Virus record (IMG/VR): IMGVR_UViG_3300036979_000267
Span: 1-61,078 of that record
From: a virus
Lineage: Duplodnaviria > Caudoviricetes
DNA length: 61,078 bases
Reading direction: 5' to 3' (one strand)
Part shown: positions 1 to 61,078 of the stretch, piece by piece
How positions within the stretch are numbered: position 1 is the first letter of the stretch
How the letters are laid out: every line of letters begins with the position of its first letter
Notes under the pieces: generated by a model
What the model saw: the letters and a program-made list of their open reading frames with translations, nothing else
What the model was told of the DNA's origin: nothing
Databases searched by the model: none
Program-made: the position numbers and the translations under genes

Positions 1-127
1 CCATACACGTCGGGGTTGTACTGGGCTTGGCCCGTGTCGAACTCGTCACCCGTTTGTTTCAGGAATTCTTCGGCCGCTGACCCCGCCGGGGCAGCAAACT
101 GCGCGGCGCGCACACCCATCTGGGGGA
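1..127. repeat. Terminal 127-bp direct repeat (identical to 60952-61078); circular assembly overlap
   Basis: Bases 1-127 (ccatacacgt...ctggggga) recur exactly at 60952-61078. 127 matches a common assembler k-mer, and the overlap falls inside a CDS. Confidence 0.95.
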
Positions 128-611
128 TGTCTTTCACACCTTGCCAGATTTGGCTGCCCACTTCTGAGGCGGCGGAACCGAACCCGCGCTTGACGCCTTC
201 GGCCTGCAGGTAGTTCTTGATCTGCGAGGCGCGTACCCGGGCGACGCCGGGCGGCAACTTGTCGGTATTGTCGATGTCCAGATACCCGGCCTTCATGGCC
301 GCGTCGATCTCGCTCAGGTTGGAGCCGCTGAACTTCTGGCCACCCGACAGGTACATGCCAGATGCTGTGTCGTACCCGATGATGGGGTCCGCGTTCGCGG
401 CCGCTGGGGCAGGTGCGGGCGTGCGGGGCGCGCGCAGCGCGTTGAGTTGTTGTGCATACGCCTCTGGGTTGGCCATGGGGTCTTGCGCAGCCACACGGGA
501 CCGGGGCATGCTGAGTCCTGCCCGGGGGACAGTGCCCATGGCAGCCTCTGCTTTTGCGCCGCCCATAAGGGCCTCGTCAGAACGCGTGTTTGAATCGAAC
601 AAATTAGCCAT
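1..611 (-). CDS. 5' part of the giant internal virion protein; continues across the circular junction into 55347-61078
   Basis: ATG at 611 (MANLFDSNTRS...) is in frame with ORF 55347..61070 after circularisation (61070 equals position 119; 611-119=492 nt). Confidence 0.8.
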   Translation of the reverse strand, partial: MANLFDSNTRSDEALMGGAKAEAAMGTVPRAGLSMPRSRVAAQDPMANPEAYAQQLNALRAPRTPAPAPAAANADPIIGYDTASGMYLSGGQKFSGSNLSEIDAAMKAGYLDIDNTDKLPPGVARVRASQIKNYLQAEGVKRGFGSAASEVGSQIWQGVKDIPQMGVRAAQFAAPAGSAAEEFLKQTGDEFDTGQAQYNPDVY

Positions 612-657
612 ACGCAACCCCAGAGTTAACTGAGGGTATTGTATAGCGGCAGGGGAT

Positions 658-2274
658 TTATGACCCCATTTTTACCGGGACCATGGAAGACTCCGACATG
701 CCCACAGGAGTCATGACCCCGGGAATGTACCGCAGCACCTGATTGCCTCGGGTTACGAAGATGGTTTTGCCATCGTCCGGGGAGACAATCTTCAGTCCCT
801 CGGTACCCCCGAAGATTTTCGCAGCCTCTGCAATCGCCTTCTGCTGCTCCAGCATCCGGGCGTTCACGCCTTGGGCATCTGCCACAGCGATTTCCCCTTC
901 GGCCTTGAGCGCAACCTTCCGGCGTTCGGCGGCGGCGGCCTGTGCCCGGGCACGTTCTTGTTCGCTGATTTGGGCGTACTCCGTGTCGCTGAGTTTGTCT
1001 TGGGCATACAAATTGGCGAAGTGGGCTTCCCGCACGGAGTACAGCAGGTCCGCGTATGAGTCCTGATACTGCTGAAGCTGCTTGGGATCGTTGGTTACCT
1101 GCGCAAGCTGCTGGATTTGTTGCATCTTGAACTGGGCCATGCGCCCCTGTTGCCCGGCCATGTTCGACAACTGCTCGGGAGTGAACCCGCCAGAGGCGAT
1201 AACGCGAGAGATGGGAGTCTCGGGAGCGGCAGCGGTGGGAGCGCCGGGCACTTGTTGCGCAGGAGCCCCGCCAGCCGCTTGCTGCCCGGTTACCTTGGCG
1301 ACATAGTTGCGGGTCTCGGCGGGCATTTGGGCAAGGTTTGCGCCGCTGGCCTTCCACCGGTCGTAGTTGCCCGGACCCCAGTTGTAGGCAGCAGCAGCCT
1401 CTGCTTCATTGCCGTATCGGTTCAGCATGGCTTGGGCGTAGTCGCGCCCAACACGGGACCGTTCTTCCACAGAGTTATTTTGCGCAGGACGAACGCCGTA
1501 GCCGGGGTCTCCGCTGGTCCTGTCCATCACCTGCATGTCGCTCTTGGCTGTGCCTTGGCCCGGCACATTTGGGCCAATGGCCGCCATGTTCCCACCGCTC
1601 TCCGCTTGCCGGATACGGGAGATGAAGTCGGTGCCCGGGGTAGGGGTAGGGGTAGGGGTAGCCGCACGACGTGCCTGTGCAGCCGCTTGGTCGGCCGCGC
1701 CGCCAGTCCGCGCCGCTTCTTCGCTACGCAGGGCATCCATCCGAAGTTGCTCTGGCGTAGCTTTAGCCTTGGGGGATTGCAATCCGTACCCGGGGGCGCT
1801 TATAAGGTGTTTTGCTCCGGAGGCTATAAGGTTGGGCACGAAAGCCAAAGCCTTGCCCACACTCTCGCCATACGGTGTATTTAGGTTTGGGTCAGACCCC
1901 TCCGCGTGCCATAGGTGCGTGCGCTCGGGCTCGGGCTTCGTGGGCGGGATAGCTGCTTTACGGCCGGTACCAGCCCGAGGGACATACGCGCCCATGTTTC
2001 CAGCGTCGGCTACTGGTTTCGCAGCGGCAGCCGGTGCAGCCACAGTGGACGCAGTGGACGCAGGCCCACCCGTGGTTCCCCACTGAATCCGCGACGTGTC
2101 GGGCAATGCTTCCTGTGTGGGCATGCGGCGAAGAATCTCGGCCTGTCTCAGTTTTTCCATGCGCGCCTGTGCGGCGCCAGTGTCTGCCACCACCTGACGT
2201 TGTCGGGCCAGCGCTTGGTCATCAAGGGTGCGCTCGGTTCCCCGCGCGGTACCGTATTCAGCTAAGAATCCCAT
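658..2274 (-). CDS. Internal virion (ejection) protein with lytic transglycosylase (SLT) domain
   Basis: SLT motifs IRQAESGGN, MQVM, AAYNWGPGN and ETRNYV within an Ala/Gln-rich scaffold. Confidence 0.85.
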   Translation of the reverse strand: MGFLAEYGTARGTERTLDDQALARQRQVVADTGAAQARMEKLRQAEILRRMPTQEALPDTSRIQWGTTGGPASTASTVAAPAAAAKPVADAGNMGAYVPRAGTGRKAAIPPTKPEPERTHLWHAEGSDPNLNTPYGESVGKALAFVPNLIASGAKHLISAPGYGLQSPKAKATPEQLRMDALRSEEAARTGGAADQAAAQARRAATPTPTPTPGTDFISRIRQAESGGNMAAIGPNVPGQGTAKSDMQVMDRTSGDPGYGVRPAQNNSVEERSRVGRDYAQAMLNRYGNEAEAAAAYNWGPGNYDRWKASGANLAQMPAETRNYVAKVTGQQAAGGAPAQQVPGAPTAAAPETPISRVIASGGFTPEQLSNMAGQQGRMAQFKMQQIQQLAQVTNDPKQLQQYQDSYADLLYSVREAHFANLYAQDKLSDTEYAQISEQERARAQAAAAERRKVALKAEGEIAVADAQGVNARMLEQQKAIAEAAKIFGGTEGLKIVSPDDGKTIFVTRGNQVLRYIPGVMTPVGMSESSMVPVKMGS

Positions 2275-2275
2275 A

Positions 2276-3283
2276 TTACACTCCTACTTGCGTTTCGGCT
2301 TTTTTCTTGGACAAGCCCAGCACGTCCTCGTACAGGGAGTATGCACCACCTGTGGTGTCCCCGGTATCGCTCGCCGTGCCCAAGCCGGTAACATAACTCG
2401 AATCGTACTGCGGGGTAGCCTGCGGCACGTACTGGATCCCGCTGAGTCCTACACGACGAGTTCCCTCTGCGCCAGAACGGGCAACCTCGGCAGCGGTCGT
2501 AGCCCCGGTAGTTGCGCCCACCATGCCCCGACGCTTGTCGGCCGCCACAGTAGCGGCGCTGTGGCCCCTACCGGCCGCTTCTGTGGCGGCCTTCTGTGCC
2601 TGCCCAGAGATACGACTCAGTGTGCCCGCGTACGCCTGCCTGCCCGCCCGCTGGGGGTCTATGGCCAAGTAGTCCGACACCTGTTGGTCCACCAGTGCGT
2701 TCTTTTTGCTCACATTCGCAGCATTCGCAGCCGTGGCCGCGTCGGCCTGACCCCGGTATTGCTCGTTGTACGCTTGGACAGGGGCAGCGGCCGCGCGCTT
2801 TGCTTGATTGCCGAGGTACGCAGAAACGCCCTTGCCCACCAAACGCACACCCTCATTTTCTCCGGCCCATTCCCGTATCTTGCCGAGGCCCGCATTGACC
2901 TTGTTCATCATAGTGCCGCCGGTATCCCCAGTGACCCCGGTATTCCCAGTCGTCCCCGTATAGCCGCCGTACCCGCCCACAGCGGTTTCTCCCGGTTTGC
3001 CCATATCTACCCCGGTGCCCATGGTGGCTGCCGAAGAGACTGGCGTTGCCGCAGGCATACCGGCGACAGGGGCTGTAGGGGATGCTGCTGCTTGGTTGTC
3101 CCAGTTGCCAGCAACATAATTGGCTCCGGCGCCCAGCGCAGCGCCAAGGCCCATGGCCTGCAGATCGCCCTCGCTCTTGCCACCAGTCAGGCGGTGGACT
3201 ACCAGTCCTGCTCCCGCACCAGCTATCTCAGGGTTGGACTGCGCCCAATCCCACGCACTGTTTACATAGTCCATGAAATCCAT
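2276..3283 (-). CDS. Putative internal virion / DNA-pilot protein
   Basis: Gly/Ala-rich 335-aa ORF with hydrophobic Gly stretches, tightly packed in the ejection-protein block. Confidence 0.6.
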   Translation of the reverse strand: MDFMDYVNSAWDWAQSNPEIAGAGAGLVVHRLTGGKSEGDLQAMGLGAALGAGANYVAGNWDNQAAASPTAPVAGMPAATPVSSAATMGTGVDMGKPGETAVGGYGGYTGTTGNTGVTGDTGGTMMNKVNAGLGKIREWAGENEGVRLVGKGVSAYLGNQAKRAAAAPVQAYNEQYRGQADAATAANAANVSKKNALVDQQVSDYLAIDPQRAGRQAYAGTLSRISGQAQKAATEAAGRGHSAATVAADKRRGMVGATTGATTAAEVARSGAEGTRRVGLSGIQYVPQATPQYDSSYVTGLGTASDTGDTTGGAYSLYEDVLGLSKKKAETQVGV

Positions 3284-3285
3284 GA

Positions 3286-4917
3286 TTAAGCCTCCGCTTT
3301 CGGAACTTCCGAATACCGACGCAAGAGCGCGTCAAAAAAGTCACGACCCTTGGCACGGACTACGTGCTCGGGTATCACATACTCGCCGTTGGACACCTTG
3401 ACCGGCCCGCCCGTGGACAGGTTCTGTGTACCGATGGAATCGCTGCGCCCGGTGCCCGGCCCCTGCAGCATACCGCCATCTGGTCCGCCCGTGGGGTTGA
3501 CCATCTGCGCCTGCGATGTCGGTGGGATTTGTCCGGCAGGTGTGGGTTGCCCTTGGCCCGGCTGCGCCATGCCGCCACCTGACTGCTCCAGCGCCCGTGT
3601 AACGGACAGGATTTTGATGATAGTCATGGGGTCGTACGATGGGGGCAGCGGGGACATGCCCTGTGCAGCAACAAACTGGCGAAGCTGTGGGTATAGCTTG
3701 GGGTTCTGCATGCTGGCCATAGCAATCTGGCCCATCACAGTTATCTCCTGCGGTGTCAATTCGCCAGACTGCAGCAGGGGCTGCATGGTCTCCATGATTT
3801 TCTGGCGGAACTGGGGGTTGCGCGCCATCTGGTTCACGCGCATCTCGATCATCTGGGGCGACGTGTCTGCCCCCATGCCGGGACGGGACATACCGGGACC
3901 GCCCGTAGGGCCGCCGTTGGCAAAGCCCATGGCCAGAAGGGGACCGCCGCCGACCTCGCCGCCGTCAGCATAACCAGACATGGAGAGGCCCACCGGGCCA
4001 CCGTCTGCCATTCCGCCGCCAGACCATCCGCCTCCGGGATTTTCAGTGCTGGTACGACTTTCTGTATCAGAACTGGTGTCTGGGCCAGTGTCCGAAGTAG
4101 TGTCTGGGCCAGTGTCCGAAGTAGTGTCTGGGCTGGTATCGGCGCCGGGCGCGGAAAACGATTCGGTTCCTGTATCTGGATACCCATAATACCCACCGCC
4201 CATCGTGGCGGGGTCTTGCTGCATGGGGTTGGCCGCAGGCACATCGGCCAGCGGAGTGCCGAAGAATCCGCCAGACCCGAAGGCCGCGTTCTGCATGGAC
4301 CGGCCCACAGGGAACCCCGCGCCCACGTTGGCCGCCGTCTGCGCAGCCATGGAGCTATCAGGTCCAGTTACGCCAGTGTTATATCCTTGATACGCGTCGT
4401 ATGCAGCGCGTCCAGCACCCAACGCCAGACCGACTGGGCCGGGCAGAAAACTAGCGGCGCCGACCATCGCCTTGCCGTAGTTCTGGGCACCGATGTCTGC
4501 GCCAATCCCAGCGACTTTACCCGCAGTACCCACCGCGCGGGAAACTCCGAACAGCCCAGCGTCCCTCGTGCCAATAGCGACGGGGGCCAGCACATTGGAA
4601 ATACCCGAAGCTACCTTGGAAAAATCCTGCAGCGTACCGGGCGAACTAGGTGTGGTTTGGAAAAGTCCTGCGCCCGGCGACTGGGTATCGTTGTCGAGTG
4701 TATCTAGTCCGGGGGTAATGTTCCCAGACGATCCGCCAGGGGAATCTCCCGACCGGCCGCCCGAAGGCATCGCCTGTTCTGGGGGCAGTATTTCGGGGGC
4801 CGCGGCGTTTACCCCCGGAACGGGTATGGACACGGGTGGCGTAGCAAAATAGTTCCCTACGCTGCTAGACGCACCGCGTGCCCCACCGAGAGATTTCCGT
4901 GTTTTCTGTGTTGCCAT
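3286..4917 (-). CDS. Putative internal virion protein
   Basis: 543 aa, Gly-rich; repeated (M/Y/F)A(D/N)GG motifs; C-terminal GPGTGRSDSI...SNGEYVIP motif typical of phage ejected/tape-measure-associated proteins. Confidence 0.65.
   Translation of the reverse strand: MATQKTRKSLGGARGASSSVGNYFATPPVSIPVPGVNAAAPEILPPEQAMPSGGRSGDSPGGSSGNITPGLDTLDNDTQSPGAGLFQTTPSSPGTLQDFSKVASGISNVLAPVAIGTRDAGLFGVSRAVGTAGKVAGIGADIGAQNYGKAMVGAASFLPGPVGLALGAGRAAYDAYQGYNTGVTGPDSSMAAQTAANVGAGFPVGRSMQNAAFGSGGFFGTPLADVPAANPMQQDPATMGGGYYGYPDTGTESFSAPGADTSPDTTSDTGPDTTSDTGPDTSSDTESRTSTENPGGGWSGGGMADGGPVGLSMSGYADGGEVGGGPLLAMGFANGGPTGGPGMSRPGMGADTSPQMIEMRVNQMARNPQFRQKIMETMQPLLQSGELTPQEITVMGQIAMASMQNPKLYPQLRQFVAAQGMSPLPPSYDPMTIIKILSVTRALEQSGGGMAQPGQGQPTPAGQIPPTSQAQMVNPTGGPDGGMLQGPGTGRSDSIGTQNLSTGGPVKVSNGEYVIPEHVVRAKGRDFFDALLRRYSEVPKAEA
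4076..4133. repeat. In-frame 24-bp tandem repeat (about 2.4 copies) encoding TSDTGPDT
   Basis: gtgtctgggccagtgtccgaagta at 4076-4099 and 4100-4123, partial at 4124-4133. Confidence 0.85.
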
Positions 4918-4918
4918 A

Positions 4919-5266
4919 TTACCGCCTCATGTTTTCAAGGAGCGCATTGAACGCATTCTGTATTTTAGCCACGTCAGCGGCTAACTGCTGCACATCGTTG
5001 AGCAGTTTGTAGTAGTCCGCCAGAGTTGGAGAGCCATTGGCCGCTAACTGCGTGGTGTTATAGTTCGCATCGCCCCGGGCGGAAAGCTGCGTCATCACCT
5101 GTAAATTCTGGGGGGTTACGCCCACCGAGTCATTTGAGATGCTGCGCCCGGGGCCGCGCTGGCCCATCATGATCTCTATGTTTTCCTTGAACGCCGCCAA
5201 CAGGTCATACTGCCACTGCGGAATCTTCTCATTGGGTATGGACGGTATGCCCTGAAACTTTGGCAT
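4919..5266 (-). CDS. Hypothetical virion protein (coiled-coil C-terminus)
   Basis: 115-aa ORF abutting both neighbours in the late operon. Confidence 0.65.
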   Translation of the reverse strand: MPKFQGIPSIPNEKIPQWQYDLLAAFKENIEIMMGQRGPGRSISNDSVGVTPQNLQVMTQLSARGDANYNTTQLAANGSPTLADYYKLLNDVQQLAADVAKIQNAFNALLENMRR

Positions 5267-7311
5267 TACACGCCTCGCAGTCCGGACACAGTCTCGGCCA
5301 AGTGTATGGCCCGCACGCGCGCCGTGGTGGCGACCCGCACCTCGAAGGTGTCAGACCGGTACCCCGTGGGCAGTCGGAACGGTTGGTCGTTCGTGATGAT
5401 GTTGGTGTACACCAATTGCTTGTTCACAAAGAATTGGAACGTGGCGTTGAACTCGGGCACCGTCAGGGGGGTCAACCGCGAGCCGTTCAGTGATAATTCG
5501 TTGGCCTCGTCCTCGCCCATGGCGCCCCCTTCGGTGGTCGCTGAAAGTATCAGGGCGTTAGCTGCCACGATGGCCGCATTCTCGGCAATAAGGGCTGCCT
5601 CACCCTCGGGCGTGGAATAATCCGCGATGACCCGGGCAGCGCCGAAGTTGACAAACTGCTTGGTGGTAAATACCTTCGATTTCCAATCCAGTGTCGTTGG
5701 CCCCACGTTGGGCGAATTCCACAGATGCACCTTGCCGCTGTCCACGTAGTAGAACGAGTCGGTGGCGGGTAGGTAATACGCAGCGGTAAAAATCACGTCG
5801 GTGCGAACAAGGTGGCCGCCCACTTGGTCATTGCGCTCAAACAGGAAAGTGTTGGTGCTGTCAGAGCCAAAGTACCTGCCCCGGTAGTATTCGCCGATCA
5901 CCCCGGCCGGTGTAACCGCTTGTGGCCATGTAGTCCAGCTATGGACGTTCTTGGTGATGTAATCCGTGCCGATTGTCGTGGAGTAGACCGCCATGCCGCC
6001 CGTCGAGGACCACATAACACCAAATCCGATGTTGACGATGGACCGCTTGGACACGCAGGGCAGCACGTAGTCGGTGCGGGCCAACGAGACAGCCTCGGGG
6101 TTGTTGCCGTCCACCTTCCACGGTGTCCGGTCTGTCAGCACGATCAGCGTAGTGCCGAACGCGCCCAGTCCCACAATGGTGGAGTCAATCTGCTGGCGGT
6201 ACTTGATGGGCCACGCGTGTGGCTTGCCCGGCTCGCAGAAGCACAGGGTGTTGCCGAAGAACCCCACAATCATGGAATTGTGGATGGTCAGCATACCGGC
6301 CATGTTGGTCTCGGGCTGGTCGTAGTCCAATGACTCCAGCAGGGTGTCCGCGTCGAGCGTAGAAACGTCGATGTCGTCAACAAAGGATGTAGTGCCCAGC
6401 GTGACCTCGCCAACCCGGTAATACTCCGTGCCGCTGACGCCCAGCACAGTGCGGTATATCCGCACCTTCATGCCGGATGTCTGGTATCCAGCGCCGTGGG
6501 TCCACGAGGCGGGCAGCCCAGTGACGGTGACGGTCTGGCCTTCCTTGACGAACACAGCAGCGCTGGGCTCGGAGGGGACGGATTCCTCTTCCCACGCGGT
6601 GTAGTACGTGAACACGTAGGTGCGTGGTTCGATGGTGCCTGCGAGGTTTACCTTACCCAGCGGGGCCGTTATCTCAGTGGTCGTAGCCTCGGCCGCGCCA
6701 AACGTGAAGTACGTGAATGTGGTGGCGTTGACTACGGTAACCGGAGCGTTGGTCAGGTTGTACCCTGTACCGTCAATATCGGTCGTGGTGACATAATCGC
6801 CTGTGGTCAGCCCATGGGCCGCCGTGGTGCCGATGGTAGCCGTGCCGCCCGAGTCCCGCGCCCGCGAGGACACGGTTTTTTCCGCAAACGCCGTTGCCGT
6901 AGCAATCGGCGTAGCTGCTGGCAGGGGCAGGCCCAGCGTGTAGCTAGTCGTCGGAAACTCGGCGCCGGATGTCGCCATGGTGAAATTCGTGACCTTGGGC
7001 ACGCCGTCGCCCGTGTAATAAATGCGCTGGGTGGTGTCACCCTCAATCTGGGCAGTGGCCACATCCACATCGGTAATCCAGTGGAGCCACTTGAGGCTGC
7101 CGTCGCCGGGGTCCGTCATTGGGTAGATGGTCTTGACCGTGCCGACCTTGTCCAGCGTGGTCATTTCTTCATTGCGCCGGTACGGCAGCAAATCCCCCGA
7201 CGACAAGTCGAGATTGAACGCGTACTGCGCTACCGTTTCCGGTAACAGTTCAGGGCTGATCTTGGGAGCCTCGCCCAAGAACCGAACAATTTTTAGCGCA
7301 GTACCTGCCAT
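5266..7311 (-). CDS. Tail nozzle / packaged-DNA stabilisation (tail tubular B-like) protein
   Basis: 681 aa, beta-rich; FCEPGKPHAWP, CVSKRSIV and WKSKVF motifs seen in podophage nozzle proteins; position before ejection proteins. Confidence 0.65.
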   Translation of the reverse strand: MAGTALKIVRFLGEAPKISPELLPETVAQYAFNLDLSSGDLLPYRRNEEMTTLDKVGTVKTIYPMTDPGDGSLKWLHWITDVDVATAQIEGDTTQRIYYTGDGVPKVTNFTMATSGAEFPTTSYTLGLPLPAATPIATATAFAEKTVSSRARDSGGTATIGTTAAHGLTTGDYVTTTDIDGTGYNLTNAPVTVVNATTFTYFTFGAAEATTTEITAPLGKVNLAGTIEPRTYVFTYYTAWEEESVPSEPSAAVFVKEGQTVTVTGLPASWTHGAGYQTSGMKVRIYRTVLGVSGTEYYRVGEVTLGTTSFVDDIDVSTLDADTLLESLDYDQPETNMAGMLTIHNSMIVGFFGNTLCFCEPGKPHAWPIKYRQQIDSTIVGLGAFGTTLIVLTDRTPWKVDGNNPEAVSLARTDYVLPCVSKRSIVNIGFGVMWSSTGGMAVYSTTIGTDYITKNVHSWTTWPQAVTPAGVIGEYYRGRYFGSDSTNTFLFERNDQVGGHLVRTDVIFTAAYYLPATDSFYYVDSGKVHLWNSPNVGPTTLDWKSKVFTTKQFVNFGAARVIADYSTPEGEAALIAENAAIVAANALILSATTEGGAMGEDEANELSLNGSRLTPLTVPEFNATFQFFVNKQLVYTNIITNDQPFRLPTGYRSDTFEVRVATTARVRAIHLAETVSGLRGV

Positions 7312-7312
7312 A

Positions 7313-7549
7313 TCAGCACTTCCAAGCCTTGAGGGCCAACGCCTTGCGAGTGGGTTGCCCCTTCTCGTCGGTCATCGGACCTTTGACCCCGCCCATGCGC
7401 GCGCAAAACGAGGCTTTGCGGCCTGCGTCTGCTTTGGTCTTGGGGTTGGGTGCGGGGGGTTTCAGGTTGGCACCTTCGGTGCGCTTGTAGTGCGCACGTC
7501 CGGCAGCGTTGAGACCACCCTTCGGGTCTTGGAAAGCCTTCTTTGGCAT
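7313..7549 (-). CDS. Small basic phage protein (GGLNAAGR...RKASFCARMGG type)
   Basis: Lys/Arg-rich ORF of a type I recognise as common in environmental phages; start chosen at MPKKAF. Confidence 0.7.
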   Translation of the reverse strand: MPKKAFQDPKGGLNAAGRAHYKRTEGANLKPPAPNPKTKADAGRKASFCARMGGVKGPMTDEKGQPTRKALALKAWKC

Positions 7550-7551
7550 GG

Positions 7552-7758
7552 CTACTTGACCTTGCCGCCGCACATGTACGGTGTGGACTTGGGGGTCATT
7601 TTGACCATACCGCCGTTCTTGTACTTCAGGGAGGCGTCGTACGCTTTGGTGTTGGCCTTCTGCATCTTGATGTCGGCAGCTTCGGCGCGGGCAGCGCGTT
7701 CAGCCTTGTCCATCGGAGCGGATGCGGCTTTGCGAGGAATGAGGGGTTTCTTTTCCAC
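7552..7758 (-). CDS. Small basic protein with YKNGG/YMCGG motifs
   Basis: 68-aa ORF, GTG start preceded by AGGAG RBS. Confidence 0.65.
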   Translation of the reverse strand: MEKKPLIPRKAASAPMDKAERAARAEAADIKMQKANTKAYDASLKYKNGGMVKMTPKSTPYMCGGKVK

Positions 7759-7768
7759 GGGATTCTCC

Positions 7769-7930
7769 TTACTTCTTGCCGAACTTGGGGGCCATTTTGG
7801 AGGTGGACTTGCCGCCCTCCATCTTCTCGCCCTTGGCGTAAGCAGCCTTGCCCATTTTCTTCTCGGCGGCCTCTTCCTTCTTGGACTCTTTGCCCTTGAA
7901 CAGGAAAGCGGGTTTTTTCGATGTTGCCAT
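7769..7930 (-). CDS. Small Lys-rich protein (53 aa, below ORF-track cutoff)
   Basis: Read manually: MATSKKPAFLFKGKESKKEEAAEKKMGKAAYAKGEKMEGGKSTSKMAPKFGKK*, with GGAG RBS upstream. Confidence 0.65.
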   Translation of the reverse strand: MATSKKPAFLFKGKESKKEEAAEKKMGKAAYAKGEKMEGGKSTSKMAPKFGKK

Positions 7931-7989
7931 GAATATCTCCAAACAAATTGTGGTAGGGGAGATTCTACCGGCGTAGCGACGCGTTGTCG

Positions 7990-8349
7990 CTAGACTTTGC
8001 GCTCAAAGTGGGGCGCGTCAACAAAACTACTTTTGCCAGAATCCACCAGCCCTCGCCAGTTGCCGCCCCAGCGGTTCAGCGGCCCTTGGGCTTCCCACCA
8101 GTCGCCCAGCGGCTTGATTTGCGCCCGGGTGCAGACGTTGCCCCCCATGAGCAAAACAAGGTCTACCGCGCACTTCTTGATGTGGGCAGAGTCCATGGTC
8201 TTGCTGCGCCCAGTGCGGACGTAGATTTCTTGCATCTCCAGAGGGCGTTGCACCTCTCCGAGGCGCACTGCATATCCCATGGCCCATGCCTGTTGTACCA
8301 GCGCAACCATGTCGCGCGCGAAGGCTTCTTGGTGCTCGCCGAGGGTCAT
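7990..8349 (-). CDS. Endolysin, peptidase M15 (L-Ala-D-Glu/D-Ala-D-Ala peptidase-like)
   Basis: Zn-ligand motifs SAHIKKCAVD, WGGNW and DAPHFE; start MTLGEHQ overlaps the holin stop. Confidence 0.85.
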   Translation of the reverse strand: MTLGEHQEAFARDMVALVQQAWAMGYAVRLGEVQRPLEMQEIYVRTGRSKTMDSAHIKKCAVDLVLLMGGNVCTRAQIKPLGDWWEAQGPLNRWGGNWRGLVDSGKSSFVDAPHFERKV

Positions 8350-8861
8350 TTCATACCCCCAGCCATGCGGGCCAGACTGTCCGTCTTTTCCTTGGAGCCG
8401 CTGGAACTGCCCCGGTGGTAATTCAAAATCGTGCCGCACATGGTCACCAGCGAGCCGAAGGCGGCGTAGGCCAGTTCCTTATTTTCCGCTGGGATGGCGT
8501 GGAAGAACAGCAGTGCCGCGAGTCCGACAGTGGCCGACACAATGATGCCGTCCAGCACGTAAGGGAAGTTTTTGGCCGCCCAAGAGGCTTGGGCGCTCTC
8601 TTGGATGCGGGTATTGGAGTCCCGGGCGCCCTGTGTGTTAGCGATGTCCAGCTTGCGGGCTTCCAGCGCGTTGGTGAGCAGAAACTCCTCGTGGTCAAGT
8701 TCCATCTGGCGAAGTTGCTGAAGCCCTTCAGGAGTCTGGGTCAGCGCCTCAAGGTCCACCCCCAATTTATCCTCGATGGCCTCTTTGCCCTTGGCGAGCA
8801 CTGCATTACCCAGCAGCCCAAGACCTTGTGCCAGCAGCGTGGCTACGAATGGGGGAATCAT
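8346..8861 (-). CDS. Holin-like membrane protein
   Basis: N-terminal hydrophobic helix, coiled coil, two C-terminal TM segments and a GSSSGSKEK tail; next to endolysin. Confidence 0.7.
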   Translation of the reverse strand: MIPPFVATLLAQGLGLLGNAVLAKGKEAIEDKLGVDLEALTQTPEGLQQLRQMELDHEEFLLTNALEARKLDIANTQGARDSNTRIQESAQASWAAKNFPYVLDGIIVSATVGLAALLFFHAIPAENKELAYAAFGSLVTMCGTILNYHRGSSSGSKEKTDSLARMAGGMK

Positions 8862-9256
8862 TTGTCGGCCTTTCCGTCGAGGCCCGTATGGATGGCCTGC
8901 ATTAGTTCGATGTGCCGCTGCGTGCTTTGTTGGGAGTGGATATTGAGTGCGTCGCGGAAGGCAGCCCGGTCCTTTTCTGCGTTCTCAAACAACTTCTCGA
9001 TATGCGTGTTTAGCTTGTCAATGCGTTTGCCGTGCTCAGTGCGGACTTCATCGACCTTCTCGTCCACACGCACCATTACCTTGTCATTCAAGGTAGAGTA
9101 CCCGCTCGATTGGTTAGTCCGCAAAGTTTCCTGTGTAGATCGCAGCATGTCGTGCTCCTTCTCATTGCGGTTCCATGCCCAAGCGATAAGACCCATCACA
9201 GGTGCCCACAGCCATTTCAGAATGAAGTCGAAGATGTCGTTATCTGGTGGAGTCAC
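8858..9256 (-). CDS. Membrane-anchored coiled-coil protein (lysis cassette)
   Basis: One N-terminal TM (FILKWLWAPVMGLIAWAW) followed by a coiled coil. Confidence 0.6.
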   Translation of the reverse strand: MTPPDNDIFDFILKWLWAPVMGLIAWAWNRNEKEHDMLRSTQETLRTNQSSGYSTLNDKVMVRVDEKVDEVRTEHGKRIDKLNTHIEKLFENAEKDRAAFRDALNIHSQQSTQRHIELMQAIHTGLDGKADK

Positions 9257-9555
9257 AGTACGGCCTTGATGTGTGGGGATTTGGTAACCCGATTGATTTT
9301 TAATGCAATCTGGCGCATGAGATTGTAGTCTGGGTCGAAGCTGTTGAACGGATGTGCCAAGCGCTCCAGCGTGTCGCTCACAGTGAACTCACCCGCCTTC
9401 GGCCAACCACCGGTGACCAGCGCCCATGTGGTGTGCGCAATGATGATGTCCACGAACCAAGCAACGATGGCGATGGGGGCCAAGTACCAGTATCGCTTGG
9501 GATTGTCCGCGCAAGCCACCGCAGGCCGCAGGAGGAGGATCAATAGGTCGATCAT
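9253..9555 (-). CDS. Hypothetical membrane protein
   Basis: 100-aa hydrophobic ORF with ATGA overlaps to both neighbours. Confidence 0.6.
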   Translation of the reverse strand: MIDLLILLLRPAVACADNPKRYWYLAPIAIVAWFVDIIIAHTTWALVTGGWPKAGEFTVSDTLERLAHPFNSFDPDYNLMRQIALKINRVTKSPHIKAVL

Positions 9556-9821
9556 GGCTTTGGATACTGCGCCTTAACCGCTAGGCAGGCATCCTTGTAC
9601 GCCTGCACTTGTGCCATATCATCTTTGGCCAAACCGTCGAGTAATTCCGTAATCGGTGGGTATGCCGCCCGACGCAGATCGGCGTACGTTGGCGCGGGTG
9701 GGGCCGGGCGCAGGGCTTCGGCCTCCTCGTCCGTAATCGGAACCGACCCCGGGGGCAGAAGGTGCTCGAACCCCGCAGCGTCGAGGTAGTGGAGAGAATT
9801 GTCGGGGGCTTTGTAACGCAT
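9552..9821 (-). CDS. Tail fibre assembly chaperone-like protein
   Basis: Follows tail fibre; ITDEEAEALR and RRAAYPPI...VKAQYPKP patterns. Confidence 0.65.
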   Translation of the reverse strand: MRYKAPDNSLHYLDAAGFEHLLPPGSVPITDEEAEALRPAPPAPTYADLRRAAYPPITELLDGLAKDDMAQVQAYKDACLAVKAQYPKP

Positions 9822-9830
9822 TACGTTTCC

Positions 9831-11147
9831 TTATCGAAGTTCGGCCCATGTTGAAATTGCGGCTGAGTAGGTGACCACATAAGACGCACCAATAGGCACT
9901 ACAAAAGTAATGCCCCGCTGTTCTGCGTTACTCGCTGTACCACCAACTACAGAAATTCCGTTCACTACAGCACCATAACTGCCAGACGTTGCACATCCAC
10001 CGTTTACACCGACCTCGATGGGTTTTCCCGTTGTATTGTAGTAGGTTGTGCCAGATGTTCGACTACCTGTCACGTTCTGCCAAGTCTGCCCGTACCCAAG
10101 GCCGGAAGGCCCGGAGTGTGTCATCCACCCGGCACCACTGTAGTTGATAAGCGTCAGGGAATCTCCCAGCCCCATAGCGACAAGAGAGGTAGTTGTCGAG
10201 GTACCATTCGCGTACAGTATCTGACTCCCCTGTGTGGCTATGGTTATGGTACCAGCCGTATGGCAATAAAGCGTTATGACCTTGCCAATATTTGCAACAT
10301 CCGCGACGGGCAACGTCAACGTCATCGTCCCAGACACATAGAAGTGTTTGTTGTAATCTGCGGATGACAGGGTGGTATTCGCGGAAAAACCTGTCCCGGC
10401 GGAATATCGCGTATCGCCTGATCCCCAAGTAGGTGGCGCGTCGCCATTGGATTTCAGTACCTGCCCGGCCGTTCCGTAGTTGGCCCCACCGATACCCCAA
10501 GCCCCTGTAGTATTAATCCGAAATCTCTCCGAGCCGTTCGTATGGAACGCCATGGGAAGGTAAGTGCCGGTTCCAACAATCCCCGCCTCAAGAGTCGATA
10601 GCGTTCCGTTAACGCCGACATATGTGTATGAAGCGTTTGTCGCCCCGGAGGAGTTCAGAAACACTGCCCCGGCCGTCGGGCTCGTCCCGTTTGGGATAAC
10701 CCCTACTTGTGTGTATCCGTTTAGGGTGCTGCTCTGGAAACTTACCCGGTTGGCGACTGTTGTGTTGCTGAAGTCGCCAGTAATGCGGTTGCCGGTACCC
10801 GTAAAAATTAGGTCTTCCGGGTATGTTCCGGCCACTGCTGCAGCCATGACATCTGTAATCGCTGCCGCATTAAATCGCAGCGCGAAGGTGTCCCCAGCGT
10901 TCCACGCCGCTGCAGTGGTACCGTCTTGCGCGCGCGCAACTGTGAGGGTATCCCCTGTACGCGCGGTAACTTTTACAATCTCTCGTACCAGCGCAGCGTT
11001 CTCAATCGTGGCGTAAAAATACTCCCCCGCGGTGAGCGCGGGAAACAATGCCCCAGAGGCCCCGGTGATGGTGATGGTCGTTGCCCCGGTGGAAATTCCC
11101 ACCGTCAGTTTGGACCGTGCGAAGTTGGTGAATTTGATATTTGCCAT
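9831..11147 (-). CDS. Tail fibre protein
   Basis: N-terminal EIVKVTAR...ARAQDGT anchor; C-terminal GYGQTWQNVTGSR...YYNTTGKPI fibre tip motif. Confidence 0.8.
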   Translation of the reverse strand: MANIKFTNFARSKLTVGISTGATTITITGASGALFPALTAGEYFYATIENAALVREIVKVTARTGDTLTVARAQDGTTAAAWNAGDTFALRFNAAAITDVMAAAVAGTYPEDLIFTGTGNRITGDFSNTTVANRVSFQSSTLNGYTQVGVIPNGTSPTAGAVFLNSSGATNASYTYVGVNGTLSTLEAGIVGTGTYLPMAFHTNGSERFRINTTGAWGIGGANYGTAGQVLKSNGDAPPTWGSGDTRYSAGTGFSANTTLSSADYNKHFYVSGTMTLTLPVADVANIGKVITLYCHTAGTITIATQGSQILYANGTSTTTSLVAMGLGDSLTLINYSGAGWMTHSGPSGLGYGQTWQNVTGSRTSGTTYYNTTGKPIEVGVNGGCATSGSYGAVVNGISVVGGTASNAEQRGITFVVPIGASYVVTYSAAISTWAELR

Positions 11148-11155
11148 GTGTTACC

Positions 11156-11848
11156 TTACGCGAACGGCCGCATCTGCACGGCTTGACTATCAGTATTGTA
11201 TTCTTGCCCAGCCCGGATTGTGGCTTGGGAAAGTAAGTATGTCCACTGTTTGCCGTGGTAATCCGCCAGTTTGGGGTTAGACCAACTGCGTTCCGGCATG
11301 GCCATTAGCTCGTGTAACGTGCCGTGAAACAGTTCGCGTTGAAACTCGGCATAAAGCCATGTGGGCAACTCGGTCGCTGAGGTCGTCGGGCGCATGTACG
11401 CCTTGATGTAGACACTGCCTACGGCGTCGGGAACCGGCACAAACGAGGCATAGCCCGTCATGTTGGTGGTGATGAACTGCGGCCGTCCAGCGTCGTCCTG
11501 CGGCCACGAGGGGTGCCCCGCGCGAACGGCTTTGTATGGCTTCCACGTAATCGGGGTCTTCTTCCCCTCGGAGTCGATCAGATAAGCGTCAAAAATGTCA
11601 ATCACCTCTGCATAACTTACAGCGGATACAAGTTCGTATGTGGGCTCGGCAATCACTAGGGATAGCGGGATCAGGTCCAACGTCCACACCCTCCCGCGCT
11701 GGCACAGGTCAGTAGCCATTTTGCGCACTGTGCGTTCAATGGCAAGGTCTGGGCAGCCGGGTAGGAACGCGGAAAACTCTGGCGTCACCGTGGAAAAACT
11801 GGTGGTGGGGATTGCCGCGGATACCGCGGGGGTGATGATGATGGGCAT
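11156..11848 (-). CDS. Head-tail adaptor / tail tubular A-like protein
   Basis: 230 aa with PGCP and LMAMPERSWSNP motifs typical of podophage adaptors. Confidence 0.6.
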   Translation of the reverse strand: MPIIITPAVSAAIPTTSFSTVTPEFSAFLPGCPDLAIERTVRKMATDLCQRGRVWTLDLIPLSLVIAEPTYELVSAVSYAEVIDIFDAYLIDSEGKKTPITWKPYKAVRAGHPSWPQDDAGRPQFITTNMTGYASFVPVPDAVGSVYIKAYMRPTTSATELPTWLYAEFQRELFHGTLHELMAMPERSWSNPKLADYHGKQWTYLLSQATIRAGQEYNTDSQAVQMRPFA

Positions 11849-11849
11849 G

Positions 11850-12320
11850 CTAATTCTCCTCGCCAGTGGATTCGACCCATGTACCTTCGCGCACAGCCTT
11901 GATCTTTAGGTCGAGCGCCTTGACGCGCTGGTAGCCGAAGTTTGTAGCCAAGGACTCCGCAGGGATGCTGGACTCTAGGAACAGCAGCATGAACTCGCGG
12001 GTGGCACGGGGCAGTAATGTCTCGCGTTCTAGCTGGGCGACGCGGGCATTTATCGCGGAGAGCTTAATAGCCGCGACTACCTCCGGGTCTTTGGGCGTAT
12101 TGATGATGGTGCGAACTGCACCCACCAAAATATCGCTCACCCAGAAGTACCGGCTGTCTTCCGGCGTTCCCACGGTGATTACTTCCTCCAGCCCAAGATC
12201 AATTTTATCCTGTGGAGTAGACAGGTTCAACCAGTTGGCCGGGTATTGGGTGTCTGCAATGGTGAAGGGGTTGCCCTCGGAGAGATGCCGCGCAGAGGCG
12301 GCGTGGTAGTAGGTTGTCAT
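11850..12320 (-). CDS. Tail-fibre-associated protein
   Basis: YPANWLNLST...LGLEEV motif seen downstream of LamG/SPRY tail proteins. Confidence 0.55.
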   Translation of the reverse strand: MTTYYHAASARHLSEGNPFTIADTQYPANWLNLSTPQDKIDLGLEEVITVGTPEDSRYFWVSDILVGAVRTIINTPKDPEVVAAIKLSAINARVAQLERETLLPRATREFMLLFLESSIPAESLATNFGYQRVKALDLKIKAVREGTWVESTGEEN

Positions 12321-13687
12321 GGGTTAGCCTTGGCAAGTTGTTTGCGGAATGCGGATTTGCTGGCGGGCGTCAGCACTGTGGCGGTCCAAGTGTTTGTGCC
12401 AGCAGCGTTGTAGCTGGCCGAGGCCGTGCGCAGCTTGAAACCGTTGGCGAGCTTGTCTGCGTGTGTGCCAAACGTCACAGCGTTGCCGTTAATGGTCAGA
12501 GTCTCGGGCGCTCCGTTCATCCACACGAAGGGGCCATCTGCCAGAGCATTACCCGTGAAGCTGCCAGAGGTGGTGACGGTATCGCTGGTCAGGTTGCCCG
12601 TGTGCAGGAGTTGATACCCCGGTGTAATTGCGTTGGTGAACGGGCGCTGCCCGAAGTTGTAATCGCCAGCCGCAGAAGGGAACGCAGCCGGTGGCGTCCA
12701 ATTCTTGGTCACGCCGCTGATCTCAAAATACCAATTGCCCAAAGTTGGGATGATGGTGGGTAAATCAGTCGTTCCTGAAGCGGTTAGATTTCCATTAGTA
12801 AGCGTTGACGCCGTAGGAGAAAGCGGATTCAACGTGGCGTAATTCCCCCGCCCATTACCCCCATCAGAGTAGCGCGTAGGCACATCCAGCATGGAGTCGT
12901 AGGTTTCCCCGGCTGTGATGCTGATACCTGCGGGTGTCCAGTTGTTTGCGTTACCAGACCTGTCAAGACACAGGTTGGCCGTGCTGCTTGGGTCAGAGAA
13001 GTCGAGGTAAAAGCCGTTGGTTCCGTATGTTCCCGCGTAGGCGATGGGCGACCACTGGCCGGTCGCAGGGTCAGTCATACCGAAACTGGCGGGGGTCAGG
13101 GCTTGGCCGTCTACGAAGTTGACCTCGGAGAGGTAGCCGTCGAGGTGAGACCACACCGCGCCGTTATCGACTGCGCCCATCCGATGAATGTAGCTGGAGG
13201 AATTTACGGCCAACTCGTCATTCTGAGCCGTGTTGAGCGTGTTGGTAGAGAACGAAGTTATTCGTATGCCGTTTACATACAGCTTGAATCTGTCCTCCGC
13301 AGCCGCCAATGTTGTGTTCGTAGCAACCAGTACATGATACCAAGCGGACGGGTCGCGGTACGTCGCCGTAGTAACCTTGTCACTCCGTATGGCGTAATCC
13401 CAAAAGTCTGTAATTCTTAGAGCTGACTCCTCCGTGAACGAAAAATGCACCTGATTTATGGCGTCTCCAATCGACGGCAATGCGTAGAACAGGGTGTGCC
13501 ATTTCAACTTGCCCCGCTTCGCCCACCCACTCCACGTCCACGTTCTGCGGTCCCCCAGAATTGAAGCCGTTCTCTCAAGGTACGCTGTTGCGCTTGCACG
13601 AAAACGCAGGCTGCGCTTGATCTGGTACTCGGTACTCCCTCCTGCGCTACTCTCCAGCAACAATGGCGATGCGCTACCGGGGATCAT
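12317..13687 (-). CDS. Concanavalin A/LamG-domain tail or receptor-binding protein
   Basis: SLRF, TWTWSGWAKRG, RDPSAWYH, DGYLSEVNFVDGQALTP and YGTNGFYLDF motifs. Confidence 0.8.
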   Translation of the reverse strand: MIPGSASPLLLESSAGGSTEYQIKRSLRFRASATAYLERTASILGDRRTWTWSGWAKRGKLKWHTLFYALPSIGDAINQVHFSFTEESALRITDFWDYAIRSDKVTTATYRDPSAWYHVLVATNTTLAAAEDRFKLYVNGIRITSFSTNTLNTAQNDELAVNSSSYIHRMGAVDNGAVWSHLDGYLSEVNFVDGQALTPASFGMTDPATGQWSPIAYAGTYGTNGFYLDFSDPSSTANLCLDRSGNANNWTPAGISITAGETYDSMLDVPTRYSDGGNGRGNYATLNPLSPTASTLTNGNLTASGTTDLPTIIPTLGNWYFEISGVTKNWTPPAAFPSAAGDYNFGQRPFTNAITPGYQLLHTGNLTSDTVTTSGSFTGNALADGPFVWMNGAPETLTINGNAVTFGTHADKLANGFKLRTASASYNAAGTNTWTATVLTPASKSAFRKQLAKANP

Positions 13688-15009
13688 TTCACGTCCCCTA
13701 TCAGTTTGGTCGTGATGCGCGTGGCGCTCTCGACGTAGTACACCAGCACATCCACGGCATTGGCAGTTGTGGTCAGCGAGGGTGCTGTACCCGCCGCAAA
13801 CTTCCAGTAACTGCCATATGCCAGCGTGCGTGAGCCAGTGGCGTCCTGTGTGATGACGATGGAGCCGGACTGCCCTGCCACAACATTGGTCGGGTTCGCC
13901 AGTGTGCGGTTGCCCCCGATGGTGAGCCTGAAGTTATTGCCGAGCGCGAGGTTGGTGGCGACGCTTGCTGCATCCGTCAGGGCCACCGGCGTGCCGCGTT
14001 GGGCCGCAGTGAAAGATTGTGGTACACCCGTGTCGCTCGTGCTACTATTTTTCCACAGCCCGGTGGCCGCGTCATACTGCAAAAGTTGCTTGTTTACCGG
14101 AGTTGTAATCAGCACGTCGTGCAGTTCGCCGATCTCGAACCCATTTTGGACGTGCACGAAGATAGAGCCGTTGCTGGGGTTGCTGATAACGCACCAGCCC
14201 AGAAGTACACCATGGTTGGGCGCCGTGGGTCGCACGTTGGTAACCGCGCCTGCCGTCGATGCCGATAGCCACAACGCATCGCCTTCGGCGAACGCAGCGG
14301 TGTTCACGTCACGCAGAAGGCCGGACGTAGTAGCGAAGCCCTCAGCATTGTTGCCTATGGGTTCCGCCACGAGTGCGAAGGTGCGGCTGGATGTCGCGTC
14401 GGACGTGGCCAATGCCAGCGCCGCACTCAGGCGCTGCCCCTGTGCCCCAATGACGTAGACCGCCTGCATCTTGGTAAACGCCACACCGGTCTTGTTGATG
14501 ATGTGTGTGACGCTCTCCTGCCCCACCTGCAACGTGACATTGCCGCCCTTGAGGCGCAAGTCAGCAGTGCCGTCCGTGTCGTTCCATGTGAACCGCCCCA
14601 CTGCGTTGGCCGCCGGGGCGGTGGTAGAAAGCTGCACCCCGGTGAATCCGCCCAGCGCGGGGGTCGTGCCCCCGATGGGAGTGCTATCCATGGTACATAG
14701 GGTAATCCCTACCCCAGTGATGTCGTCGTCCACCAAATCCGTTGGGTCCTCAAAGAGGACATCGGTAAGTACCGCCGAGTTGTACCCGACCTTGGCTACA
14801 GTAATGTCGTAGCGCCCGTCCGCCGCGTAAAACTCAATCAGGCCAGTGATACTGCTCTGAAAGGGGTTTGTCTTGGCTAAACCTGCGTTGGTGCTGTATA
14901 TGCTGGCCAGTGTGGCCGTACCAGCGAGCGTAACGGTGACGGTGGCGGTGGACAATACCTCCAGCGCGCTGCCATTGGTAGTGGCTACAAAGTCGGAATA
15001 TTTTCTCAT
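13684..15009 (-). CDS. Tail fibre / spike protein
   Basis: N-terminal NPF...FYAADGRYDI; GELHDV repeat; C-terminal GQSGSIVITQDATGSRTLAYGSYWKF domain. Confidence 0.75.
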   Translation of the reverse strand: MRKYSDFVATTNGSALEVLSTATVTVTLAGTATLASIYSTNAGLAKTNPFQSSITGLIEFYAADGRYDITVAKVGYNSAVLTDVLFEDPTDLVDDDITGVGITLCTMDSTPIGGTTPALGGFTGVQLSTTAPAANAVGRFTWNDTDGTADLRLKGGNVTLQVGQESVTHIINKTGVAFTKMQAVYVIGAQGQRLSAALALATSDATSSRTFALVAEPIGNNAEGFATTSGLLRDVNTAAFAEGDALWLSASTAGAVTNVRPTAPNHGVLLGWCVISNPSNGSIFVHVQNGFEIGELHDVLITTPVNKQLLQYDAATGLWKNSSTSDTGVPQSFTAAQRGTPVALTDAASVATNLALGNNFRLTIGGNRTLANPTNVVAGQSGSIVITQDATGSRTLAYGSYWKFAAGTAPSLTTTANAVDVLVYYVESATRITTKLIGDVK

Positions 15010-15653
15010 TGGATTACCTCTTCAGGGGGTAGTCCGGCGGTGCCCACATCGGTAATGCGCCGGGAAGTCAGGCCAGCAGACAAGCCGGACATAAAGGAGT
15101 CTTGGTGCATCTTGGCGCTGCCGGATTCCACATGCTCGGCGTCGATAGACTCCATAAGCCACACGGTGCCGTCTGTGATGACGGGGGAGTACACGTCCTG
15201 CATCACGATGGTGTCCGTGTAGGTCAGGGTAGCCGGGCAGCGCGCATATGTGATGGTGAGCGTGTCTACCGCGGTGGCCGCCGGGTACACATAGAAACGG
15301 TTGGGGTCTCGGGGGTATCGCATCCAGTTGATTGCTGGCCCGGACGCGAGGGCTTCCCACGTGGGCACCATCATGTCCAGCACCTCCTGAGATACTTCCT
15401 TGATCGCCCGACCGTTCGTGTTGGACAGCGCATCCAGAAGGCGAATGGAGTCGGTGGGGGCAGTCTGTAGGCTGCCCGCCGCACAGGTGAGAGACTCCAC
15501 AACGACAAAAAGGTCAGGGCGCAGGATGGCCGCGCGGCGCATGACTTGGTTCAGCTTGCGGACGATAAACCCATCGCTGTAACGATACGGGATCACGGTA
15601 TCCTGTATCTCGTCACGAACGTCCGCGACTATCTCAGCGACGGTAAAGCTCAT
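15006..15653 (-). CDS. Head-tail adaptor / connector protein
   Basis: Position after the capsid block; ILRPDL and DPNRFYVYP motifs. Confidence 0.6.
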   Translation of the reverse strand: MSFTVAEIVADVRDEIQDTVIPYRYSDGFIVRKLNQVMRRAAILRPDLFVVVESLTCAAGSLQTAPTDSIRLLDALSNTNGRAIKEVSQEVLDMMVPTWEALASGPAINWMRYPRDPNRFYVYPAATAVDTLTITYARCPATLTYTDTIVMQDVYSPVITDGTVWLMESIDAEHVESGSAKMHQDSFMSGLSAGLTSRRITDVGTAGLPPEEVIQ

Positions 15654-15868
15654 GGCAGGCCTCGGCTCGCTTCTTCGGAGATCATGGCGTCATCAACAGC
15701 TACGACTTCTGCCTTGGGCTTCGCCCGGCGGGGCGCGCGGACCTCAGGGTCAGGAATTACCCGGGCCTCCACATTGATAATTTCCTCGAAGTCTGGGCGT
15801 TGCGCAAATACGTCTTGGTACACGTACAGGACGCCGGAGGGGATGTGTCGAAGCATTCGGTCAGCCAT
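15650..15868 (-). CDS. Hypothetical protein
   Basis: MADRMLRHIP... with GGAG RBS just after the terminator. Confidence 0.55.
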   Translation of the reverse strand: MADRMLRHIPSGVLYVYQDVFAQRPDFEEIINVEARVIPDPEVRAPRRAKPKAEVVAVDDAMISEEASRGLP

Positions 15869-15878
15869 GCGGGTCTCC

Positions 15879-15910
15879 AAAAGAAAAGGGGTGCCGTTGG
15901 GCACCCCTTT
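15879..15910 (-). terminator. Rho-independent terminator after the capsid/decoration genes
   Basis: AAAGGGGTGCC-4 nt-GGCACCCCTTT stem followed by TTTTCTTTT on the minus strand. Confidence 0.8.
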
Positions 15911-15932
15911 ATTCTACGCCGGTTTTACGCGG

Positions 15933-16400
15933 TTAGGTAGCGGAGGCAGCTTCCAAGATGCGGCCGAACACGCGGACGCGATACTTGCCTGCGCCTGCGC
16001 CGCCAGTCAGCACTTGCAACTTGATAAATCCAGAAGCAGTGGTGTTGATCAGCGAGTTAGCCGCAGTAGCCAGTTTCACCAGCTTGGTACCCGCAGCAGC
16101 GTCAGCAGCCCATGCGGTCAGACCCGTGACGGCCGTACCGGCCGCAGCAGCGGCGCCAAGGGTGATACTGAATGTGGACGAAGCAGTACCAGCCTTGACG
16201 GTGGTAATGGCAGCGCCCTCAATGACGACGCCCGCGTATGCTGGGAACTCGAACAGGTCAGCAGTGTCGTTGGCCACGGTCGAACGCTTGCTGCCGTCAA
16301 ACTCATACTCGACGTAGAAGGTGCCGGGAGTGCCTTCAAAGTCGGTGCCAGCGGGGTTGATGCCCACGGTGCGCAGTTGCGCGATTGTGTAATTTGCCAT
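15933..16400 (-). CDS. Capsid decoration / minor capsid protein
   Basis: 155-aa beta-rich Ala/Thr ORF directly after the capsid gene, with highly biased codons. Confidence 0.6.
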   Translation of the reverse strand: MANYTIAQLRTVGINPAGTDFEGTPGTFYVEYEFDGSKRSTVANDTADLFEFPAYAGVVIEGAAITTVKAGTASSTFSITLGAAAAAGTAVTGLTAWAADAAAGTKLVKLATAANSLINTTASGFIKLQVLTGGAGAGKYRVRVFGRILEAASAT

Positions 16401-16426
16401 GATGATTCCTTGAAAAAATGAACGTC

Positions 16427-16448
16427 AGAAAATGGGCCGAAGCCCATT
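16427..16448 (-). terminator. Hairpin with UUCG tetraloop after the major capsid stop (weak terminator or stabiliser)
   Basis: Minus strand AATGGGC-TTCG-GCCCATT-TTCT. Confidence 0.6.
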
Positions 16449-16452
16449 CACT

Positions 16453-17370
16453 TCATTGACGGACGTAAAGGCGGGCCAGAGCCTCACCCTTGACCACTTT
16501 GTATCCGTACACCTGCAGGCCGCGGATGATGTTTCCGAAGGTGGATTCCGCACGGAGGCTTTCCATCTCGGTCATCTGCGAAGCGAATGTCAGACCCATC
16601 TTGTGGCCAGCAACGACGCTGAAGCACTTGAACGTGGAATCAGTCACGCTGTTCAGGTTGTGGCTGGAGTACAGGGTGAAGCGGTCGATCATGCCCAGAC
16701 GACCATTGCGCAGAACAGAAGAACTGTCGCCGGTCAGGGAAGCGTCCTTCAGGTCGGACTTCTTGATCATGCCTGCCATCCATGCAGGGATAACCATGAA
16801 GCGGCCAGACTCAGGACAGTTGGCTTCGTCCAACACGGTACCAGCGTCCACCAACAAGTCCAACACGTTGGTCTTGGTAACCTGCACTGGGGAACCAGTG
16901 GCGCCGAGGTTGATCGACTGGCTGATACGGCCTGCGGCAGTGCCGAGGTTGGTAGCAGCGATATCGGGCAACATGCCAGTCAGGATTTTGGCGTCGATCT
17001 GGATTTTCATCTTTTCAGATGCGTCCTTCGACCATGCGTCCATCAAGGCGATGTCTGACTGCACTTTGTCCACGTCTTCTTCGATGCAAGCGAAGTATTC
17101 GCCTTGGTCGATTTCCAGCGTGATCTTCGGCTTGTCAGGGCGTTCGACGGTCAGGTTCATACCTTTCTGGTATGGGCGGATGGTGACTTCAGGTGTCAGA
17201 CGAATCTGGACCTTGTCGCCGTGGGCCTTGATCTCGCCTTCGTAGTCAGTGTTCGAGATTGCTGCGAGCACGGTGGCGTCGTAGAAGTTCTCGATCAGTT
17301 TGGAAGACCAGATTTCTGGGATGAAATTGCCGGAGTAGTTTGCACCACCGGCTGCTACAGGAAATGGCAT
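16453..17370 (-). CDS. Major capsid protein (HK97 fold)
   Basis: FIPEIWS, NTDYEGEI..GDKV, NGRLGMIDRF and RGLQVYGYKV motifs; follows scaffold. Confidence 0.9.
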   Translation of the reverse strand: MPFPVAAGGANYSGNFIPEIWSSKLIENFYDATVLAAISNTDYEGEIKAHGDKVQIRLTPEVTIRPYQKGMNLTVERPDKPKITLEIDQGEYFACIEEDVDKVQSDIALMDAWSKDASEKMKIQIDAKILTGMLPDIAATNLGTAAGRISQSINLGATGSPVQVTKTNVLDLLVDAGTVLDEANCPESGRFMVIPAWMAGMIKKSDLKDASLTGDSSSVLRNGRLGMIDRFTLYSSHNLNSVTDSTFKCFSVVAGHKMGLTFASQMTEMESLRAESTFGNIIRGLQVYGYKVVKGEALARLYVRQ

Positions 17371-17390
17371 CTGAATTACCTCTTAAAAAG

Positions 17391-18425
17391 TTATGCGGCG
17401 CGTTGGACAACACGTCCTTCGCGCTGGGCCAGAAAAATGTCACGCTCGATTGCTGTCGCCTCGGCGGCACGGTCCTTGTACACGCCGCGCAGCTTGTCCC
17501 GATAGAACGCTGCGATGTCGGCTGGGGTGTACTGCTTCTCAGCTTTCTGTGAAGGGGCTGCAGTCGATGCGGATGCACGACCGGGGGCCACCTGCTTTTC
17601 GAGCTTCGAGGCATTGGACGGAACTGCCGGAGCGGCCGCTACGGGCGCGGTTTGAACTCCTGATTCACGTTTCCATGCTTGGAAAATGCTCACAACACGT
17701 TGGAGGTCTAGTGCCTGTTCAGCATCCGCGAGATAGGTCTGGCGCTGTAGTCCAGTCATATCATCGGGGGTCAGAAGCCAGTCGTGGAACCGGGAGTCAT
17801 CGTTGATACGAGTCCAATCCGGTACCGCACGTGTCAGCTTGTCCGCGAACGATTGCTCGGCCGTGGCTTGCTGGTTGGCTACGACACGCTGCACGGTGGG
17901 GGCCATACCTTGCAACTGCTCCATCCGACGGTTCAAATCGTGCAGGGCCTGCGCGATAGGAGCCATCTCTTCCCGCGTCACGCGCCGGGCAAAGTCCACC
18001 ATCTCCGAGCCGTACTCGGTGACATCGGTGTCCGTTACCAAACGGGACTGGGTGTGCTGCGCTTGTGGCGCAGCAGAAGCGTTCTGCAAAGAGGCGACCA
18101 GTTGCTCAAGGTTGGCGGTTCGTGCTTCGGATTCTTGCAACTTGCGGTTGACCGCGTTGACAATTCCTTGCTGCGAACGCCAGCGCTGTGCGTACGTGGG
18201 GCTGTTTTCGTCCTCCGCCGAGGTGGCGGTTTCTCCCTGCATGCGCGCAGGCTCTTGTTGCGTGGCAGCAACGGCTGCAGGTTCTGGAATGGCTTGCGCC
18301 GGGGCGGAACCTTCGACTTCGGTAGGGGTTGCTGGGTCAGCGGTTCCGGCATCAGGGCCGTAGTGCTGCTCAATAATCGCCTTGGCGTCGTCAACTTGCT
18401 TCTGGATTTGCGCGGGGAGTGTCAT
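17391..18425 (-). CDS. Capsid scaffolding protein
   Basis: Ala/Gln-rich coiled coil with VPDW..IN...F..WL motif, directly upstream of capsid. Confidence 0.75.
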   Translation of the reverse strand: MTLPAQIQKQVDDAKAIIEQHYGPDAGTADPATPTEVEGSAPAQAIPEPAAVAATQQEPARMQGETATSAEDENSPTYAQRWRSQQGIVNAVNRKLQESEARTANLEQLVASLQNASAAPQAQHTQSRLVTDTDVTEYGSEMVDFARRVTREEMAPIAQALHDLNRRMEQLQGMAPTVQRVVANQQATAEQSFADKLTRAVPDWTRINDDSRFHDWLLTPDDMTGLQRQTYLADAEQALDLQRVVSIFQAWKRESGVQTAPVAAAPAVPSNASKLEKQVAPGRASASTAAPSQKAEKQYTPADIAAFYRDKLRGVYKDRAAEATAIERDIFLAQREGRVVQRAA

Positions 18426-18457
18426 TTTGTGTCCTTGCTCACTTGCTAAGGGGAAAG

Positions 18458-18649
18458 TCAGGGCCTAAGCTGCTGCAGGAATTCTGTCAGCATTTGCACC
18501 CGGCCTTTAAGGGTGCAGAAATTGTCGGGGTTCGTACGGGCCATCGCTTCCAACTCACTCTGACGCAGGCGAGACACTAACTCGACGAACTGTCGGTTGT
18601 GTTGCCCTACTTGCGCGAATAGCGCAGCGTCGTCAGGAGCGAGAAGCAT
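18458..18649 (-). CDS. Hypothetical protein
   Basis: 63-aa ORF ending LKGRVQMLTEFL, a type often found between portal and scaffold. Confidence 0.55.
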   Translation of the reverse strand: MLLAPDDAALFAQVGQHNRQFVELVSRLRQSELEAMARTNPDNFCTLKGRVQMLTEFLQQLRP

Positions 18650-18655
18650 GGTGGG

Positions 18656-18976
18656 TTACGAGCCTTTGATAACCAAGAAGGTGTATGTGCCCGCAGTGGG
18701 GGTCAGCGGACCCGCAGTGGGATTCACGAATGTCAGGCGCAGGGTGTTGGCGGCCGATACTTCGGCGCCGGTCAACGCTACGGCGTTGGAAATGGGGTTG
18801 GTGAGGGCGATAACTGAGTCGCCTACGTTCAGGCCCGCAACGGTCAACGTCTGCTTGGCGGCCACAATAGTTGCAACGGCAGCAGGGGTCAACGAGAGCG
18901 ATACCAGCGAACCAGCGGCCACGGAGGTCACGGTAGGCATGTTGAGTTGCGTGGGGGTTAGAACTTCACGGGACAT
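18656..18976 (-). CDS. Small beta-rich structural protein
   Basis: AGLNVGDSV...VSAANTLRLTFVN pattern; start at MSREV. Confidence 0.55.
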   Translation of the reverse strand: MSREVLTPTQLNMPTVTSVAAGSLVSLSLTPAAVATIVAAKQTLTVAGLNVGDSVIALTNPISNAVALTGAEVSAANTLRLTFVNPTAGPLTPTAGTYTFLVIKGS

Positions 18977-19011
18977 AACGATCTCCAAAAATATAACGTA
19001 AATGTACTACT

Positions 19012-19587
19012 TCAACGTCGCCTGTCAATAGTAACACGAACCACAGCAGCAACTTCGGCGTCAGATAAATTGCGAATACCCTGCCCAACGGCATTCCCGT
19101 GGGCAGAAAACGACGTAAATGCGGCCAGAGAGGCCCGCCCGGCGGCCACGGACGCGGGACGGTTCCCCGAAGTAGCGTTTCGGTTACGCGCGCAAGCCGC
19201 CGTGGCACCCCCCGCAGAATCCGTTGGGGACACGCGCGTGCGTCCCATGCACCCCACTACTGTCATAACCGCATAACCCTTGGCCCGAAGCGCGCGAACC
19301 TTGGACGTGGCTCGGGTCGGTACGCACATCACGGCACCCGACATCATCGGCATTGCGTGCGGAACTACTGCTCCTTTGCCCGTGGCGGAGCGCGCGTGGG
19401 TCAGTGCCTTGGCCGACAGAACCATGGCCCGGCCGTCCTTGATGCGCTGCAGCTTCAGGGTGTTGGTAGACTTGGGGCGGCGCGTTGTACCACCCCCGAC
19501 GATGTAGTCCAGTAGACCTTGCGTGGCTAGCTGAATAGCCGAGAACCCTATACCCTGTATGGCTACGACGCGGGCGTTCAGGCTCAT
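19012..19587 (-). CDS. Hypothetical protein
   Basis: 191-aa ORF coupled to the upstream gene. Confidence 0.5.
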   Translation of the reverse strand: MSLNARVVAIQGIGFSAIQLATQGLLDYIVGGGTTRRPKSTNTLKLQRIKDGRAMVLSAKALTHARSATGKGAVVPHAMPMMSGAVMCVPTRATSKVRALRAKGYAVMTVVGCMGRTRVSPTDSAGGATAACARNRNATSGNRPASVAAGRASLAAFTSFSAHGNAVGQGIRNLSDAEVAAVVRVTIDRRR

Positions 19588-20273
19588 ACGAGGTCCACAG
19601 TGGTCGTTATGCCGTCAGTTGCCAGTGTCTGGGAGACCGTGCCCGCGACGCGTGTGATGTCTGTGGTTACCAGAGGCACGGTGAGCCCGTGGATGGCCGC
19701 CAGCGCGTCGATCCAGTCCGATAGATCGCCTTGCAACACATCACTGGCCACAGTGGTGATGGTCACCGTATCGGTGCCCGAGATAGTCTGGACTACGTTG
19801 CCCGCGCTACGCCCGGTAGCTGAAACGGTCAGGGGGTTGCCCGGAACCAGCCCATGCAATAGGGCTATTTCGTAGATCAAATTTGCGCGTCCTGCACTCA
19901 CTACTACGGGAGACTGGACCACTCCGAGGGAAGCCAGCGTATCTCCGATGTCCGTGTACGCGAGGGAGGCACCCACAAGCACGCTCGCCTGCCCTGCCCC
20001 TGTATCGGCTGCATCCGTGCCTGCCAGTGTCCCTGTGACGGGCGGAAATACGACAGTGCCAGCAGCGGATACTGTATCCCCCGCCTCAGAACCCGTGCCT
20101 GTGGCCGATACGAGAATCTTCGCACTGGAAACTATCGTGTCGCCTGCATCCGGGCGGGCCAGCGTGGCCGACAGTGCAACGCCTGCTACCGCCGTGGCTG
20201 TGTCATTGTCCTCCGCAATAGACGCGGTGGCAGTAACCCCACCCTCTAAAAGCGAGCGCAGGAGCAGCAGCAT
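19584..20273 (-). CDS. Hypothetical structural protein with Ala/Thr/Asp repeats
   Basis: Repeated (E/D)xGDT units; internal HGL repeat. Confidence 0.55.
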   Translation of the reverse strand: MLLLLRSLLEGGVTATASIAEDNDTATAVAGVALSATLARPDAGDTIVSSAKILVSATGTGSEAGDTVSAAGTVVFPPVTGTLAGTDAADTGAGQASVLVGASLAYTDIGDTLASLGVVQSPVVVSAGRANLIYEIALLHGLVPGNPLTVSATGRSAGNVVQTISGTDTVTITTVASDVLQGDLSDWIDALAAIHGLTVPLVTTDITRVAGTVSQTLATDGITTTVDLV

Positions 20274-20276
20274 GGG

Positions 20277-20441
20277 TTAGGCCAGCGTATTGAGCTTGTC
20301 GATGGTGGTTTGGGTTTCGGCGATAAGTGCCGATACGCGCTGCATGTCGTCAATCTTGCCGCCGATGTAGGCGGTTGAATACTCGCTATTCAGCGCCGTT
20401 ATGCGGTTACTGGCAAGCCGAATGAGCTCTTGAATCGTCAT
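20277..20441 (-). CDS. Small coiled-coil protein (54 aa, below ORF-track cutoff)
   Basis: Read manually: MTIQELIRLASNRITALNSEYSTAYIGGKIDDMQRVSALIAETQTTIDKLNTLA*; fills the operon gap. Confidence 0.6.
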   Translation of the reverse strand: MTIQELIRLASNRITALNSEYSTAYIGGKIDDMQRVSALIAETQTTIDKLNTLA

Positions 20442-22051
20442 ACCAATACCACCATTTCTTGCGCCACTGTGGACAGGTGCGATTGCAGCAAAACCACGTC
20501 ATAAACATCCGTGCCGTCCAAGGCTGCATAACAGGCTATGCGCTTGCCTGCTGTGGCGGTGCCCGACTGAATAAAGTCAGTTGGCGTAAAAGGGGACAGA
20601 ACACGGTTTTGCACGTCGAAACGATGCATTTGGTTGTACGCCGATGCCGCGTAGACGTTGACATAAAACATGCGGCCCTCATTGTCGAACGGGGCATATC
20701 CGCCGCAAGTGCCGACCGTCAACGTCAACGCACCATCATACGTAATCGTACCCGTCCAAGTGCCCGTGATGCTTCCGGCAATATCCAACACGTCCAGATT
20801 CTGTGCACTGCCTCGGAAAAAGTAGCAAAAGCTGTGGCGTGCGTTTTTGTCGTCGTCAGGCTGGATTCCGAACGACGGTGCCCACATGCCGCCCGAAGCA
20901 TTGGCCGCTGGAGCGACCCCAAAGTAAGTGGTGGACCATGCATTAGTCAAGATGCTGTTGGTGCCGTTGTTGATGGTGGCGTCACCATAATTGTAGGTAT
21001 AGACCGTTGTAGTGCCAGAGCTGCGCATCAGCATCAAGTTCGGCAACTCAATCACAAATTTGGCGCTTGTGGAGGGCGTAACTGCCCATGCTGTGCCCAG
21101 CGTATAGACCGCGCTTGGGCCTGCCGTGTGGCTTGCAATCACGCGACGCTGGCCCACCGCTGTGGTGTTCACCGTGTCCTGAACAATCCGAATCTGAAAA
21201 TTTCTGTATTCGTTTGCCAGAACCGTTGCGTCGCCCAACGTAGCCTGCCCGGTCAGCGTGGCGGCCCCTGCCGCCGTTGCCGCCAGCGCATACCTAGACG
21301 ATAGTCCAGCGTCATACAAGAATGCGCCTTTAACCATGCCTTCGCCAGGCACACAATCAAATGGCGTATATTGCTCGTCAAGCACCATAATATCGCTGTC
21401 AGTGGCGACGGTAACGGGCAAGCCTGTGGTCGATAGGCCAGTCGACAACGTGTTGCTGGAAACTTCAAAGCTGCGCCAAATATTGGCTGCGGTGGTTCCC
21501 GCGCTCAGCATGAACACGCGGCCTGCAATGATTTCGTAACGCGCACCAGTGGCCGGGGTGAAAGAAAATGCAGAGAGCACCCGCAGTTTTGGAGTGGTTC
21601 CGCCGCTGTTGCCGATGATGTACCGTTCTTCGGTTTTGCCCGCTACGGTGTCGGTGATGCGCAACTTAAAACCATACTCTCCGCTTCCGCCCCGGTTAGC
21701 CAACATGTTGACGCCTACCGCCGTAGGCAGCGCGGTCGACAGCGTTACGCTCGATGTGGTGGAGCCCGCTGCAATAACCCCAACCAGGCCCAAGGAAGGC
21801 GCAAATACCATAGCCGCGCCCGTACCAAATGTGCCTGCTAGTGCGGGAGACTGCACAAAACTCCATGCTTTTGTGACGATGTTGAATCGGTTTAGCACTG
21901 TGGAACCTGCCAGACTGTAGACGAACGGATTGCGCGACACATCAGAACGTAAATCAGATGCCAGACATGTTGCTGTTGCAGATGCGTTAGGGGCAGGCGA
22001 GACTTGCGCCCACATCAGACGGTCGATTACTTTTTTAAATGTATTTGCCAT
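20438..22051 (-). CDS. Large beta-rich (possibly propeller) virion-associated protein
   Basis: 537-aa Thr/Ala/Gly-rich ORF with aromatic beta-strand periodicity. Confidence 0.55.
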   Translation of the reverse strand: MANTFKKVIDRLMWAQVSPAPNASATATCLASDLRSDVSRNPFVYSLAGSTVLNRFNIVTKAWSFVQSPALAGTFGTGAAMVFAPSLGLVGVIAAGSTTSSVTLSTALPTAVGVNMLANRGGSGEYGFKLRITDTVAGKTEERYIIGNSGGTTPKLRVLSAFSFTPATGARYEIIAGRVFMLSAGTTAANIWRSFEVSSNTLSTGLSTTGLPVTVATDSDIMVLDEQYTPFDCVPGEGMVKGAFLYDAGLSSRYALAATAAGAATLTGQATLGDATVLANEYRNFQIRIVQDTVNTTAVGQRRVIASHTAGPSAVYTLGTAWAVTPSTSAKFVIELPNLMLMRSSGTTTVYTYNYGDATINNGTNSILTNAWSTTYFGVAPAANASGGMWAPSFGIQPDDDKNARHSFCYFFRGSAQNLDVLDIAGSITGTWTGTITYDGALTLTVGTCGGYAPFDNEGRMFYVNVYAASAYNQMHRFDVQNRVLSPFTPTDFIQSGTATAGKRIACYAALDGTDVYDVVLLQSHLSTVAQEMVVLV

Positions 22052-22061
22052 ATTTTTTTAC

Positions 22062-22463
22062 TCAGGTTATGCGAGCGCGAACGCAGGCTTGCCATGCTGA
22101 TAAGTTTTGACCGTTGACCAGTAGCTGTGCTTGAATGCCGCCAATGTTGGATTGGTTGTTGACGGTGTTGACGGCGGTGATGGTGCCTTGGGTGATAGTT
22201 TCAATAACAGTTGTCTGACGGTAGCGCCCTAGTGACTTGTCGTAACCAACCGGGGCACCAAGCATATTCAGCAACCTCACAAACAGCGTAATCAGCGGGC
22301 CGGATTCGGCTACGGGTATGGGGTTGCTGGCGCTAACGTCTCCGTCATTTACGCCATCAGCGCCTAGGGTCAACTTGACGCGCTGATACTTTACGCCGTC
22401 GATGTCGTCAGCAGCGGCAGTGTCGCCGCCTACGCCGGGGTTGAGGGTAGTGTTATCTGCCAT
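22062..22463 (-). CDS. Hypothetical structural protein
   Basis: YQRVKL..GADG...VSASNPIPV motif. Confidence 0.55.
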   Translation of the reverse strand: MADNTTLNPGVGGDTAAADDIDGVKYQRVKLTLGADGVNDGDVSASNPIPVAESGPLITLFVRLLNMLGAPVGYDKSLGRYRQTTVIETITQGTITAVNTVNNQSNIGGIQAQLLVNGQNLSAWQACVRARIT

Positions 22464-22466
22464 GGT

Positions 22467-22868
22467 TTATGTGTTCGCTGCGGTTATGGCGAAACTGGTG
22501 ACGGTGATCGCCTGTCCTGCCGTGATTGTGCCATCGACCGAAAGGTCTCCAGAACCAATACCGGCAGTTCCCTGTATGTGGCAGACGGTGCCGCCCGCGT
22601 TCCAGATGCGGAAGTGCGTGGGAGTCGCACCAAAACCCGAGGAAGCGGTGCCAGTCCACGTACCCAGCAGGGTTTTCGTGGTACCAGAGGCTGGGTTCAT
22701 CCAGTCGGTCGGAAGGGTTATTGTAGCCAGCAACGTGCCAGAGTCAGCAGCAGCGCAATTGGCGGGAATAGCCCCGGAAAAGATGCGCAAAAGGGGTGCG
22801 GTGCCCGCAGACACCTCGATCTGGTCTAGGCGGGCGAGGTAAATCGAGGCGGAGTATTGCAAAGCCAT
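22467..22868 (-). CDS. Hypothetical structural protein
   Basis: LRIFSG..PANC...GTLLA...THFRI...ITAGQAITVTSF pattern. Confidence 0.55.
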   Translation of the reverse strand: MALQYSASIYLARLDQIEVSAGTAPLLRIFSGAIPANCAAADSGTLLATITLPTDWMNPASGTTKTLLGTWTGTASSGFGATPTHFRIWNAGGTVCHIQGTAGIGSGDLSVDGTITAGQAITVTSFAITAANT

Positions 22869-22876
22869 GGGTGTTC

Positions 22877-23293
22877 CTAATCGATCACAAATACACCGTC
22901 GGCCGCGGTGGCCTCTGGGAAGATTACCTCAAACGGGCCATTCGTGGAGGATGTTTTTTGCGCCAGCGCCACAACGCCCACGGCGCGGTTGCCCTTGGAC
23001 GCGTTGTAGACCAGCCCCGCCACTACATCCTTGAGCGTGGCGCGCTCCCAGCGCACGTCGTCAAACGTGAGCACTGCGGCCTCGCCGTCCTCAATAACCT
23101 CAAAACCCTTGAGCATCGTGCCACCTGCCTTGTATCCGGGGCCCGTATTCTCCCCTTTGGGCGTGTACGTTTGTACGTAGCACGTCAGGTCGGCCGACTC
23201 GGTGTACAGCGCGAGCATGTACCGGTCATCTTCACTATGCACGCCGCGCATGATGTCCGCTTTATACCCGACGCAGAAGCAGGGGCGAATCAT
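22877..23293 (-). CDS. Hypothetical structural protein
   Basis: LALYT...GYKAGG...A.LTFDD..W...LVYN motif. Confidence 0.55.
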   Translation of the reverse strand: MIRPCFCVGYKADIMRGVHSEDDRYMLALYTESADLTCYVQTYTPKGENTGPGYKAGGTMLKGFEVIEDGEAAVLTFDDVRWERATLKDVVAGLVYNASKGNRAVGVVALAQKTSSTNGPFEVIFPEATAADGVFVID

Positions 23294-25374
23294 GCTCCAC
23301 CCCCGCCTGTTTGCCGGTTGCTCATGACGTTGGACTCTTTACCGCCCATGCGGTTGCCGTCCGGTGCCGTAGGGTTGCTTTGGGACTCGCCTTGGCGTAC
23401 CACAACTTCCTGCGGTGCCTGACCCGCTTGGGCCGCCATGGCCTCCTGCTGCCGCTTGACTTCCGCTTGGATGTCCAGCTTCTCGTCGGATGGCACGATG
23501 TCGTCCACGGGCATCGCCAGACCCTTGGCCACTTCGCGCAGGATGGCCGCGCGGCCCGGGATTCCGACGATCTCTGCGTCGATTGGGTTGGCCGTCGCTT
23601 GCAGGAACTCGACACGGCGCACGTTGAGTTGGTCGCGGTTGGCCAGCGTGACAGCGCCACGGGGGATGATTTCGCAATCGCCCTTGATATCTTCGCGGTC
23701 CACGTACTGCATGTTCCAATTGTACTGGGCGGTGACGGTGGGGCCGATGACCTCAAAGTCGGTGTGCATCACGACTTGGCGAATACCCTTACCGGCGGAA
23801 CCCATGAGCATGGACAAGCCGGAAGCGGTGCGGCCTGCGCCACCCACTTGGCCGTCGCCGTACACGTAGGCTGGAACGCCAGACTGCTCATCTGCCATGC
23901 GCGCGAAGTTCTGGTATACCGACATGAGCGGTGCACTGCGGTCGTCTGGCTGGTTGAACCGGATGGCTGGCTGCCCGGAACCCATGGGGTCACTGAGCGT
24001 CTGCCAGATTTTCCACGGGTACATGCTGCTGACCTTGGCGCCCTGTGGCAGCCGGTCGGTCGTGACCTCTACCTGCGGGCCGGAGGCGATACCCATATTG
24101 TTGGCCAGTGCGCGCGCGGACGCGTTGCACATGCCCTGCACGTCTTCGATCAATTCCGGGATGCCGGAGCCCCAGAACGAGCCGGGGCGCTTCACGAAGC
24201 TGGTGCACCGATAGGGCTTGTCACCCAATGGGTCGTAGTTCAGCGTGGCCTTGATGACCCAGCGGCCTACCAGCCACACGTTCGCGTCGTACATCTTGGC
24301 CGTGTCTGGCACCTCGGTATCGTCCAAGCCCCACTCGCGCAGCAGCTTGCCGCTCACACGGCCCCAGAACTCCAGCGCGTCGTACTTGTTGGAGTCGCTA
24401 CGCCAGATGTTGTATTTGTTTTCCAAGTCGCTCTTGACGTACTCGGCGGACCACAACCACTCGGAGTTGCTGCCCTCGTCCAGCACCGCGCGCACGGCGG
24501 CTTCGTCATACCCCGGAACCCCGATGAGATCGCTCAGGTCGGCGTCAGACAGCCTGTGGTGCTCGATGGTGTATCCGTCCTGCAGGCGGGTGATGCCCGG
24601 CTCGACGTAGAACCGGAACGGGTCAACGCGGGCGTATGTGGGGGCCAACTTCTCGGCTACCTCTGGGGCGAACGAGCCGTCGGGCTGCTTGGCCCAATCC
24701 AGCGTACGCACCCGGCGCACGGTAGGGCCTTTGAGAATGGCCAGCGGGTAGGTGGTCAGGTCCGACAGGAAAGCGTCGAAAGCATCAACCATGCCACCCT
24801 CGACGAACTGGTCCGTTATGAACTGCTGGTGGCGCTCGGCCCGGTCGGACGCGTCCTTGATGACACTTTGGCGCGCGTCGTCCTTGGCTTGCTCTTCCAT
24901 TTGCTTCATGACCATCTGGTCGATGGGCATTCCGCTCTGGATGATGCCAATGACCTTCTGGGCGATGGCGGCCGTGACGGTCTGGACAAAGTCCGGCGGC
25001 ATCTCTGGGTCTGGCGTGGGTTTGATGGCGAAGGGCACCATGCCCTCGTCCAGCAGGATGTCCCGCAGCCATGACTCCGCGCCGCGGCACTTGGTCTCGG
25101 TGATCATCATGAAAATCTCGGATCCACCGGCTTCCTTGATCTGGTTCAGCTTCTCCGGCTCGTACTCACCCTTGCGCTGGCGCAGGGCTTTGAGCATCCC
25201 GCGCTCGATGGGTTGTTTGGCGTCGCGCGCCGATTCCCAGCACTTGCGGACGTGGGAGGCGAGGGACAAAATGTACGGGGTTGACTGGCGATCTTGCGCG
25301 GCGCGCTGTGCAGCGCGTTCGGCGTCCTGCGCGTCCAGCGTCCCGTTGGATGTAAAATTGACAAGACCGGCCAT
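23290..25374 (-). CDS. Portal protein
   Basis: 694 aa after terL; GSFWG.GIPEL, ADEQSGVP and RTASGLSMLM motifs. Confidence 0.85.
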   Translation of the reverse strand: MAGLVNFTSNGTLDAQDAERAAQRAAQDRQSTPYILSLASHVRKCWESARDAKQPIERGMLKALRQRKGEYEPEKLNQIKEAGGSEIFMMITETKCRGAESWLRDILLDEGMVPFAIKPTPDPEMPPDFVQTVTAAIAQKVIGIIQSGMPIDQMVMKQMEEQAKDDARQSVIKDASDRAERHQQFITDQFVEGGMVDAFDAFLSDLTTYPLAILKGPTVRRVRTLDWAKQPDGSFAPEVAEKLAPTYARVDPFRFYVEPGITRLQDGYTIEHHRLSDADLSDLIGVPGYDEAAVRAVLDEGSNSEWLWSAEYVKSDLENKYNIWRSDSNKYDALEFWGRVSGKLLREWGLDDTEVPDTAKMYDANVWLVGRWVIKATLNYDPLGDKPYRCTSFVKRPGSFWGSGIPELIEDVQGMCNASARALANNMGIASGPQVEVTTDRLPQGAKVSSMYPWKIWQTLSDPMGSGQPAIRFNQPDDRSAPLMSVYQNFARMADEQSGVPAYVYGDGQVGGAGRTASGLSMLMGSAGKGIRQVVMHTDFEVIGPTVTAQYNWNMQYVDREDIKGDCEIIPRGAVTLANRDQLNVRRVEFLQATANPIDAEIVGIPGRAAILREVAKGLAMPVDDIVPSDEKLDIQAEVKRQQEAMAAQAGQAPQEVVVRQGESQSNPTAPDGNRMGGKESNVMSNRQTGGGGA

Positions 25375-25384
25375 GTTGGGCGGC

Positions 25385-25612
25385 TCAGTAAAGGGCGACG
25401 ATCAGTGTGGCAGTCGCAGCAGTGACGAGGTAGCACTGCACCGGTAGCAGCGTGTGATTCCCGACATCAAAGACCACTGTGCTGGCGTCTTCGCGGTTGC
25501 ACTGCACGGTGACCGTACCGGCGCCCCCGATCCAGAGTGCCCGGGCTACGCCGTTGGCACAGGGAGTACCGGGGGTGACAGCGCGTGCGGTAGTTGCGGG
25601 AGGGACGAGCAT
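25385..25612 (-). CDS. Small hypothetical protein
   Basis: ARALWIGGAGTVTV...LLPVQ...TAT motif; GGAG RBS. Confidence 0.6.
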   Translation of the reverse strand: MLVPPATTARAVTPGTPCANGVARALWIGGAGTVTVQCNREDASTVVFDVGNHTLLPVQCYLVTAATATLIVALY

Positions 25613-25667
25613 GGGGGACTCCAGTGTAATTACCGCGCCATTCTACTACCAGCGCAGCCACATGTCA

Positions 25668-28070
25668 CTACGTCCACGCGCCGATATTGACTCTCTCGAC
25701 TTCCCGGACGGTATTGCCCATGTACGCCCCGGACTGCTGGCCGTCCGCGTGAAGCGCTAGATACTGGAGTGCGTCACAGTTGCTCACCAGCACGCCGTTG
25801 GCATAGTACGCCCCAGCCCCCTCAACGGCTATCGCGTAGACGCAGGCGGGCTGCGCTAATGGCAGCACCTGCACACACCTTAGAGCATGTTTTTGTTTTC
25901 CGGTACTTGTTCGCTTGGAACTCTGTACCGCAAACCACGCACGTGCGCGTTTCGTCATCAACTCCGCTGGCGACTCGGGCCATGCCCTGACAACTGGGGG
26001 AGCAGAACCCCCGCTTGCGGGCTCCGGCAAAGCCGTCGTACAGCTTACCGCACTGTGTGCAGACATGCTGTTGCTTTTCCCGCCCAATCCACGTAGATTT
26101 CCCGTGCTCCCGGTGCCAAGCCAGTCCATCAGGGCTACCATGCCACTGCGCAGCGGCGAGCCGGGCCGCTGCCAGATGCTCGGGCATACCGAACGTACCG
26201 TCGGCGATGCGTTCGAGGGCATGTTGCCTGCTGTGGTCGGTGCCGAGCATGAGGGCAAGGTTTTCAAGGCGGTTGTCGCTGGTGTTTCCATTGTCGTGGT
26301 GCACGTGGTGCTTGGGGGGTATTGGCCCGTTGTGGAACTCCCACACGTACCGGTGCATGTAGACCGTGCGGCGGCCAGACTCCTCATAACCAGCTTTGTA
26401 GTACCCCCGGCCTTTGCGATAGAACCGAATGCCGTTGAAAATCTGAACCGGATGTTTTGTAGCCATGGAGCGCTCCGAGTGTGGATGCTGTCCAGTATAT
26501 CAGAATACTGGAGTGCGTCAAGCGCAACCCACCCCCGTTGTGTGAGTATGGGATGGTCGGGCGTCCCCTCAAGCACCAGCCCGTCGGACAATTCCGCGCG
26601 CACCACGGGCGCAACACGGCTGTGGACCGCTGTGACCCTCCGGGGGCCAATCGGAGTCTCCACCAAGTCCCCCACGCGCAAAAGGTCCACGTCCGTCGCG
26701 CCATCCGGGGTAGCGACGCGCGTACCAGCCACAAAGCAGATGTGAGAGGCCATGTTTTTCTCCGGCTCGTCGTCCATCTCGCCCGTTTTCTTGGCCTTGT
26801 ACCGGTACTTGCCGCGCAAACCCCCAATCAAATTTAAGCACTTGTTGTCCACAAGGAACCCCGCGCCGCCGTCCACCTGTCGGTTGAGGAACTGGTCCAC
26901 CGCCCCGATGCGGGCAATCAGGGAGTTGGTGTGGGCCGAGATAGCCGTAAACCCCTCGGCTTTCAAGATGTCGTACACCGTTTTCTCGTCGGTCTGCACC
27001 CGCGAGCGTCCAGCGGGGTCGCCGATAACGAGTATGGGCGCCCCGGGAAAGTTCTGCGCCAGTAGTGGTTTCAGTATGGTACGCACGAACCGGAGCACGC
27101 CCATGCCGTCCGAGGTGGCCTCGCCCATGACCAGCAGCCTGCCCTGCATGTCAAGCTGCCCGATGACCGCACTGGGGTTCAACCCGAAGTCCATGCCGAT
27201 GAGCACTGGCCGTACCCCGTTCAGTATGGGTCGCAGCGCGCCCTTGGCGATGTGAAAGTCGGAGTCGAACGATTTCCACACGGGCTGGCCAGACAGGCTC
27301 TTGCCGAACTTCGCGTGGATGTAAATATCTATGTATTCCTCGGATTTCCCAGTTGCGAGCGTTTCATAGTACCCTGAAGGAAGCAGGTGGAGCCAGTCTG
27401 CTTCCGGGCTCGTCCCGCTAGGTTGAATTGTCACGTGTGTGTTCGATGGGGGGTTCGTCAGCAGGCCCTCGAAGTACGTGTCCATATCGGGCGGATTCGA
27501 GGCGCCCCATAGCCGGGCATTGGGGGTTCCGTCGTCCATGACACAGCCCATGCGCGGGTTACCCTTGTCGTCCGTCCCCCATTCCGGTTTGTGGGGCACC
27601 ATCATGCCATCGGGGTATCGACCCAATCGGGCCTGCAGGGCCTCGAAGATGTCCTTGTTGAGTTCGCGGAACTCGTCAATGATGGCAAAGCTCGCTTGGA
27701 GCGACAGCAGCCGCCGTACGTCTTGGGCGTCGTCAAGGCCGCGGAACAGCACATCGCACCGAATGTCACCAACAGACAGCTCAAAGCGCATCTCGGACTT
27801 GTAGTAGGTACCCGCCTCACCGTCCGGGAACCATTTTAGGAAGTCGGGAATGCTCGTGTCACGAAGTTGTTCACGTGTGTTGCGTACGAAAATGCACCGC
27901 GAGCGGCGAAAGCCATCCTTGGCCCGGGCCATGTGCCCAGCGTGGTAAAGCAGCTTCACGATCGCGGAAGTTGTCTTTGAGCTGCCTACTGGTCCACAGA
28001 TGAACGAGATGAACTTTTCCGAGGTAAAGAACGCCTCGGTGCTCGGAACTGGGGTGAAGATCAGGCTCAT
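25668..28070 (-). CDS. terL: Terminase large subunit containing an intein
   Basis: Walker A GPVGSSKT, Walker B IIDEF, nuclease GMDFG and GDPAG; splicing restores the motif SHI|CDALQY. Confidence 0.92.
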   Translation of the reverse strand: MSLIFTPVPSTEAFFTSEKFISFICGPVGSSKTTSAIVKLLYHAGHMARAKDGFRRSRCIFVRNTREQLRDTSIPDFLKWFPDGEAGTYYKSEMRFELSVGDIRCDVLFRGLDDAQDVRRLLSLQASFAIIDEFRELNKDIFEALQARLGRYPDGMMVPHKPEWGTDDKGNPRMGCVMDDGTPNARLWGASNPPDMDTYFEGLLTNPPSNTHVTIQPSGTSPEADWLHLLPSGYYETLATGKSEEYIDIYIHAKFGKSLSGQPVWKSFDSDFHIAKGALRPILNGVRPVLIGMDFGLNPSAVIGQLDMQGRLLVMGEATSDGMGVLRFVRTILKPLLAQNFPGAPILVIGDPAGRSRVQTDEKTVYDILKAEGFTAISAHTNSLIARIGAVDQFLNRQVDGGAGFLVDNKCLNLIGGLRGKYRYKAKKTGEMDDEPEKNMASHICFVAGTRVATPDGATDVDLLRVGDLVETPIGPRRVTAVHSRVAPVVRAELSDGLVLEGTPDHPILTQRGWVALDALQYSDILDSIHTRSAPWLQNIRFRFSTAFGSIAKAGGTTKLVMRSLAAARSTCTGTCGSSTTGQYPPSTTCTTTMETPATTALKTLPSCSAPTTAGNMPSNASPTVRSVCPSIWQRPGSPLRSGMVALMDWLGTGSTGNLRGLGGKSNSMSAHSAVSCTTALPEPASGGSAPPVVRAWPESPAELMTKRARAWFAVQSSKRTSTGKQKHALRCVQVLPLAQPACVYAIAVEGAGAYYANGVLVSNCDALQYLALHADGQQSGAYMGNTVREVERVNIGAWT
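25779..26738 (-). mobile_element. Intein (320 aa) in the terminase nuclease domain
   Basis: Cys1 CFVAGTRVATPDG, block B TPDHPI, block F/G VYAIAVEGAGAYYANGVLVSN, then Cys+1. Confidence 0.9.
25822..26466 (-). CDS. HNH endonuclease with C-terminal Cys (zinc-finger-like) modules, overprinted inside the terL intein
   Basis: YMHRYVWE..NGPIP..HHVHHDNGNTSDNRLENL; CTQC...FCSPSC and CVVC...TCSKVC; GGAG 6 nt upstream of its ATG; different frame from terL. Confidence 0.88.
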   Translation of the reverse strand: MATKHPVQIFNGIRFYRKGRGYYKAGYEESGRRTVYMHRYVWEFHNGPIPPKHHVHHDNGNTSDNRLENLALMLGTDHSRQHALERIADGTFGMPEHLAAARLAAAQWHGSPDGLAWHREHGKSTWIGREKQQHVCTQCGKLYDGFAGARKRGFCSPSCQGMARVASGVDDETRTCVVCGTEFQANKYRKTKTCSKVCAGAAISAARLRLRDSR

Positions 28071-28666
28071 GGGGTGAGCCTCCCAAACTCAATTTCAAAG
28101 GCCTCCGCGTTGTGGTGCAGGGCCGTATCGGTGTCAGGTTCAGGGAACATTGTGAGGCGCGGGAGGGTTTCCGGGGGTGCTTTTTGGACCTTTTCGGGGA
28201 GAATTACCCCCTGAAACTTCGGTTTTTCCTCGTTTTCTAGGGTGATTTGGGTGCTTTTCGGGGCACCGTTGAGGCTAATTGTGATGCTGTAACCGGGTCC
28301 AGAGGCGATGTCGGCGGTGTGTTTCGGGGCTAATTTGCCCCAATCTACGAGGTTTTCGAGCGTTTTTACCCTCATGGCGGCCGGTGTATCGGTGTCTTTT
28401 GCCATACGGTAGATGTCGGCAAGAAGGTCTTCGGCCAGCACACGGGCTTTTGCGGAGAAACTGAAGCCGTTCTCCGTAAGGTCTGCCTTGAAGTCCTTCA
28501 GGTACCGCTGATACTGGGGGTTTTTGGCTATCGCCTCGTACTCCGGCAGCGTCAGGCACTCGTGAGAGAGGAAAACGGACAGGGGTTCCCCGGGGCCAAG
28601 CGCATTCCGGGCTTCGGACAGGGCAAGCTCTCGTAGGTTTTGGTCGGCGGCAATGGATGGGTGCAT
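28067..28666 (-). CDS. terS: Terminase small subunit (putative)
   Basis: Directly upstream of terL with ATGA overlap; helical core then ITISL beta strand. Confidence 0.65.
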   Translation of the reverse strand: MHPSIAADQNLRELALSEARNALGPGEPLSVFLSHECLTLPEYEAIAKNPQYQRYLKDFKADLTENGFSFSAKARVLAEDLLADIYRMAKDTDTPAAMRVKTLENLVDWGKLAPKHTADIASGPGYSITISLNGAPKSTQITLENEEKPKFQGVILPEKVQKAPPETLPRLTMFPEPDTDTALHHNAEAFEIEFGRLTP

Positions 28667-29081
28667 GAAATCTACTAAGCCTTCGCAGCTTGTGGAATAG
28701 CGGGGAATGTAACACGAACGGGGCTGGCGGGGAATACTAAATCACGTGACTGAGTAAAAGGTTAGATGTCTAAAGTGAAAAATGGGCGGAAAATTTTTAG
28801 ATAGGGGGAAACACTGTATAAAAACACAGGGAGATGAAAAAATGGGGCGCGTGTTATGGTGAAGGGATAACTACCCGAGGGGGAGGGGGGCCTATGGACG
28901 GGTGGGTGGGGGTACTGCCCTACTATCATCTTTCGGCGCCTCCTCCAACCCCGGCCTGCCCACGGCGCAGCGCTCAACTACTATCACAAGGCTAGGCTCC
29001 AGTATGCGAGTGGCCCGGCGAAGACGCGCGCGACTACTATCACCTTTCAGGGGCCTAATCCTGCGGAATTACGTGGCGCAC

Positions 29082-29108
29082 TTGTCGTTCACGTACCTAT
29101 GTTATAAT
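29082..29108 (+). promoter_or_regulatory. Extended -10 sigma70-type early promoter
   Basis: TG-T-TATAAT at 29100-29108 with TTGTCG 15 nt upstream; precedes the first early gene. Confidence 0.55.
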
Positions 29109-29183
29109 TCAGTCGTGGCCGGATTACTGGCCTACCGTCCCAGCGGGTTTATTGGGCAACTTGATTATTAGGAGTTTCATACC

Positions 29184-29870
29184 ATGGCTAAAAACCAAAA
29201 GTCTATCGATACCGTTATCGTCGCCACCCCTGCGGTCGTGACCCTTATCAATGCGGCCGGTAAAGCCGCGGGCACAATGTACAGCAAGACGCTAGAAGCA
29301 GCGAAGCTAGCATCCGCGGAGTTAAACGGGGCTAAGCCGATGGCCGAGCGTATTTCTGAGGTTGTCACCCGGTACGCTGATACATTTAAGGCTCTCAAGA
29401 CGAACGCGAACAACGTCAGGTCAATTTTCGTTGACGCCCTCACACTGCACGCATGTGCAGGCGACCAGGTGACGATTGTCGGAGCGGATAAGTCACAGCA
29501 AACATTGTCTGCATCCGCTGCCGTGGCCACACTGGCTAAGAACCCAATGAGGGAAGCAGCAAAGCAGGTAAGGGAAACACACGACATGGGCCGGAAAACA
29601 AAGCCGAAGGAAGTCATCATCAAACCCGCTATTGATACCGCAGGGCTTCAACGCGAAACGCTGGCCGAAGTTGCCGATCATATGGCAAGCCCTGATTTCG
29701 TGGCAAAACTTGTCGCCCTGATGGATGTCGCCGGATACATTCTGCAGGCAAAGGCGAAGCTAGCAAATCAGGCGCCCGCGAAGCCCGCGAAGCCAGCAAA
29801 GCTCGTGACCATGGCAAGCCTACCGGTTCACCGGGTAACTGGTGCCGTGAACCTGCCCGCGCCACTGTAA
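29184..29870 (+). CDS. First early protein, Ala/Lys-rich hypothetical
   Basis: 228-aa ORF with AGGAG RBS. Confidence 0.75.
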   Translation: MAKNQKSIDTVIVATPAVVTLINAAGKAAGTMYSKTLEAAKLASAELNGAKPMAERISEVVTRYADTFKALKTNANNVRSIFVDALTLHACAGDQVTIVGADKSQQTLSASAAVATLAKNPMREAAKQVRETHDMGRKTKPKEVIIKPAIDTAGLQRETLAEVADHMASPDFVAKLVALMDVAGYILQAKAKLANQAPAKPAKPAKLVTMASLPVHRVTGAVNLPAPL

Positions 29871-30063
29871 TAACCCAGAGCCCCCATGGGGGCTCGCACT
29901 GGAGAATCTATTATGCTTATCAATTCCACATCCCGAACATACTGGTTTTTAGTCTGCCCATTGTCCCGCGTGGGAGTGTTGCGAGTGTATGCGGCACGTG
30001 TCGAACAGGACTACACGACGTGGGTTCACGTGCTCCCATGCTGGGCACCAGCACCCTAACCCC

Positions 30064-30091
30064 AAGGCCCCACACGGGGCCTTTTATTTTT
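30064..30091 (+). terminator. Rho-independent terminator
   Basis: AAGGCCCC-ACAC-GGGGCCTT followed by TTATTTTT. Confidence 0.8.
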
Positions 30092-30702
30092 CCCAAGGGG
30101 TAACTACTATCACCTCGCTCTGGCCGCTCTGCGGCCTTTCGGCCTTCCCACTACTGTCATGCGACGGGGCCTTCCCACTACTGTCATGGATCGGCGCGGG
30201 GCTGGGCGGCTAATCCCGCGGGATTAGGTACGGTAGTTGCCACGTACACAGAGATAAGAGGGACAGAAATCTAAGAATTAACTAATTAGCGCCCACAAAA
30301 AATCGTAGCGTGGCGAAGCCCCTGTTTATGCGGGTTTCGACGACTAATTCGTTTCTGTCTCGGGTAACGTGGTTGGCACAGAGTACGATAGATATTTGAA
30401 TGCGTAAGTGCTTGATTCCATTGGGTTTTCTACCGACCGGCATATGGAGTAGTTATATATAGTTTTTATTTCATTTAATCATCATTTCTAAAGAGTCGTG
30501 TGGCAAAATGTTTTCCCCTGACCCCCTCCAAATTGCGATCCCCAAATACTCCTTCCACGGTGACTCTCTTGGGCGGATTTCCAATCTAATTAACTACCGC
30601 TTCGTAACTACATGATTCCAAAGAATAAAGTCGTAGATGGCCCAATAATATAATGAACTAAGGTGTATAATTTCCCCACCTAAAACCAACTAAGGAACCC
30701 CG

Positions 30703-31563
30703 ATGACCAAATTTATCAATGACCTGCCTGAGTTAGAAGCCACGTATCTGCACGAGCAGCTCAAGTACGACCCCGAGACTGGCGCGCTGGTGTGGATCGT
30801 CAAGCGCCAAGGCGTTACCTGTGGGGCTGTTGCTGGGCTGCGTCGCTACGAAGGTGACTCCATCCACATCGGCCTTCGTAAATTCCAGTACCCTGCCGAG
30901 CTACTCGTGTGGGTAATGCGCCGGGGCTCGTGGCCTTCGCACATACCGTACCACATGGACCAAAACCGAAGTAATAATCTAATTGCGAATCTGGCGCTGC
31001 CCGTGGGCGCGCACCAGATAAAACCCCCACGCCAAAGGCGCATGCAGGTCGTGCTGGCACGGCTAGACGCAACCCCTGTCCCCGACACCTTTGCCGCCGC
31101 CCTTGCACCCACCATCAGCCTCGACCTTGCACGGTTAGGCACGACAGCCCCTGCCGACGCCTTTGCCCCAGACACCAAGCGGAACAACCGGGGGCGCAAG
31201 CACGCGCTGGTATCCATTCGACTACCCGCCAAGGCGCCGGAGCCCACTGCGCTGGAGGCCATGCAGTCGCTAATAATAAAGGCGCGCGTCGAACTGGCAC
31301 ACGAGCAGGGCAACCCCCCGGACATGAGCCCAGCACCGGAGAACATCGCAGGGCGCGCCGCCGTGATCGAGTACACCCGCAAGCTGGCCAGCTTGGAGGA
31401 GCGCATCCGCGGTATGCAACGCAAGATCGCCACCATGGAGGAGCAGGACGCCCAGAACCCCATGACCTCAGACACGGCCACACACCAGCCCATCAAAGGG
31501 TTGTCCACACTGCAGGGCCTGTTCGCCAAAGCCCTTGGAGGCACACCCCACAAAATCACGTGA
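30703..31563 (+). CDS. Degenerate HNH-like N-terminus fused to a coiled-coil C-terminus
   Basis: LKYDPETGALVW...AG...YHMDQNRSNNLIANL resembles ORF 37751; TAAGGA RBS. Confidence 0.65.
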   Translation: MTKFINDLPELEATYLHEQLKYDPETGALVWIVKRQGVTCGAVAGLRRYEGDSIHIGLRKFQYPAELLVWVMRRGSWPSHIPYHMDQNRSNNLIANLALPVGAHQIKPPRQRRMQVVLARLDATPVPDTFAAALAPTISLDLARLGTTAPADAFAPDTKRNNRGRKHALVSIRLPAKAPEPTALEAMQSLIIKARVELAHEQGNPPDMSPAPENIAGRAAVIEYTRKLASLEERIRGMQRKIATMEEQDAQNPMTSDTATHQPIKGLSTLQGLFAKALGGTPHKIT

Positions 31564-31574
31564 ACCACTACCTA

Positions 31575-31603
31575 TTGACAAGTACCCCAAAACCTGTTAC
31601 AAT
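31575..31603 (+). promoter_or_regulatory. Near-consensus sigma70 promoter
   Basis: TTGACA-17 nt-TACAAT with TGn extension. Confidence 0.8.
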
Positions 31604-31710
31604 ATACCCAGTGAGTCAGAAAGCGTCTAGGTTTTCACTCACTGCCCCTCGCTTAATCCCGCGGGATTAGGTTCTCAACTTGTTACTTTGTTCTTATTAG
31701 GAGATTCGCT

Positions 31711-32040
31711 ATGTCCAACCACGTATTCAACGAACTCAACGCGTTCAACGCACTCAACGCACTCCATGAGGAGCGGGCATTGCTCCAGGCGGAGTTGGCC
31801 TTACTACGAGAGGACAACGCAGCCCTCAATGCTGCACTGCAGGACTACACCGCACCCCGCACCGTGGGCCAGCTTCTCGACGACCTCGACCACTACCCGA
31901 CCTGCGAACTTATGGCGGCCCTGCACGGCGCGGTGCTGCACTCCAACGGCCTCGACTTTTGTGAGCGTGACACCATGCTGGAACTGGCCGCCATGCTGCG
32001 CATGGAAGCTGTGCGCCGGGGCAGCACAGCCGCTCTCTAA
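31711..32040 (+). CDS. Hypothetical early protein
   Basis: AGGAG RBS; stop TAA is the first triplet of a palindrome copy. Confidence 0.7.
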   Translation: MSNHVFNELNAFNALNALHEERALLQAELALLREDNAALNAALQDYTAPRTVGQLLDDLDHYPTCELMAALHGAVLHSNGLDFCERDTMLELAAMLRMEAVRRGSTAAL

Positions 32041-32089
32041 TCCCACGGGATTACGGTATTCTCATTCACTTAATTACTTAGGATTTCAT

Positions 32090-32248
32090 ATGCCTCTCTT
32101 CAACACATTTCGCAAGGGTCTCCAGCTCTTCATGATCTACACCCGCGACGGTCACCCCGTCGGTATGCTGTGGGCCGGTTCATCGGAAGCAGCCAAGGGT
32201 CGTGCCGACCGGCTCGGTGGCGCAGGCTCCACAGTGGAAAGGGCGTAA
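32090..32248 (+). CDS. Small hypothetical early protein
   Basis: MPLFNTFRKG... with AGGA RBS. Confidence 0.55.
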   Translation: MPLFNTFRKGLQLFMIYTRDGHPVGMLWAGSSEAAKGRADRLGGAGSTVERA

Positions 32249-32252
32249 CACC

Positions 32253-32510
32253 ATGGCCGCACAACTCTGGGCAACAGTCAACGGGACACTGCACGAGGCC
32301 AAGGCCGCGCCACTGTGGTGGCAGGATGCGTGCCTGTCACAGACCGCGTCGGGGTACGGCGACAAGCTGACCACACGCTACATGGTACTGCTGGACAAGC
32401 GGTGGCGCCGCATCTATTGCTACCAGCACAGCAACATCGGCACGCTGTTCATCGGCAAGAGCGTGGCCAAGGGCACCATCGTCACTTACATCGGCACGGA
32501 GGCACCATGA
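32253..32510 (+). CDS. Hypothetical early protein
   Basis: TASGYGDKLTTRYMV...WRRIYC...SNIGT pattern, which I recognise from other phage early proteins. Confidence 0.65.
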   Translation: MAAQLWATVNGTLHEAKAAPLWWQDACLSQTASGYGDKLTTRYMVLLDKRWRRIYCYQHSNIGTLFIGKSVAKGTIVTYIGTEAP

Positions 32511-32800
32511 TCGCCAAAACCATTCCCCCTAATCCCACGGGATTAGCTTTCACCGAGACCAAGCTGCTGCTGCCTGCGCACTGGGCATGCGCATTGATCA
32601 ACGGGGATTACACGGGCTTCGACATCACACCCAGTGACGCCCACGAGATCAGCATTATTTGTGAGGTTCAACGGCTCTACGGTTCCTGCGTTGCCGCCTC
32701 TGACTACCCCGAGTTCGCATGGACTCACGACGCGACAGCCGACGGCGTACTGGCCGCTGACTGCCTGACATTCACATTCATCGAGCAGCATCATGACTAA
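32507..32800 (+). CDS. Hypothetical early protein
   Basis: LPAHWACALINGDYTG motif; GGAGG RBS; contains a palindrome copy (NPTGL). Confidence 0.65.
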   Translation: MIAKTIPPNPTGLAFTETKLLLPAHWACALINGDYTGFDITPSDAHEISIICEVQRLYGSCVAASDYPEFAWTHDATADGVLAADCLTFTFIEQHHD

Positions 32801-33380
32801 AACAAATTCAGAAGTGGCGCAAGCCTTTGTGTCCGGCGGCGAAGCCTGCAAGGGCAGCAACACGTTGTACGACCGCATGGAGCTCCCACGCATTCCGTTA
32901 GTGGTGCGGACATTCACATCGTATTCCACGCTGGTGGCGGTGATCGCCGAGGGCACGCTATGGTGGAATGACTACCGCTCCAATTCTACGCAACGACAAC
33001 TCAGCTACATGCATGCCGCATGGCGGACCGCGAGCGTCGGCACGGATGCTCTGAGCATGTGTGTGGAGCGTCCGCTAGAGGGGGCATCGGACAGCAACGT
33101 GTGCAGCTACGTGGTGAAGGCCGAGGACACCCTGCAAAAACTCCTGAAGCCGCGCATCCGAAACACGACCAAGGCAAACCACTGGGGCGAATTCTTGTCG
33201 CTGGTGGACCGCACCGAGCTACTGCTGACCCTGCCCTGCTACTCGTCGGCGCCAAGCAAAACTGTCATGAAACGCCTGGACACCCTGCGCCGCATCCGCG
33301 ACTCGAACGCCTCTAATCCCGTGGGATTAGACCGCGTCATCACCAATGTACGTGCGATACACGCACTGGAAGGAAAGTAA
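32793..33380 (+). CDS. Hypothetical early protein
   Basis: 195-aa ORF (SYSTLVA...SNSTQRQLS); contains a palindrome copy (NPVGL). Confidence 0.65.
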   Translation: MTKTNSEVAQAFVSGGEACKGSNTLYDRMELPRIPLVVRTFTSYSTLVAVIAEGTLWWNDYRSNSTQRQLSYMHAAWRTASVGTDALSMCVERPLEGASDSNVCSYVVKAEDTLQKLLKPRIRNTTKANHWGEFLSLVDRTELLLTLPCYSSAPSKTVMKRLDTLRRIRDSNASNPVGLDRVITNVRAIHALEGK

Positions 33381-33381
33381 T

Positions 33382-33579
33382 ATGGACTTCAATATCACCA
33401 TCACCGAGATCGCCCTGATCATCTGGGGCGTCATCGCATCAGGCATAGCCCACCACCAGTACAACCAGCACCTCGAAGCGGCACGGCTCATCTACCGCCT
33501 GCTCGGCGACGAGTTCCTGCGGGACCAGATGGTGCAGGCTCACGCCCGGTTCCACGCGGCGCAAGGAGAAGAGAAATGA
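33382..33579 (+). CDS. Small membrane protein
   Basis: Single TM segment; AAGGA RBS. Confidence 0.55.
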   Translation: MDFNITITEIALIIWGVIASGIAHHQYNQHLEAARLIYRLLGDEFLRDQMVQAHARFHAAQGEEK

Positions 33580-33893
33580 AAGTCAAAGTAAACGAAGCAG
33601 TCGGCCCTGTGCTGAACTGGATGGTGGGTTGCGCACTGGACGAGTACAGCCCAAGCGCAGTACCTGAATATTCAACCGACTGGGCACAAGGCGGGCCGAT
33701 CATTGAGTGGGAGAAGATTGATCTGTACCAGTCCACTGGACGCACCTGTGCCGCGATGTGGGAGAACCTACCCGGAGGTGGAAGGCTGATCGCAGAGGCT
33801 AAAGACTGCCCCACCCCATTGATCGCGGGCATGCGCTGCTACGTTTCTTCCCGCTTAGGCGACACCGTAGAGGTTCCAGATGAGCTGGCCTAA
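33576..33893 (+). CDS. NinX/DUF2591-like phage protein
   Basis: LNWMVG..., YSTDWAQGGPIIE and TPLIAGMRCYV...LGD.VEVPDEL motifs. Confidence 0.75.
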   Translation: MKVKVNEAVGPVLNWMVGCALDEYSPSAVPEYSTDWAQGGPIIEWEKIDLYQSTGRTCAAMWENLPGGGRLIAEAKDCPTPLIAGMRCYVSSRLGDTVEVPDELA

Positions 33894-34386
33894 GACACCC
33901 ACTAAGCACGGCCATGCAACACGGGCAAAGGGAATTAGCCCTACATACCGGACTTGGCAGGCCATGAATACCCGCTGCACAAATGTTTCGGTCAAGTCCT
34001 ACGAAGACTACGGTGCACGGGGCATATCAGTGTACGCAGGGTGGCTCGTGTTCGAGAACTTTTTTGCCGACATGGGCGAGAAGCCTGCAGGCACAACGCT
34101 TGAGCGCATCGACAACGAGAAAGGCTACGGACCTGACAACTGCAAGTGGGCGACCAAGACGGAGCAAGCACGAAACACTCGGGCTAACAAGTTCGTCAAC
34201 TACAAAGGAAAACGTATGACGCAAGCTGAATTCGGAGAAGTCATTGGGCATAACCAATCTACAGTCAGCTACCGACTACGTGCTGGCTGGACACCTGAGC
34301 AAGTAGCCAACACACCAGCACATACAGGGAACCGTGTGGTGTCCAAGTTGGGCGAGGAAGTGGAGGTGCCTGATGAACTCGTCTAA
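33880..34386 (+). CDS. Free-standing HNH homing endonuclease
   Basis: TYRTWQAMNTRC...YGARGI...FFADMGEKP.GTTLERIDNEKGYGPDNCKWAT..EQARN. Confidence 0.88.
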   Translation: MSWPKTPTKHGHATRAKGISPTYRTWQAMNTRCTNVSVKSYEDYGARGISVYAGWLVFENFFADMGEKPAGTTLERIDNEKGYGPDNCKWATKTEQARNTRANKFVNYKGKRMTQAEFGEVIGHNQSTVSYRLRAGWTPEQVANTPAHTGNRVVSKLGEEVEVPDELV

Positions 34387-34630
34387 AACTCCGCCCAAGA
34401 AACTCGTTGGGGACTTCAAAACGCTGCGGGAAACACGTGACGAGGCCAACAGGCTGGTGATAAACGTCACGTCACACCCCGAGGCCACACAGGAGCAGAT
34501 ACTGCGGGCACGGGATAGCGGCCTGCGTATCGGCGCACGATACAAAGAGATTCGGGCCGATCTTCGGGAGATTTACCCAAACCAAAGTTACTGGCGGACT
34601 TACCCATGGAATGATAAGGAGGAATCATGA
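34373..34630 (+). CDS. Hypothetical protein
   Basis: GGAGG RBS; overlaps the HNH stop. Confidence 0.55.
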   Translation: MNSSKTPPKKLVGDFKTLRETRDEANRLVINVTSHPEATQEQILRARDSGLRIGARYKEIRADLREIYPNQSYWRTYPWNDKEES

Positions 34631-35232
34631 GCGACACATACAGAACGGATACCCGAGAGGCGCCATGCGGTACGCGATACCGCGTGGACTGGGAGTACGA
34701 CAACGACTACGGTATGCCGGAGAAGGAGTCCGATGGGCATGGGGTAGTTGTGGAGTTGGTTGAGGACCCAGCGGACTACATGGATCAGTTCGACGAAGAC
34801 GACGATCCCGACATGGAAGAGGTCATCCGGCACAAGATGATGCGGCGCTTGTCGGGGTATCACCACACACATAGACACGGGCAGGTGAAGTATTACGACG
34901 TGTGGGAAACACGGAAGAGGGCCGCGGCCGAGGGCTGGGGGGTCGATAATCCCATGGGATTAAGCCCCGAGGAGATCATCGACGCGGCCATTGATGCGGA
35001 CTTCAAGTACCTGCGTGGTTGGTACAACGACAACTGGCACTGGTGCGGCATCACGGTGACCCTGCTGGCCGAGGACGAGGATGGCGACGACGAGGATACC
35101 GAGTGGGATAGCAGTCTATGGGGGGTCAACTCCGAGGACGATGCGCACCACGAGGAAGTTATTGCCGAGTTGCTGGCGGATGTGCTAGGTCGCCGAGCCG
35201 AAGCAACAACTGTCATAACCGCTACCGCTTGA
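34627..35232 (+). CDS. Acidic hypothetical protein
   Basis: 201 aa, Asp/Glu-rich, YLRGWYNDNWHWCG...SLWG; contains a palindrome copy (NPMGL). Confidence 0.7.
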   Translation: MSDTYRTDTREAPCGTRYRVDWEYDNDYGMPEKESDGHGVVVELVEDPADYMDQFDEDDDPDMEEVIRHKMMRRLSGYHHTHRHGQVKYYDVWETRKRAAAEGWGVDNPMGLSPEEIIDAAIDADFKYLRGWYNDNWHWCGITVTLLAEDEDGDDEDTEWDSSLWGVNSEDDAHHEEVIAELLADVLGRRAEATTVITATA

Positions 35233-35276
35233 CTATTCATGTACAATACGGACTTAACAAACTGTAAAGGATTTTT

Positions 35277-35885
35277 ATGTACAACCCAACAATAGCACCG
35301 CTCACTGCACGCGACCTAGAAATGTATGAGTTGCTGCTCGCGGGCACTACCTTAGCGGACACGGGGCGCAAATACGGGGTGAGCCGACAGCGAGTGAAGC
35401 AGGTGGTAAACAAACTATCCGCATGGGGCAAGCCGACAAACGCAAAAGCAGTACGCGATGCATCTAAGCATGCGGGGTACTTAGAGCAGAAAGTTTCCAA
35501 GTTTGGAGCGTCGTACTCTGAGATTGCAGCGAGCCCAGAACTACTAGCCCTTCTAAAAAAGCGGATAACACTGAAACGCAACCACGCGATGCAGAACGGG
35601 GTACCTTTTGACCTTACGATATCTGATCTATACCCGCTACCAGAAGTATGCCCTGTACTAGGTATACCGATTCACTACGGGACAGGCCACACGGGGGCTG
35701 CGGACAACGCTATGTCGATAGACCGGATTGATCCCAGCAAGGGCTATGTCCGAGGGAATATACAACTAATGTCGATGCGCGCCAACCGCATAAAGAACAA
35801 CGCAACCCCGGACGAATTGCGGCGGGTAGCGGACTTCTACGCCCTCTGCGCTTTACATTCGGAAAAAGTACCGCTTGACAAATAG
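35277..35885 (+). CDS. HTH plus HNH-like endonuclease
   Basis: N-terminal TLADTGRKYGVSRQRVKQ HTH; C-terminal CPVLGIPI...SIDRIDPSKGYVRGNIQLMSMRANRIKN. Confidence 0.8.
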   Translation: MYNPTIAPLTARDLEMYELLLAGTTLADTGRKYGVSRQRVKQVVNKLSAWGKPTNAKAVRDASKHAGYLEQKVSKFGASYSEIAASPELLALLKKRITLKRNHAMQNGVPFDLTISDLYPLPEVCPVLGIPIHYGTGHTGAADNAMSIDRIDPSKGYVRGNIQLMSMRANRIKNNATPDELRRVADFYALCALHSEKVPLDK

Positions 35886-35902
35886 TTTGTTTCTGCTATA
35901 AT
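35875..35902 (+). promoter_or_regulatory. Consensus sigma70 promoter
   Basis: TTGACA-16 nt-TATAAT with TGn extension. Confidence 0.8.
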
Positions 35903-35980
35903 AGAGTCTCAGGTGGTAATTCACCTGTGTTTTTTCTTATTAACTTGTTAGCTAATCCCACGGGATTAAGAAAGTACCTC

Positions 35981-36217
35981 ATGAAATCGATTGTAGTTCT
36001 GACCAACGGATGGGTGTTTTGCGGGACCTATGTTCCAGGGACCAAAGTAGCCCGTATCGACGACGCGGCATGTGTGCGCCGCTGGGGCACCACTGCCGGA
36101 TTGGGCCAGCTTGCCCTGGAAGGGCCGACCAAGGAAACGGAACTCGACCCCTGTGGAACGGTGTTGCTGACCCAACCCGCTGCGGTACTGTTCGTAATAC
36201 CGGCACCCGCGCTGTAA
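35981..36217 (+). CDS. Small conserved phage protein (GWVF.G...RRW....GL..LA..G type)
   Basis: 78 aa; start follows palindrome plus AAGAAAG. Confidence 0.7.
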   Translation: MKSIVVLTNGWVFCGTYVPGTKVARIDDAACVRRWGTTAGLGQLALEGPTKETELDPCGTVLLTQPAAVLFVIPAPAL

Positions 36218-36218
36218 C

Positions 36219-36536
36219 GTGTCTAATATAGATGGCAACGGCTACGGCAACGGCAACGGCTACGGCAGCGGCTACGGCTACGGCGACGGCTACGGCTACG
36301 GCGACGGCGACGGCGACGGCAGCGGCGACGGCAACGGCAACGGCGACGGCGACGGCAACAGCCACGGCAACGGCAACGGCAACGGCAGCGGCTACGGCAA
36401 CGGCAAAGGCGGCGGCTACGGCAAAGGCTACGGCAACGGCAACGGCAACGGCAACGGCATACAACCCTTCGTGGTCTCGGATTACACCGGCGACAGCATG
36501 GCATCGGCTGTGCTGGTTTCACAACTTGTTACCTAA
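36219..36536 (+). CDS. Gly-X repeat protein (GNGYGDGSG...)
   Basis: GTG start; about 35 GGC-NAC/AGC hexamers; stop inside a palindrome copy. Confidence 0.6.
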   Translation: MSNIDGNGYGNGNGYGSGYGYGDGYGYGDGDGDGSGDGNGNGDGDGNSHGNGNGNGSGYGNGKGGGYGKGYGNGNGNGNGIQPFVVSDYTGDSMASAVLVSQLVT

Positions 36537-36560
36537 TCCCACGGGATTAAGAAAGTATTT

Positions 36561-37439
36561 ATGTCAATCAAAAACAATTCACTGATCGTGTCTCTTACGG
36601 TGCGTAAGCCCCAGTTGTCGGCTAAAGACGACAAGGCTACGTTCGACGCCGAGGTGGCCAACAACGCCGCTGGTGCGGGCAAGTACACCAAGGACTTGTA
36701 CCCCAAGAGCCTGATCGCCCCCATCATTGCCGTCGAGTCGGCGGCCCGGGCATACATTGAGCGCAACACGTACCCATGGGGTAGGAGCCGGGGCTCTGAC
36801 CTGCTGCCCATGACCAAGTTCATGGGCTTCACCAGCCGTGTCGGCGAGTTCGAGATTCAGTTCTCGCAGGCTGTGACGGTGTTCCTGAACAACTGGACCA
36901 ACGTGATGATCGAAGCGCAGCGCAGGCAGGGAGCACTCTTTGATGCGGCTGCGTACCCAGACGTGAGCGACCTCAAGGCCCAGTTCGCCTTCGAGATCAG
37001 CTACCTGCCAGTCACGGACATGAGCGACTTTCGTGTGGCGGCCAGCGAGGCAGAGACCGACATTCTCAAGGCGTCCGTGGAGCGTGATGTGCTGCGTGCC
37101 CAAGAGGCGCTGATTGAGGCGCCCCTGCAGCGACTGCGTGATGCCGTCGAGAAGCTGGCCACGGTGACTGGCGCGAGCCGCACCAAGGTCAACAAGAAGA
37201 CTGGCGAGACCGAGATGGTGGCTCCCATCTTCCGCGACACCCTGATCGACAACCTGCTGCACGAGGTGTCCATGATCGCCGAGTTTGCAGACCTGCTGCC
37301 CGACAACGTCAAGGCTGTGGCTGCGCAGGCCAAAGACATTGCACCGCATCCTGACGCGCTGCGTGTGGACCCGGACCTTCGCACCAAGACGCACGCTGCG
37401 TCGAAGGCACTGCTGGCCGCTATCGGGGAGATGATGTGA
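36561..37439 (+). CDS. DUF3150-like conserved phage protein
   Basis: TYPW...LLP...F, LFDAAAYP...F.F.....PV....DFRV and IFRDTL motifs; usual partner of AAA/VWA genes. Confidence 0.65.
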   Translation: MSIKNNSLIVSLTVRKPQLSAKDDKATFDAEVANNAAGAGKYTKDLYPKSLIAPIIAVESAARAYIERNTYPWGRSRGSDLLPMTKFMGFTSRVGEFEIQFSQAVTVFLNNWTNVMIEAQRRQGALFDAAAYPDVSDLKAQFAFEISYLPVTDMSDFRVAASEAETDILKASVERDVLRAQEALIEAPLQRLRDAVEKLATVTGASRTKVNKKTGETEMVAPIFRDTLIDNLLHEVSMIAEFADLLPDNVKAVAAQAKDIAPHPDALRVDPDLRTKTHAASKALLAAIGEMM

Positions 37440-37705
37440 TGGCAACTAAAGCTGCGGACAAACCGCTGATCGACCCGAACGACCCCATGGTTGTCGTGAG
37501 CAACAACGGATTTGCGTCCCTGATGCTGCCCATGAGCAAGGCCAAGGAATTGGTGACGCTCGTGATGTTTGCGGAGAAGGTCGAGTGGGACTACACTCCG
37601 AAGACTTGGAGGCCCTCGGGCTATGAAAACAACTGCGAGATCAAGCAGGTGTCGCTGGCGCAGTATGTTGCGTACCAGATGGCAAAGGCTGAGAAGCAAA
37701 CCTAA
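37436..37705 (+). CDS. Hypothetical protein
   Basis: 89-aa ORF; stop inside a palindrome copy. Confidence 0.6.
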   Translation: MMATKAADKPLIDPNDPMVVVSNNGFASLMLPMSKAKELVTLVMFAEKVEWDYTPKTWRPSGYENNCEIKQVSLAQYVAYQMAKAEKQT

Positions 37706-37750
37706 TCCCACGGGATTAACACCGATACGCATATGCGTATACAATGGGGC

Positions 37751-38227
37751 ATGACAACTGATATGACCCAAGAGCTGCTGCGCAGCATCCTCCAATACGA
37801 CCCGCTCACCGGCGTGTTCGTATGGTTAGTTGATAGCGGCGCGCGAAAGTGCAAAGGGAATGCGGCGGGTACGCCCGGCATGGAGCGCCCCTGCATATAC
37901 ATCAGCTACAAACGGCGCAAGTACCTTGCGCATCGACTGGCTTGGCTGTATATGCAGGGCGTGTGGCCAGAGGATACGGTTGACCATCGGGATGGCAATC
38001 CAGCGAACAATCGGTGGAGCAATCTGAGGCTGGCCACCCGTTCGCAGCAACGGCAGAACCAGCATCGCCCGAGGGGCGCGAACCCCTTCGTGGGGGTGTA
38101 CCCGTCGAAGGAACAGTACGTTGCGAAGATCGACAATCGGCACCTTGGGTATTTCCCCACGCCGGAGTTGGCCAGCGAGGCATATCAGGCGGAGAAGGCG
38201 AGGGTGCACACGCATCTTCCTGAGTAA
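37751..38227 (+). CDS. HNH endonuclease with AP2-like C-terminal domain
   Basis: YLAHRLAWLY..G.WP...VDHRDGNPANNRWSNLRLAT; GVY...AKI...HLGYFPTPELASEAY. Confidence 0.88.
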   Translation: MTTDMTQELLRSILQYDPLTGVFVWLVDSGARKCKGNAAGTPGMERPCIYISYKRRKYLAHRLAWLYMQGVWPEDTVDHRDGNPANNRWSNLRLATRSQQRQNQHRPRGANPFVGVYPSKEQYVAKIDNRHLGYFPTPELASEAYQAEKARVHTHLPE

Positions 38228-38298
38228 GTACCGGCTCCACAGCGGCCCTGTGGTATTTGTTAACTGGGGATTTAGTTACCCCGCACTGGAGATATATT

Positions 38299-39312
38299 TT
38301 GAGAATTGGACACATCACACCCCTCATCGCCAAGCGTTACACCAACGAGGCAACCCGCAAGCGCGCCATGTTCATCGTGGGCAAGTCAGGTATCGGCAAG
38401 TCCGAGTGCGTGTATCAGGCCAGCGAGTTGCTGGGCCAGCACATCGAGGGATGGCAAGGTGTCGTGGACCTGCGCTTGTCGCAGATGGAACCCACGGACC
38501 TGAAGGGTATCCCGGTGCCCAACCACGAGGCAGGCACAACTGTCATGTACCGCCCCGACACGATCCCCCAGACCGGCTCGGGCATTTTGTTCCTCGACGA
38601 GATCACGTCTGCTCCCCCCAGCATTCAGGCTGCGGCATACGAGATGGTGCTGACACCTGAGCACTACGGTATCCCGAAAGGTTGGATGGTTGTGGCTGCT
38701 GGCAACTTGCAGAGCGACCGCGGTGTGACATTCCAGATGGCCGGACCACTACTCAACCGCTTCAACAAGATTGAGGCTGTGACCACACTGGACGACTTCA
38801 TTGACCACGCAGTGACCCGCGACATCGCCCCCGAGGTGACATCGTTCCTCAAGTCCCGCGCGGACTACCTGCACAAGTTTGAAGGCACTGGTGTGATTGA
38901 TTCCTTTCCCAGCCCACGCTCGTGGTTCGCTGTGTCTGACTCGCTGTCGCTGGACCTGCGCCCCGCTGACCGTGTGGAGTCCTTCAAGGGTGATGTAGGC
39001 CACGAGGCTGCTGTTGCATTCGAGGCGCACCTGCGTGTCTGGGAGTCGATGCCCAGTCTGGACGCTATTCTGGCCGGTAAGGACATTGACGTGCCCGAGA
39101 AGATGGATGTGCGGTACTGCATCGCCATGGGCTTGGCTGCCCGTGTGAACGAGAAGAACTTCGATGGCGCATGGAACTTCCTCCAGAAGATGCCCAAGGA
39201 CATACAGACACTGACCGTCAAGCTGTCGTACAGGAGATGCAAGCAACTTGTATTAAGTTCGTCGTTCACTACATGGGCTGCGGCAAACCAGTCAGCTTTT
39301 AAGCGTGGCTAA
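38299..39312 (+). CDS. MoxR-like AAA+ ATPase
   Basis: Walker A GKSGIGKS, Walker B ILFLDE, AAGN, LLNRF, FPSPRSW; TTG start after GGAG. Confidence 0.88.
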   Translation: MRIGHITPLIAKRYTNEATRKRAMFIVGKSGIGKSECVYQASELLGQHIEGWQGVVDLRLSQMEPTDLKGIPVPNHEAGTTVMYRPDTIPQTGSGILFLDEITSAPPSIQAAAYEMVLTPEHYGIPKGWMVVAAGNLQSDRGVTFQMAGPLLNRFNKIEAVTTLDDFIDHAVTRDIAPEVTSFLKSRADYLHKFEGTGVIDSFPSPRSWFAVSDSLSLDLRPADRVESFKGDVGHEAAVAFEAHLRVWESMPSLDAILAGKDIDVPEKMDVRYCIAMGLAARVNEKNFDGAWNFLQKMPKDIQTLTVKLSYRRCKQLVLSSSFTTWAAANQSAFKRG

Positions 39313-39559
39313 TCCCATGGGATTAGAGTGGCGCAGCACGGGGAGCAACAAGGCATATGCAATGTGTCGCCGGGATATGCCGAAACCCCGCGGTAGGTAT
39401 GTCTCGGAGCCTGACAACTGGGTCGTCTTCGGCCGTGTTGAGCCGGACATTACTGGCAAACTGGTGGCCTCGGCCACCTCATTCGACCACGTCAAGTACG
39501 TGGATAGCATGGAAGACGGACGTTTACATGTGGAGGCAATATGGGCATTGGAACAATAG
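39305..39559 (+). CDS. Hypothetical protein
   Basis: Short ORF beginning through a palindrome copy (ANPMGL). Confidence 0.45.
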   Translation: MANPMGLEWRSTGSNKAYAMCRRDMPKPRGRYVSEPDNWVVFGRVEPDITGKLVASATSFDHVKYVDSMEDGRLHVEAIWALEQ

Positions 39560-39585
39560 TCTGCGGGCGGGGGGTAACGCCCCCG

Positions 39586-39813
39586 ATGACCCACCCGGCG
39601 GGCAACATCGAAGGGTGGTACAGCCCATGGCCCGGTTCTCCCGAGCTTGTGTTGTACGTGAAGGGCGTACCGTTGGGTGAGGTGTACCCGATCAGCGCGT
39701 ACGAGCTTGACGGAGAGTGGCAGGCGCGGATAATGCCTCATGTGGGAAACGCGTACTCGACGCAGAACGAGGCGATGCTGTTCTTGGAAGCTATCGCAGC
39801 CCTCGGGGTTTAA
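39586..39813 (+). CDS. Hypothetical protein
   Basis: Short plus-strand ORF within the operon. Confidence 0.45.
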   Translation: MTHPAGNIEGWYSPWPGSPELVLYVKGVPLGEVYPISAYELDGEWQARIMPHVGNAYSTQNEAMLFLEAIAALGV

Positions 39814-39834
39814 CTTTTTTACTGGAGATTTACT

Positions 39835-40968
39835 ATGAGTTTCGAGCAACGTATTGACCTTGCTGCAAGCAAGCTGGGTTTGCGGGAGCCGTTCATTGCG
39901 GCTGTGGTTGCGGCCATGCCGCGCATCATCGTGAGGGGCGACGCAGGGTTCACTGCGAGCACCAACGGTACGTGGATGAAGTTCGGCGAGGAGTGGGGTT
40001 CGCAGTGGAACGACGAGCAATTGTTCGGGTTGTACATGCACGAAGCCCTGCACGTCATCCTCATGCACATGTGGCGCCGGGGTGACCTTGACGCTGGCCT
40101 GTGGAATACCGCGAACGATGCCATCATCAACCGCATGATCCTCAACAAGGGGTACCAACTGCCTTCCGGGGGCGTGGACATTCCGTGGGTCAAGGAGAGT
40201 CATGACTCTGACGACGTGTATCGCAAGCTGGCGGGGGAAGCGTCCGAGCAGCCCAAGGGCGGCGAGGGTACGCCCAACCCCAACGGTGGCTGGGATGACA
40301 AGGGTGATCTGGAGGACGCCCCGGACGAGGCGACCAAGGCTGACGTGGAGGCCCGCATCATTACCTCCGCGAAGATGGCCCGTGAGTGCGGCGATGGCTC
40401 TGCGCTGATTGCCCGCATCCTCGGCGAAGTGGGCAAGGCGTCGGTGCGGTGGCAGGACGAGATGCGTGCGGTGATGATGATGACGGCCCGCAACGACTTC
40501 AGCTATGCGCGGTTCTCCCGCCGGTACATCGGACGTGGCATGTACTTCCCCACGTTGCGCAGCGAGGAGATGGGTGGGCTGGCCATTGGTTTCGACGTGT
40601 CGGGCTCTGTGTCGCAGCAGATGGCGGACCAACTGTGCGCAGAGATTCAGGGCATCGTGGACGATACCAACCCAGAGTGGGTCGAGGTGGTGTACTGCAC
40701 CGATGTCATCACTGGTGTGCAGCGCTTCATGCGGGGTGATCCTCTGGCGCTCAAGGTGGTGGGTACTGGCGGCACACGGTTCAAGCCGGTGTTCGACCAC
40801 TTCCAGCGTGTTGCTGAGACCGACCGTGTGGCGGCGTTCATCTACCTGACGGACATGGAGGGCAACCTCGGTGAGTGCGCCGAGCCCGAGTGGCCTGTGA
40901 TCTGGGGCAATGTGGGCAGCCGCGACTATGACGCGCCGTTCGGCAAAGCTGTGAAGGTGCGACTATGA
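39835..40968 (+). CDS. DUF2201-like metallopeptidase plus VWA domain protein
   Basis: HEALH, WNTAND..IN, MIDAS DVSGS, GGTRF.P.F and YLTD motifs. Confidence 0.88.
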   Translation: MSFEQRIDLAASKLGLREPFIAAVVAAMPRIIVRGDAGFTASTNGTWMKFGEEWGSQWNDEQLFGLYMHEALHVILMHMWRRGDLDAGLWNTANDAIINRMILNKGYQLPSGGVDIPWVKESHDSDDVYRKLAGEASEQPKGGEGTPNPNGGWDDKGDLEDAPDEATKADVEARIITSAKMARECGDGSALIARILGEVGKASVRWQDEMRAVMMMTARNDFSYARFSRRYIGRGMYFPTLRSEEMGGLAIGFDVSGSVSQQMADQLCAEIQGIVDDTNPEWVEVVYCTDVITGVQRFMRGDPLALKVVGTGGTRFKPVFDHFQRVAETDRVAAFIYLTDMEGNLGECAEPEWPVIWGNVGSRDYDAPFGKAVKVRL

Positions 40969-41174
40969 GCCTGTCCGAATCGTTGTATATTTCATGGCAG
41001 CGATTTTGTGCCATCGAGCTTGGGCGCCCACTGGACATGAACTCCATTGAGCCCGGCTTGGTGTCGCACGTTGTGCCCGATGGGCAGCCACCCTTCCGCT
41101 GTGCGGATGGAACGGTGCGCAAACTTTCTATGGCTTACGAACTTGAGGACTTACACAATGAATTTCCAAACTGA
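40965..41174 (+). CDS. Hypothetical protein
   Basis: ATGA overlap with the VWA gene. Confidence 0.45.
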   Translation: MSLSESLYISWQRFCAIELGRPLDMNSIEPGLVSHVVPDGQPPFRCADGTVRKLSMAYELEDLHNEFPN

Positions 41175-41421
41175 AGTATTGAACAAACTGACCCGCCTTG
41201 AGAGCAAGGTAGTGCGAGGCTTCGAGGAACTTGGTGCCGACACAGACGTGGACCCGAACTGGTTGAGTGTCGATGAGGCATCACGTGTCATCTACGTGTC
41301 CACACTCGGGCGCTCATTCAAGATCATGCACAGCGTGGCAATACAAAAAGGCGCCAAGCAATTTGGCAAAGAGTACGACATCGTCCACAAAGGCGATGTC
41401 GTTGGAACCGTAACCCTGTAA
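41158..41421 (+). CDS. Hypothetical protein
   Basis: GAGG RBS; KLTRLESKVVRG motif. Confidence 0.55.
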   Translation: MNFQTEVLNKLTRLESKVVRGFEELGADTDVDPNWLSVDEASRVIYVSTLGRSFKIMHSVAIQKGAKQFGKEYDIVHKGDVVGTVTL

Positions 41422-41447
41422 CTAATCCCGTGGGATTAAGGAAAAAT

Positions 41448-41564
41448 ATGAAGACCACTATCATCGTCGCCCTGTGCGCCCTGCTTGGAGGATGCGCCAC
41501 CGCAGAAACCATTCAGGTGCTCGACAACATCATCACGTACGTCAACCATGCGCCGAGCAATTAA
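41448..41564 (+). CDS. Tiny predicted lipoprotein (38 aa)
   Basis: Read manually: MKTTIIVALCALLGG-CATAETIQVLDNIITYVNHAPSN*; LGGC lipobox; AAGGA RBS overlaps a palindrome copy. Confidence 0.6.
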   Translation: MKTTIIVALCALLGGCATAETIQVLDNIITYVNHAPSN

Positions 41565-41803
41565 CTACCTACTGCTGTTCATCAACATAGCCCTTCTGTG
41601 GCTACTTGCTTACTGGAGATAACATGACACCACTACCAGAGGACGAAGACCTCAACAACCCGTTCACACTCGACTACGTGATGGGCTGGATCATCAACCT
41701 ACTCGCAGCTATTGGCGCTGTGGCATTTGCGGGCCTGCTGGGGCTGTACTTCAGCGGGTTTTTTCATTGGCTTTTTGAGCGCGCAAGCGCGGGGGGATAG
41801 GGG

Positions 41804-42199
41804 ATGACTACATACACACAAGCAGAGCGCGAAAAAATGATCACAGAATTAACCGTTGCGGCTGGACTGCTCAGTGTTGGGCAAGTGCGCGATTTTGATG
41901 ACCTTTCAGAAACACTCGCATGCGCTGCCAACATGCTGGCCGCACCAAGCACCATTCCCGAGGTAATTAGGGCTCAAGAGGTCGTGTACCACGTTTGTCT
42001 AGAAAAATGGGGCGCAGAAAATGGCGTAACTATTGATGCACTGTTGGTGCTTGACCACCTCAAAACCGCACCAAGCCCCAGCCAGCCGCTGACACCGCAT
42101 GAAATTGGGGCATTTGTCGGAACTCACGAATTTGGGCCTGAACAGCTTAAGTGGTTCCGCCTTGGCGAAGCAGCCCACGGTATCAAAGGAGGTGCGTGA
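41804..42199 (+). CDS. Hypothetical protein
   Basis: 131 aa ending EAAHGIKGGA, a common phage accessory C-terminus. Confidence 0.6.
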   Translation: MTTYTQAEREKMITELTVAAGLLSVGQVRDFDDLSETLACAANMLAAPSTIPEVIRAQEVVYHVCLEKWGAENGVTIDALLVLDHLKTAPSPSQPLTPHEIGAFVGTHEFGPEQLKWFRLGEAAHGIKGGA

Positions 42200-42582
42200 T
42201 GAGCGCAGAACTTGAAATGACTGATCTAGAAATAGACAAAGCCCTCGCGCTGGCGATTGGGTGGACGGTAACCCGCATTGACGAAAACGGTTGCATTGGC
42301 CCCGATGTGGCGATTGGGTGGCCTATACGGACTGTACTTGCCTATCCAGATACTACTGGCTGCTGGGTCTGGACTGATGGCAACTGGCGCATCTTCTCTC
42401 ACCTTGACTGGAACGTCATCGGGCCGATTGCGGAACGGTACGACTGCTTTCCGTTTCAGATTCGCAGCAAGGAGGAGGACTTCGGGAAGTGGAACGTAAT
42501 CAGGTGCGGAGAGAACGACATCATGGATGCAAGCCCACAACGAGCCATAGCACTGGCGGTGATTCAAGGAGCAAAGACATGA
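42199..42582 (+). CDS. Second NinX/DUF2591-like protein
   Basis: EIDKALALAIGW...DWNVIGPIAERY...PQRAIALAVI. Confidence 0.55.
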   Translation: MSAELEMTDLEIDKALALAIGWTVTRIDENGCIGPDVAIGWPIRTVLAYPDTTGCWVWTDGNWRIFSHLDWNVIGPIAERYDCFPFQIRSKEEDFGKWNVIRCGENDIMDASPQRAIALAVIQGAKT

Positions 42583-43547
42583 AGCTCCGACACCGCCGCA
42601 AACAGTTCTGGTGGACGTGGCACCACTGCACGCAACTGTACCCCTACTACTCCAAGCTCTACGGCATGTTCGATTGGGGCGTAGGCCGTATCAACCACCA
42701 ACACAAGGGCGTAACGAAATGAAACTCAACGAAGCCCTCACCGCCCTGTGCAAAGCCGTCGAAGGCACAGAGATTGCTGTCAATGTAGACGCTGACGACG
42801 TGCAAATTCACTGGTTCGGCGTCACGCAAATTACCTGCTCCGCTGCTGTCGCTGCGAAGGTGATACCTGCGCTCAAGCAGCTTGAAATGTTCGGAATGAA
42901 GGACTGCTGAAATGACAACACCACTACCCACACCCGACTGCGGGGTCCACTACACCGAGGAGCAGATTCAAGCCTACGGCAAGGCTGAGTACGAGCGCGC
43001 CCTGCTCGACGCTATGAACGCCACGCGCGCCTTCGGCAAGACAGGCGAAGTGATCGCTGTGATTATTGCAGCACTGAAGGAGAAGAAAGAATGACATCCT
43101 ATCAAGCAGGCCCCGAGGGCGGCGAGTTCATCTACCCGCACATCGACAAGCGCTGGCCGGAGCCGGGGGCCAAGGTGTCCCTGCTCACCAAGGGCGGCAT
43201 CCATACCACCGGCCCGTGGGACGCATCGTTCTGCGTGGCTTGGCTACCACTACCGAAACGCAACAAGGACAAAGAAGATGCCAAGACATAATGCTCGCAC
43301 TTGCAAGTGCCCACCGGACTCCCCGTTCCACTGGCAAACCGCGATAGATTCCCGCTCGTTCACCCCAGTCGAGTTGCGTGCGCGGCACAGTGCAGCAGCT
43401 AGTGCGACAGTTGAGACCAAGCGCGCGGAAGGTAAGGACTACGGCCAGATTGCCGGGCTGTCCAAAAACAGCGAAGCGTACATGGACCGGATGCAGGGAA
43501 ACTTCGCGCCAAAGAGGACTCGTCGTGCCAAGACCAAAGCCGCCTGA
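42579..43547 (+). CDS. Run of five small hypothetical ORFs (42579-42722, 42719-42910, 42912-43094, 43091-43291, 43278-43547)
   Basis: Tightly overlapping starts and stops, several with RBS. Confidence 0.5.
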
Positions 43548-43785
43548 GAAACTGTTCGAGCGATGCGTGCGACTGACGGACGCGCAGTGGGCAGAGCTAC
43601 ATAGAAGGGGCGGAGTGTCGTGGTTACGTGCAGACCTTGGTGGGTCTCACAGCCTTGAGCAGTGGCGCATGGAGCGTAACCAAGGTATAAAGGATGCGCA
43701 CAGCCGGGGCGACAAACCCCTTGTGTTGGCGAACCAGTATGGTTTGCATATTTCCCACGTCCATCGAATTTTGAAAGCGCCCTGA
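43525..43785 (+). CDS. Putative DNA-binding protein (ribbon-helix-like N-terminus plus Mor-like HTH)
   Basis: MPRPKP...VRLTDAQWAEL...GG..WLR; RNQGI...LANQYGLHISHVHRIL; GTG start after GAGG. Confidence 0.6.
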   Translation: MPRPKPPEKLFERCVRLTDAQWAELHRRGGVSWLRADLGGSHSLEQWRMERNQGIKDAHSRGDKPLVLANQYGLHISHVHRILKAP

Positions 43786-43963
43786 CCATGGCACATACCG
43801 CAGATACCCCCACATACTCTACGTGGGAACGACAACCACTTGTGGACGAGGCCACACGGCTATACAACTTGTTGCTGGAGAAACAGCATGAGATCGAGTG
43901 TTTGAAACTCGACATCAAAACCCGCCGCGAGGCATACCGTAAATTTATTGTGGAGACTAGCAA

Positions 43964-44185
43964 ATGAGCGCAGCGAAAAAGAAACAGGTCGGGGGCGAGC
44001 ACTACAGGTCCAAGACCGTGCAGCCGTGGGATGTCATCGACTCCTGCATGAGCAAAGAAGAGGCCGTGGGCTTCTACCGGGGAAACGTCATCAAGTACAC
44101 CATGCGATGCAACGACAAGGGTGGCGTCGAGGACTTGCGCAAGGCGCAGCACTACATGGAAAAGTTGCTGGAGGTGTTGTCGTGA
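43964..44185 (+). CDS. DUF3310-family protein
   Basis: QVGGEHY...GFYRGNVIKY..R...KGGVEDLRKA.HY. Confidence 0.85.
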   Translation: MSAAKKKQVGGEHYRSKTVQPWDVIDSCMSKEEAVGFYRGNVIKYTMRCNDKGGVEDLRKAQHYMEKLLEVLS

Positions 44186-44580
44186 GCGGCCCGGTATTTA
44201 ACCCCGACGCATACAGGGACGCCCTCGTCGGCGGCGGACTTTCGACGTACACCAAGCGCGATTGGTTGCCGGAAAACACAGCAGCACGGCAGGCACTGGA
44301 CCGAATACCGACGGCTTCAGCGCTCCCGGTGGCCCTTTTTGTGCGGAATATTGAAAATGGGTATGTGGTAGTGCACAAGGGGGCAGAGTATTTTTGCGAA
44401 GACTTTGAAAAAGTCGCGGCGCGTGTCGTGGCAATACTGGCTGCCGATGCCATGGACAGAACAAACCAGCCGCGCCCGGTGCAAGATCAGGCTGCGGATG
44501 CTATGCGGTACATGTTGTCCGCGTACCCCGACATTATTCAGCCGTATGGCCACGCACTCCACATAACAGGAGCTACTTGA
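44182..44580 (+). CDS. Hypothetical protein
   Basis: GTG start after GGAGG; VRNIENGYVV motif. Confidence 0.5.
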   Translation: MSGPVFNPDAYRDALVGGGLSTYTKRDWLPENTAARQALDRIPTASALPVALFVRNIENGYVVVHKGAEYFCEDFEKVAARVVAILAADAMDRTNQPRPVQDQAADAMRYMLSAYPDIIQPYGHALHITGAT

Positions 44581-46427
44581 TGCAGACCATATACGTGGAT
44601 TTTGAGACCTACTACTCTGCGGACTACTCGCTGTCAAAGATGCAGACCGATGCGTACATCAAGGATTCCCGGTTTGAAGTTATTGGTGTGTCGGTAGGGG
44701 TCATGGATGCGAAGCCTGTGTGGTACACGGGCTCTATGTTGGAGATAGCCGGGTGGCTGCACAGTACCTTCGACTGGGGGAATTCGGCGGTCTGCTGCCA
44801 CAACACGTTGTTCGATGGCTTCATCCTGGCGCACCATTTCGGCATTAAACCGAAGTTGTGGATGGATACACTGGCGATGGCGCGCATGATTTGGCCATAC
44901 CTCCCGTCGCACTCGCTGGCCAATATTGCCAAGCATCTCAAACTGCAGGACAAGGGCACGGAGGTCGCTAATGCCATGGGATTAAGGAAGGCGGACATGA
45001 GCCCGCAATTTCTGGCCTCGTACGCCGCGTACTGTGTGGGGGACACGGAGATTTGCCGAGACATTAGCCGCGCGACGCAGCCGTTGGTGCCCGCCATTGA
45101 GTTGAAGCAGATCGACATGATTGTGCGGATGTTTACCGAGCCCCAATTCCACGGGGACATAGAGCTACTAAAGCAGCAGTATGTGACGGAGGTGGAGCGC
45201 AAGCGGGAGTTGCTGGAAAAGGCGGAGTTGCAGAAGGACATCATCATGTCCAACGACAAGTTCGCGGAGCACCTGCGCAATCTGGGTGTGGTGCCGCCGA
45301 CCAAGGTGTCCGCCAAGACCGGCAAGGTTGCGTTCGCGTTTGCCAAGACCGACAAAGAATTTCAGGCGCTACTGGAGGACGACAACGAGGAGGTAGTGGC
45401 TGCAGTGTCCGCGCGGCTCGGCGTGAAGACCACGATTGCGGAGACTCGTGTGCTGCGCATGGTGGAGATGGCCGAGCGTGGTCCGCTGCCGGTGTACCTG
45501 AATTTCTGGGGCGCGAAAACAACCGGCAGGTTGTCTGGTGGTAATGGACTTAACTGGCAAAACCTGCCAGCGCGTGGTCCGTCAGCGGGCATTCGCAAAG
45601 GCATCATCGCGCCCGAGGGGTATAAAATTCTCGTGGGGGATTCGTCCAACATCGAGTTGCGCGTGGCCATGGCGGCGGCAGGGCAGGATGATGTGGTGCA
45701 CAAGCTGGCCAGTGGTATCGACCTGTACTGCGACTTCGCGTCGAAGCTGTTCGGGCGGGTGGTGACCAAGGCCGACAAGAAGGAGCGCATGCTGGGCAAG
45801 ATCGCCATGCTTTCGCTGCAGTACGGTGCGGGCTGGGTGAAGTTTAAGGAGATGGTGCGCATCCAGTCGGGGGACATACTTCCAGACGACACCGCGCGGC
45901 GCATTGTGGACCTGTATCGGGCTGTGCATGGAAACGTGATGGACTTGCATCGGTACTGCAACGATGTGATTTTGCCCGACATAGCGCAGGGATGCTCACT
46001 GCTGCCGGTGGACCGCCACGCTTGGGCCATCACGTCGAACGAGGGCTACGGGACCGCTGCGCAGCCCGGGGTTAAGTACCACAACCTGCGGCAAGAGTTG
46101 ATGATGCGGGACGGCCGACAGGAGTTGACGTGGGTTTACACCATGGGCCGGGAGAAGGTGAAAATTTATGGCGGCAAGGTGGTAGAAAATCTTTGCCAAT
46201 ACCTTGCAGGACGCATCGTGATGTGGCAAACTGCACGCTTCAATCAGCGGTATCCGGTAGCTCTATCGGTACACGATGAAGTAGTGTGCGTAGTGCGAGA
46301 TGATCAGTTGGCGGAGGCGCAAGCCTATTTGGAGGAGTGCCTTTCTTTGGCGCCTCCGTGGTGCCGGGGGACTATTCCCTTGGCGTGTGAGACAGATTTT
46401 GGGCAGAGCTACGGCGACGCCAAGTAG
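44577..46427 (+). CDS. DNA polymerase family A with 3'-5' exonuclease
   Basis: ExoI DFET, ExoII HNTLFD, TTGRLSG, motif A DSSNIELR, motif B RMLGKIAMLSLQYG, motif C VHDEVV. Confidence 0.92.
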   Translation: MMQTIYVDFETYYSADYSLSKMQTDAYIKDSRFEVIGVSVGVMDAKPVWYTGSMLEIAGWLHSTFDWGNSAVCCHNTLFDGFILAHHFGIKPKLWMDTLAMARMIWPYLPSHSLANIAKHLKLQDKGTEVANAMGLRKADMSPQFLASYAAYCVGDTEICRDISRATQPLVPAIELKQIDMIVRMFTEPQFHGDIELLKQQYVTEVERKRELLEKAELQKDIIMSNDKFAEHLRNLGVVPPTKVSAKTGKVAFAFAKTDKEFQALLEDDNEEVVAAVSARLGVKTTIAETRVLRMVEMAERGPLPVYLNFWGAKTTGRLSGGNGLNWQNLPARGPSAGIRKGIIAPEGYKILVGDSSNIELRVAMAAAGQDDVVHKLASGIDLYCDFASKLFGRVVTKADKKERMLGKIAMLSLQYGAGWVKFKEMVRIQSGDILPDDTARRIVDLYRAVHGNVMDLHRYCNDVILPDIAQGCSLLPVDRHAWAITSNEGYGTAAQPGVKYHNLRQELMMRDGRQELTWVYTMGREKVKIYGGKVVENLCQYLAGRIVMWQTARFNQRYPVALSVHDEVVCVVRDDQLAEAQAYLEECLSLAPPWCRGTIPLACETDFGQSYGDAK

Positions 46428-46447
46428 TTTATTTACTGGAGATTCCT

Positions 46448-46648
46448 ATGAGTGAATTCGTAGTATCGACGTGGGCGCAGCTTGCGGCCGCACTTCTGGC
46501 TGCGGCGTGCAGTACCTATGACGAGGCCCGGCGCAATCCGTTCGTGGTCAAGTTCAGCACCTGCACATACACGTTCAAACACGGGCTGCACGAAGCCCGT
46601 GCGAACAGCATGGCGCGTGAAATTCGGAGGACGCACCGTGGCCGATAA
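46448..46648 (+). CDS. Hypothetical protein
   Basis: 66-aa ORF with GGA RBS. Confidence 0.45.
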   Translation: MSEFVVSTWAQLAAALLAAACSTYDEARRNPFVVKFSTCTYTFKHGLHEARANSMAREIRRTHRGR

Positions 46649-47345
46649 ACTCATGCCACTATCATATAGTCGGCTTTCGACGTACGAGTCGTGCCCGCGC
46701 AAGTTCGAGTACCTGTACGTGCTGAAGTCCATCAAGGACGAGGGCAGCACCGCTACGGAGTACGGAACCCGCGTGCACAGTGCGCTGGAAAATTACGGCA
46801 AGGCGCTGGTAGACCAAGACATCCCTGTGCTGGAAGGCCTCATGGAGTTGGAGAGCGAAGCGAAGGCTTGGTTCCCCATGGTCAAGAAAATCTGTGGCCG
46901 CTCGGGCAAAAAACTGTTCGAGCATCAGATGGCCATTCGCCGCGACAAGACCCCGTGCGGCTGGTTCGACGCTGACGTGTGGCTTCGCTCCATCGCGGAC
47001 GTGCTGATCGTGGACGGCAAGAAGGCGTACTGCCTCGACTGGAAGACTGGCAAGAAGAAGGACAACCCCACGCAGATGCAACTGTTTGCGGCCATGGTGT
47101 TCCTGCACTTCCCAGAGGTCGAAGAGGTGGTGACCAGTTTCGTGTGGTTGGTTGCAAACGACATGACCAATGTGGTGTATCAGCGCCGCTACGCAGACAG
47201 CTTGTGGGTGGCCATTGAGCCGCGACTGGTGGCGGTGCAGGAAGCTGTGGACCTCGGCGTATTCGCGGCCAAGCCCTCGGGCCTGTGCCCATGGTGCCCT
47301 GCACAAGACATCTGCGGCGACGCAAAGAAGGGAAAACGGAAATGA
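46638..47345 (+). CDS. PD-(D/E)XK Cas4-like exonuclease
   Basis: SYSRL..YESCPRK, GT.VH..LE, DWKTGK, Q..L, C-terminal CPWCP....C; GTG start after GGAGG. Confidence 0.88.
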   Translation: MADKLMPLSYSRLSTYESCPRKFEYLYVLKSIKDEGSTATEYGTRVHSALENYGKALVDQDIPVLEGLMELESEAKAWFPMVKKICGRSGKKLFEHQMAIRRDKTPCGWFDADVWLRSIADVLIVDGKKAYCLDWKTGKKKDNPTQMQLFAAMVFLHFPEVEEVVTSFVWLVANDMTNVVYQRRYADSLWVAIEPRLVAVQEAVDLGVFAAKPSGLCPWCPAQDICGDAKKGKRK

Positions 47346-47665
47346 AAAACGAAAAAGATGTGAAGGCTGCTGTGAAGGCGATCATGGGCCGCCCCGTGGA
47401 CTTCCTGTGGTACTACATGCCTGCGGCCAATGGCTTCGGCACGCCGGGCATCCCGGACTTCATGGGAATCTGCTACGGCCGCGCGTTTGCCATCGAGACC
47501 AAGTTCGGTGCCGGTAAGCGCACTGCATGGCAGGAGAAGCAAGCGGACGCAATCAACTGGGCCGGAGGGCAATACTGGCTGGTGAACGAGAAGAACGTGG
47601 AGGACTTCGCTGTTTCGTTTTCGCAGTTCGCACGCGAATGCGCAGCCCGCAACGGGATCATGTAA
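47342..47665 (+). CDS. VRR-NUC nuclease / resolvase
   Basis: EKDVK, GIPDF, AIETK, T.WQ motifs. Confidence 0.85.
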   Translation: MKNEKDVKAAVKAIMGRPVDFLWYYMPAANGFGTPGIPDFMGICYGRAFAIETKFGAGKRTAWQEKQADAINWAGGQYWLVNEKNVEDFAVSFSQFARECAARNGIM

Positions 47666-49662
47666 TGCTCGTAGTCCCGGCTTCCCGCAAACTCGTCATC
47701 GACTCACCCAGCTATGCGCAGGTGGCGTCGGTGATTCCCCACGCGAAGGCATTTACCCATGCTGGGCAGAACCTACTTGCGCTGCACCACGGCGTTGAAG
47801 AGTCACTGGTGCTTAAAAACTTTGGCTTTAGTGTGCCTGCGCCTATCTTGTCCTACTACTCGTGGCCTGCACGCTTTACGGCTATGGAGCATCAAAAGGA
47901 CACGGCAGCGTTTCTGACGATGAACAAGCGGGCGCTGGTGCTGAACGCGCCGGGCACTGGGAAGACCCTATCGGCCATCTGGGCTGCGGACTTCCTGCTG
48001 GACGAGGGAGTGGCCAAGCGTATTCTGATCGTGGCGCCGCTATCTACCCTGACTGTGGTGTGGGGCCGGGAGTTGTACCACCACTTACCCCACAGGGCTT
48101 TCAAGGTAGTCACAGGAGATCGGAAGAAGCGGGAAGAGTTGCTGGCCACACCCGGGTGTCAATACTTCATCATCAACCACGATGGCTTCACGAACATGCA
48201 GGACGCCCTGAAGGATTTCGACATCGTGATCTATGACGAGGCCACCGCACTAAAGTCGCCAAGCTCACAGCGGTACAAGATATTTGCGAAGTGGATGTCG
48301 AAGCACGACCCATGGCTGTGGATGCTGACGGGGACACCCATCTCCCAGAGCCCTGCGGACGCATGGACACTTGCGCGCCTTGTGAATTCACCGGCGTGCC
48401 CGAAGAGCTACACCACGTTCAAGGATATGGTGATGCAGAAAATTACGACGTTCAAGTGGGCCGCGCGGCCGGACGCCCTGACGACATGCAAGAAGATTTT
48501 GCAGCCGTCGATTCGCTTTTCGCTGGACGAGTGCAAGGACTTGCCAGACACGAATTTTGTGGGGCGCAAGACCACGCTGACGCTGCAACAGAAGAAGGCG
48601 TTCAAGGAGATGCAGGAGAAGGCGGTGACGTTTTTCTCTGGCGCGGAGGTATCCGCACCGAACGCTGCAGTGGTGCTGGCCAAGCTATTACAAATCTGCT
48701 GCATAGCGGGCGATACGGATGTGCTAACCGGGAGGGGGTGGGTGCCCATACAGACCGTTACTCCGTTGGACATTGTGTGGGATGGGGCGGAGTGGGTAAC
48801 CTGCGCCGGGTCTGCGCTACAAGGGTATAAGACTGTGGTGGACTGCGCGGGTGTGTTCATGACGCCCGACCACAAAGTCCTTTCGACAGCAGGGTGGGTA
48901 GAGGCGAGGGAGTTTTTGTATGGCGAATCACGCAGTAGACCTACTAGGGCAGACGTTCGGGTTCCTGACGGTGCTGTCCCGAGCAGAGCCACCCACGGGG
49001 AAATCCAAGACCGCCCGAATTTCCCGCGGGGACCCGGACCCACTGCGGCGGGTCCGGTAGCTGTGTATGACGTGCTGAACTGTGGCCCGAGAAATCGTTT
49101 TGTGGTGCGCGGACGCAACGGGGAACTAAGCATCGTGCACAACTGTGGCGTAGTTTATTCTGACACAGATCGAGTTGAAATAGATGCCAGTGACAGGTAT
49201 AATACGTTCACCGAATTGCTCGATGAAATAGGCGGCAAGGTAATAGTGTTTTGCCCTTTACGGGGAGTGCAGGATTGGTTGGAAACGTCATTGCGCAAAG
49301 GTGGCTACGATGTGGCATCTGTGCATGGCGGTGTGAGTAAGACAGCGCGTAATCAGATATTTAATGACTTTCAGCATACAAGCGGCATTCAGGTTTTGCT
49401 GGCACACCCCAAGGTGGCCGCGCACGGACTGACGCTGACGGCGGCGAAGGACATTATCTGGTTTGCCCCTATCTACTCACTGGAGCAGTATGAACAAGCC
49501 TGTGCTAGAATACGTAGGCTGAGTACAGAAGGCAAGACGACGGTGTGGCATTTGTACGCAACACCATTTGAGGCGGAGCTTTACAGGCGACTCCACCAGA
49601 AACGAAAAGTGCTTGGGGACTTTTTGGACTTAGTAAATGGAACGAACGACGACTCTGATTGA
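47665..49662 (+). CDS. SNF2-family helicase containing a mini-intein
   Basis: PGTGKT, IVAP, YDEA, LTGTP, KLLQIC|CG, HGLTLTAA and YEQACARI motifs. Confidence 0.9.
   Translation: MLVVPASRKLVIDSPSYAQVASVIPHAKAFTHAGQNLLALHHGVEESLVLKNFGFSVPAPILSYYSWPARFTAMEHQKDTAAFLTMNKRALVLNAPGTGKTLSAIWAADFLLDEGVAKRILIVAPLSTLTVVWGRELYHHLPHRAFKVVTGDRKKREELLATPGCQYFIINHDGFTNMQDALKDFDIVIYDEATALKSPSSQRYKIFAKWMSKHDPWLWMLTGTPISQSPADAWTLARLVNSPACPKSYTTFKDMVMQKITTFKWAARPDALTTCKKILQPSIRFSLDECKDLPDTNFVGRKTTLTLQQKKAFKEMQEKAVTFFSGAEVSAPNAAVVLAKLLQICCIAGDTDVLTGRGWVPIQTVTPLDIVWDGAEWVTCAGSALQGYKTVVDCAGVFMTPDHKVLSTAGWVEAREFLYGESRSRPTRADVRVPDGAVPSRATHGEIQDRPNFPRGPGPTAAGPVAVYDVLNCGPRNRFVVRGRNGELSIVHNCGVVYSDTDRVEIDASDRYNTFTELLDEIGGKVIVFCPLRGVQDWLETSLRKGGYDVASVHGGVSKTARNQIFNDFQHTSGIQVLLAHPKVAAHGLTLTAAKDIIWFAPIYSLEQYEQACARIRRLSTEGKTTVWHLYATPFEAELYRRLHQKRKVLGDFLDLVNGTNDDSD
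48700..49143 (+). mobile_element. Mini-intein (148 aa) in the SNF2 helicase
   Basis: Cys1 CIAGDTDVLTGRGW, block B TPDHKV, block F VYDVLNCGPRNRF, terminal VHN then Cys+1. Confidence 0.9.
48920..49060 (+). pseudogene. Internally deleted endonuclease ORF in the +1 frame of the helicase intein
   Basis: GAGGGAG RBS; MANHAVDLLGQTFGFLTVLSRAEPPTGKSKTARISRGDPDPLRRVR*; DLLGQTFGFLTV matches DLAGQRFGALQV of HNH 49637. Confidence 0.7.
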
Positions 49663-50224
49663 CCTCGCGGGGCAGCGGTTTGGGGCGCTACAAGTGTGGT
49701 GCCGCCTACCGAATCGGGGGCGCGCCGTGTATTGGTTTTGTGTATGCGACTGCGGCGCTACTGCAGAGTGCTCGTCTGGTAACTTGCGCGGCGGCAAGTC
49801 TCGTAGCTGCGGATGCGTCCGCACAAGGCACGGCGGCTGGAAGAGCAAAGAGTATGCGAGTTGGCGACACATGCGCCAACGATGCGACAACCCAGAGCAC
49901 GCGGCGTACCGCAACTATGGTGGTCGGGGCATAACGTACTGCGCCGCTTGGGATGACTTCGCAGTGTTCTTGTCGGACATGGGTGCTGCGCCAGCGGGTG
50001 GGACACTGGAGAGAATCGACAACAACAAAGGGTATGCCCCCGATAACTGTCGGTGGGCCACGAAGAAAGAGCAAGGGCGCAACCGGCGTACGAATACGCT
50101 GAATACCGATACCGCGCGGCAAATACGCGCAGCGGACGGAGACCAGCAGGGGATTGCGAAACGCTTCGGTGTTTCGCAAGCGACAGTGAGTAGGGTTAAA
50201 AATTGTAAACAGTGGAACTATTAA
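49637..50224 (+). CDS. Free-standing HNH homing endonuclease with C-terminal HTH
   Basis: DLAGQRFG, WFCVCDCG, SCGC, YGGRGI, TLERIDNNKGYAPDNCRWAT, IAKRFGVSQATVSRV. Confidence 0.9.
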   Translation: MERTTTLIDLAGQRFGALQVWCRLPNRGRAVYWFCVCDCGATAECSSGNLRGGKSRSCGCVRTRHGGWKSKEYASWRHMRQRCDNPEHAAYRNYGGRGITYCAAWDDFAVFLSDMGAAPAGGTLERIDNNKGYAPDNCRWATKKEQGRNRRTNTLNTDTARQIRAADGDQQGIAKRFGVSQATVSRVKNCKQWNY

Positions 50225-50235
50225 GGAGAAATCAA

Positions 50236-50628
50236 TTGAACTTTGAACAAGCAGGCGAAAAATATATCGCCCTTCGCAATGAGGTAGCAGCCATTGAAGC
50301 CGAGGCCAAGACCGCTGTGGCCGAGAAAAAGGCCACCATGCTGGACCTCGAAAACTGGTTTACTTTGCGCGCCCAAGAAGAGGGCATGGTGAAGATTCCA
50401 ACATCAGTGGGGACCGCGTATTGGTCCACACACAATGCCGCAACAGTTGCTGACCGCAATGCGTTGTTCGAGTTCTGCAAAGAAAACAACACGTGGGATT
50501 TGATTGAATCCCGCGCGTCAAAAACCGCCGTGAAAAGTTATGTTGAAGGCCACGGTGTACCCCCGCCCGGAGTGAATTTCTCTTCCGTGCAAGTCTTCAA
50601 TTTCCGTAAAACCACCTCAAAGGAATAA
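50236..50628 (+). CDS. Conserved phage replication-module protein
   Basis: TTG start after AAGGAG; YIALR...T.VGTAY...L.E.RASKT...PPPGV pattern. Confidence 0.65.
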   Translation: MNFEQAGEKYIALRNEVAAIEAEAKTAVAEKKATMLDLENWFTLRAQEEGMVKIPTSVGTAYWSTHNAATVADRNALFEFCKENNTWDLIESRASKTAVKSYVEGHGVPPPGVNFSSVQVFNFRKTTSKE

Positions 50629-50633
50629 GTCTC

Positions 50634-51563
50634 ATGACTACAACCGCAATCACACAAGTACCCGCGCACATCGCGTCCCGTATCGCCGCTCGTCAGGCCG
50701 CTGGCAACGGCAAGTCCGATGCCATGAAAGCCATCCTCGGCGACGGTGGCCTATCGTTCCCCAAGATCAGCATTCGTGCTGGCCGCTACCGGTTGGTGGA
50801 AGACGGCGTCGAGACCCCCGTGGGTATCACGCTGGACGCCATCATCGTGGGCGTCAACCCCCGCACCAGCAAGGTGTTCTATGCCAAGGCGTACGACCAG
50901 AGCGCGGACAACACCCGCCCTGACTGCTTCTCGAATGACGGCCTCAAGCCTGACGCCTCTGTCACTGCCCCTGTGGCGAACGGCTGCGCCAACTGCCCCA
51001 ACAATGTGCTGGGCTCCAAGATTTTGCCGTCGGGTGCCAAGTCCAAGATGTGTAACGACCATCGCCACCTCGCGGTGATCCCTGCGTCTGACCCCAGCAA
51101 GGTCTATGGCATGACTGTTCCCGTGTCCGGCATGAAAGCGCTGCGGGAATATTTCAAGGACTTAGACAATTTCGGCATGAACCCGGAGGAAACCATAACC
51201 GAATTGGGCTTTGACGACACCGCCAGCTACCCCAGGATCACGTTCACACGCAAGGGTTTCGTGCCTGAGAAGCACATCACCAAAATTGATAGCATCGCGG
51301 GCAGTGATGCCGTGAAGGTGGCAGTACGCCTCATGGCACCCACAGGCTCAACGCAGGCCGCAATTGCCGCTCCTGCGGCGAACGCAGCCTTGGCCGCACC
51401 TACCCCCGCGGCTCCGCCGAAGCCTGCCGTGGACGACGCATACGAGGACGACGCTGCTCCGGCCGCTGCGGCCCCGGCTCCTGCGCCATCTAAACCAGTA
51501 GCGGCTCCTGTGAAGGCGTCGTCAGAATTAGAAGCGAAGCTCGACAACCTGTTCGGCGACTAA
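50634..51563 (+). CDS. ssDNA-binding / annealing-like protein
   Basis: PDCFSNDG.KP, C..CPNN..GS motif, Ala/Pro linker and acidic-aromatic tail (LDNLFGD). Confidence 0.6.
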   Translation: MTTTAITQVPAHIASRIAARQAAGNGKSDAMKAILGDGGLSFPKISIRAGRYRLVEDGVETPVGITLDAIIVGVNPRTSKVFYAKAYDQSADNTRPDCFSNDGLKPDASVTAPVANGCANCPNNVLGSKILPSGAKSKMCNDHRHLAVIPASDPSKVYGMTVPVSGMKALREYFKDLDNFGMNPEETITELGFDDTASYPRITFTRKGFVPEKHITKIDSIAGSDAVKVAVRLMAPTGSTQAAIAAPAANAALAAPTPAAPPKPAVDDAYEDDAAPAAAAPAPAPSKPVAAPVKASSELEAKLDNLFGD

Positions 51564-51585
51564 TATACTGGCCTTCCGATTTCTC

Positions 51586-51608
51586 ACCCCGGCAGCGCCG
51601 GGGTTTTT
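51586..51608 (+). terminator. Rho-independent terminator
   Basis: ACCCCGGC-AGC-GCCGGGGT followed by TTTT. Confidence 0.75.
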
Positions 51609-51625
51609 CATTCTGAGGGGTATGC

Positions 51626-54583
51626 GTGGACACAAAAACTTTCTTTACTCGCGTGTTGTCCCCCACTGACGAAGTTGTAATCTGCACTCACAAACCAGAC
51701 CCGACCGGAGGTAACCCGAAGGGGTTCTTCTGGGACAACGGCTCATTTGCAGATTTAGACGATGCGGTCGCGGCGGTACAACGATTTGATAAACAGGCCG
51801 ACATGACGGTCTACTACTCAGTGGGCAAATTCGCCAACCACGAGTACACAAACGACAAGGGCAAAGTCCGGCACCATCGTTACAAACACTTGGCTACTTC
51901 GTTCAAGGCACTGGCATTCGATCTGGACTGCGGCGCGGGTAAACCCTATGCTACGCAGAAAGAGGGCTGGGCGGCGCTGAAGGTGGGGTTGCTTGCCATC
52001 GGGTTCCCCATGCCCATGGTGGTGTCTTCCGGCAACGGGATTCACTGCTACTGGCCGCTCACCGCCAGCGTCAAAGCCGAGCATTGGGAGAAAGCCTCCA
52101 TTGCCCTGCGCCTTGCGTTGGACGAACACAAGGTGGAAATTGATGTCTCGAAAATCCACGACACGTCGATGGTCCTGCGGCCCGTGGGCGCGCACCACAA
52201 GAAGCAGACACCGTGGAAAGAAGTGCGCTGTGTGGCCGACTGCCCAGACTACGACCCAGCCATGCTGTTCGGGTTGCTCAAGCCATGGTTCGGCAAGATA
52301 GCCGCCTCCGCGACGCGGCCGATACGAGTGGGTGGCACCAAGGGGCGCTCCTCGGTCATGTCCGCGCTGCTGGATACCGGCGACATCGTGCTGGACGCCG
52401 TGGTGCAAGGGTGTGCGCAGCTTGCCGCCATTGTTGCCTCCGGCGGAGTGAGCGATGCGGCGGGGCGCCCGGTGACCGAGCCTATGTGGCGGGCCACCAT
52501 CGGGTTTGCAAAGTATTGCACAGACGTGGACGGGGCAGTGGTGGCCATGGCCGGGAAGTATCCGGGCTTTGACCTTGCCGACTCCAAAGCGAAGATGCTG
52601 AACTGGAAGGCCACGGGGCCAACTACCTGTGTCGAGTTCGAGAAGCATTGCTCAAGCGGGTGCGCAGGCTGCCCGCGCAAGGGCACTATCACAAGCCCAG
52701 CCGGACTGAACAAAGTCATCGACATCGTGCCTCCGCCCGGTGTGGTGGCGATCAGCCTGCCGGGCGACTACTTCATGGACGGCGGCAAGATTTGGATGGA
52801 CGTGGAGAAGGAGATCAGCACTACGGCCTCAGACGGCAAGAAGCTGAAAGCGATGGTGACGGAGAAGACACTGGTGTGCCCACTGGAGATGTACATAACC
52901 GGCATCTTCACGGACCACTCGTACTCCAGCACCACCGCTACCCTGCATGTGAAGTATCCGCTGGGGAATTGGAAAGAGCACGAACTGCCGCTGGGCAAGT
53001 TGTCGAGCCCCAAAGACCTGAGCGACTATCTCATCAACAAGCAAATTTTTATCACTCAACAGGCCGTGCAAGAACGGACAAGGATTTACCTCATGAACTA
53101 CTTGGAAATGGTACAGCAACAGGCACCCTCTGGCGCGGACTTCGTGGCCTTCGGATGGCAAGACGACGGCTCGTTCCTATGCGGGGAAACCCTCATCAAC
53201 TCACCCACAGGCAATGTGGCCCGGCGCCTCAAGGGTCCAGCGTCCCGCTACGCTGACATCATCTGCATGAAGGGCGACCGCGAAGCGTGGGCGGATGCCA
53301 CGGCGATGCTGGACATCCCGCAGGCCAACAACGTGGCTGCAGCTATCCTGCTGTCCGGCGTGGGCATCCTCGGCCCGGTGGCGGGCAATGCCACGGCAGT
53401 GATTTCGTTCTACTCCCCCAAGACCACCACGGGCAAGACAACCTGCCTGTATGCGGCCAACAGCACGTTCGGGCACCCCAAGGCGCTGCTCATGCGCTCG
53501 AAGGACACCAGCAATGCCACGTACAAGATGCGGGGTGTGCTCAACAACATGCCGGGTACCGTGGACGAGTTGACCATGCTGCCGCCCGAGCAGGCCACAG
53601 AAATGGCATACAGTTTCAGCGAAGGCCGGGAGAAGATTGCCATGACCAAGGACCGCGAACTGCGCGAGCCTGCTGTCTGGGCAGGACCGACCATGGTGTC
53701 GTGCAACATCTCCCTGATTAGCAAGTACAGCGAAGTCCTGTCGCAGAGCGACCCAGTGCGAATTCGCACGCTGGAGTTCCTGCAGGACGACAACTACTTT
53801 GCCAAGCTGGCGGTGCGTGGTGCCCACGACTTTTTCAACGCCATCGAGCACAACCATGGGTTCTTCATCCCGGAAGTGGTCGAGGCGGTTGTGGCCATGG
53901 GCGGGGCGCGCAAGGTGTGGGAAGACGGCGCTGCTGCGTTCGACAAGAAGTTTGCTTTTGCGTTCGAGACAGAGGAGCGGTTCTACAAGACCAACGTGGT
54001 GGCGGCGTGGATTGTCGGGCTCATCGGCAAAAAGCTGGGGATTGTCCGGTTCGACGTGACCCGCGTTATCCAGCACATGATGGACCGCATCGTGGCGCTG
54101 CGCGCGCAGGCCGTGGCCACCGCGTCAGACGCCTTCGACACCATCGGCCAGTTCCTGCAGGAGCACGCTGACATGCTGCTGGTAGCCAGCGAGGAGTACA
54201 TACAGGGCGGCAAGGGCAAGGAAGTGCCCCAGTACCCGCTGCCCCTCAAGGCGGTAGCCCGCATGACCTTGGTGTTCGACGCCCAGAACCCTGTGCTACC
54301 CGGCAGCCGCATGGCCATCAACACCGCCCTCCTCAAGCGATGGCTCACACGGTCCAAGGATTCACTGGACCGCATCACAGAGGAACTGGGCGCGGCCGGG
54401 GCACTGGTCTCGGTCAACCAGCGGGTAACAATCTACAAGGGCTGCCACGGGCAGAACCCTGCACAGGCATGGTGTCTGGTCCTGAACATGAACCACCCCC
54501 GGTTCGCTCAGGCCATCACCGGCGCGAAGTCTTACCAACCCAGCCCAGTGGCCCTAAGCATGGTCGCCGGGGCTACAATCTAG
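51626..54583 (+). CDS. Primase-helicase (RepB/AEP-like primase plus DUF927 helicase)
   Basis: AFDLDC, VSSGNGIHCYW, Cys cluster C..F.....C.GC, FGWQ, TTGKTT, VDELT, SEGREK motifs. Confidence 0.85.
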   Translation: MDTKTFFTRVLSPTDEVVICTHKPDPTGGNPKGFFWDNGSFADLDDAVAAVQRFDKQADMTVYYSVGKFANHEYTNDKGKVRHHRYKHLATSFKALAFDLDCGAGKPYATQKEGWAALKVGLLAIGFPMPMVVSSGNGIHCYWPLTASVKAEHWEKASIALRLALDEHKVEIDVSKIHDTSMVLRPVGAHHKKQTPWKEVRCVADCPDYDPAMLFGLLKPWFGKIAASATRPIRVGGTKGRSSVMSALLDTGDIVLDAVVQGCAQLAAIVASGGVSDAAGRPVTEPMWRATIGFAKYCTDVDGAVVAMAGKYPGFDLADSKAKMLNWKATGPTTCVEFEKHCSSGCAGCPRKGTITSPAGLNKVIDIVPPPGVVAISLPGDYFMDGGKIWMDVEKEISTTASDGKKLKAMVTEKTLVCPLEMYITGIFTDHSYSSTTATLHVKYPLGNWKEHELPLGKLSSPKDLSDYLINKQIFITQQAVQERTRIYLMNYLEMVQQQAPSGADFVAFGWQDDGSFLCGETLINSPTGNVARRLKGPASRYADIICMKGDREAWADATAMLDIPQANNVAAAILLSGVGILGPVAGNATAVISFYSPKTTTGKTTCLYAANSTFGHPKALLMRSKDTSNATYKMRGVLNNMPGTVDELTMLPPEQATEMAYSFSEGREKIAMTKDRELREPAVWAGPTMVSCNISLISKYSEVLSQSDPVRIRTLEFLQDDNYFAKLAVRGAHDFFNAIEHNHGFFIPEVVEAVVAMGGARKVWEDGAAAFDKKFAFAFETEERFYKTNVVAAWIVGLIGKKLGIVRFDVTRVIQHMMDRIVALRAQAVATASDAFDTIGQFLQEHADMLLVASEEYIQGGKGKEVPQYPLPLKAVARMTLVFDAQNPVLPGSRMAINTALLKRWLTRSKDSLDRITEELGAAGALVSVNQRVTIYKGCHGQNPAQAWCLVLNMNHPRFAQAITGAKSYQPSPVALSMVAGATI

Positions 54584-54592
54584 GAGATAGCG

Positions 54593-55090
54593 ATGAAAGT
54601 TACACAGCAACAAGTTATGGACGCCGTGAAGGGCACCACATACACCATCCTGCCGGACGGTATTACCACGATCTGCCAACTCACGCTGGCCAATGGGTAC
54701 ACGGTGCATGGGGAGAGCGCTTGCGCAGACCCGGCCGAGTTCAACAAGGCCGAAGGCGAGAAGTGGGCATGGGAGGCGGCCCTGCGCAAGGTGTGGCCGC
54801 TACTCGGCTACGCTCTGAAAGAGAAGTTGCACACAGGTATGGGCACGAACTTTGGGGAAGCCCTTCTCGCGCTCAAGGGCGGCAATCGCGTTGCGCGGTC
54901 CGGGTGGAACGGTGCAGGGCTGTGGCTGACGCTACAGGTGCCGGACGCCCACAGCAAGATGACGCTACCCTACATTTACATGAGCTATCCCCACGACGCG
55001 AAAAACACCCCCGGCGCCCGCGTGCCTTGGCTGGCCTCGCAGACCGACCTTCTTGCGGAAGACTGGGCGCTGGTCACGCCCGGGGCGTAG
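54593..55090 (+). CDS. Fusion of N4 gp49/Sf6 gp66-like domain and DUF2829 (Tad2-like) domain
   Basis: N-half TICQLTLANGYTVHGESACADPAEFNKAEGEKWA...VWPLLGYALKEKL; C-half NFGEAL.ALKGG.RVARSGWNG...PYIYM...VPWLASQTDLLAEDW. Confidence 0.8.
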   Translation: MKVTQQQVMDAVKGTTYTILPDGITTICQLTLANGYTVHGESACADPAEFNKAEGEKWAWEAALRKVWPLLGYALKEKLHTGMGTNFGEALLALKGGNRVARSGWNGAGLWLTLQVPDAHSKMTLPYIYMSYPHDAKNTPGARVPWLASQTDLLAEDWALVTPGA

Positions 55091-55345
55091 TTACTTCATC
55101 CCGCCGTTCTTGGTGCGGGCAAACGAGCGGTTCTGGGATGCCGGGACCGCTCGGAGATTGGAGGCCCCGTTGCCTCCACCCTTGACGATGGGATGTTTGT
55201 GATCGACATCCTTGCCGTCCCCCTTCTTCACTACCCCCTTCTTCACCATCTCCGCCCGTGCGGAGTTGCGGGCCGCGCGGTTTTTCTTCTGCTCCTCGGT
55301 GCCTTGGTAGTTGGCGTATTCCTTGGCGTAGTTACGTGTTGCCAT
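55091..55345 (-). CDS. Small HNH-motif protein
   Basis: RNYAKEY...RAARN.AR...GDGKDVDHKHPIVKGG.N...NLR......NRS. Confidence 0.75.
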   Translation of the reverse strand: MATRNYAKEYANYQGTEEQKKNRAARNSARAEMVKKGVVKKGDGKDVDHKHPIVKGGGNGASNLRAVPASQNRSFARTKNGGMK

Positions 55346-55346
55346 C

Positions 55347-58300
55347 TCATTCTCCTTTGAGTTCTCTGATCCGCTCGTCCCTGCGCTGCAGGAGTTCGTC
55401 ACGGCGGGCGTTGAAGGCTATTTGAGCCTCCGCCAAGTCCTTATACTGGGACGATAGCCGCCTCATTTTAGCCACTTCTTTGTCGAACTCCGCATTGATA
55501 CCCCGCGCGACCATGGCCTGAACTGCACCGGCTTCGATGGTGTTGAACGAGTGCACCTGCAACCCGAGGAACTTCTGAGCGGCGTCCAGATTGCCCACGG
55601 GGTTGCCGGTGATGCCCAGTTCGGGTTTACCCTGCCCGCCCATAGCCTTGGTAGCCACGTCCGCAGCGGTGGGTGCCCACGGGGGTGTGAAGGTCTGTGC
55701 CATGAACTTGGCCCGGTCGCCTACTTCCTCCCATGTGCTATCCGTGGGCGCAGAGAGTGGTTTGCCTGTGTAGGGGTCCACACCGCCCATGAGTCCGATG
55801 ATGGCGTTGGTGAACGGGCCGCCGGGGGATACAGGCTGTGGCCAGTTGTTGATGCCGAGGAAGCCCTGTGGCTGCTTATCAAACCAGTTACCGGTGGGTA
55901 CATACGCACCCAGCTTGTAGTACACAGGGTTCTGGTCGTCGCCCAGACCGGGCAGGCGGATGTAGGCGTGCGGGCCGACGCCCCACAGACGGGACTGGAA
56001 TTTCTCCGGGCCGCCTTTGCGCACCTCGTCGTCCTCGTCCCCGCCCATGGCAGCGTCCAGAATGGAGTAGGCCAGCAGCACGTTGACCAGTTTCCACGGC
56101 TTGTGCAGGGCGATGTGCCCCAGCACCGGCATGATGGCGTAAGACCATGACACAAAGGGCAGCACAGATTGGCGCATAACCTTGACGGCCTTGGAGTCGA
56201 TGTCGTAGTCGAGGAAGGCAAAGCGGGCGTAATCCCCGGCTTTCTTGAACTCGGCGGGGGTCAGGTATGTCTTGCCCTTGGTCGTGGCAATCTCGCCCGC
56301 TTTGGACAGGAAGGCAGCCAGCCGGAACGCGTTGTCCTCTGCAGCGTAGAAGGCCGTGATGCGGTCGTCGGTCTTGCCGCCCTCCTTGACCCACTTGGCC
56401 AGCTTGTCTCGCTTGGCCAGTTCCGTGCTCGCCCAGCCGCGCAATTTGTCGTACACGCCAGTGGGCTCGTTGGTTGCGGCCGATGCTTTGTACGCCTCGT
56501 ACAGGGAACGCTTGACCTCGATGCTGGAGAAGTCGCCCAGCATGGCCCCGGAGTTCATGAACGCGTGCATGACGCGGCGCTCCTCGAGGGCCATGGCGTC
56601 CGGGTTCCTGGCGTAGTTGAACAACATGGCTGTGGCCTTGCCCACGGTAACCATAGGGATGTCGTGCATCATGGCCAACGTGGTATTGCTGGCGATGTTG
56701 GTCAAGTGCGTGCCGGGGTTGTAAATCGTCTTGGCCTTTTTGAACAGGCGCATGGTGTCGTGCAGGGCGCTAATGTCGTGGATGGGGCGGCGATCCGTCA
56801 TGTCCTGCACAGCAGCCCAGACATCGGAGCGGACCAGCTTGCCTTGCAGCGCGCCGTACGTGCCCACGGGCACCGAGACCACCTTCCCATCTATCTCCAC
56901 CTCGATGTCCCCCTTGGCGGGAATCTGCACCCATTGATGCTTGCTGCGGTATATACCCTGCAGCTTGGGGGACTTCGCCTCCGGGTCGGACAGGTTCAGG
57001 ATGGAGTTGGGGAGCACTGTGATGTCGAGCGCCTTGTTGAGTTGCTTGACGTTGTCGAAAACCACGCTGTCGGCGTCGCCCGACTTGCTCGCAATGGCAT
57101 CTGTCAGGTTGTTAGATGCGTAGCTGGCCGCCAGAATCGCCATGGTATTGCGAAGCGCGTTGGCCACGGAGTCTGCTTTGCCCTCGTCGATGGCGGCTTT
57201 GGCGTCCCGGTACGCTGTAAAAACGTATGTGTCGGCTTCGACCGCCTTGCCCTCGAACGTCCAGATGAGGCCATCGTTGGCCGGAAACGTGTCCGCAGGG
57301 AGGCTATCCCACCGGGACTCGTGGACAAACCCAGCGGGTATAGGCTCCTTGGTGGGGTTTACTGGGTCGGTCTGCATGAGTTGCTTATACCGGCCGCCCG
57401 GTGTGGGCTTGCCCATGTTGTCCAGTGGCCCGTAGATGTTGTCGCTCATGGACTTGAGCGTCTTTTGCGCGGCCAGTTCGTTCAGCTTGCGGGCGCCCAG
57501 TGCGTTGCTGGACACTTGGTCGGCGCTGGTGGCGAACACCATGGACTCGGAGAATTTCAGGTCGCGGAAAAATGCTTTAGCCTTGGGGCTGCGCAGCGCG
57601 GCAATGTACCGTGCCCGGTGCTCCAGCATCATGTCGGCCAGCTCCTTGGCTTCGACTTGGGCCTTGTCGCCGACGCGGATTTCTTTCACATCGCCGTCGA
57701 GGTATCTGATAATTTCCAGCACGATAGGCGCATCGAACGAAGCGATCTTGTTGGCCAGCGCGTCAGTCACGATGGCACTGGTGTGCTTGTCGGTCTTGAA
57801 CGTCTGGAACCACTCGCGCATCGGCACAGGCACACCGAACGTGGGGTTGACGTAGGAGATGTACTTGGACAGGGCTGGGGATTTGTCCTTGATGTAGTTG
57901 GCGACTTTGCCTGCGGTCTTTTGGAATGATCCCTCCTGCATTTCCAGTTCACCCTTGTCGTTCATCACCTCCTGCCCTGACAACTTCGTCCACCCCATCG
58001 CCCGGAACAGGTGCTCGGTGATGATGTTGGGAATCAGCTTCTTTGTGAACTGGGTGAGGTCGAGCGACTGGGGCTGCCCCGGCTGCGCAGCGTTGGAGGC
58101 GGGAGTGGAGGAGGTGACGGCGGCATTGAGCGTACTCCCACGCTTCACCACGTTTTCTCCAAACGCTTTGGCGCGGTCGTTGACCGTGGACTCTTCTAGT
58201 AATCGGGCGGTGGCGTCCATGACATCGTTGGCCACGGTGTTCGACACACCAAGGAAGCGCTGGAGTAGCTTGGCGAACATGTCGTACAGCTTGTTGGCCA

Positions 58301-61078
58301 GCGAAGCGAACTTCTGGTCCTGTGTGCTGGGTATCTGGCGCAGCGCGGCGACAAAGTCGGGCATGGTCATGCCGTAGGACACCAGTTCCAGCAGGGCAGC
58401 GTTGATGTCCCCCGGTTTGTCGGACTTGGCCAGCCCAGCAATGATGTCGTAGGCGGCCTTGGCGTTCGGGCTCTTGAGTTTGGAGCGGTCGTAGGCCACC
58501 ACGTCCTTGACGGCTTGGCGCAGACGCGCGACGCTCGGGTTGTTGGGCTGTGTGTACACAAGCCACTGCAGGGCAGCGTGAAGCGCCTCGTGCAGCGTTA
58601 CCTCGGCAGATGCGGTTTTAGACAGGTGGATGGTGTCTGTCGCAGGTGTGTAGCTGGCGTGCTCGCCCTCTGCCACGTCGAAAACGACCTTGGGTTTCTT
58701 GGTCTGGCCGCGCATAGCCCGCGACAACGCCGATGCCAGCATGCGTTCGTACGACGTGTTGCCGTGCGCCCACAGGTAGTTGAGTACGCCTTGGAATCCC
58801 TTTTCTTTGGCACCCTTCGTGTGCCCTGCGTAACCGTTTTCTGCGGCGGCGACCAGCGGCTCCTCTGCAGCGCCTTTCTTCTGGATTTCCCACGCGTTGC
58901 GCTTCTCGCCCGTGGAGAGATTGACAAGGTTCTCGGTATTCTCCAACTGCCCGTCGTTGAACATTTTCCACGCGCGACTGAGATTCACGTCCATGGAGGT
59001 CCAGTATGCGCCCTTATCGGTGTCGGTGGTTTTCTTGGCCATCTCGGTCTGCACGCGGGTCTTGAACGCCGCCACGAGGGCGTTGGCGTTGGCCGCCGAG
59101 CCGGATGCAGCAATCAATTCTTCGACGGCGTTGCGCAGTTGCTGCTGGGCTAGTTGTCGAGCCTCGGTGTATTGGGTAGCCTGCAGCGTTCGGGTGCCCG
59201 CGGACTTAGAGATGCTCCCTTCTGACCGCAGCGTGTTGCTCGCCAGATTTGACAACTTCTCGTACGCCTTGGCCACCTTTAGCGCGGCGTCGCGCATGCC
59301 GGTCATCTGTGTAGCGTACTTCTTGGTCAGGTCTTTGTCGGTCTTGGCCGTGCCCTCGACGTAAATCAATGGGGTAGCTGGGGCATTGGTGTCAGGGTTG
59401 AACGGCTTGCGCAGTGCGCGCACGATACCTGCCATGATGTTGCGGCCGATGGTGATACGCCCCTTGGGTTTGCCGCCCGGCAGGGATTGCACGGCAGACT
59501 CCAGTGCCTTGTTGGTCATGGACATACCGGCACCAGAGGCCATAGCGTCCGCAACTGCCTGCGCTAGTTCGGACTCGGGTGTGGATTCGTCGAAGGGTTC
59601 GGCAACCGTTGCCGTTGCTTTGGGTGCCTTTGGACCCTTGGTCGGGGCGGGCTTGGCCGGGGCGACAGGTGCGACAGGCTCTTTACCCGCGATCTTGTCG
59701 TCGATCATCCCCAGAATTTGCGCCTTGGTGGGCTTGCCAGTGATCTGGATGCCCATGTCCTGCGCGGTACGCGCGATGTCGCTGCGGGTCTGCCGGGCGA
59801 GTTTCTGGCGGTCAAAAGGCTCCGCAGGAGTTTGTGGCTCCTGCGGAGTAACTGAGGGGGCGACCGCAGAAGAAACTCCCTCAGAAGGAGACAGAGGTGA
59901 TTCTACCCCGAAAGCACCCGATACGGCTGCGATGCGTTGCTCGACGAGGTCTTCTTTGCGGGCTTGTTCGGCTGCGATGCGTTCTTGCTCGGCCATGGCC
60001 GCCGCACGTTGCTCCTCCAGTGACCCATATCCGCCTTCGAGCGTGGGCTGCGACTGGGGCATACCCTGCCATTCGACACCCGCCTGCCCAGCAGACACAG
60101 GAGCCACTTCCCCTTGGGGAGCGCCTTGGAGTCCCACCATGCTCAGTGGTCCCATGTCGGACGGGGTCATGCCCTGCCACTCCTGTCCGGCGGTAGTAAT
60201 TGGGGTGGATGCTGGGTTGTATCCCATGGGGATAGCGGTGCCCGCGAATATATCTGGCTGGTCCATAACGCGAGGGTCGGCGGACTGCATTTGCGGGGTA
60301 GGGGGATACATTGCAAACTCTCCGCGCCCGCCGAACATATCGGATGTCGGGCCTTCGGAAACTGGCGCGTACTCCTGCGCCGGAGCCGCTGTCTCGGGGG
60401 CCTGTGGCAGCGCTCCCTTCGGGCGGTTCGCATACCCGGCGGCCACGCCAAACGGGGCCATGAGCGCGGACATACCGAGGCCAACTTTCGCACCCTCGAC
60501 GCCTGCGGCGAACGGGTCTCCGGTGGTGATCCCGGCATCGCGCTCCACGGCGGTCTGCCCGTAGGCTTGACCGAATTCTGTACCAGCCTGCACACCGGCG
60601 TTGGCCAGCAAGTCCACAGCCACGCGTTTGCCCTGCCCCATCTGCACGCCCTTGGCCATGGCGGAAAGACCCTTGCCAGCGCCAGTAATCAGCCCGAGAC
60701 CCAGCCGGTCGCCAATAAGTTCTCCACCCGCCTCGATAGCGCCGGTCTTCAGGGCCGCAGCCTTGGCATCCTCTTGGCTCAGGCCCGCTTTAAGACCTCG
60801 CTCGTAGGTGTCGGACGCTGTGGAACCGAAAAACAGTCCACCGGCTACGCCTGTGCCCACGATGGGAGCCGCCATCATTGCGGCGCCCGCAGCCACAGAA
60901 GGGGCAAGGGACCGGCCGCCCTTGATGAGCGCAGAGGCGACTTCGCCCCGACCATACACGTCGGGGTTGTACTGGGCTTGGCCCGTGTCGAACTCGTCAC
61001 CCGTTTGTTTCAGGAATTCTTCGGCCGCTGACCCCGCCGGGGCAGCAAACTGCGCGGCGCGCACACCCATCTGGGGGA
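55347..61078 (-). CDS. Giant internal virion protein (about 2070 aa with the 1-611 part); zincin-like HExxH and large-polyvalent-type C-terminus
   Basis: 1907-aa ORF in the track; VTLHEALHA; C-terminal KTIYNPGTHLTN, AEDNAFRLA, PFVSWSY and DPYTGKP motifs. Confidence 0.75.
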   Translation of the reverse strand, partial: PQMGVRAAQFAAPAGSAAEEFLKQTGDEFDTGQAQYNPDVYGRGEVASALIKGGRSLAPSVAAGAAMMAAPIVGTGVAGGLFFGSTASDTYERGLKAGLSQEDAKAAALKTGAIEAGGELIGDRLGLGLITGAGKGLSAMAKGVQMGQGKRVAVDLLANAGVQAGTEFGQAYGQTAVERDAGITTGDPFAAGVEGAKVGLGMSALMAPFGVAAGYANRPKGALPQAPETAAPAQEYAPVSEGPTSDMFGGRGEFAMYPPTPQMQSADPRVMDQPDIFAGTAIPMGYNPASTPITTAGQEWQGMTPSDMGPLSMVGLQGAPQGEVAPVSAGQAGVEWQGMPQSQPTLEGGYGSLEEQRAAAMAEQERIAAEQARKEDLVEQRIAAVSGAFGVESPLSPSEGVSSAVAPSVTPQEPQTPAEPFDRQKLARQTRSDIARTAQDMGIQITGKPTKAQILGMIDDKIAGKEPVAPVAPAKPAPTKGPKAPKATATVAEPFDESTPESELAQAVADAMASGAGMSMTNKALESAVQSLPGGKPKGRITIGRNIMAGIVRALRKPFNPDTNAPATPLIYVEGTAKTDKDLTKKYATQMTGMRDAALKVAKAYEKLSNLASNTLRSEGSISKSAGTRTLQATQYTEARQLAQQQLRNAVEELIAASGSAANANALVAAFKTRVQTEMAKKTTDTDKGAYWTSMDVNLSRAWKMFNDGQLENTENLVNLSTGEKRNAWEIQKKGAAEEPLVAAAENGYAGHTKGAKEKGFQGVLNYLWAHGNTSYERMLASALSRAMRGQTKKPKVVFDVAEGEHASYTPATDTIHLSKTASAEVTLHEALHAALQWLVYTQPNNPSVARLRQAVKDVVAYDRSKLKSPNAKAAYDIIAGLAKSDKPGDINAALLELVSYGMTMPDFVAALRQIPSTQDQKFASLANKLYDMFAKLLQRFLGVSNTVANDVMDATARLLEESTVNDRAKAFGENVVKRGSTLNAAVTSSTPASNAAQPGQPQSLDLTQFTKKLIPNIITEHLFRAMGWTKLSGQEVMNDKGELEMQEGSFQKTAGKVANYIKDKSPALSKYISYVNPTFGVPVPMREWFQTFKTDKHTSAIVTDALANKIASFDAPIVLEIIRYLDGDVKEIRVGDKAQVEAKELADMMLEHRARYIAALRSPKAKAFFRDLKFSESMVFATSADQVSSNALGARKLNELAAQKTLKSMSDNIYGPLDNMGKPTPGGRYKQLMQTDPVNPTKEPIPAGFVHESRWDSLPADTFPANDGLIWTFEGKAVEADTYVFTAYRDAKAAIDEGKADSVANALRNTMAILAASYASNNLTDAIASKSGDADSVVFDNVKQLNKALDITVLPNSILNLSDPEAKSPKLQGIYRSKHQWVQIPAKGDIEVEIDGKVVSVPVGTYGALQGKLVRSDVWAAVQDMTDRRPIHDISALHDTMRLFKKAKTIYNPGTHLTNIASNTTLAMMHDIPMVTVGKATAMLFNYARNPDAMALEERRVMHAFMNSGAMLGDFSSIEVKRSLYEAYKASAATNEPTGVYDKLRGWASTELAKRDKLAKWVKEGGKTDDRITAFYAAEDNAFRLAAFLSKAGEIATTKGKTYLTPAEFKKAGDYARFAFLDYDIDSKAVKVMRQSVLPFVSWSYAIMPVLGHIALHKPWKLVNVLLAYSILDAAMGGDEDDEVRKGGPEKFQSRLWGVGPHAYIRLPGLGDDQNPVYYKLGAYVPTGNWFDKQPQGFLGINNWPQPVSPGGPFTNAIIGLMGGVDPYTGKPLSAPTDSTWEEVGDRAKFMAQTFTPPWAPTAADVATKAMGGQGKPELGITGNPVGNLDAAQKFLGLQVHSFNTIEAGAVQAMVARGINAEFDKEVAKMRRLSSQYKDLAEAQIAFNARRDELLQRRDERIRELKGE
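60952..61078. repeat. Terminal 127-bp direct repeat (identical to 1-127)
   Basis: Exact sequence identity. Confidence 0.95.

What the first reader, a model, noticed from the sequence alone, without database searches (positions are those of the whole stretch)
25779..26738. Terminase intein whose homing endonuclease is a separate gene overprinted in another reading frame
Seen: terL reads uninterrupted through a 320-aa intein (CFVAG...TPDH...VLVSN/C). Where an endonuclease would sit, the intein frame gives about 210 aa of Ser/Thr/Pro-rich sequence with no recognisable domain. The same DNA in the -1 frame (25822-26466) is an intact 214-aa HNH endonuclease with two Cys modules, its own ATG and a GGAG RBS. 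Both frames stay stop-free for 645 nt. Established: intein endonucleases are normally in-frame domains released with the spliced intein. Inference: this is a dual-coding mobile element. The nuclease is translated independently, decoupling its dose and timing from terminase, while the intein frame only has to stay open as a disordered linker. Standard gene callers would hide the nuclease. I cannot confirm novelty without a literature/database search.
Basis: partly seen in the sequence, partly recalled or inferred. Interest (0 to 1): 0.92.

Follow-up and report, generated by a model that had tools for sequence, protein, structure and literature searches.

The report
Terminase intein with overprinted HNH gene
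A phage DNA-packaging gene carries a self-splicing protein insert (intein), and the DNA-cutting enzyme thought to spread that insert is a separate gene written in a second reading frame of the same DNA; the layout is real and common in phages, but the general kind was first described in 2025.

Summary
terL (25668-28070, minus strand) reads through a 320-aa intein (25779-26738). A 214-aa HNH_3 endonuclease ORF (25822-26466) lies in the -1 frame.

The layout is not chance or a sequencing error:
- Independent contigs show no indels.
- 48 other phage loci, with G+C from 26% to 67%, have the same nesting, and 47 of them use the same relative frame.
- Substitutions switch from intein-frame to HNH-frame periodicity exactly over the overlap.
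- Free-standing homologues carry stops in that frame.

The intein frame folds as a 126-residue mini-intein plus a 194-residue stretch predicted to be disordered.

The HNH gene has its own GGAG, ATG and a sigma-70-like promoter. Promoter-like sites are enriched at this position across the family.

70 of 78 related terL alleles lack the intein, including the closest one (96% identical). This fits a mobile element.

The kind is already in print: 2025-26 preprints describe out-of-frame endonucleases in inteins. Their terL example uses Endonuclease_7 at a different site, so this is a new variant.

Translation, splicing and homing are inferred, not shown. This scan has found the same layout before on other DNA.

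The parts
25668..28070 (-). terL (large terminase) precursor ORF, 800 aa, read straight through the intein
   Evidence: ORF. N-extein hits phrog_2 'terminase large subunit' at E 8.4e-19. It has 80 relatives in viral contigs at 56-96% identity.
26739..28070 (-). N-extein, 444 aa, ending ...EKNMASHI
   Evidence: Intein-free alleles continue directly with A/S-DALQY.
25779..26738 (-). Intein, 320 aa, with Cys1, T59-x-x-H62, terminal Asn320 and +1 Cys
   Evidence: C1, H62 and N320 are invariant in 11 of 11 sequences, and in 39 of 39 in alignment A4. The predicted fold matches mini-inteins: 6riz_A, Z 20.1, rmsd 1.5, 123 aligned.
26475..26738 (-). N-terminal splicing half of the intein (residues 1-88)
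   Evidence: pLDDT block means of 89-95. Substitutions peak at intein codon position 3.
25893..26474 (-). Intein-frame linker (residues 89-282): the HNH gene read one base out of step, predicted disordered
   Evidence: pLDDT below 50 for residues 89-282. Mean pairwise identity is 0.28, against 0.52 for the HNH frame over the same DNA. It is 37% Ser/Thr/Pro.
25779..25892 (-). C-terminal splicing part of the intein (residues 283-320)
   Evidence: pLDDT block means of 72-94. V300, Y301 and N320 are invariant.
25822..26466 (-). Nested HNH_3 endonuclease gene, 214 aa plus TGA, in the -1 frame of terL
   Evidence: Pfam HNH_3 at E 1.8e-15. phrog_15471 at E 8e-35. Model pLDDT 86.7. Best fold match is I-HmuI 1u3e_M: Z 7.4, 113 aligned, rmsd 8.7. 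Substitutions peak at HNH codon position 3.
25822..25892 (-). Overlap in which both products are predicted to be structured: HNH C-terminal helix and intein C-terminal strands
   Evidence: Here conservation is higher in the intein frame: 0.36 for intein residues 283-306 against 0.21 for HNH residues 199-214.
26473..26476 (-). Shine-Dalgarno-like GGAG, six bases before the HNH ATG
   Evidence: An SD-like motif by the script's pattern lies in the 15 bases before the assigned start in 27 of 43 viral loci that have a start. By eye it is present in most of the 17 loci.
26494..26521 (-). Sigma-70-like promoter match (TTGACG, 16 bases, TG-extended TATACT). Its -10 ends 27 bases before the HNH ATG, inside the codons of the intein motif LDALQYSDIL
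   Evidence: 10 of 12 matches; 3 sites in 2.8 kb against 0.9 expected. The same position is enriched in the family: 23 of 48 loci, against 3.3 expected from background density and 8.5 from peptide-preserving resampling. Function is inferred.
25671..25778 (-). C-extein, 36 aa, starting CDALQY
   Evidence: It is 96.4% identical in DNA to the intein-free allele L103.

Best explanation
This is a composite mobile element inside the essential large-terminase gene. It consists of a class-1 mini-intein of about 126 structured residues and a complete HNH_3 (I-HmuI-like) homing-endonuclease gene. The nuclease gene is nested in the loop where canonical inteins carry an in-frame nuclease, but it sits in the -1 frame.

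Proposed mechanism:
1. Ribosomes translating terL read the nuclease gene one base out of step. This yields about 194 residues of unselected, disordered linker.
2. The two intein halves fold together and splice the whole 320-residue insert out, restoring terL.
3. The nuclease is made separately from its own Shine-Dalgarno site and ATG. It probably also has its own promoter, embedded in the codons of the intein's N-terminal half.
4. In mixed infections the nuclease would cut intein-free terL alleles near the SHI/(A,S)DALQY site. Repair would then copy in the intein plus the nuclease gene.

Shown here:
- Both ORFs, their domains and predicted folds.
- Frame-specific selection.
- Stop avoidance in the intein frame across the family.
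- Conserved start signals.
- Presence/absence polymorphism of the intein.

Inferred: translation of the HNH, promoter use, splicing, cleavage specificity and homing.

The recurrent frame relation (host frame = HNH frame +1) is probably a filter. That is the alternative frame with the fewest stops: shuffles expect 0.3-5.3 stops there, while the other sense frame carries 3-36 observed stops per locus.
For: Domains and folds:
- HNH_3 at E 1.8e-15; Hint only at the ends of the intein frame.
- HNH model pLDDT 86.7. Its top fold match is I-HmuI at Z 7.4, the only chain with Z >= 5.
- Intein model: residues 1-88 and 283-320 are confident and residues 89-282 are below pLDDT 50. It matches mini-inteins at Z 20.1, with 30 chains at Z >= 8.

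Frame-specific selection:
- Codon-position counts are 10/5/29, then 20/68/24, then 0/0/7 along the intein.
- Overlap identity is 0.87 (HNH frame) against 0.62 (intein frame). There are no indels in 960 nt across 5 sequences.

Family survey:
- 4 of 4 published phages examined have the HNH in frame +2 of an open annotated terL: TJE1, Highwayman, phiCDHM19 and LS06-2018-MD07.
- Among viral contigs, 12 of 16 and 30 of 48 full-length matches are embedded. None is in-frame.
- 44 of 44 embedded viral loci show an intein C-terminal junction 1-95 nt after the HNH stop.
- Of 39 host ORFs, Pfam names Intein_splicing in 28, Terminase_6N in 20 and Terminase_3 in 7.

Stop avoidance:
- Shuffles give P(open) of about 1e-4 to 7e-3 for the A+T-rich published phages Highwayman and phiCDHM19.
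- Non-embedded homologues carry 165 stops in 4456 codons in that frame.

Start signals:
- Start codon: ATG in 14 of 17 and GTG in 3 of 17.
- The HNH frame is closed 1-15 codons upstream in 16 of 17. A slippery heptamer occurs in 1 of 17, and it lies downstream of the start.
- Promoter-like site.

Mobility:
- 70 of 78 complete terL relatives lack the intein, including the closest (96% aa). 7 carry intein plus HNH in the -1 frame, and 1 carries a mini-intein.
- The window's C-extein is 96.4% identical to the intein-free allele but 79.3% identical to the nearest intein-bearing one.

No assembly error.
Against: - For this window alone, openness of the intein frame is weak evidence (P 0.077-0.086). 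Classing relatives as 'embedded' uses that openness, so zero stops among them is partly true by definition.
- Nothing shows that the 214-aa protein is made, that the intein splices, or that the nuclease cuts the empty site.
- The window's clade has unusual C-terminal intein residues. Its block reads VYAIAVEGAGAYY and its penultimate residue is Ser. Most relatives read VYDLTVE.AH.FY with a penultimate His. Splicing could therefore be slow or dependent on context.
- The promoter-like site is present in only 23 of 48 loci. The conserved peptide alone explains part of the enrichment (8.5 expected). The close relatives L009-L012 are not independent.
- The fold match to I-HmuI is moderate (Z 7.4, rmsd 8.7). 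Foldseek found nothing at E <= 0.001.
- An HNH next to a terminase could instead be a packaging cofactor.
Confidence: 0.82

Rival explanations
1. Assembly artefact. The HNH is really an in-frame intein domain, and two compensating indel errors put it out of frame.
For: The window is a metagenome-derived virus record. In-frame nucleases are the usual intein layout (as stated in the 2025 preprint, section 8).
Against: Contigs from three other studies cover the region without gaps. 48 other loci, including 4 isolated and sequenced phages, have the same nesting, 47 of them in the same frame. The HNH frame is closed by a stop 11 codons before its ATG and ends in TGA before the intein's C-terminal block.
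Confidence: 0.01
2. The nested HNH ORF is an unexpressed or decaying relic of an old invasion. Only the intein matters today.
For: There is no expression evidence. One relative (L178) has a mini-intein at the same site without any HNH. The preprint predicts decay once homing stops (section 15).
Against: Substitutions fall on HNH third positions, and HNH-frame identity is 0.87 against 0.62 for the intein frame. Catalytic-type His/Asn and eight Cys columns are invariant in 14 of 14. The start codon and SD-like motif are kept. 7 of 8 intein-bearing alleles in this terL family keep a full-length HNH at E 7e-76 to 5e-102.
Confidence: 0.05
3. The HNH is a domesticated packaging cofactor that helps terminase cut DNA, like HK97 gp74-type HNH proteins (recalled: Kala et al. 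2014). It is not a homing enzyme. The nesting merely keeps it linked to terL.
For: Free-standing homologues sit immediately after terL in 6 of 24 non-embedded loci. The abstract of PMC3592412 notes that HNH genes often lie next to terminase genes (listing).
Against: 70 of 78 related terL alleles have neither intein nor nested HNH, so terL does not need it. The Pfam family is HNH_3, and the best fold match is the intron homing enzyme I-HmuI. The gene lies at the classic nuclease position inside a mobile intein.
Confidence: 0.08
4. The HNH is expressed as a fusion by programmed -1 ribosomal frameshifting from the terL frame (N-extein, N-intein half, then HNH), not from its own start.
For: The HNH frame is the -1 frame of terL. 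Phage structural genes are known to use -1 frameshifts (recalled).
Against: A stop closes the HNH frame 1-15 codons upstream of the start in 16 of 17 loci. No X_XXY_YYZ heptamer lies in that interval in any of the 17; the single hit lies 27 nt downstream of the start. A start codon with an SD-like motif is conserved instead.
Confidence: 0.03

Closest known systems
[quoted passage not shown] I read the abstract, sections 8 and 15, and found passages.
   Same: The nuclease ORF lies on the same strand, in the third frame, between the splicing blocks. The intein frame stays open and has no recognisable fold. terL is among the hosts. The authors explain it by invasion of an intein by a free-standing nuclease gene. 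I confirmed one of their named phages: Gordonia phage Affeca terL has a frame +2 ORF that hits Endonuclease_7 at E 1.7e-19.
   Different: The nuclease family differs. Here it is HNH_3 in 14 of 14, and Endonuclease_7 is not listed for any of the 14 at E <= 0.01. The profile of this family finds nothing in the Affeca ORFs at E <= 10. The terL insertion site also differs: the C-terminal ...SHI|(A/S)DALQY motif here, against ...VLVM|...|TRWHEDD in Affeca. The family here spans phages of Clostridium, Acinetobacter, Tetrasphaera, a Rhodobacteraceae host and many uncultured contigs. The words 'start codon' and 'ribosom' do not occur in the preprint's main text.
ShiLan domain: hidden out-of-frame HNH in a mycobacteriophage DNA methylase (Arsenault et al. 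2025, PMC11855218). I read the abstract, the Discussion and found passages.
   Same: An HNH with zinc fingers lies in the third frame of an open host frame and has a disjunct distribution. In passing I saw HNH_3 ORFs nested in open methylase-like ORFs in four viral contigs (L080, L083, L088, L090).
   Different: ShiLan has no intein, so the out-of-frame peptide stays in the host protein. No RBS was found there, and leaderless GTG initiation was proposed. Here a Hint fold removes the insert, and an SD-like motif precedes the start in most loci.
Fractured genes: split inteins with a free-standing endonuclease gene between the halves (Dassa et al. 2009, PMC2677866). I saw only the search listing and the start of the abstract; the rest is as cited in the 2025 preprint.
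   Same: The nuclease is a separate gene between the N- and C-terminal intein parts. 10 of 17 non-embedded relatives examined show this layout with the same HNH family, and 9 of those 10 still have the C-terminal intein block in the HNH+1 frame.
   Different: In the window the host ORF is continuous, so the intein is contiguous and can splice in cis. The nuclease family also differs: VSR-like in Dassa et al., as quoted in the preprint.
Antisense or out-of-frame LAGLIDADG in the cyanobacterial DnaX intein (Gorbalenya 1998 as cited; Phillips et al. 2026, bioRxiv 10.64898/2026.09.14.751524, found passages only).
   Same: The intein's nuclease is not part of the intein polypeptide. Purifying selection on the nuclease is reported, and a secondary invasion of a mini-intein is proposed.
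   Different: The strand or frame, the nuclease family and the host gene all differ, and the host is cellular rather than a phage.
I-HmuI, the HNH homing endonuclease of a Bacillus phage group I intron (PDB 1u3e).
   Same: It is the best structural match: Z 7.4, 113 residues aligned over model residues 8-126. It is also a weak sequence match, E 0.025 over profile positions 14-78. The nuclease is a free-standing ORF inside a self-splicing element.
   Different: Its carrier is an RNA intron, where no second reading frame has to stay open. The protein here adds two C-terminal four-Cys modules.

Membership tests
Class 1 intein (Hint fold) | N-terminal Cys/Ser nucleophile as first residue | tested here: met
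   Cys1 is invariant in 11 of 11 and 39 of 39.
Class 1 intein (Hint fold) | Block B T-x-x-H motif | tested here: met
   T59-P-D-H62 in the window. H62 is invariant in 11 of 11 and 39 of 39. The block name is recalled.
Class 1 intein (Hint fold) | C-terminal Asn followed by Cys/Ser/Thr at +1 | tested here: met
   ...VLVSN|C. N320 is invariant. The junction was found in 44 of 44 embedded viral loci.
Class 1 intein (Hint fold) | Hint fold formed by the N- and C-terminal parts | tested here: met
   The predicted model matches gp41-1 mini-intein 6riz_A (Z 20.1, rmsd 1.5, 123 aligned) and 29 further chains at Z >= 8. This is a prediction, not a solved structure.
Class 1 intein (Hint fold) | Penultimate His and block-F Asp/His (common but not universal; recalled) | tested here: not met
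   The window has a penultimate Ser and VYAIAVEGAGAYY, where most relatives have VYDLTVE.AH.FY and HN. This does not bar membership, but it is a caveat for splicing rate.
Class 1 intein (Hint fold) | Protein splicing activity | not testable with these tools
   It is inferred from the essential host gene and from purifying selection on the splicing parts.
HNH_3 / I-HmuI-like homing endonuclease | Pfam HNH_3 above the gathering score | tested here: met
   56.7 bits against 24.8. 14 of 14 family members hit it.
HNH_3 / I-HmuI-like homing endonuclease | Conserved His/Asn columns of the His-Me finger | tested here: met
   H56, H57, N65, N69, H78 and H82 are invariant in 14 of 14. Which of them is catalytic is not determined here.
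HNH_3 / I-HmuI-like homing endonuclease | Fold like a solved HNH homing enzyme | tested here: inconclusive
   I-HmuI is the top match at Z 7.4 but with rmsd 8.7. Foldseek gives E 0.29 and probability 0.91.
HNH_3 / I-HmuI-like homing endonuclease | Sporadic presence among close alleles of the host gene | tested here: met
   70 of 78 terL relatives are intein-free, including the 96%-identical L103.
HNH_3 / I-HmuI-like homing endonuclease | Site-specific cleavage of the empty allele | not testable with these tools
[quoted passage not shown] 2025) | Nuclease ORF on the same strand, in the third frame, between the splicing blocks, with the intein frame open | tested here: met
[quoted passage not shown] 2025) | Nuclease of the Endonuclease VII type | tested here: not met
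   HNH_3 hits 14 of 14, and Endonuclease_7 is not listed for any at E <= 0.01. The Affeca terL ORF is Endonuclease_7 and is not found by this family's profile.
Fractured gene / split intein with free-standing nuclease (Dassa et al. 2009) | Host gene broken into two ORFs around the nuclease gene | tested here: not met
   The window's terL is one 800-aa ORF. The feature is met in 10 of 17 non-embedded relatives examined.
Terminase-associated HNH packaging cofactor (HK97 gp74 type; recalled) | Required for terminase cutting | not testable with these tools
   Indirect evidence against: most terL relatives lack it. Only HNH_3 among nuclease families was hit at E <= 0.1.

The most novel reading that the evidence does not exclude
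The nested nuclease is a complete transcription unit hidden inside a protein-coding domain. Its promoter is written in the codons of the conserved intein motif (L/A)DALQYxD(I/V)L, followed by an SD site and an ATG. In this window the -35 box and spacer lie within an exact 16-base copy of the homing site's downstream half. The nuclease could therefore repress its own promoter, as I-TevI does in the T4 td intron (recalled). In addition, for this HNH family the out-of-frame state is the rule: 0 in-frame cases among 64 full-length viral matches. It also grades directly into fractured terL genes with the same frame relation. This gives a living series for how split inteins arise.
Probability: 0.3. 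Interest if true: 0.7.

Novelty: new variant of a known kind. Interest (0 to 1): 0.5.

Why it matters
It shows that an intein and its homing nuclease can be two genes sharing one stretch of DNA. Selection acts on the protein in one frame and only on stop avoidance in the other. For this HNH family that is the usual state across unrelated phages, not a curiosity of actinophages.

Practical consequences:
- Gene callers and deposited annotations miss the nuclease. 4 of 4 published records list only terL at this place.
- The 'terL' products on record contain about 200 residues of out-of-frame translation.

Evolutionary consequences:
- The same nuclease occurs in three states: free-standing behind an intein-free terL, nested in a contiguous intein, and between the halves of a broken intein.
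- This series makes two models directly testable: the 'nuclease invades mini-intein' model and the 'contiguous to split intein' model.

A promoter encoded within a splicing domain, if functional, would be a neat case of three-layer coding.

Tried and rejected
- Foldseek of the HNH model against the PDB gave no match at E <= 0.001. The profile search of PDB sequences gave only weak rows; I-HmuI scored E 0.025.
- The RNA fold around the HNH start is unremarkable: z -1.10, with 27 of 200 shuffles folding as well. I therefore dropped the idea of a start-site-masking hairpin.
- No RNA holder is listed for this stretch. Runs X16 and X20 are labelled RNA-Seq but are flagged as probably DNA. X16 holds only a diverged relative. 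None of this bears on expression.
- I first looked for the preprint's out-of-frame example in the Affeca MuF-like minor capsid intein. That intein instead has a 291-aa antisense ORF. The Endonuclease_7 case is in Affeca terL.
- tblastn with the TJE1 HNH showed no SEA-PHAGES phage in the 60 rows listed of 455 records.
- The exact 16-base repeat is not conserved at DNA level. The longest shared run is 9 bases in L009 and L010, and 8 or fewer in the other 14 loci. I treat it as a lead, not a feature of the family.
- Literature. Searches for 'intein' + 'free-standing' + 'overlapping' + 'different reading frame' and for 'intein' + 'TJE1' each found 0 papers. The statement that this HNH_3 terL version is not in print rests only. 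Supplements were closed.
- I fitted no formal dN/dS model and built no intein-versus-extein tree.
- I did not use the search for homologous proteins, the search of protein representatives, complex prediction, the protein-atlas search or the genome contigs and metagenome-contig scans.

Full report
**What is there.**
- The window is a complete 61,078-bp virus record with terminal repeats.
- On the minus strand, terL (25668-28070) is one 800-aa ORF.
- It consists of a 444-aa N-extein, a 320-aa insert at 25779-26738 that begins CFVAG and ends VLVSN, and a 36-aa C-extein beginning CDALQY. The N-extein hits PHROG terminase large subunit at E 8.4e-19.
- In the terL frame, Pfam sees only Hint-type matches at the two ends of the insert.
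- In the -1 frame, 25822-26466 is a 214-aa ORF that hits HNH_3 at E 1.8e-15 and phrog_15471 over its whole length at E 8e-35.
- GGAG lies six bases before its ATG, and the ORF ends in TGA 43 nt before the intein's last codon.

**Is it more than chance or error?**
- Taken alone, the window is not compelling. The DNA is about 60% G+C. An antisense frame is also open for 276 aa.
- Synonymous shuffles that keep the HNH protein and its codons leave the intein frame open 8-9% of the time.
- The decisive evidence is comparative. tblastn of the HNH against deposited phages placed it under an annotated terL in four unrelated isolates: Tetrasphaera TJE1, Acinetobacter Highwayman, Clostridium phiCDHM19 and Rhodobacteraceae phage LS06-2018-MD07.
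- In 4 of 4, the match is in frame +2 of a terL ORF that stays open and shows intein ends. None of these records annotates the nuclease.
- For the two A+T-rich isolates, the probability of an open frame by chance is about 1e-4 to 7e-3.
- In IMG/VR contigs, 12 of 16 relatives found with the window protein are nested in this way. So are 30 of 48 further full-length matches found with a family alignment. Of these, 41 have host frame = HNH+1 and one (L060) has HNH+2. None is in frame.
- All 44 nested viral loci, including two shorter matches, have an intein C-terminal junction 1-95 nt after the HNH stop.
- Of 39 host ORFs scanned, 28 hit Intein_splicing, 20 hit Terminase_6N and 7 hit Terminase_3.
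- In 24 homologues that are not nested, the corresponding frame carries 165 stops in 4456 codons, and only one has none.
- Calling a locus 'nested' requires the open frame, so the zero count among nested loci is circular. The contrast with free-standing copies and with the shuffles is not.
- Contigs from three other studies cover 25650-26900 with substitutions but no gaps. This rules out compensating indel errors.

**Which frame is selected where.**
- The inteins of the window and four close relatives (L009-L012; L009/L010 and L011/L012 are near-identical pairs) align over 960 nt without indels.
- For window against L009, differences by intein codon position are as follows:
  - 10/5/29 in the N-terminal splicing part;
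  - 20/68/24 in the overlap, where the peak falls on HNH codon position 3;
  - 0/0/7 after the HNH stop.
- Over the overlap the HNH frame is 87% identical and the intein frame 62%.
- Across ten more divergent loci, mean pairwise identity is as follows:
  - 0.52 for HNH residues 1-198;
  - 0.28 for the linker read from the same DNA;
  - 0.44 for intein residues 1-88;
  - 0.67 for intein residues 307-320.
- In the last 16 HNH codons the balance reverses: 0.21 for the HNH tail against 0.36 for the intein strands. Real double constraint is therefore confined to about 70 nt (25822-25892).

**Predicted structures.**
- With an 11-sequence alignment, the intein model is confident for residues 1-88 and 283-320. 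It is below pLDDT 50 for residues 89-282.
- It superposes on mini-inteins: gp41-1 6riz_A at Z 20.1, rmsd 1.5 and 123 aligned, with 30 chains at Z >= 8.
- Cys1, His62 and Asn320 are invariant in 39 of 39 host ORFs.
- The HNH model has mean pLDDT 86.7.
- Its only match at Z >= 5 is the intron homing enzyme I-HmuI: Z 7.4, 113 aligned, rmsd 8.7. Foldseek found nothing at E <= 0.001.
- Two C-terminal four-Cys modules are invariant.
- A caveat for splicing: the window's clade has a penultimate Ser and lacks the Asp and His that most relatives carry in the last conserved block.

**How the nuclease is probably expressed.**
- In 17 loci inspected closely, a start codon sits directly before the conserved N-terminal strand. 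It is ATG in 14 and GTG in 3.
- The HNH frame is closed by a stop 1-15 codons upstream in 16 of 17.
- No -1 slippery heptamer lies in that interval in any of the 17. The single hit is 27 nt downstream of the start.
- An SD-like motif by the script's pattern lies in the 15 bases before the assigned start in 27 of 43 viral loci that have a start.
- A consensus scan also found a sigma-70-like promoter at 26521-26494: TTGACG, 16 bases, TG-extended TATACT, 10 of 12 matches. Its -10 ends 27 nt before the ATG.
- Across 48 nested loci, 23 have such a site ending 5-80 nt before the start. Background density predicts 3.3. The 75-nt bin just upstream holds 22 sites, against 0-6 in the fifteen other bins.
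- phiCDHM19 has a perfect 12 of 12 match ending 21 nt before its GTG.
- When the intein peptide is held fixed and synonymous codons are resampled, 8.5 loci are expected against 23 of 47 observed. Part of the signal is therefore carried by the conserved peptide (L/A)DALQYxD(I/V)L itself.
- Promoter use is an inference. The scan covers only sigma-70-type promoters, and L009-L012 are not independent of the window.

**Mobility.**
- Of 80 viral-contig relatives of the N-extein, 78 are complete at the site:
  - 70 have no insert, and the site reads SHI followed by A or S, then DALQY;
  - 7 have a full-size intein with the HNH profile in the -1 frame (E 7e-76 to 5e-102);
  - 1 (L178) has a mini-intein of about 168 aa without HNH.
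- The closest allele, L103, is 96% identical in protein and is intein-free.
- The window's C-extein DNA is 96.4% identical to L103 but only 79.3% identical to the nearest intein-bearing allele.
- This disjunct, mosaic pattern is what a homing element gives. Homing itself is not shown.

**Evolutionary series.** The same nuclease family occurs in three states.
- Free-standing, directly behind an intein-free terL. This holds for 6 of 24 non-nested loci, among them Sphaerotilus phage SN1.
- Nested out of frame in a contiguous intein. This is the state of the window and 48 other loci.
- Between an ORF that ends after the N-terminal splicing part and a C-terminal intein block. This 'fractured' state holds for 10 of 17 non-nested loci examined, 9 of them with the block still in the HNH+1 frame.
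- The preferred frame is the one with the fewest expected stops. Shuffle means are 0.3-5.3 per locus there, while the other sense frame carries 3-36 observed stops. A simple survival filter therefore explains the constant frame relation.

**What is known.**
- The 2025 preprint of Gosselin, Arsenault and Gogarten reports actinophage inteins whose nuclease is antisense (LAGLIDADG, VSR-like) or in 'reading frame 3' ('endonuclease VII-like'). It attributes them to invasion by free-standing nuclease genes.
- I checked one of their named phages. Affeca terL has a frame +2 ORF that hits Endonuclease_7 at E 1.7e-19. It lies at a different terL site, and the profile of the present family does not detect it.
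- The same group described an out-of-frame HNH in a methylase without an intein (PMC11855218). They also described an out-of-frame nuclease in the cyanobacterial DnaX intein.
- The kind is therefore known. The present case is a variant with another nuclease family, another insertion site and a much wider host range. It adds evidence on start signals that the preprint's main text does not address: 'start codon' and 'ribosom' occur 0 times.
- I found no paper on this version. Supplements were closed.
- Earlier notes of this scan report the same layout in other genomes. I set scores on my own tests.

**Verdict.** I classify it as a new variant of a known kind, with moderate interest.

Noticed in passing
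window 26505-26520 and 25761-25776 (minus strand): An exact 16-base copy of the C-extein flank (codons of DALQY) lies inside the intein, overlapping the -35 box and spacer of the promoter-like site upstream of the HNH start. The peptide motif recurs in many relatives, but the DNA identity does not: 9 bases in L009 and L010, and 8 or fewer in the other 14 loci. A possible operator for autorepression; untested.
   Followed up: partly
L026, L027, L028, L031, L032, L033, L034, L035, L047, L053: These are 'fractured' terL genes. The same HNH family lies between an ORF ending after the N-terminal intein part and a C-terminal intein block plus C-extein. In 9 of 10 the block is in the HNH+1 frame, and the read-through frame holds stops. 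I did not check whether the C-terminal piece has its own start.
   Followed up: partly
L080, L083, L088, L090 (also L081, L097): Shorter HNH_3 ORFs are nested in the +1-open frame of ORFs of 483-720 aa. In four of these the downstream sequence looks like a DNA methyltransferase motif, and no intein junction is present. This resembles the published ShiLan element. Host proteins were not run through Pfam.
   Followed up: no
L178:2501-4400: A terL relative (59% identity) has a mini-intein of about 168 aa at the same site, with no hit to the HNH profile. It is either a degraded or a never-invaded state.
   Followed up: partly
L060:1168-1716: This is the single nested locus where the host frame is HNH+2 instead of HNH+1. 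G+C is 67%, and the HNH stop lies 95 nt before the intein end.
   Followed up: no
L024:2956-3561: This nested HNH has a duplicated N-terminal module and lacks the two C-terminal Cys modules.
   Followed up: no
alignment A4 (host ORFs): 2 of 39 host ORFs also hit LAGLIDADG_3 and Hom_end_hint. This suggests a second, canonical intein in the same terL. Two host ORFs are about 1200 aa (L044, L063). I did not check whether these are the two.
   Followed up: no
L102:2546-3421 (Gordonia phage Affeca, MuF-like minor capsid gene): The intein in this gene carries a 291-aa open frame on the antisense strand. This is the antisense architecture of the 2025 preprint. It was not run through Pfam.
   Followed up: partly
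window 25668 and 25633: A contig of run X3 matches the window up to the terL stop and then continues with unlike sequence. A contig of X4 has a 1-base deletion at 25633, in the spacer after terL. This points to a mosaic boundary at the end of terL.
   Followed up: no
L020-L023, L030, L005: Free-standing copies of the HNH sit within about 50-100 nt after an intein-free terL. The C-terminus of that terL holds the motif (…DA.RY…) that is the intein insertion site in other phages. This is the layout expected for a nuclease that targets the neighbouring gene.
   Followed up: partly

Follow-up and report, generated by a model that had tools for sequence, protein, structure and literature searches.

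The question raised by this locus is whether a short open reading frame (ORF) lying out of frame inside a helicase mini-intein is what remains of an overprinted endonuclease gene, and how such a remnant would have come about. The locus lies in a virus record of 61,078 nt (IMGVR_UViG_3300036979_000267; Duplodnaviria, Caudoviricetes), the whole of which was analyzed and is here called the window. A first-pass annotation, made from the sequence alone, had read the ORF as an HNH endonuclease that lost its core by an in-frame deletion, and had supposed a general class of such inteins with a life cycle. That observation stood as a whole, apart from one detail concerning the tail of the ORF. The helicase gene is organized as follows.

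47662..49662, plus strand: SNF2-family helicase gene, precursor of 666 aa including the intein (Pfam and PHROG matches)
47662..48699, plus strand: N-extein of the SNF2 helicase
48700..49143, plus strand: class-1 mini-intein of 148 aa (translation, predicted fold, insert-free alleles)
49144..49659, followed by the stop codon, plus strand: C-extein of the SNF2 helicase

The gene matched SNF2-rel_dom (E 1.3e-17) and Helicase_C (E 1.4e-14) in Pfam and the DNA helicase family phrog_62 (E 6.3e-91), and its start at 47662 (MLVVP...) agreed with the N-termini of the homologues P0007-P0009. The intein bounds given earlier, 48700 to 49143, agreed with the translation, in which the mini-intein runs CIAGD...IVHN and is followed by the extein +1 Cys. 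At the N-terminal side it carries C1 and the block B residues T55-P-D-H58, with C1, T55 and H58 invariant across a 17-sequence alignment (A2); at the C-terminal side, block G (IVHN/C) and block F (VYDVLNCGPRNRF, with D124) are in place. The AlphaFold2 model of the mini-intein (mean pLDDT 86.2, pTM 0.79) shows an intein fold in frame 0, with residues 71-90 at pLDDT 81-91 and a disordered stretch at residues 97-112 (pLDDT <50). The best Foldseek matches of this model in the PDB were all inteins (6bs8, 6rix, 2in0; probability 1.0), namely the DnaB, RecA, DnaE and gp41-1 inteins with TMq of 0.53-0.58, which identifies a Hint fold. The 148-aa intein was not recognized by Pfam, and its sole NCBIfam match, with the RecA intein model, was weak (E 0.002). 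Since the catalytic residues are intact and the helicase is a replication-module gene in a complete 61-kb virus record, the precursor probably still splices. It is the only intein of the helicase type in this genome, and a blastn search in distant mode with 47600..50300 found no near relative among GenBank phages, the short matches being to the downstream HNH region alone.

Within the intein, the following elements were located.

48906..48912, plus strand: Shine-Dalgarno-like (SD) sequence GAGGGAG, with a 7-nt spacer before the ATG at 48920
48920..49060, plus strand: 46-aa ORF, in +1 with respect to the intein, read here as the relic of a nested HNH homing-endonuclease gene
48920..49018, plus strand: relic codons 1-33 (MANHAVDLLGQTFGFLTVLSRAEPPTGKSKTAR), the part with HNH homology (profile alignment, shuffling)
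49019..49060, plus strand: relic tail ISRGDPDPLRRVR and TAG, of no recognizable HNH origin
49017..49054, plus strand: GC-rich filler of 38 nt at the deletion junction, unaligned to long alleles (nhmmer)
49076..49078, plus strand: second +1-frame stop, TGA, formed by the block-F Leu-Asn codons

The GAGGGAG and the ATG at 48920 were found in the sequence as first described, and in frame 0 the bases of the former double as part of a conserved A-x-E of the splicing domain. A profile match of the ORF to HNH N-termini was found: against a profile built from 34 HNHs nested in metagenome-locus inteins, almost all of them at the helicase site, the relic scored 23.3 bits over profile positions 3-39. The alignment ended just before W-x-C-x-C-G, where the break in the zinc motif had been proposed, and codons 1-33 correspond to the N-terminal strand of the HNH zinc module. 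In pairwise comparison, the relic was 55-66% identical over 29-33 residues to the N-termini of nested HNHs (best E 1.3e-8). It also contains the D-L-x-G-x-x-F-G-x-L-x-V strand of phrog_374-type HNHs; the match covers phrog_374 profile positions 192-215, with an E value of only 0.21 for that profile, and the 46-aa ORF had no match in Pfam or NCBIfam. In a six-frame control with 1120 stop-to-stop segments (30 aa or longer), the relic segment ranked fourth against a nested-HNH profile (E 0.016); only three real HNH genes ranked above it, and the next segment below had an E value of 0.2.

Shuffling was used to locate the signal along the ORF. When residues 1-18 were shuffled, the profile score fell from 23.5 to a mean of -3.1 and none of 500 shuffles reached the real score, while shuffling residues 19-33 lowered it to 16.1, with 1/500 reaching the real score. 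The tail behaved otherwise. Its RISRG ending had been described as C-terminus-like; residues 34-46 added no score (152 of 500 shuffles equaled or exceeded the real value) and the ending matched no nested-HNH C-terminus, so this detail was dropped.

These scores have to be weighed against a simpler account, in which the +1 similarity is a shadow of frame-0 conservation and the mini-intein is ancestral or never bore an HNH; the splicing-domain strand R-A-x-V-R-[LV]-P-D-G would then happen to give GQxFGxLTV in the +1 frame. The genetic code does tie the two readings together, and RAxVRLPDG is conserved in frame 0 in all helicase-site inteins and lies in the confidently modeled region, residues 71-90. 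Because FGxLTV overlaps the frame-0 R-[VL]-P-D-G, part of the relic similarity is held by selection on the splicing domain. However, the DLxGxxFGxLxV strand is typical of free-standing HNHs that have no intein around them (phrog_374, and the gene at 49637 described below), the match extends over residues 19-33, largely on the low-confidence frame-0 linker, and the SD and ATG are retained. Together with the evidence from other mini-inteins given below, this makes a frame-0 shadow very improbable, and the reading as an endonuclease relic is retained.

The relic lacks the zinc-ligand cysteines (W-x-C-x-C-G ... S-C-G-C), the ORF containing no Cys at all, and it also lacks the HNH (His-Me finger) core (Y-G-G-R-G-I ... 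N-N ... N-x-x-W) and the C-terminal helix-turn-helix (HTH). The stub cannot act as a nuclease; judged by its sequence, it is best regarded as a gene fragment, outside the functional phrog_374-type HNHs. Translation of the stub may nevertheless continue, and a 46-aa peptide with a function of its own, for example as a DNA-binding or regulatory fragment, would explain the persistence of the SD, the ATG and 33 codons. The intact SD and ATG at the canonical 7-nt spacing, a frame open through 46 codons and residues 19-33 that are still HNH-like, though largely over a poorly modeled linker, would fit such a peptide. But the four zinc ligands and the core are all gone, frame-0 constraint accounts for the SD and the first ~22 codons, the tail is unrelated sequence with a premature stop, and most other mini-inteins of the family have no relic; a functional peptide is accordingly given little credence, and decay of an endonuclease gene remains the preferred reading.

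If the relic descends from a complete overprinted gene, that gene should be present in longer alleles, as the first-pass annotation had proposed checking. Inteins were collected by phmmer with the N- and C-terminal splicing parts of the window's intein. Database proteins matching the intein at the same helicase site numbered 61, many of them helicases of ~820 aa with an intein of ~300 aa, and the site in long alleles reads KLLQI[ACS]/C...VHN/CG (slashes at the splice junctions). All longer alleles at this site carried an intact HNH in the +1 frame, and none carried one in frame 0. On viral contig L004, for instance, a 217-aa +1 ORF (MVMPAKDLTGQKLGYLVVIKRAGSTTGKAKRAKWLVHCICG...) occupies the same spot as the relic. 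Among 41 long inteins of 280-324 aa (3 phage-record loci and 38 viral-contig loci), the HNH was out of frame in all 41 (38 in +1, 3 in +2, 0 in frame 0). Likewise, all 40 metagenome-locus inteins of at least 267 aa had the HNH in +1 (E 3e-55 to 1e-80), in frames open for 189-277 aa, which gives +1 in 78/81 and +2 in 3 of the pooled long inteins. Most long alleles, and likewise the consensus of the DNA profile, have an SD and ATG 4-6 codons ahead of the D-L-x-G motif. A complete endonuclease in an alternate frame is thus found in the long relatives, while the window allele has a 33-codon stub; it is a derivative of the overprinted-endonuclease intein class and no longer a member of it.

The loss itself was delimited with a DNA profile of 924 positions built from 30 long alleles (nhmmer). 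Window positions 48700-49016 aligned to profile positions 1-317 (E 6.5e-65) and 49055-49143 to positions 836-924 (E 2.6e-18), so that the window allele lacks profile positions 318-835. The in-frame loss of the endonuclease core that had been postulated is borne out by these 518 missing positions; on balance, 160 codons were lost. The 38-nt filler between the two aligned parts encodes in frame 0 a Gly/Pro-rich disordered linker. Because these 38 nt align to nothing and the tail carries no HNH signal, the right-hand endpoint of the deletion is undefined, and the event may be old or may have involved more than a single deletion. Past the junction, the nested HNH ORF of one long allele (L046) stops where the TGA at 49076..49078 sits. 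An 8-bp GC-rich hairpin at 49034..49057 was considered as a deletion or regulatory signal and rejected (z -0.74; equaled or bettered by 47/200 shuffles).

Two further HNH genes of this genome bear on the origin of the relic.

49637..50224, plus strand: free-standing HNH endonuclease gene of the same family as the nested HNHs (phrog_374, E 2.1e-55)
25779..26738, minus strand: terL intein of 320 aa enclosing a 214-aa HNH encoded in +2

The free-standing gene shares its first 26 nt with the helicase 3' end, scored E 5.8e-49 against the nested-HNH profile and is 41-45% identical to nested HNHs. The likeness of the ORF start to its N-terminus, pointed out at first sight, was recovered by BLASTP (11/24 identical, 46%, E 8e-4), and the relic and this N-terminus match the phrog_374 profile in the same register. 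Back-translated DLxGxxFGxLxV occurs in the window at these two sites only, against 0.02 expected from 100 shuffles, a post hoc figure because the pattern was defined from the same two sites. As the two are 0.7 kb apart and share this similarity, the stub could be pictured as a local copy of the 49637 gene start, made by duplication or gene conversion in this genome. The relic is, however, nearer to nested HNHs of other phages (55-66%) than to the 49637 HNH (46% over 24 residues), its frame and its position relative to block B are those of all long alleles, and the long-allele DNA profile runs continuously from the intein start to 49016. A local copy is therefore the least probable of the alternatives, to be set aside almost entirely; the 49637 gene is context only and no source of the relic. 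The terL intein had been presented as a second, intact case with an HNH of another subfamily and in another relative frame. Its HNH matches phrog_15471, a PHROG family other than that of the helicase-type HNHs, and has no similarity to the latter (E > 1); the terL case is real and of independent origin.

The mini-inteins of the family were then placed among the long ones. On a tree of 102 inteins, built by quick search from the 121 splicing-domain columns only and with many forks left without resolution, 6 mini-inteins require 6 separate changes and sit singly among long inteins. The window intein is sister to two inteins of 303 aa known as protein sequences (P0007 and P0008; SH-aLRT 89). At the same site, the 156-aa mini-intein L066 lacks 153 codons of its long sister P0043, lost in a single clean deletion, and retains both the N-terminal and the C-terminal HNH ends in +1; like it, the mini-intein L026 retains a C-terminal HTH piece of the HNH. 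Among the other mini-inteins, 8/11 had no match to the HNH profile and one further gave E 0.89 only. These results showed that mini-inteins arise repeatedly and independently, and their single nesting among long inteins, as well as the HTH pieces in L066 and L026, which are inexplicable by frame 0, is what tells further against the frame-0 shadow.

The class with a life cycle, put forward from this one genome, is supported by the alleles found. Among 61 related helicase loci, 37 had no insert (flanks 0-14 residues apart), 23 carried a long insert and 1 a mini-intein, so that empty, long-intein and mini-intein alleles exist at one site, and mini-inteins recur on the tree. The same insertion site holds intact, recently collapsed (L066) and older collapsed (window) states. 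Beyond this site, related stretches numbered at least 510 in one metagenome scan, and matches to the splicing domain occurred in 193 GenBank phage records.

The results above show that the relic is homologous to nested HNHs and lies in their frame and position, that a deletion took place, and that mini-inteins originated independently several times; with these, the reading of the helicase mini-intein as a collapsed two-gene overlapping element that keeps a relic of its overprinted HNH is given a probability of about 0.88. According to this reading, the helicase intein would descend from an intein of ~300 aa in which frame 0 encoded a Hint splicing domain joined by a stop-free junk linker, while the +1 frame of the linker encoded a complete HNH (N-terminal zinc module, HNH core and C-terminal HTH). 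Translation of this HNH would have begun at a dedicated SD and ATG within the last part of the N-terminal splicing lobe, with an ORF stopping in or beside the block-F codons, and in long alleles it presumably drives homing. A multiple-of-three deletion (net 160 codons) would then have stripped the HNH of its zinc ligands, catalytic core and HTH; splicing would have been preserved, since the helicase and intein frame stayed open. Left in +1 would be the SD, the ATG, 33 homologous codons, 13 unrelated codons and a premature TAG. Codons ~1-22 of the stub may survive through frame-0 coding, because the same nucleotides encode the confidently modeled splicing-domain residues 74-96, and the following 11-14 codons reach into the first part of the disordered linker. 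The intein would now be an immobile mini-intein, a decay stage of the homing cycle.

This architecture is partly known already, from the way P45 and P46 of APSE-1 are annotated and from two papers of the Gogarten group dated 2025. The closest phage relatives of the window intein are the DNA polymerase inteins of APSE phages (tblastn, 43% identity, 306 aa). In APSE-1, a Hamiltonella phage (NC_000935.1), the P45 intein has a homologous splicing domain (the 43% identity extends over 95% of the query) with the same frame-0 R-[LV]-P-D-G shadow, and P46, a GenBank CDS inside P45, is an HNH of the same family, in the +1 frame and between blocks B and F as in the helicase type. In contrast to the window allele, the APSE-1 insertion lies in a DNA polymerase rather than a helicase, and its intein is full length with an intact HNH rather than collapsed. 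In Sodalis phage SO-1 (NC_013600.1), the N-terminal splicing domain of the gp38 DNA polymerase is 46.6% identical over residues 1-73, and gp39 is a nested HNH of the same family with a full N-terminal zinc module, but in the +2 frame, unlike the +1 of the window.

Out-of-frame endonucleases have also been described elsewhere. As far as the available text of the preprint goes, actinobacteriophage inteins may carry the homing endonuclease in a separate frame or antisense, invasion by a free-standing endonuclease is proposed, and decay to mini-inteins is predicted (Gosselin, Arsenault, Gogarten, bioRxiv 10.1101/2025.01.02.630785). In the cases set out there, as in the helicase family, the endonuclease ORF lies between splicing blocks, while frame 0 stays open and forms a linker without structure; the out-of-frame case is endonuclease VII-like and in frame 3, whereas the actinophage HNH cases are in-frame. 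The helicase-type family differs in having its HNH in +1 (rarely +2), in coming from phages of Gram-negative hosts and environmental contigs, and in that a decay relic is observed. For the ShiLan domain, an insertion in a phage DNA methylase, the accessible part of the report gives an out-of-frame HNH (Arsenault, Gosselin, Gogarten, Genes 2025, PMC11855218). That HNH resembles the helicase type in its alternate frame, its zinc fingers and the open host frame; its stop codon is at the very end of the insertion, and the insertion is given there as being without a detectable splicing domain, in contrast to the Hint-fold intein of the helicase. Classical mini-inteins, in the sections available of a review (PMC7765530), derive from full inteins that lose the endonuclease domain by internal deletion and retain splicing, and the classical cycle has empty, full and mini alleles, as at the helicase site. 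There the endonuclease is an in-frame domain whose loss leaves no separate ORF, while in the window the lost gene was overprinted, so that a stub persists which could be translated from an SD and ATG of its own.

A +1-frame HNH intein family with decay relics was not described in the literature searched, which excluded van der Wilk et al. 1999 (Virology 262:104) and supplementary tables. The stub would be a sequence-level example of the decay step predicted by the homing-cycle model and, in its available text, by the bioRxiv preprint; since it keeps the first third of an endonuclease gene that is intact in full-length relatives, it records the decay of overlapping selfish elements. The evidence tips somewhat towards a broader reading, in which one intein family spread across several phage genes (DNA polymerase, SNF2 helicase) never has its HNH in frame and is obligately dual-coding, the SD and ATG of the HNH doubling as splicing-domain codons and its end falling in or near block F in examined alleles. 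In such a family, mini-inteins would recur via multiple-of-three deletions, and stubs would be possibly translatable, datable fossils of each collapse. An overprinted endonuclease is the rule in a widespread intein family, beyond actinophages, and the overlap imposes measurable dual-coding constraints (SD/ATG in the N-lobe, stop in or near block F) that could serve the study of how overprinted genes are maintained.

Such genes are missed or shortened by annotation, and mini-inteins with long unannotated linkers merit three-frame scanning. SO-1 gp39 is labeled 'type I self-splicing intron' in its record, yet frame 0 reads through without stops and contains intein blocks. APSE-1 P46 is annotated from an internal ATG (141 codons), while the +1 frame is open for 222 codons including the zinc module, the stretch upstream of the annotated ATG containing DITGLRVGYLTA...C-x-C-G...SCGC.

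The virus record is complete, with direct terminal repeats (61,078 bp, 58.7% G+C), and its SNF2-family helicase gene carries a short intein in which a second reading frame opens.

47527/47662..49662, plus strand: SNF2-family helicase (Pfam SNF2-rel_dom E 1.3e-17, Helicase_C E 1.4e-14; phrog_62 E 6.3e-91)
48700..49143, plus strand: helicase intein, 148 aa, at KLLQIC/C (CIAGDTDVLT...TPDH...VYDVLNCGPRNRF...IVHN/C)
48906..48912, plus strand: Shine-Dalgarno-like GAGGGAG, followed by a 7-nt spacer and the relic ATG at 48920
48920..49060, plus strand: relic ORF, 46 codons, +1 relative to the intein, TAG at 49058..49060
49637..50224, plus strand: free-standing HNH gene, overlapping the helicase 3' end by 26 nt, a family member of the nested HNHs of full-size inteins (41-45% identity)

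The 148-aa insert was not recognized by Pfam. Its AlphaFold2 model, built on an alignment of 17 related sequences, had a mean pLDDT of 86.2 and a pTM of 0.79, and in a Foldseek comparison with the PDB its closest structures were inteins throughout (Msm and Mch DnaB, Mtu RecA, Npu DnaE and gp41-1; probability 1.0, TMq 0.53-0.58). Residues 97-112 had pLDDT values below 50, and this is the linker position where full-size inteins hold the endonuclease.

The first-pass annotation had described the GAGGGAG site, the ATG at 48920 and the 46-aa +1-frame ORF correctly, and it had likened the start of the ORF to the HNH at 49637, a resemblance confirmed by BLASTP with 11 of 24 residues identical (E 8e-4). 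A back-translated DLxGxxFGxLxV pattern, post hoc in that it was drawn up after both sites were known, occurred at two sites in the window (the relic and 49637) vs. 0.02 expected from 100 shuffles. The only PHROG match of the relic was phrog_374 (HNH endonuclease; E 0.21, profile positions 192-215), to which the 49637 protein aligned at positions 190-359 (E 2.1e-55) with its start in the same register; no match was found in Pfam or NCBIfam. The 49637 HNH could target a nearby site, or the region in trans.

Longer alleles with a +1-frame HNH had been predicted at this site, and they were found. A protein search with the helicase's intein portion returned 61 proteins, many of which were SNF2 helicases of ~813-853 aa with a ~300-aa intein at the same site, and viral contig L004 encodes such a helicase with a 217-aa +1 ORF starting MVMPAKDLTGQKLGYLVVIKRAGSTTGKAKRAKWLVHCICG.... 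Among GenBank phages, tblastn with the helicase intein matched 193 records, of which the APSE DNA polymerase inteins were the best full-length matches (43% identity, 306 aa). The overprinted-endonuclease architecture is precedented in GenBank annotation, with the P46 HNH endonuclease CDS within the APSE-1 P45 polymerase gene and gp39 within gp38 of Sodalis phage SO-1, the latter under an intron label. By coordinates, P46 lies +1 relative to P45, matching the relative frame of the relic; the SO-1 arrangement is the same except that its HNH is in +2. In APSE-1, the +1 frame is open 5' of the annotated P46 ATG and reads ...AKDITGLRVGYLTAINYHGSDGKKSIWKARCTCG...SCGC, a full N-terminal zinc module; judged from this reading, the annotated start is probably too late, with the DITGLRVGYLTA...C-x-C-G...SCGC module upstream of it. 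At the APSE-1 locus (NC_000935.1, 1501..2418), P46 is annotated with 141 codons (1931..2353), against an open stretch of 222 codons in +1. In SO-1 (NC_013600.1; gp38 594..3782, gp39 2078..2836), the record labels the insertion a 'type I self-splicing intron', despite an open frame 0 with the intein blocks CLHRHTQVLT...LVAHN/C.

The relic was then compared with these nested HNHs. When the window's 1120 stop-to-stop six-frame segments (30 aa or longer) were searched with a profile of 39 unique nested HNHs, the relic's segment, 48902..49057, came fourth (E 0.016). It was outranked only by real HNH genes (49637..50221, 5.8e-49; 33871..34383, 3.7e-46; 35268..35882, 1.6e-3), and the segment just below it had an E of 0.2. 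The relic scored 23.3 bits over positions 3-39 of a second profile, made from 34 unique nested HNHs of the metagenome loci, nearly all of them from helicase-site inteins. In BLASTP it shared 55-66% identity with nested HNH N-termini over 29-33 residues (best E 1.3e-8, to L070, 19/29 identical), and was thus nearer to them than to the phage's own 49637 gene (46%, 24 residues). The real score was 23.5; shuffling residues 1-18 lowered it to -3.1 on average (0/500 shuffles attained the real score) and shuffling residues 19-33 lowered it to 16.1 (1/500), while shuffling residues 34-46 left it unaffected (152/500). The tail ISRGDPDPLRRVR therefore does not resemble an HNH, and the earlier description of it as 'C-terminus-like' is unsupported. 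In detail, the relic tracked the L004 nested-HNH pattern through ...TGKSKTAR and departed exactly where W-x-C-x-C-G is due, as had been noted for its break at the expected zinc motif.

In an alignment with a 924-position DNA profile made from 30 unique long alleles, window positions 48700..49016 matched profile positions 1-317 (E 6.5e-65) and 49055..49143 matched positions 836-924 (E 2.6e-18), leaving the 38 nt of 49017..49054 unaligned. In net terms 480 nt (160 codons) were lost, so that all frames were kept, and the proposed in-frame deletion of the endonuclease core is supported. In frame 0 the GC-rich 38-nt filler reads as a linker rich in Gly and Pro; the folding of a small hairpin within it was not significant. 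These results indicated that the original observation is real, the tail excepted, and they support its interpretation as an overprinted endonuclease collapsed by deletion.

The long alleles also bear on why the stub persists. Their HNH ATG lies 4-6 codons upstream of the D-L-x-G motif behind a GGAGG-like site whose bases specify the conserved splicing-domain A-[EK]-E in frame 0, and the window intein keeps this arrangement. The first ~22 codons of the relic overlie frame-0 residues 74-96 (pLDDT 81-91 at residues 71-90), and frame-0 ...RAxVR[LV]PDG is conserved in all helicase-site inteins; since these codons overlie confidently modelled, conserved residues, they are preserved by selection for splicing. 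A further 11-14 codons, mostly above the low-confidence frame-0 linker, have simply escaped erasure so far. The native HNH stop falls within or beside the block-F codons in several long alleles (L046, L001, L009), and its equivalent, TGA at 49076..49078, is still in the window.

To define how widespread the arrangement is, viral contigs were scanned for the block-F pattern N-C-G-P-R-N-R-F (60 loci), intein boundaries were set by phmmer, with the two splicing parts of the window intein (N- and C-terminal) as queries, and a six-frame HNH-profile search followed. The HNH was out of frame in 41/41 inteins of 280-324 aa, a set that takes in three GenBank loci and L004: 38 in +1, 3 in +2 and none in frame 0, with 215-295 codons open. 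Among 11 mini-inteins (114-197 aa) of that set, two reached E < 0.01 (L026, 6e-4; L028, 2.5e-3), L021 had an E of 0.89 and eight had no HNH-profile match; the window relic had an E of 0.097 with the 4-seed HNH profile. A metagenome scan with the helicase alignment A1 matched 510 related stretches; 80 were retained as loci, and 41 inteins were delimited in 40 of these loci. An intact +1 HNH was present in 40/40 metagenome inteins of at least 267 aa (E 3e-55 to 1e-80, 189-277 codons open), and the sole mini-intein was L066 (156 aa), at the window's helicase site. Both extein flanks lay in one ORF at 61 loci, with no insert in 37, a long intein in 23 and a mini-intein in one, proportions that are not frequencies because the loci were chosen by intein patterns. 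Empty, full and mini alleles form the cycle expected of homing elements. One metagenomic helicase ORF (L126, 772..4279) carries two inteins of this family, starting at 2015 (KLQQLA/C) and 3146 (LLVHPK/C), each with an intact +1-frame HNH.

In a tree of 102 inteins (121 splicing-domain columns only, quick search, SH-aLRT support, many forks unresolved), six mini-inteins represented six separate changes, at least four from well-supported branches alone, and each adjoined long inteins. The window intein was sister to P0007 and P0008 (303 aa each; support 89), L066 to P0043 (309 aa; 97) and P0046 (142 aa) to P0056 (303 aa; 82). L066 and P0043 are near-identical either side of one 153-codon gap, and the L066 +1 reading, MANPAINLVGLRFGYLTVIARNGTS/AYGIKYVTLYRRLKCGW..., fuses the HNH N-terminus (profile 2-31) directly to the C-terminal HTH (184-217). 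L026 (IMGVR_UViG_3300021090_000086; profile E 6e-4), a 135-aa mini-intein at the polymerase SYGGKL/C site, is another collapsed stub, its +1 frame ...AIDITEQRFHYLTAMHYAGSN...STAYYR... fusing the N-terminal strand to a C-terminal HTH piece of the APSE-type nested HNH. Inteins that have lost part of their length (259-267 aa) are also known from the helicase site: the L083 intein (start 2554, 267 aa) has a +1 HNH lacking the C-terminal part, and P0020, P0022, P0023 and P0039 have 259-aa inteins known from frame-0 proteins only. In the L079 intein (start 1642, 362 aa) the HNH C-terminal part is matched twice (profile positions 170-211 repeated). These size variants are possible intermediates of decay. 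The helicase P0010 (1016 aa) has a 152-aa mini-intein at KLLQIC/C and a second large insertion in the Walker-A region (NDMG/CVDAGTEYL...FLSGN/TGKT), which looks like an intein of a different family.

Mini-inteins descend from bifunctional inteins, according to a review (PMC7765530). For actinophage inteins, a 2025 preprint (10.1101/2025.01.02.630785) describes a frame-3 gene that is endonuclease VII-like, along with LAGLIDADG or VSR-like genes on the antisense strand. It proposes that free-standing endonucleases invaded the inteins, and predicts that decay yields mini-inteins, a dedicated survey being necessary to find such relics. An out-of-frame HNH in a methylase insertion without splicing domains was reported in 2025 (PMC11855218). 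Neither this +1-frame HNH intein family nor a collapsed stub was described in the literature searched. The element in the window derives, by decay, from a kind that is known but has been little described. It is of value chiefly in that it records, alongside L066 and the long alleles, the decay path of a widespread dual-coding intein family.

Further HNH genes of the phage lie elsewhere in the window.

25668..28070, minus strand: terL (phrog_2 E 4.6e-22)
25779..26738, minus strand: terL intein, 320 aa (CFVAGTRV...VLVSN/C)
25822..26466, minus strand: intact terL-nested HNH, 214 aa, +2 frame (phrog_15471, HNH endonuclease, E 8e-35)
33880..34386, plus strand: HNH-type gene, matching the nested-HNH profile from position 81 on (E 3.7e-46)
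35277..35885, plus strand: HNH-type gene, weak nested-HNH profile match (E 1.6e-3)

The terL-nested HNH had no similarity to the helicase-type HNH family (E > 1), and no second helicase-type intein copy was found in the genome at E ≤ 0.01. This phage thus has two inteins, unrelated to each other, whose overprinted HNH is intact in one case and collapsed in the other, in agreement with the two independent origins suggested at first. The frame-0 linker of the terL intein is low-complexity junk. The gene at 33880..34386 lacks the N-terminal zinc module, as its profile match begins only at position 81. With the terL-nested gene counted and the helicase stub left out, the 61-kb phage has at least four HNH genes.
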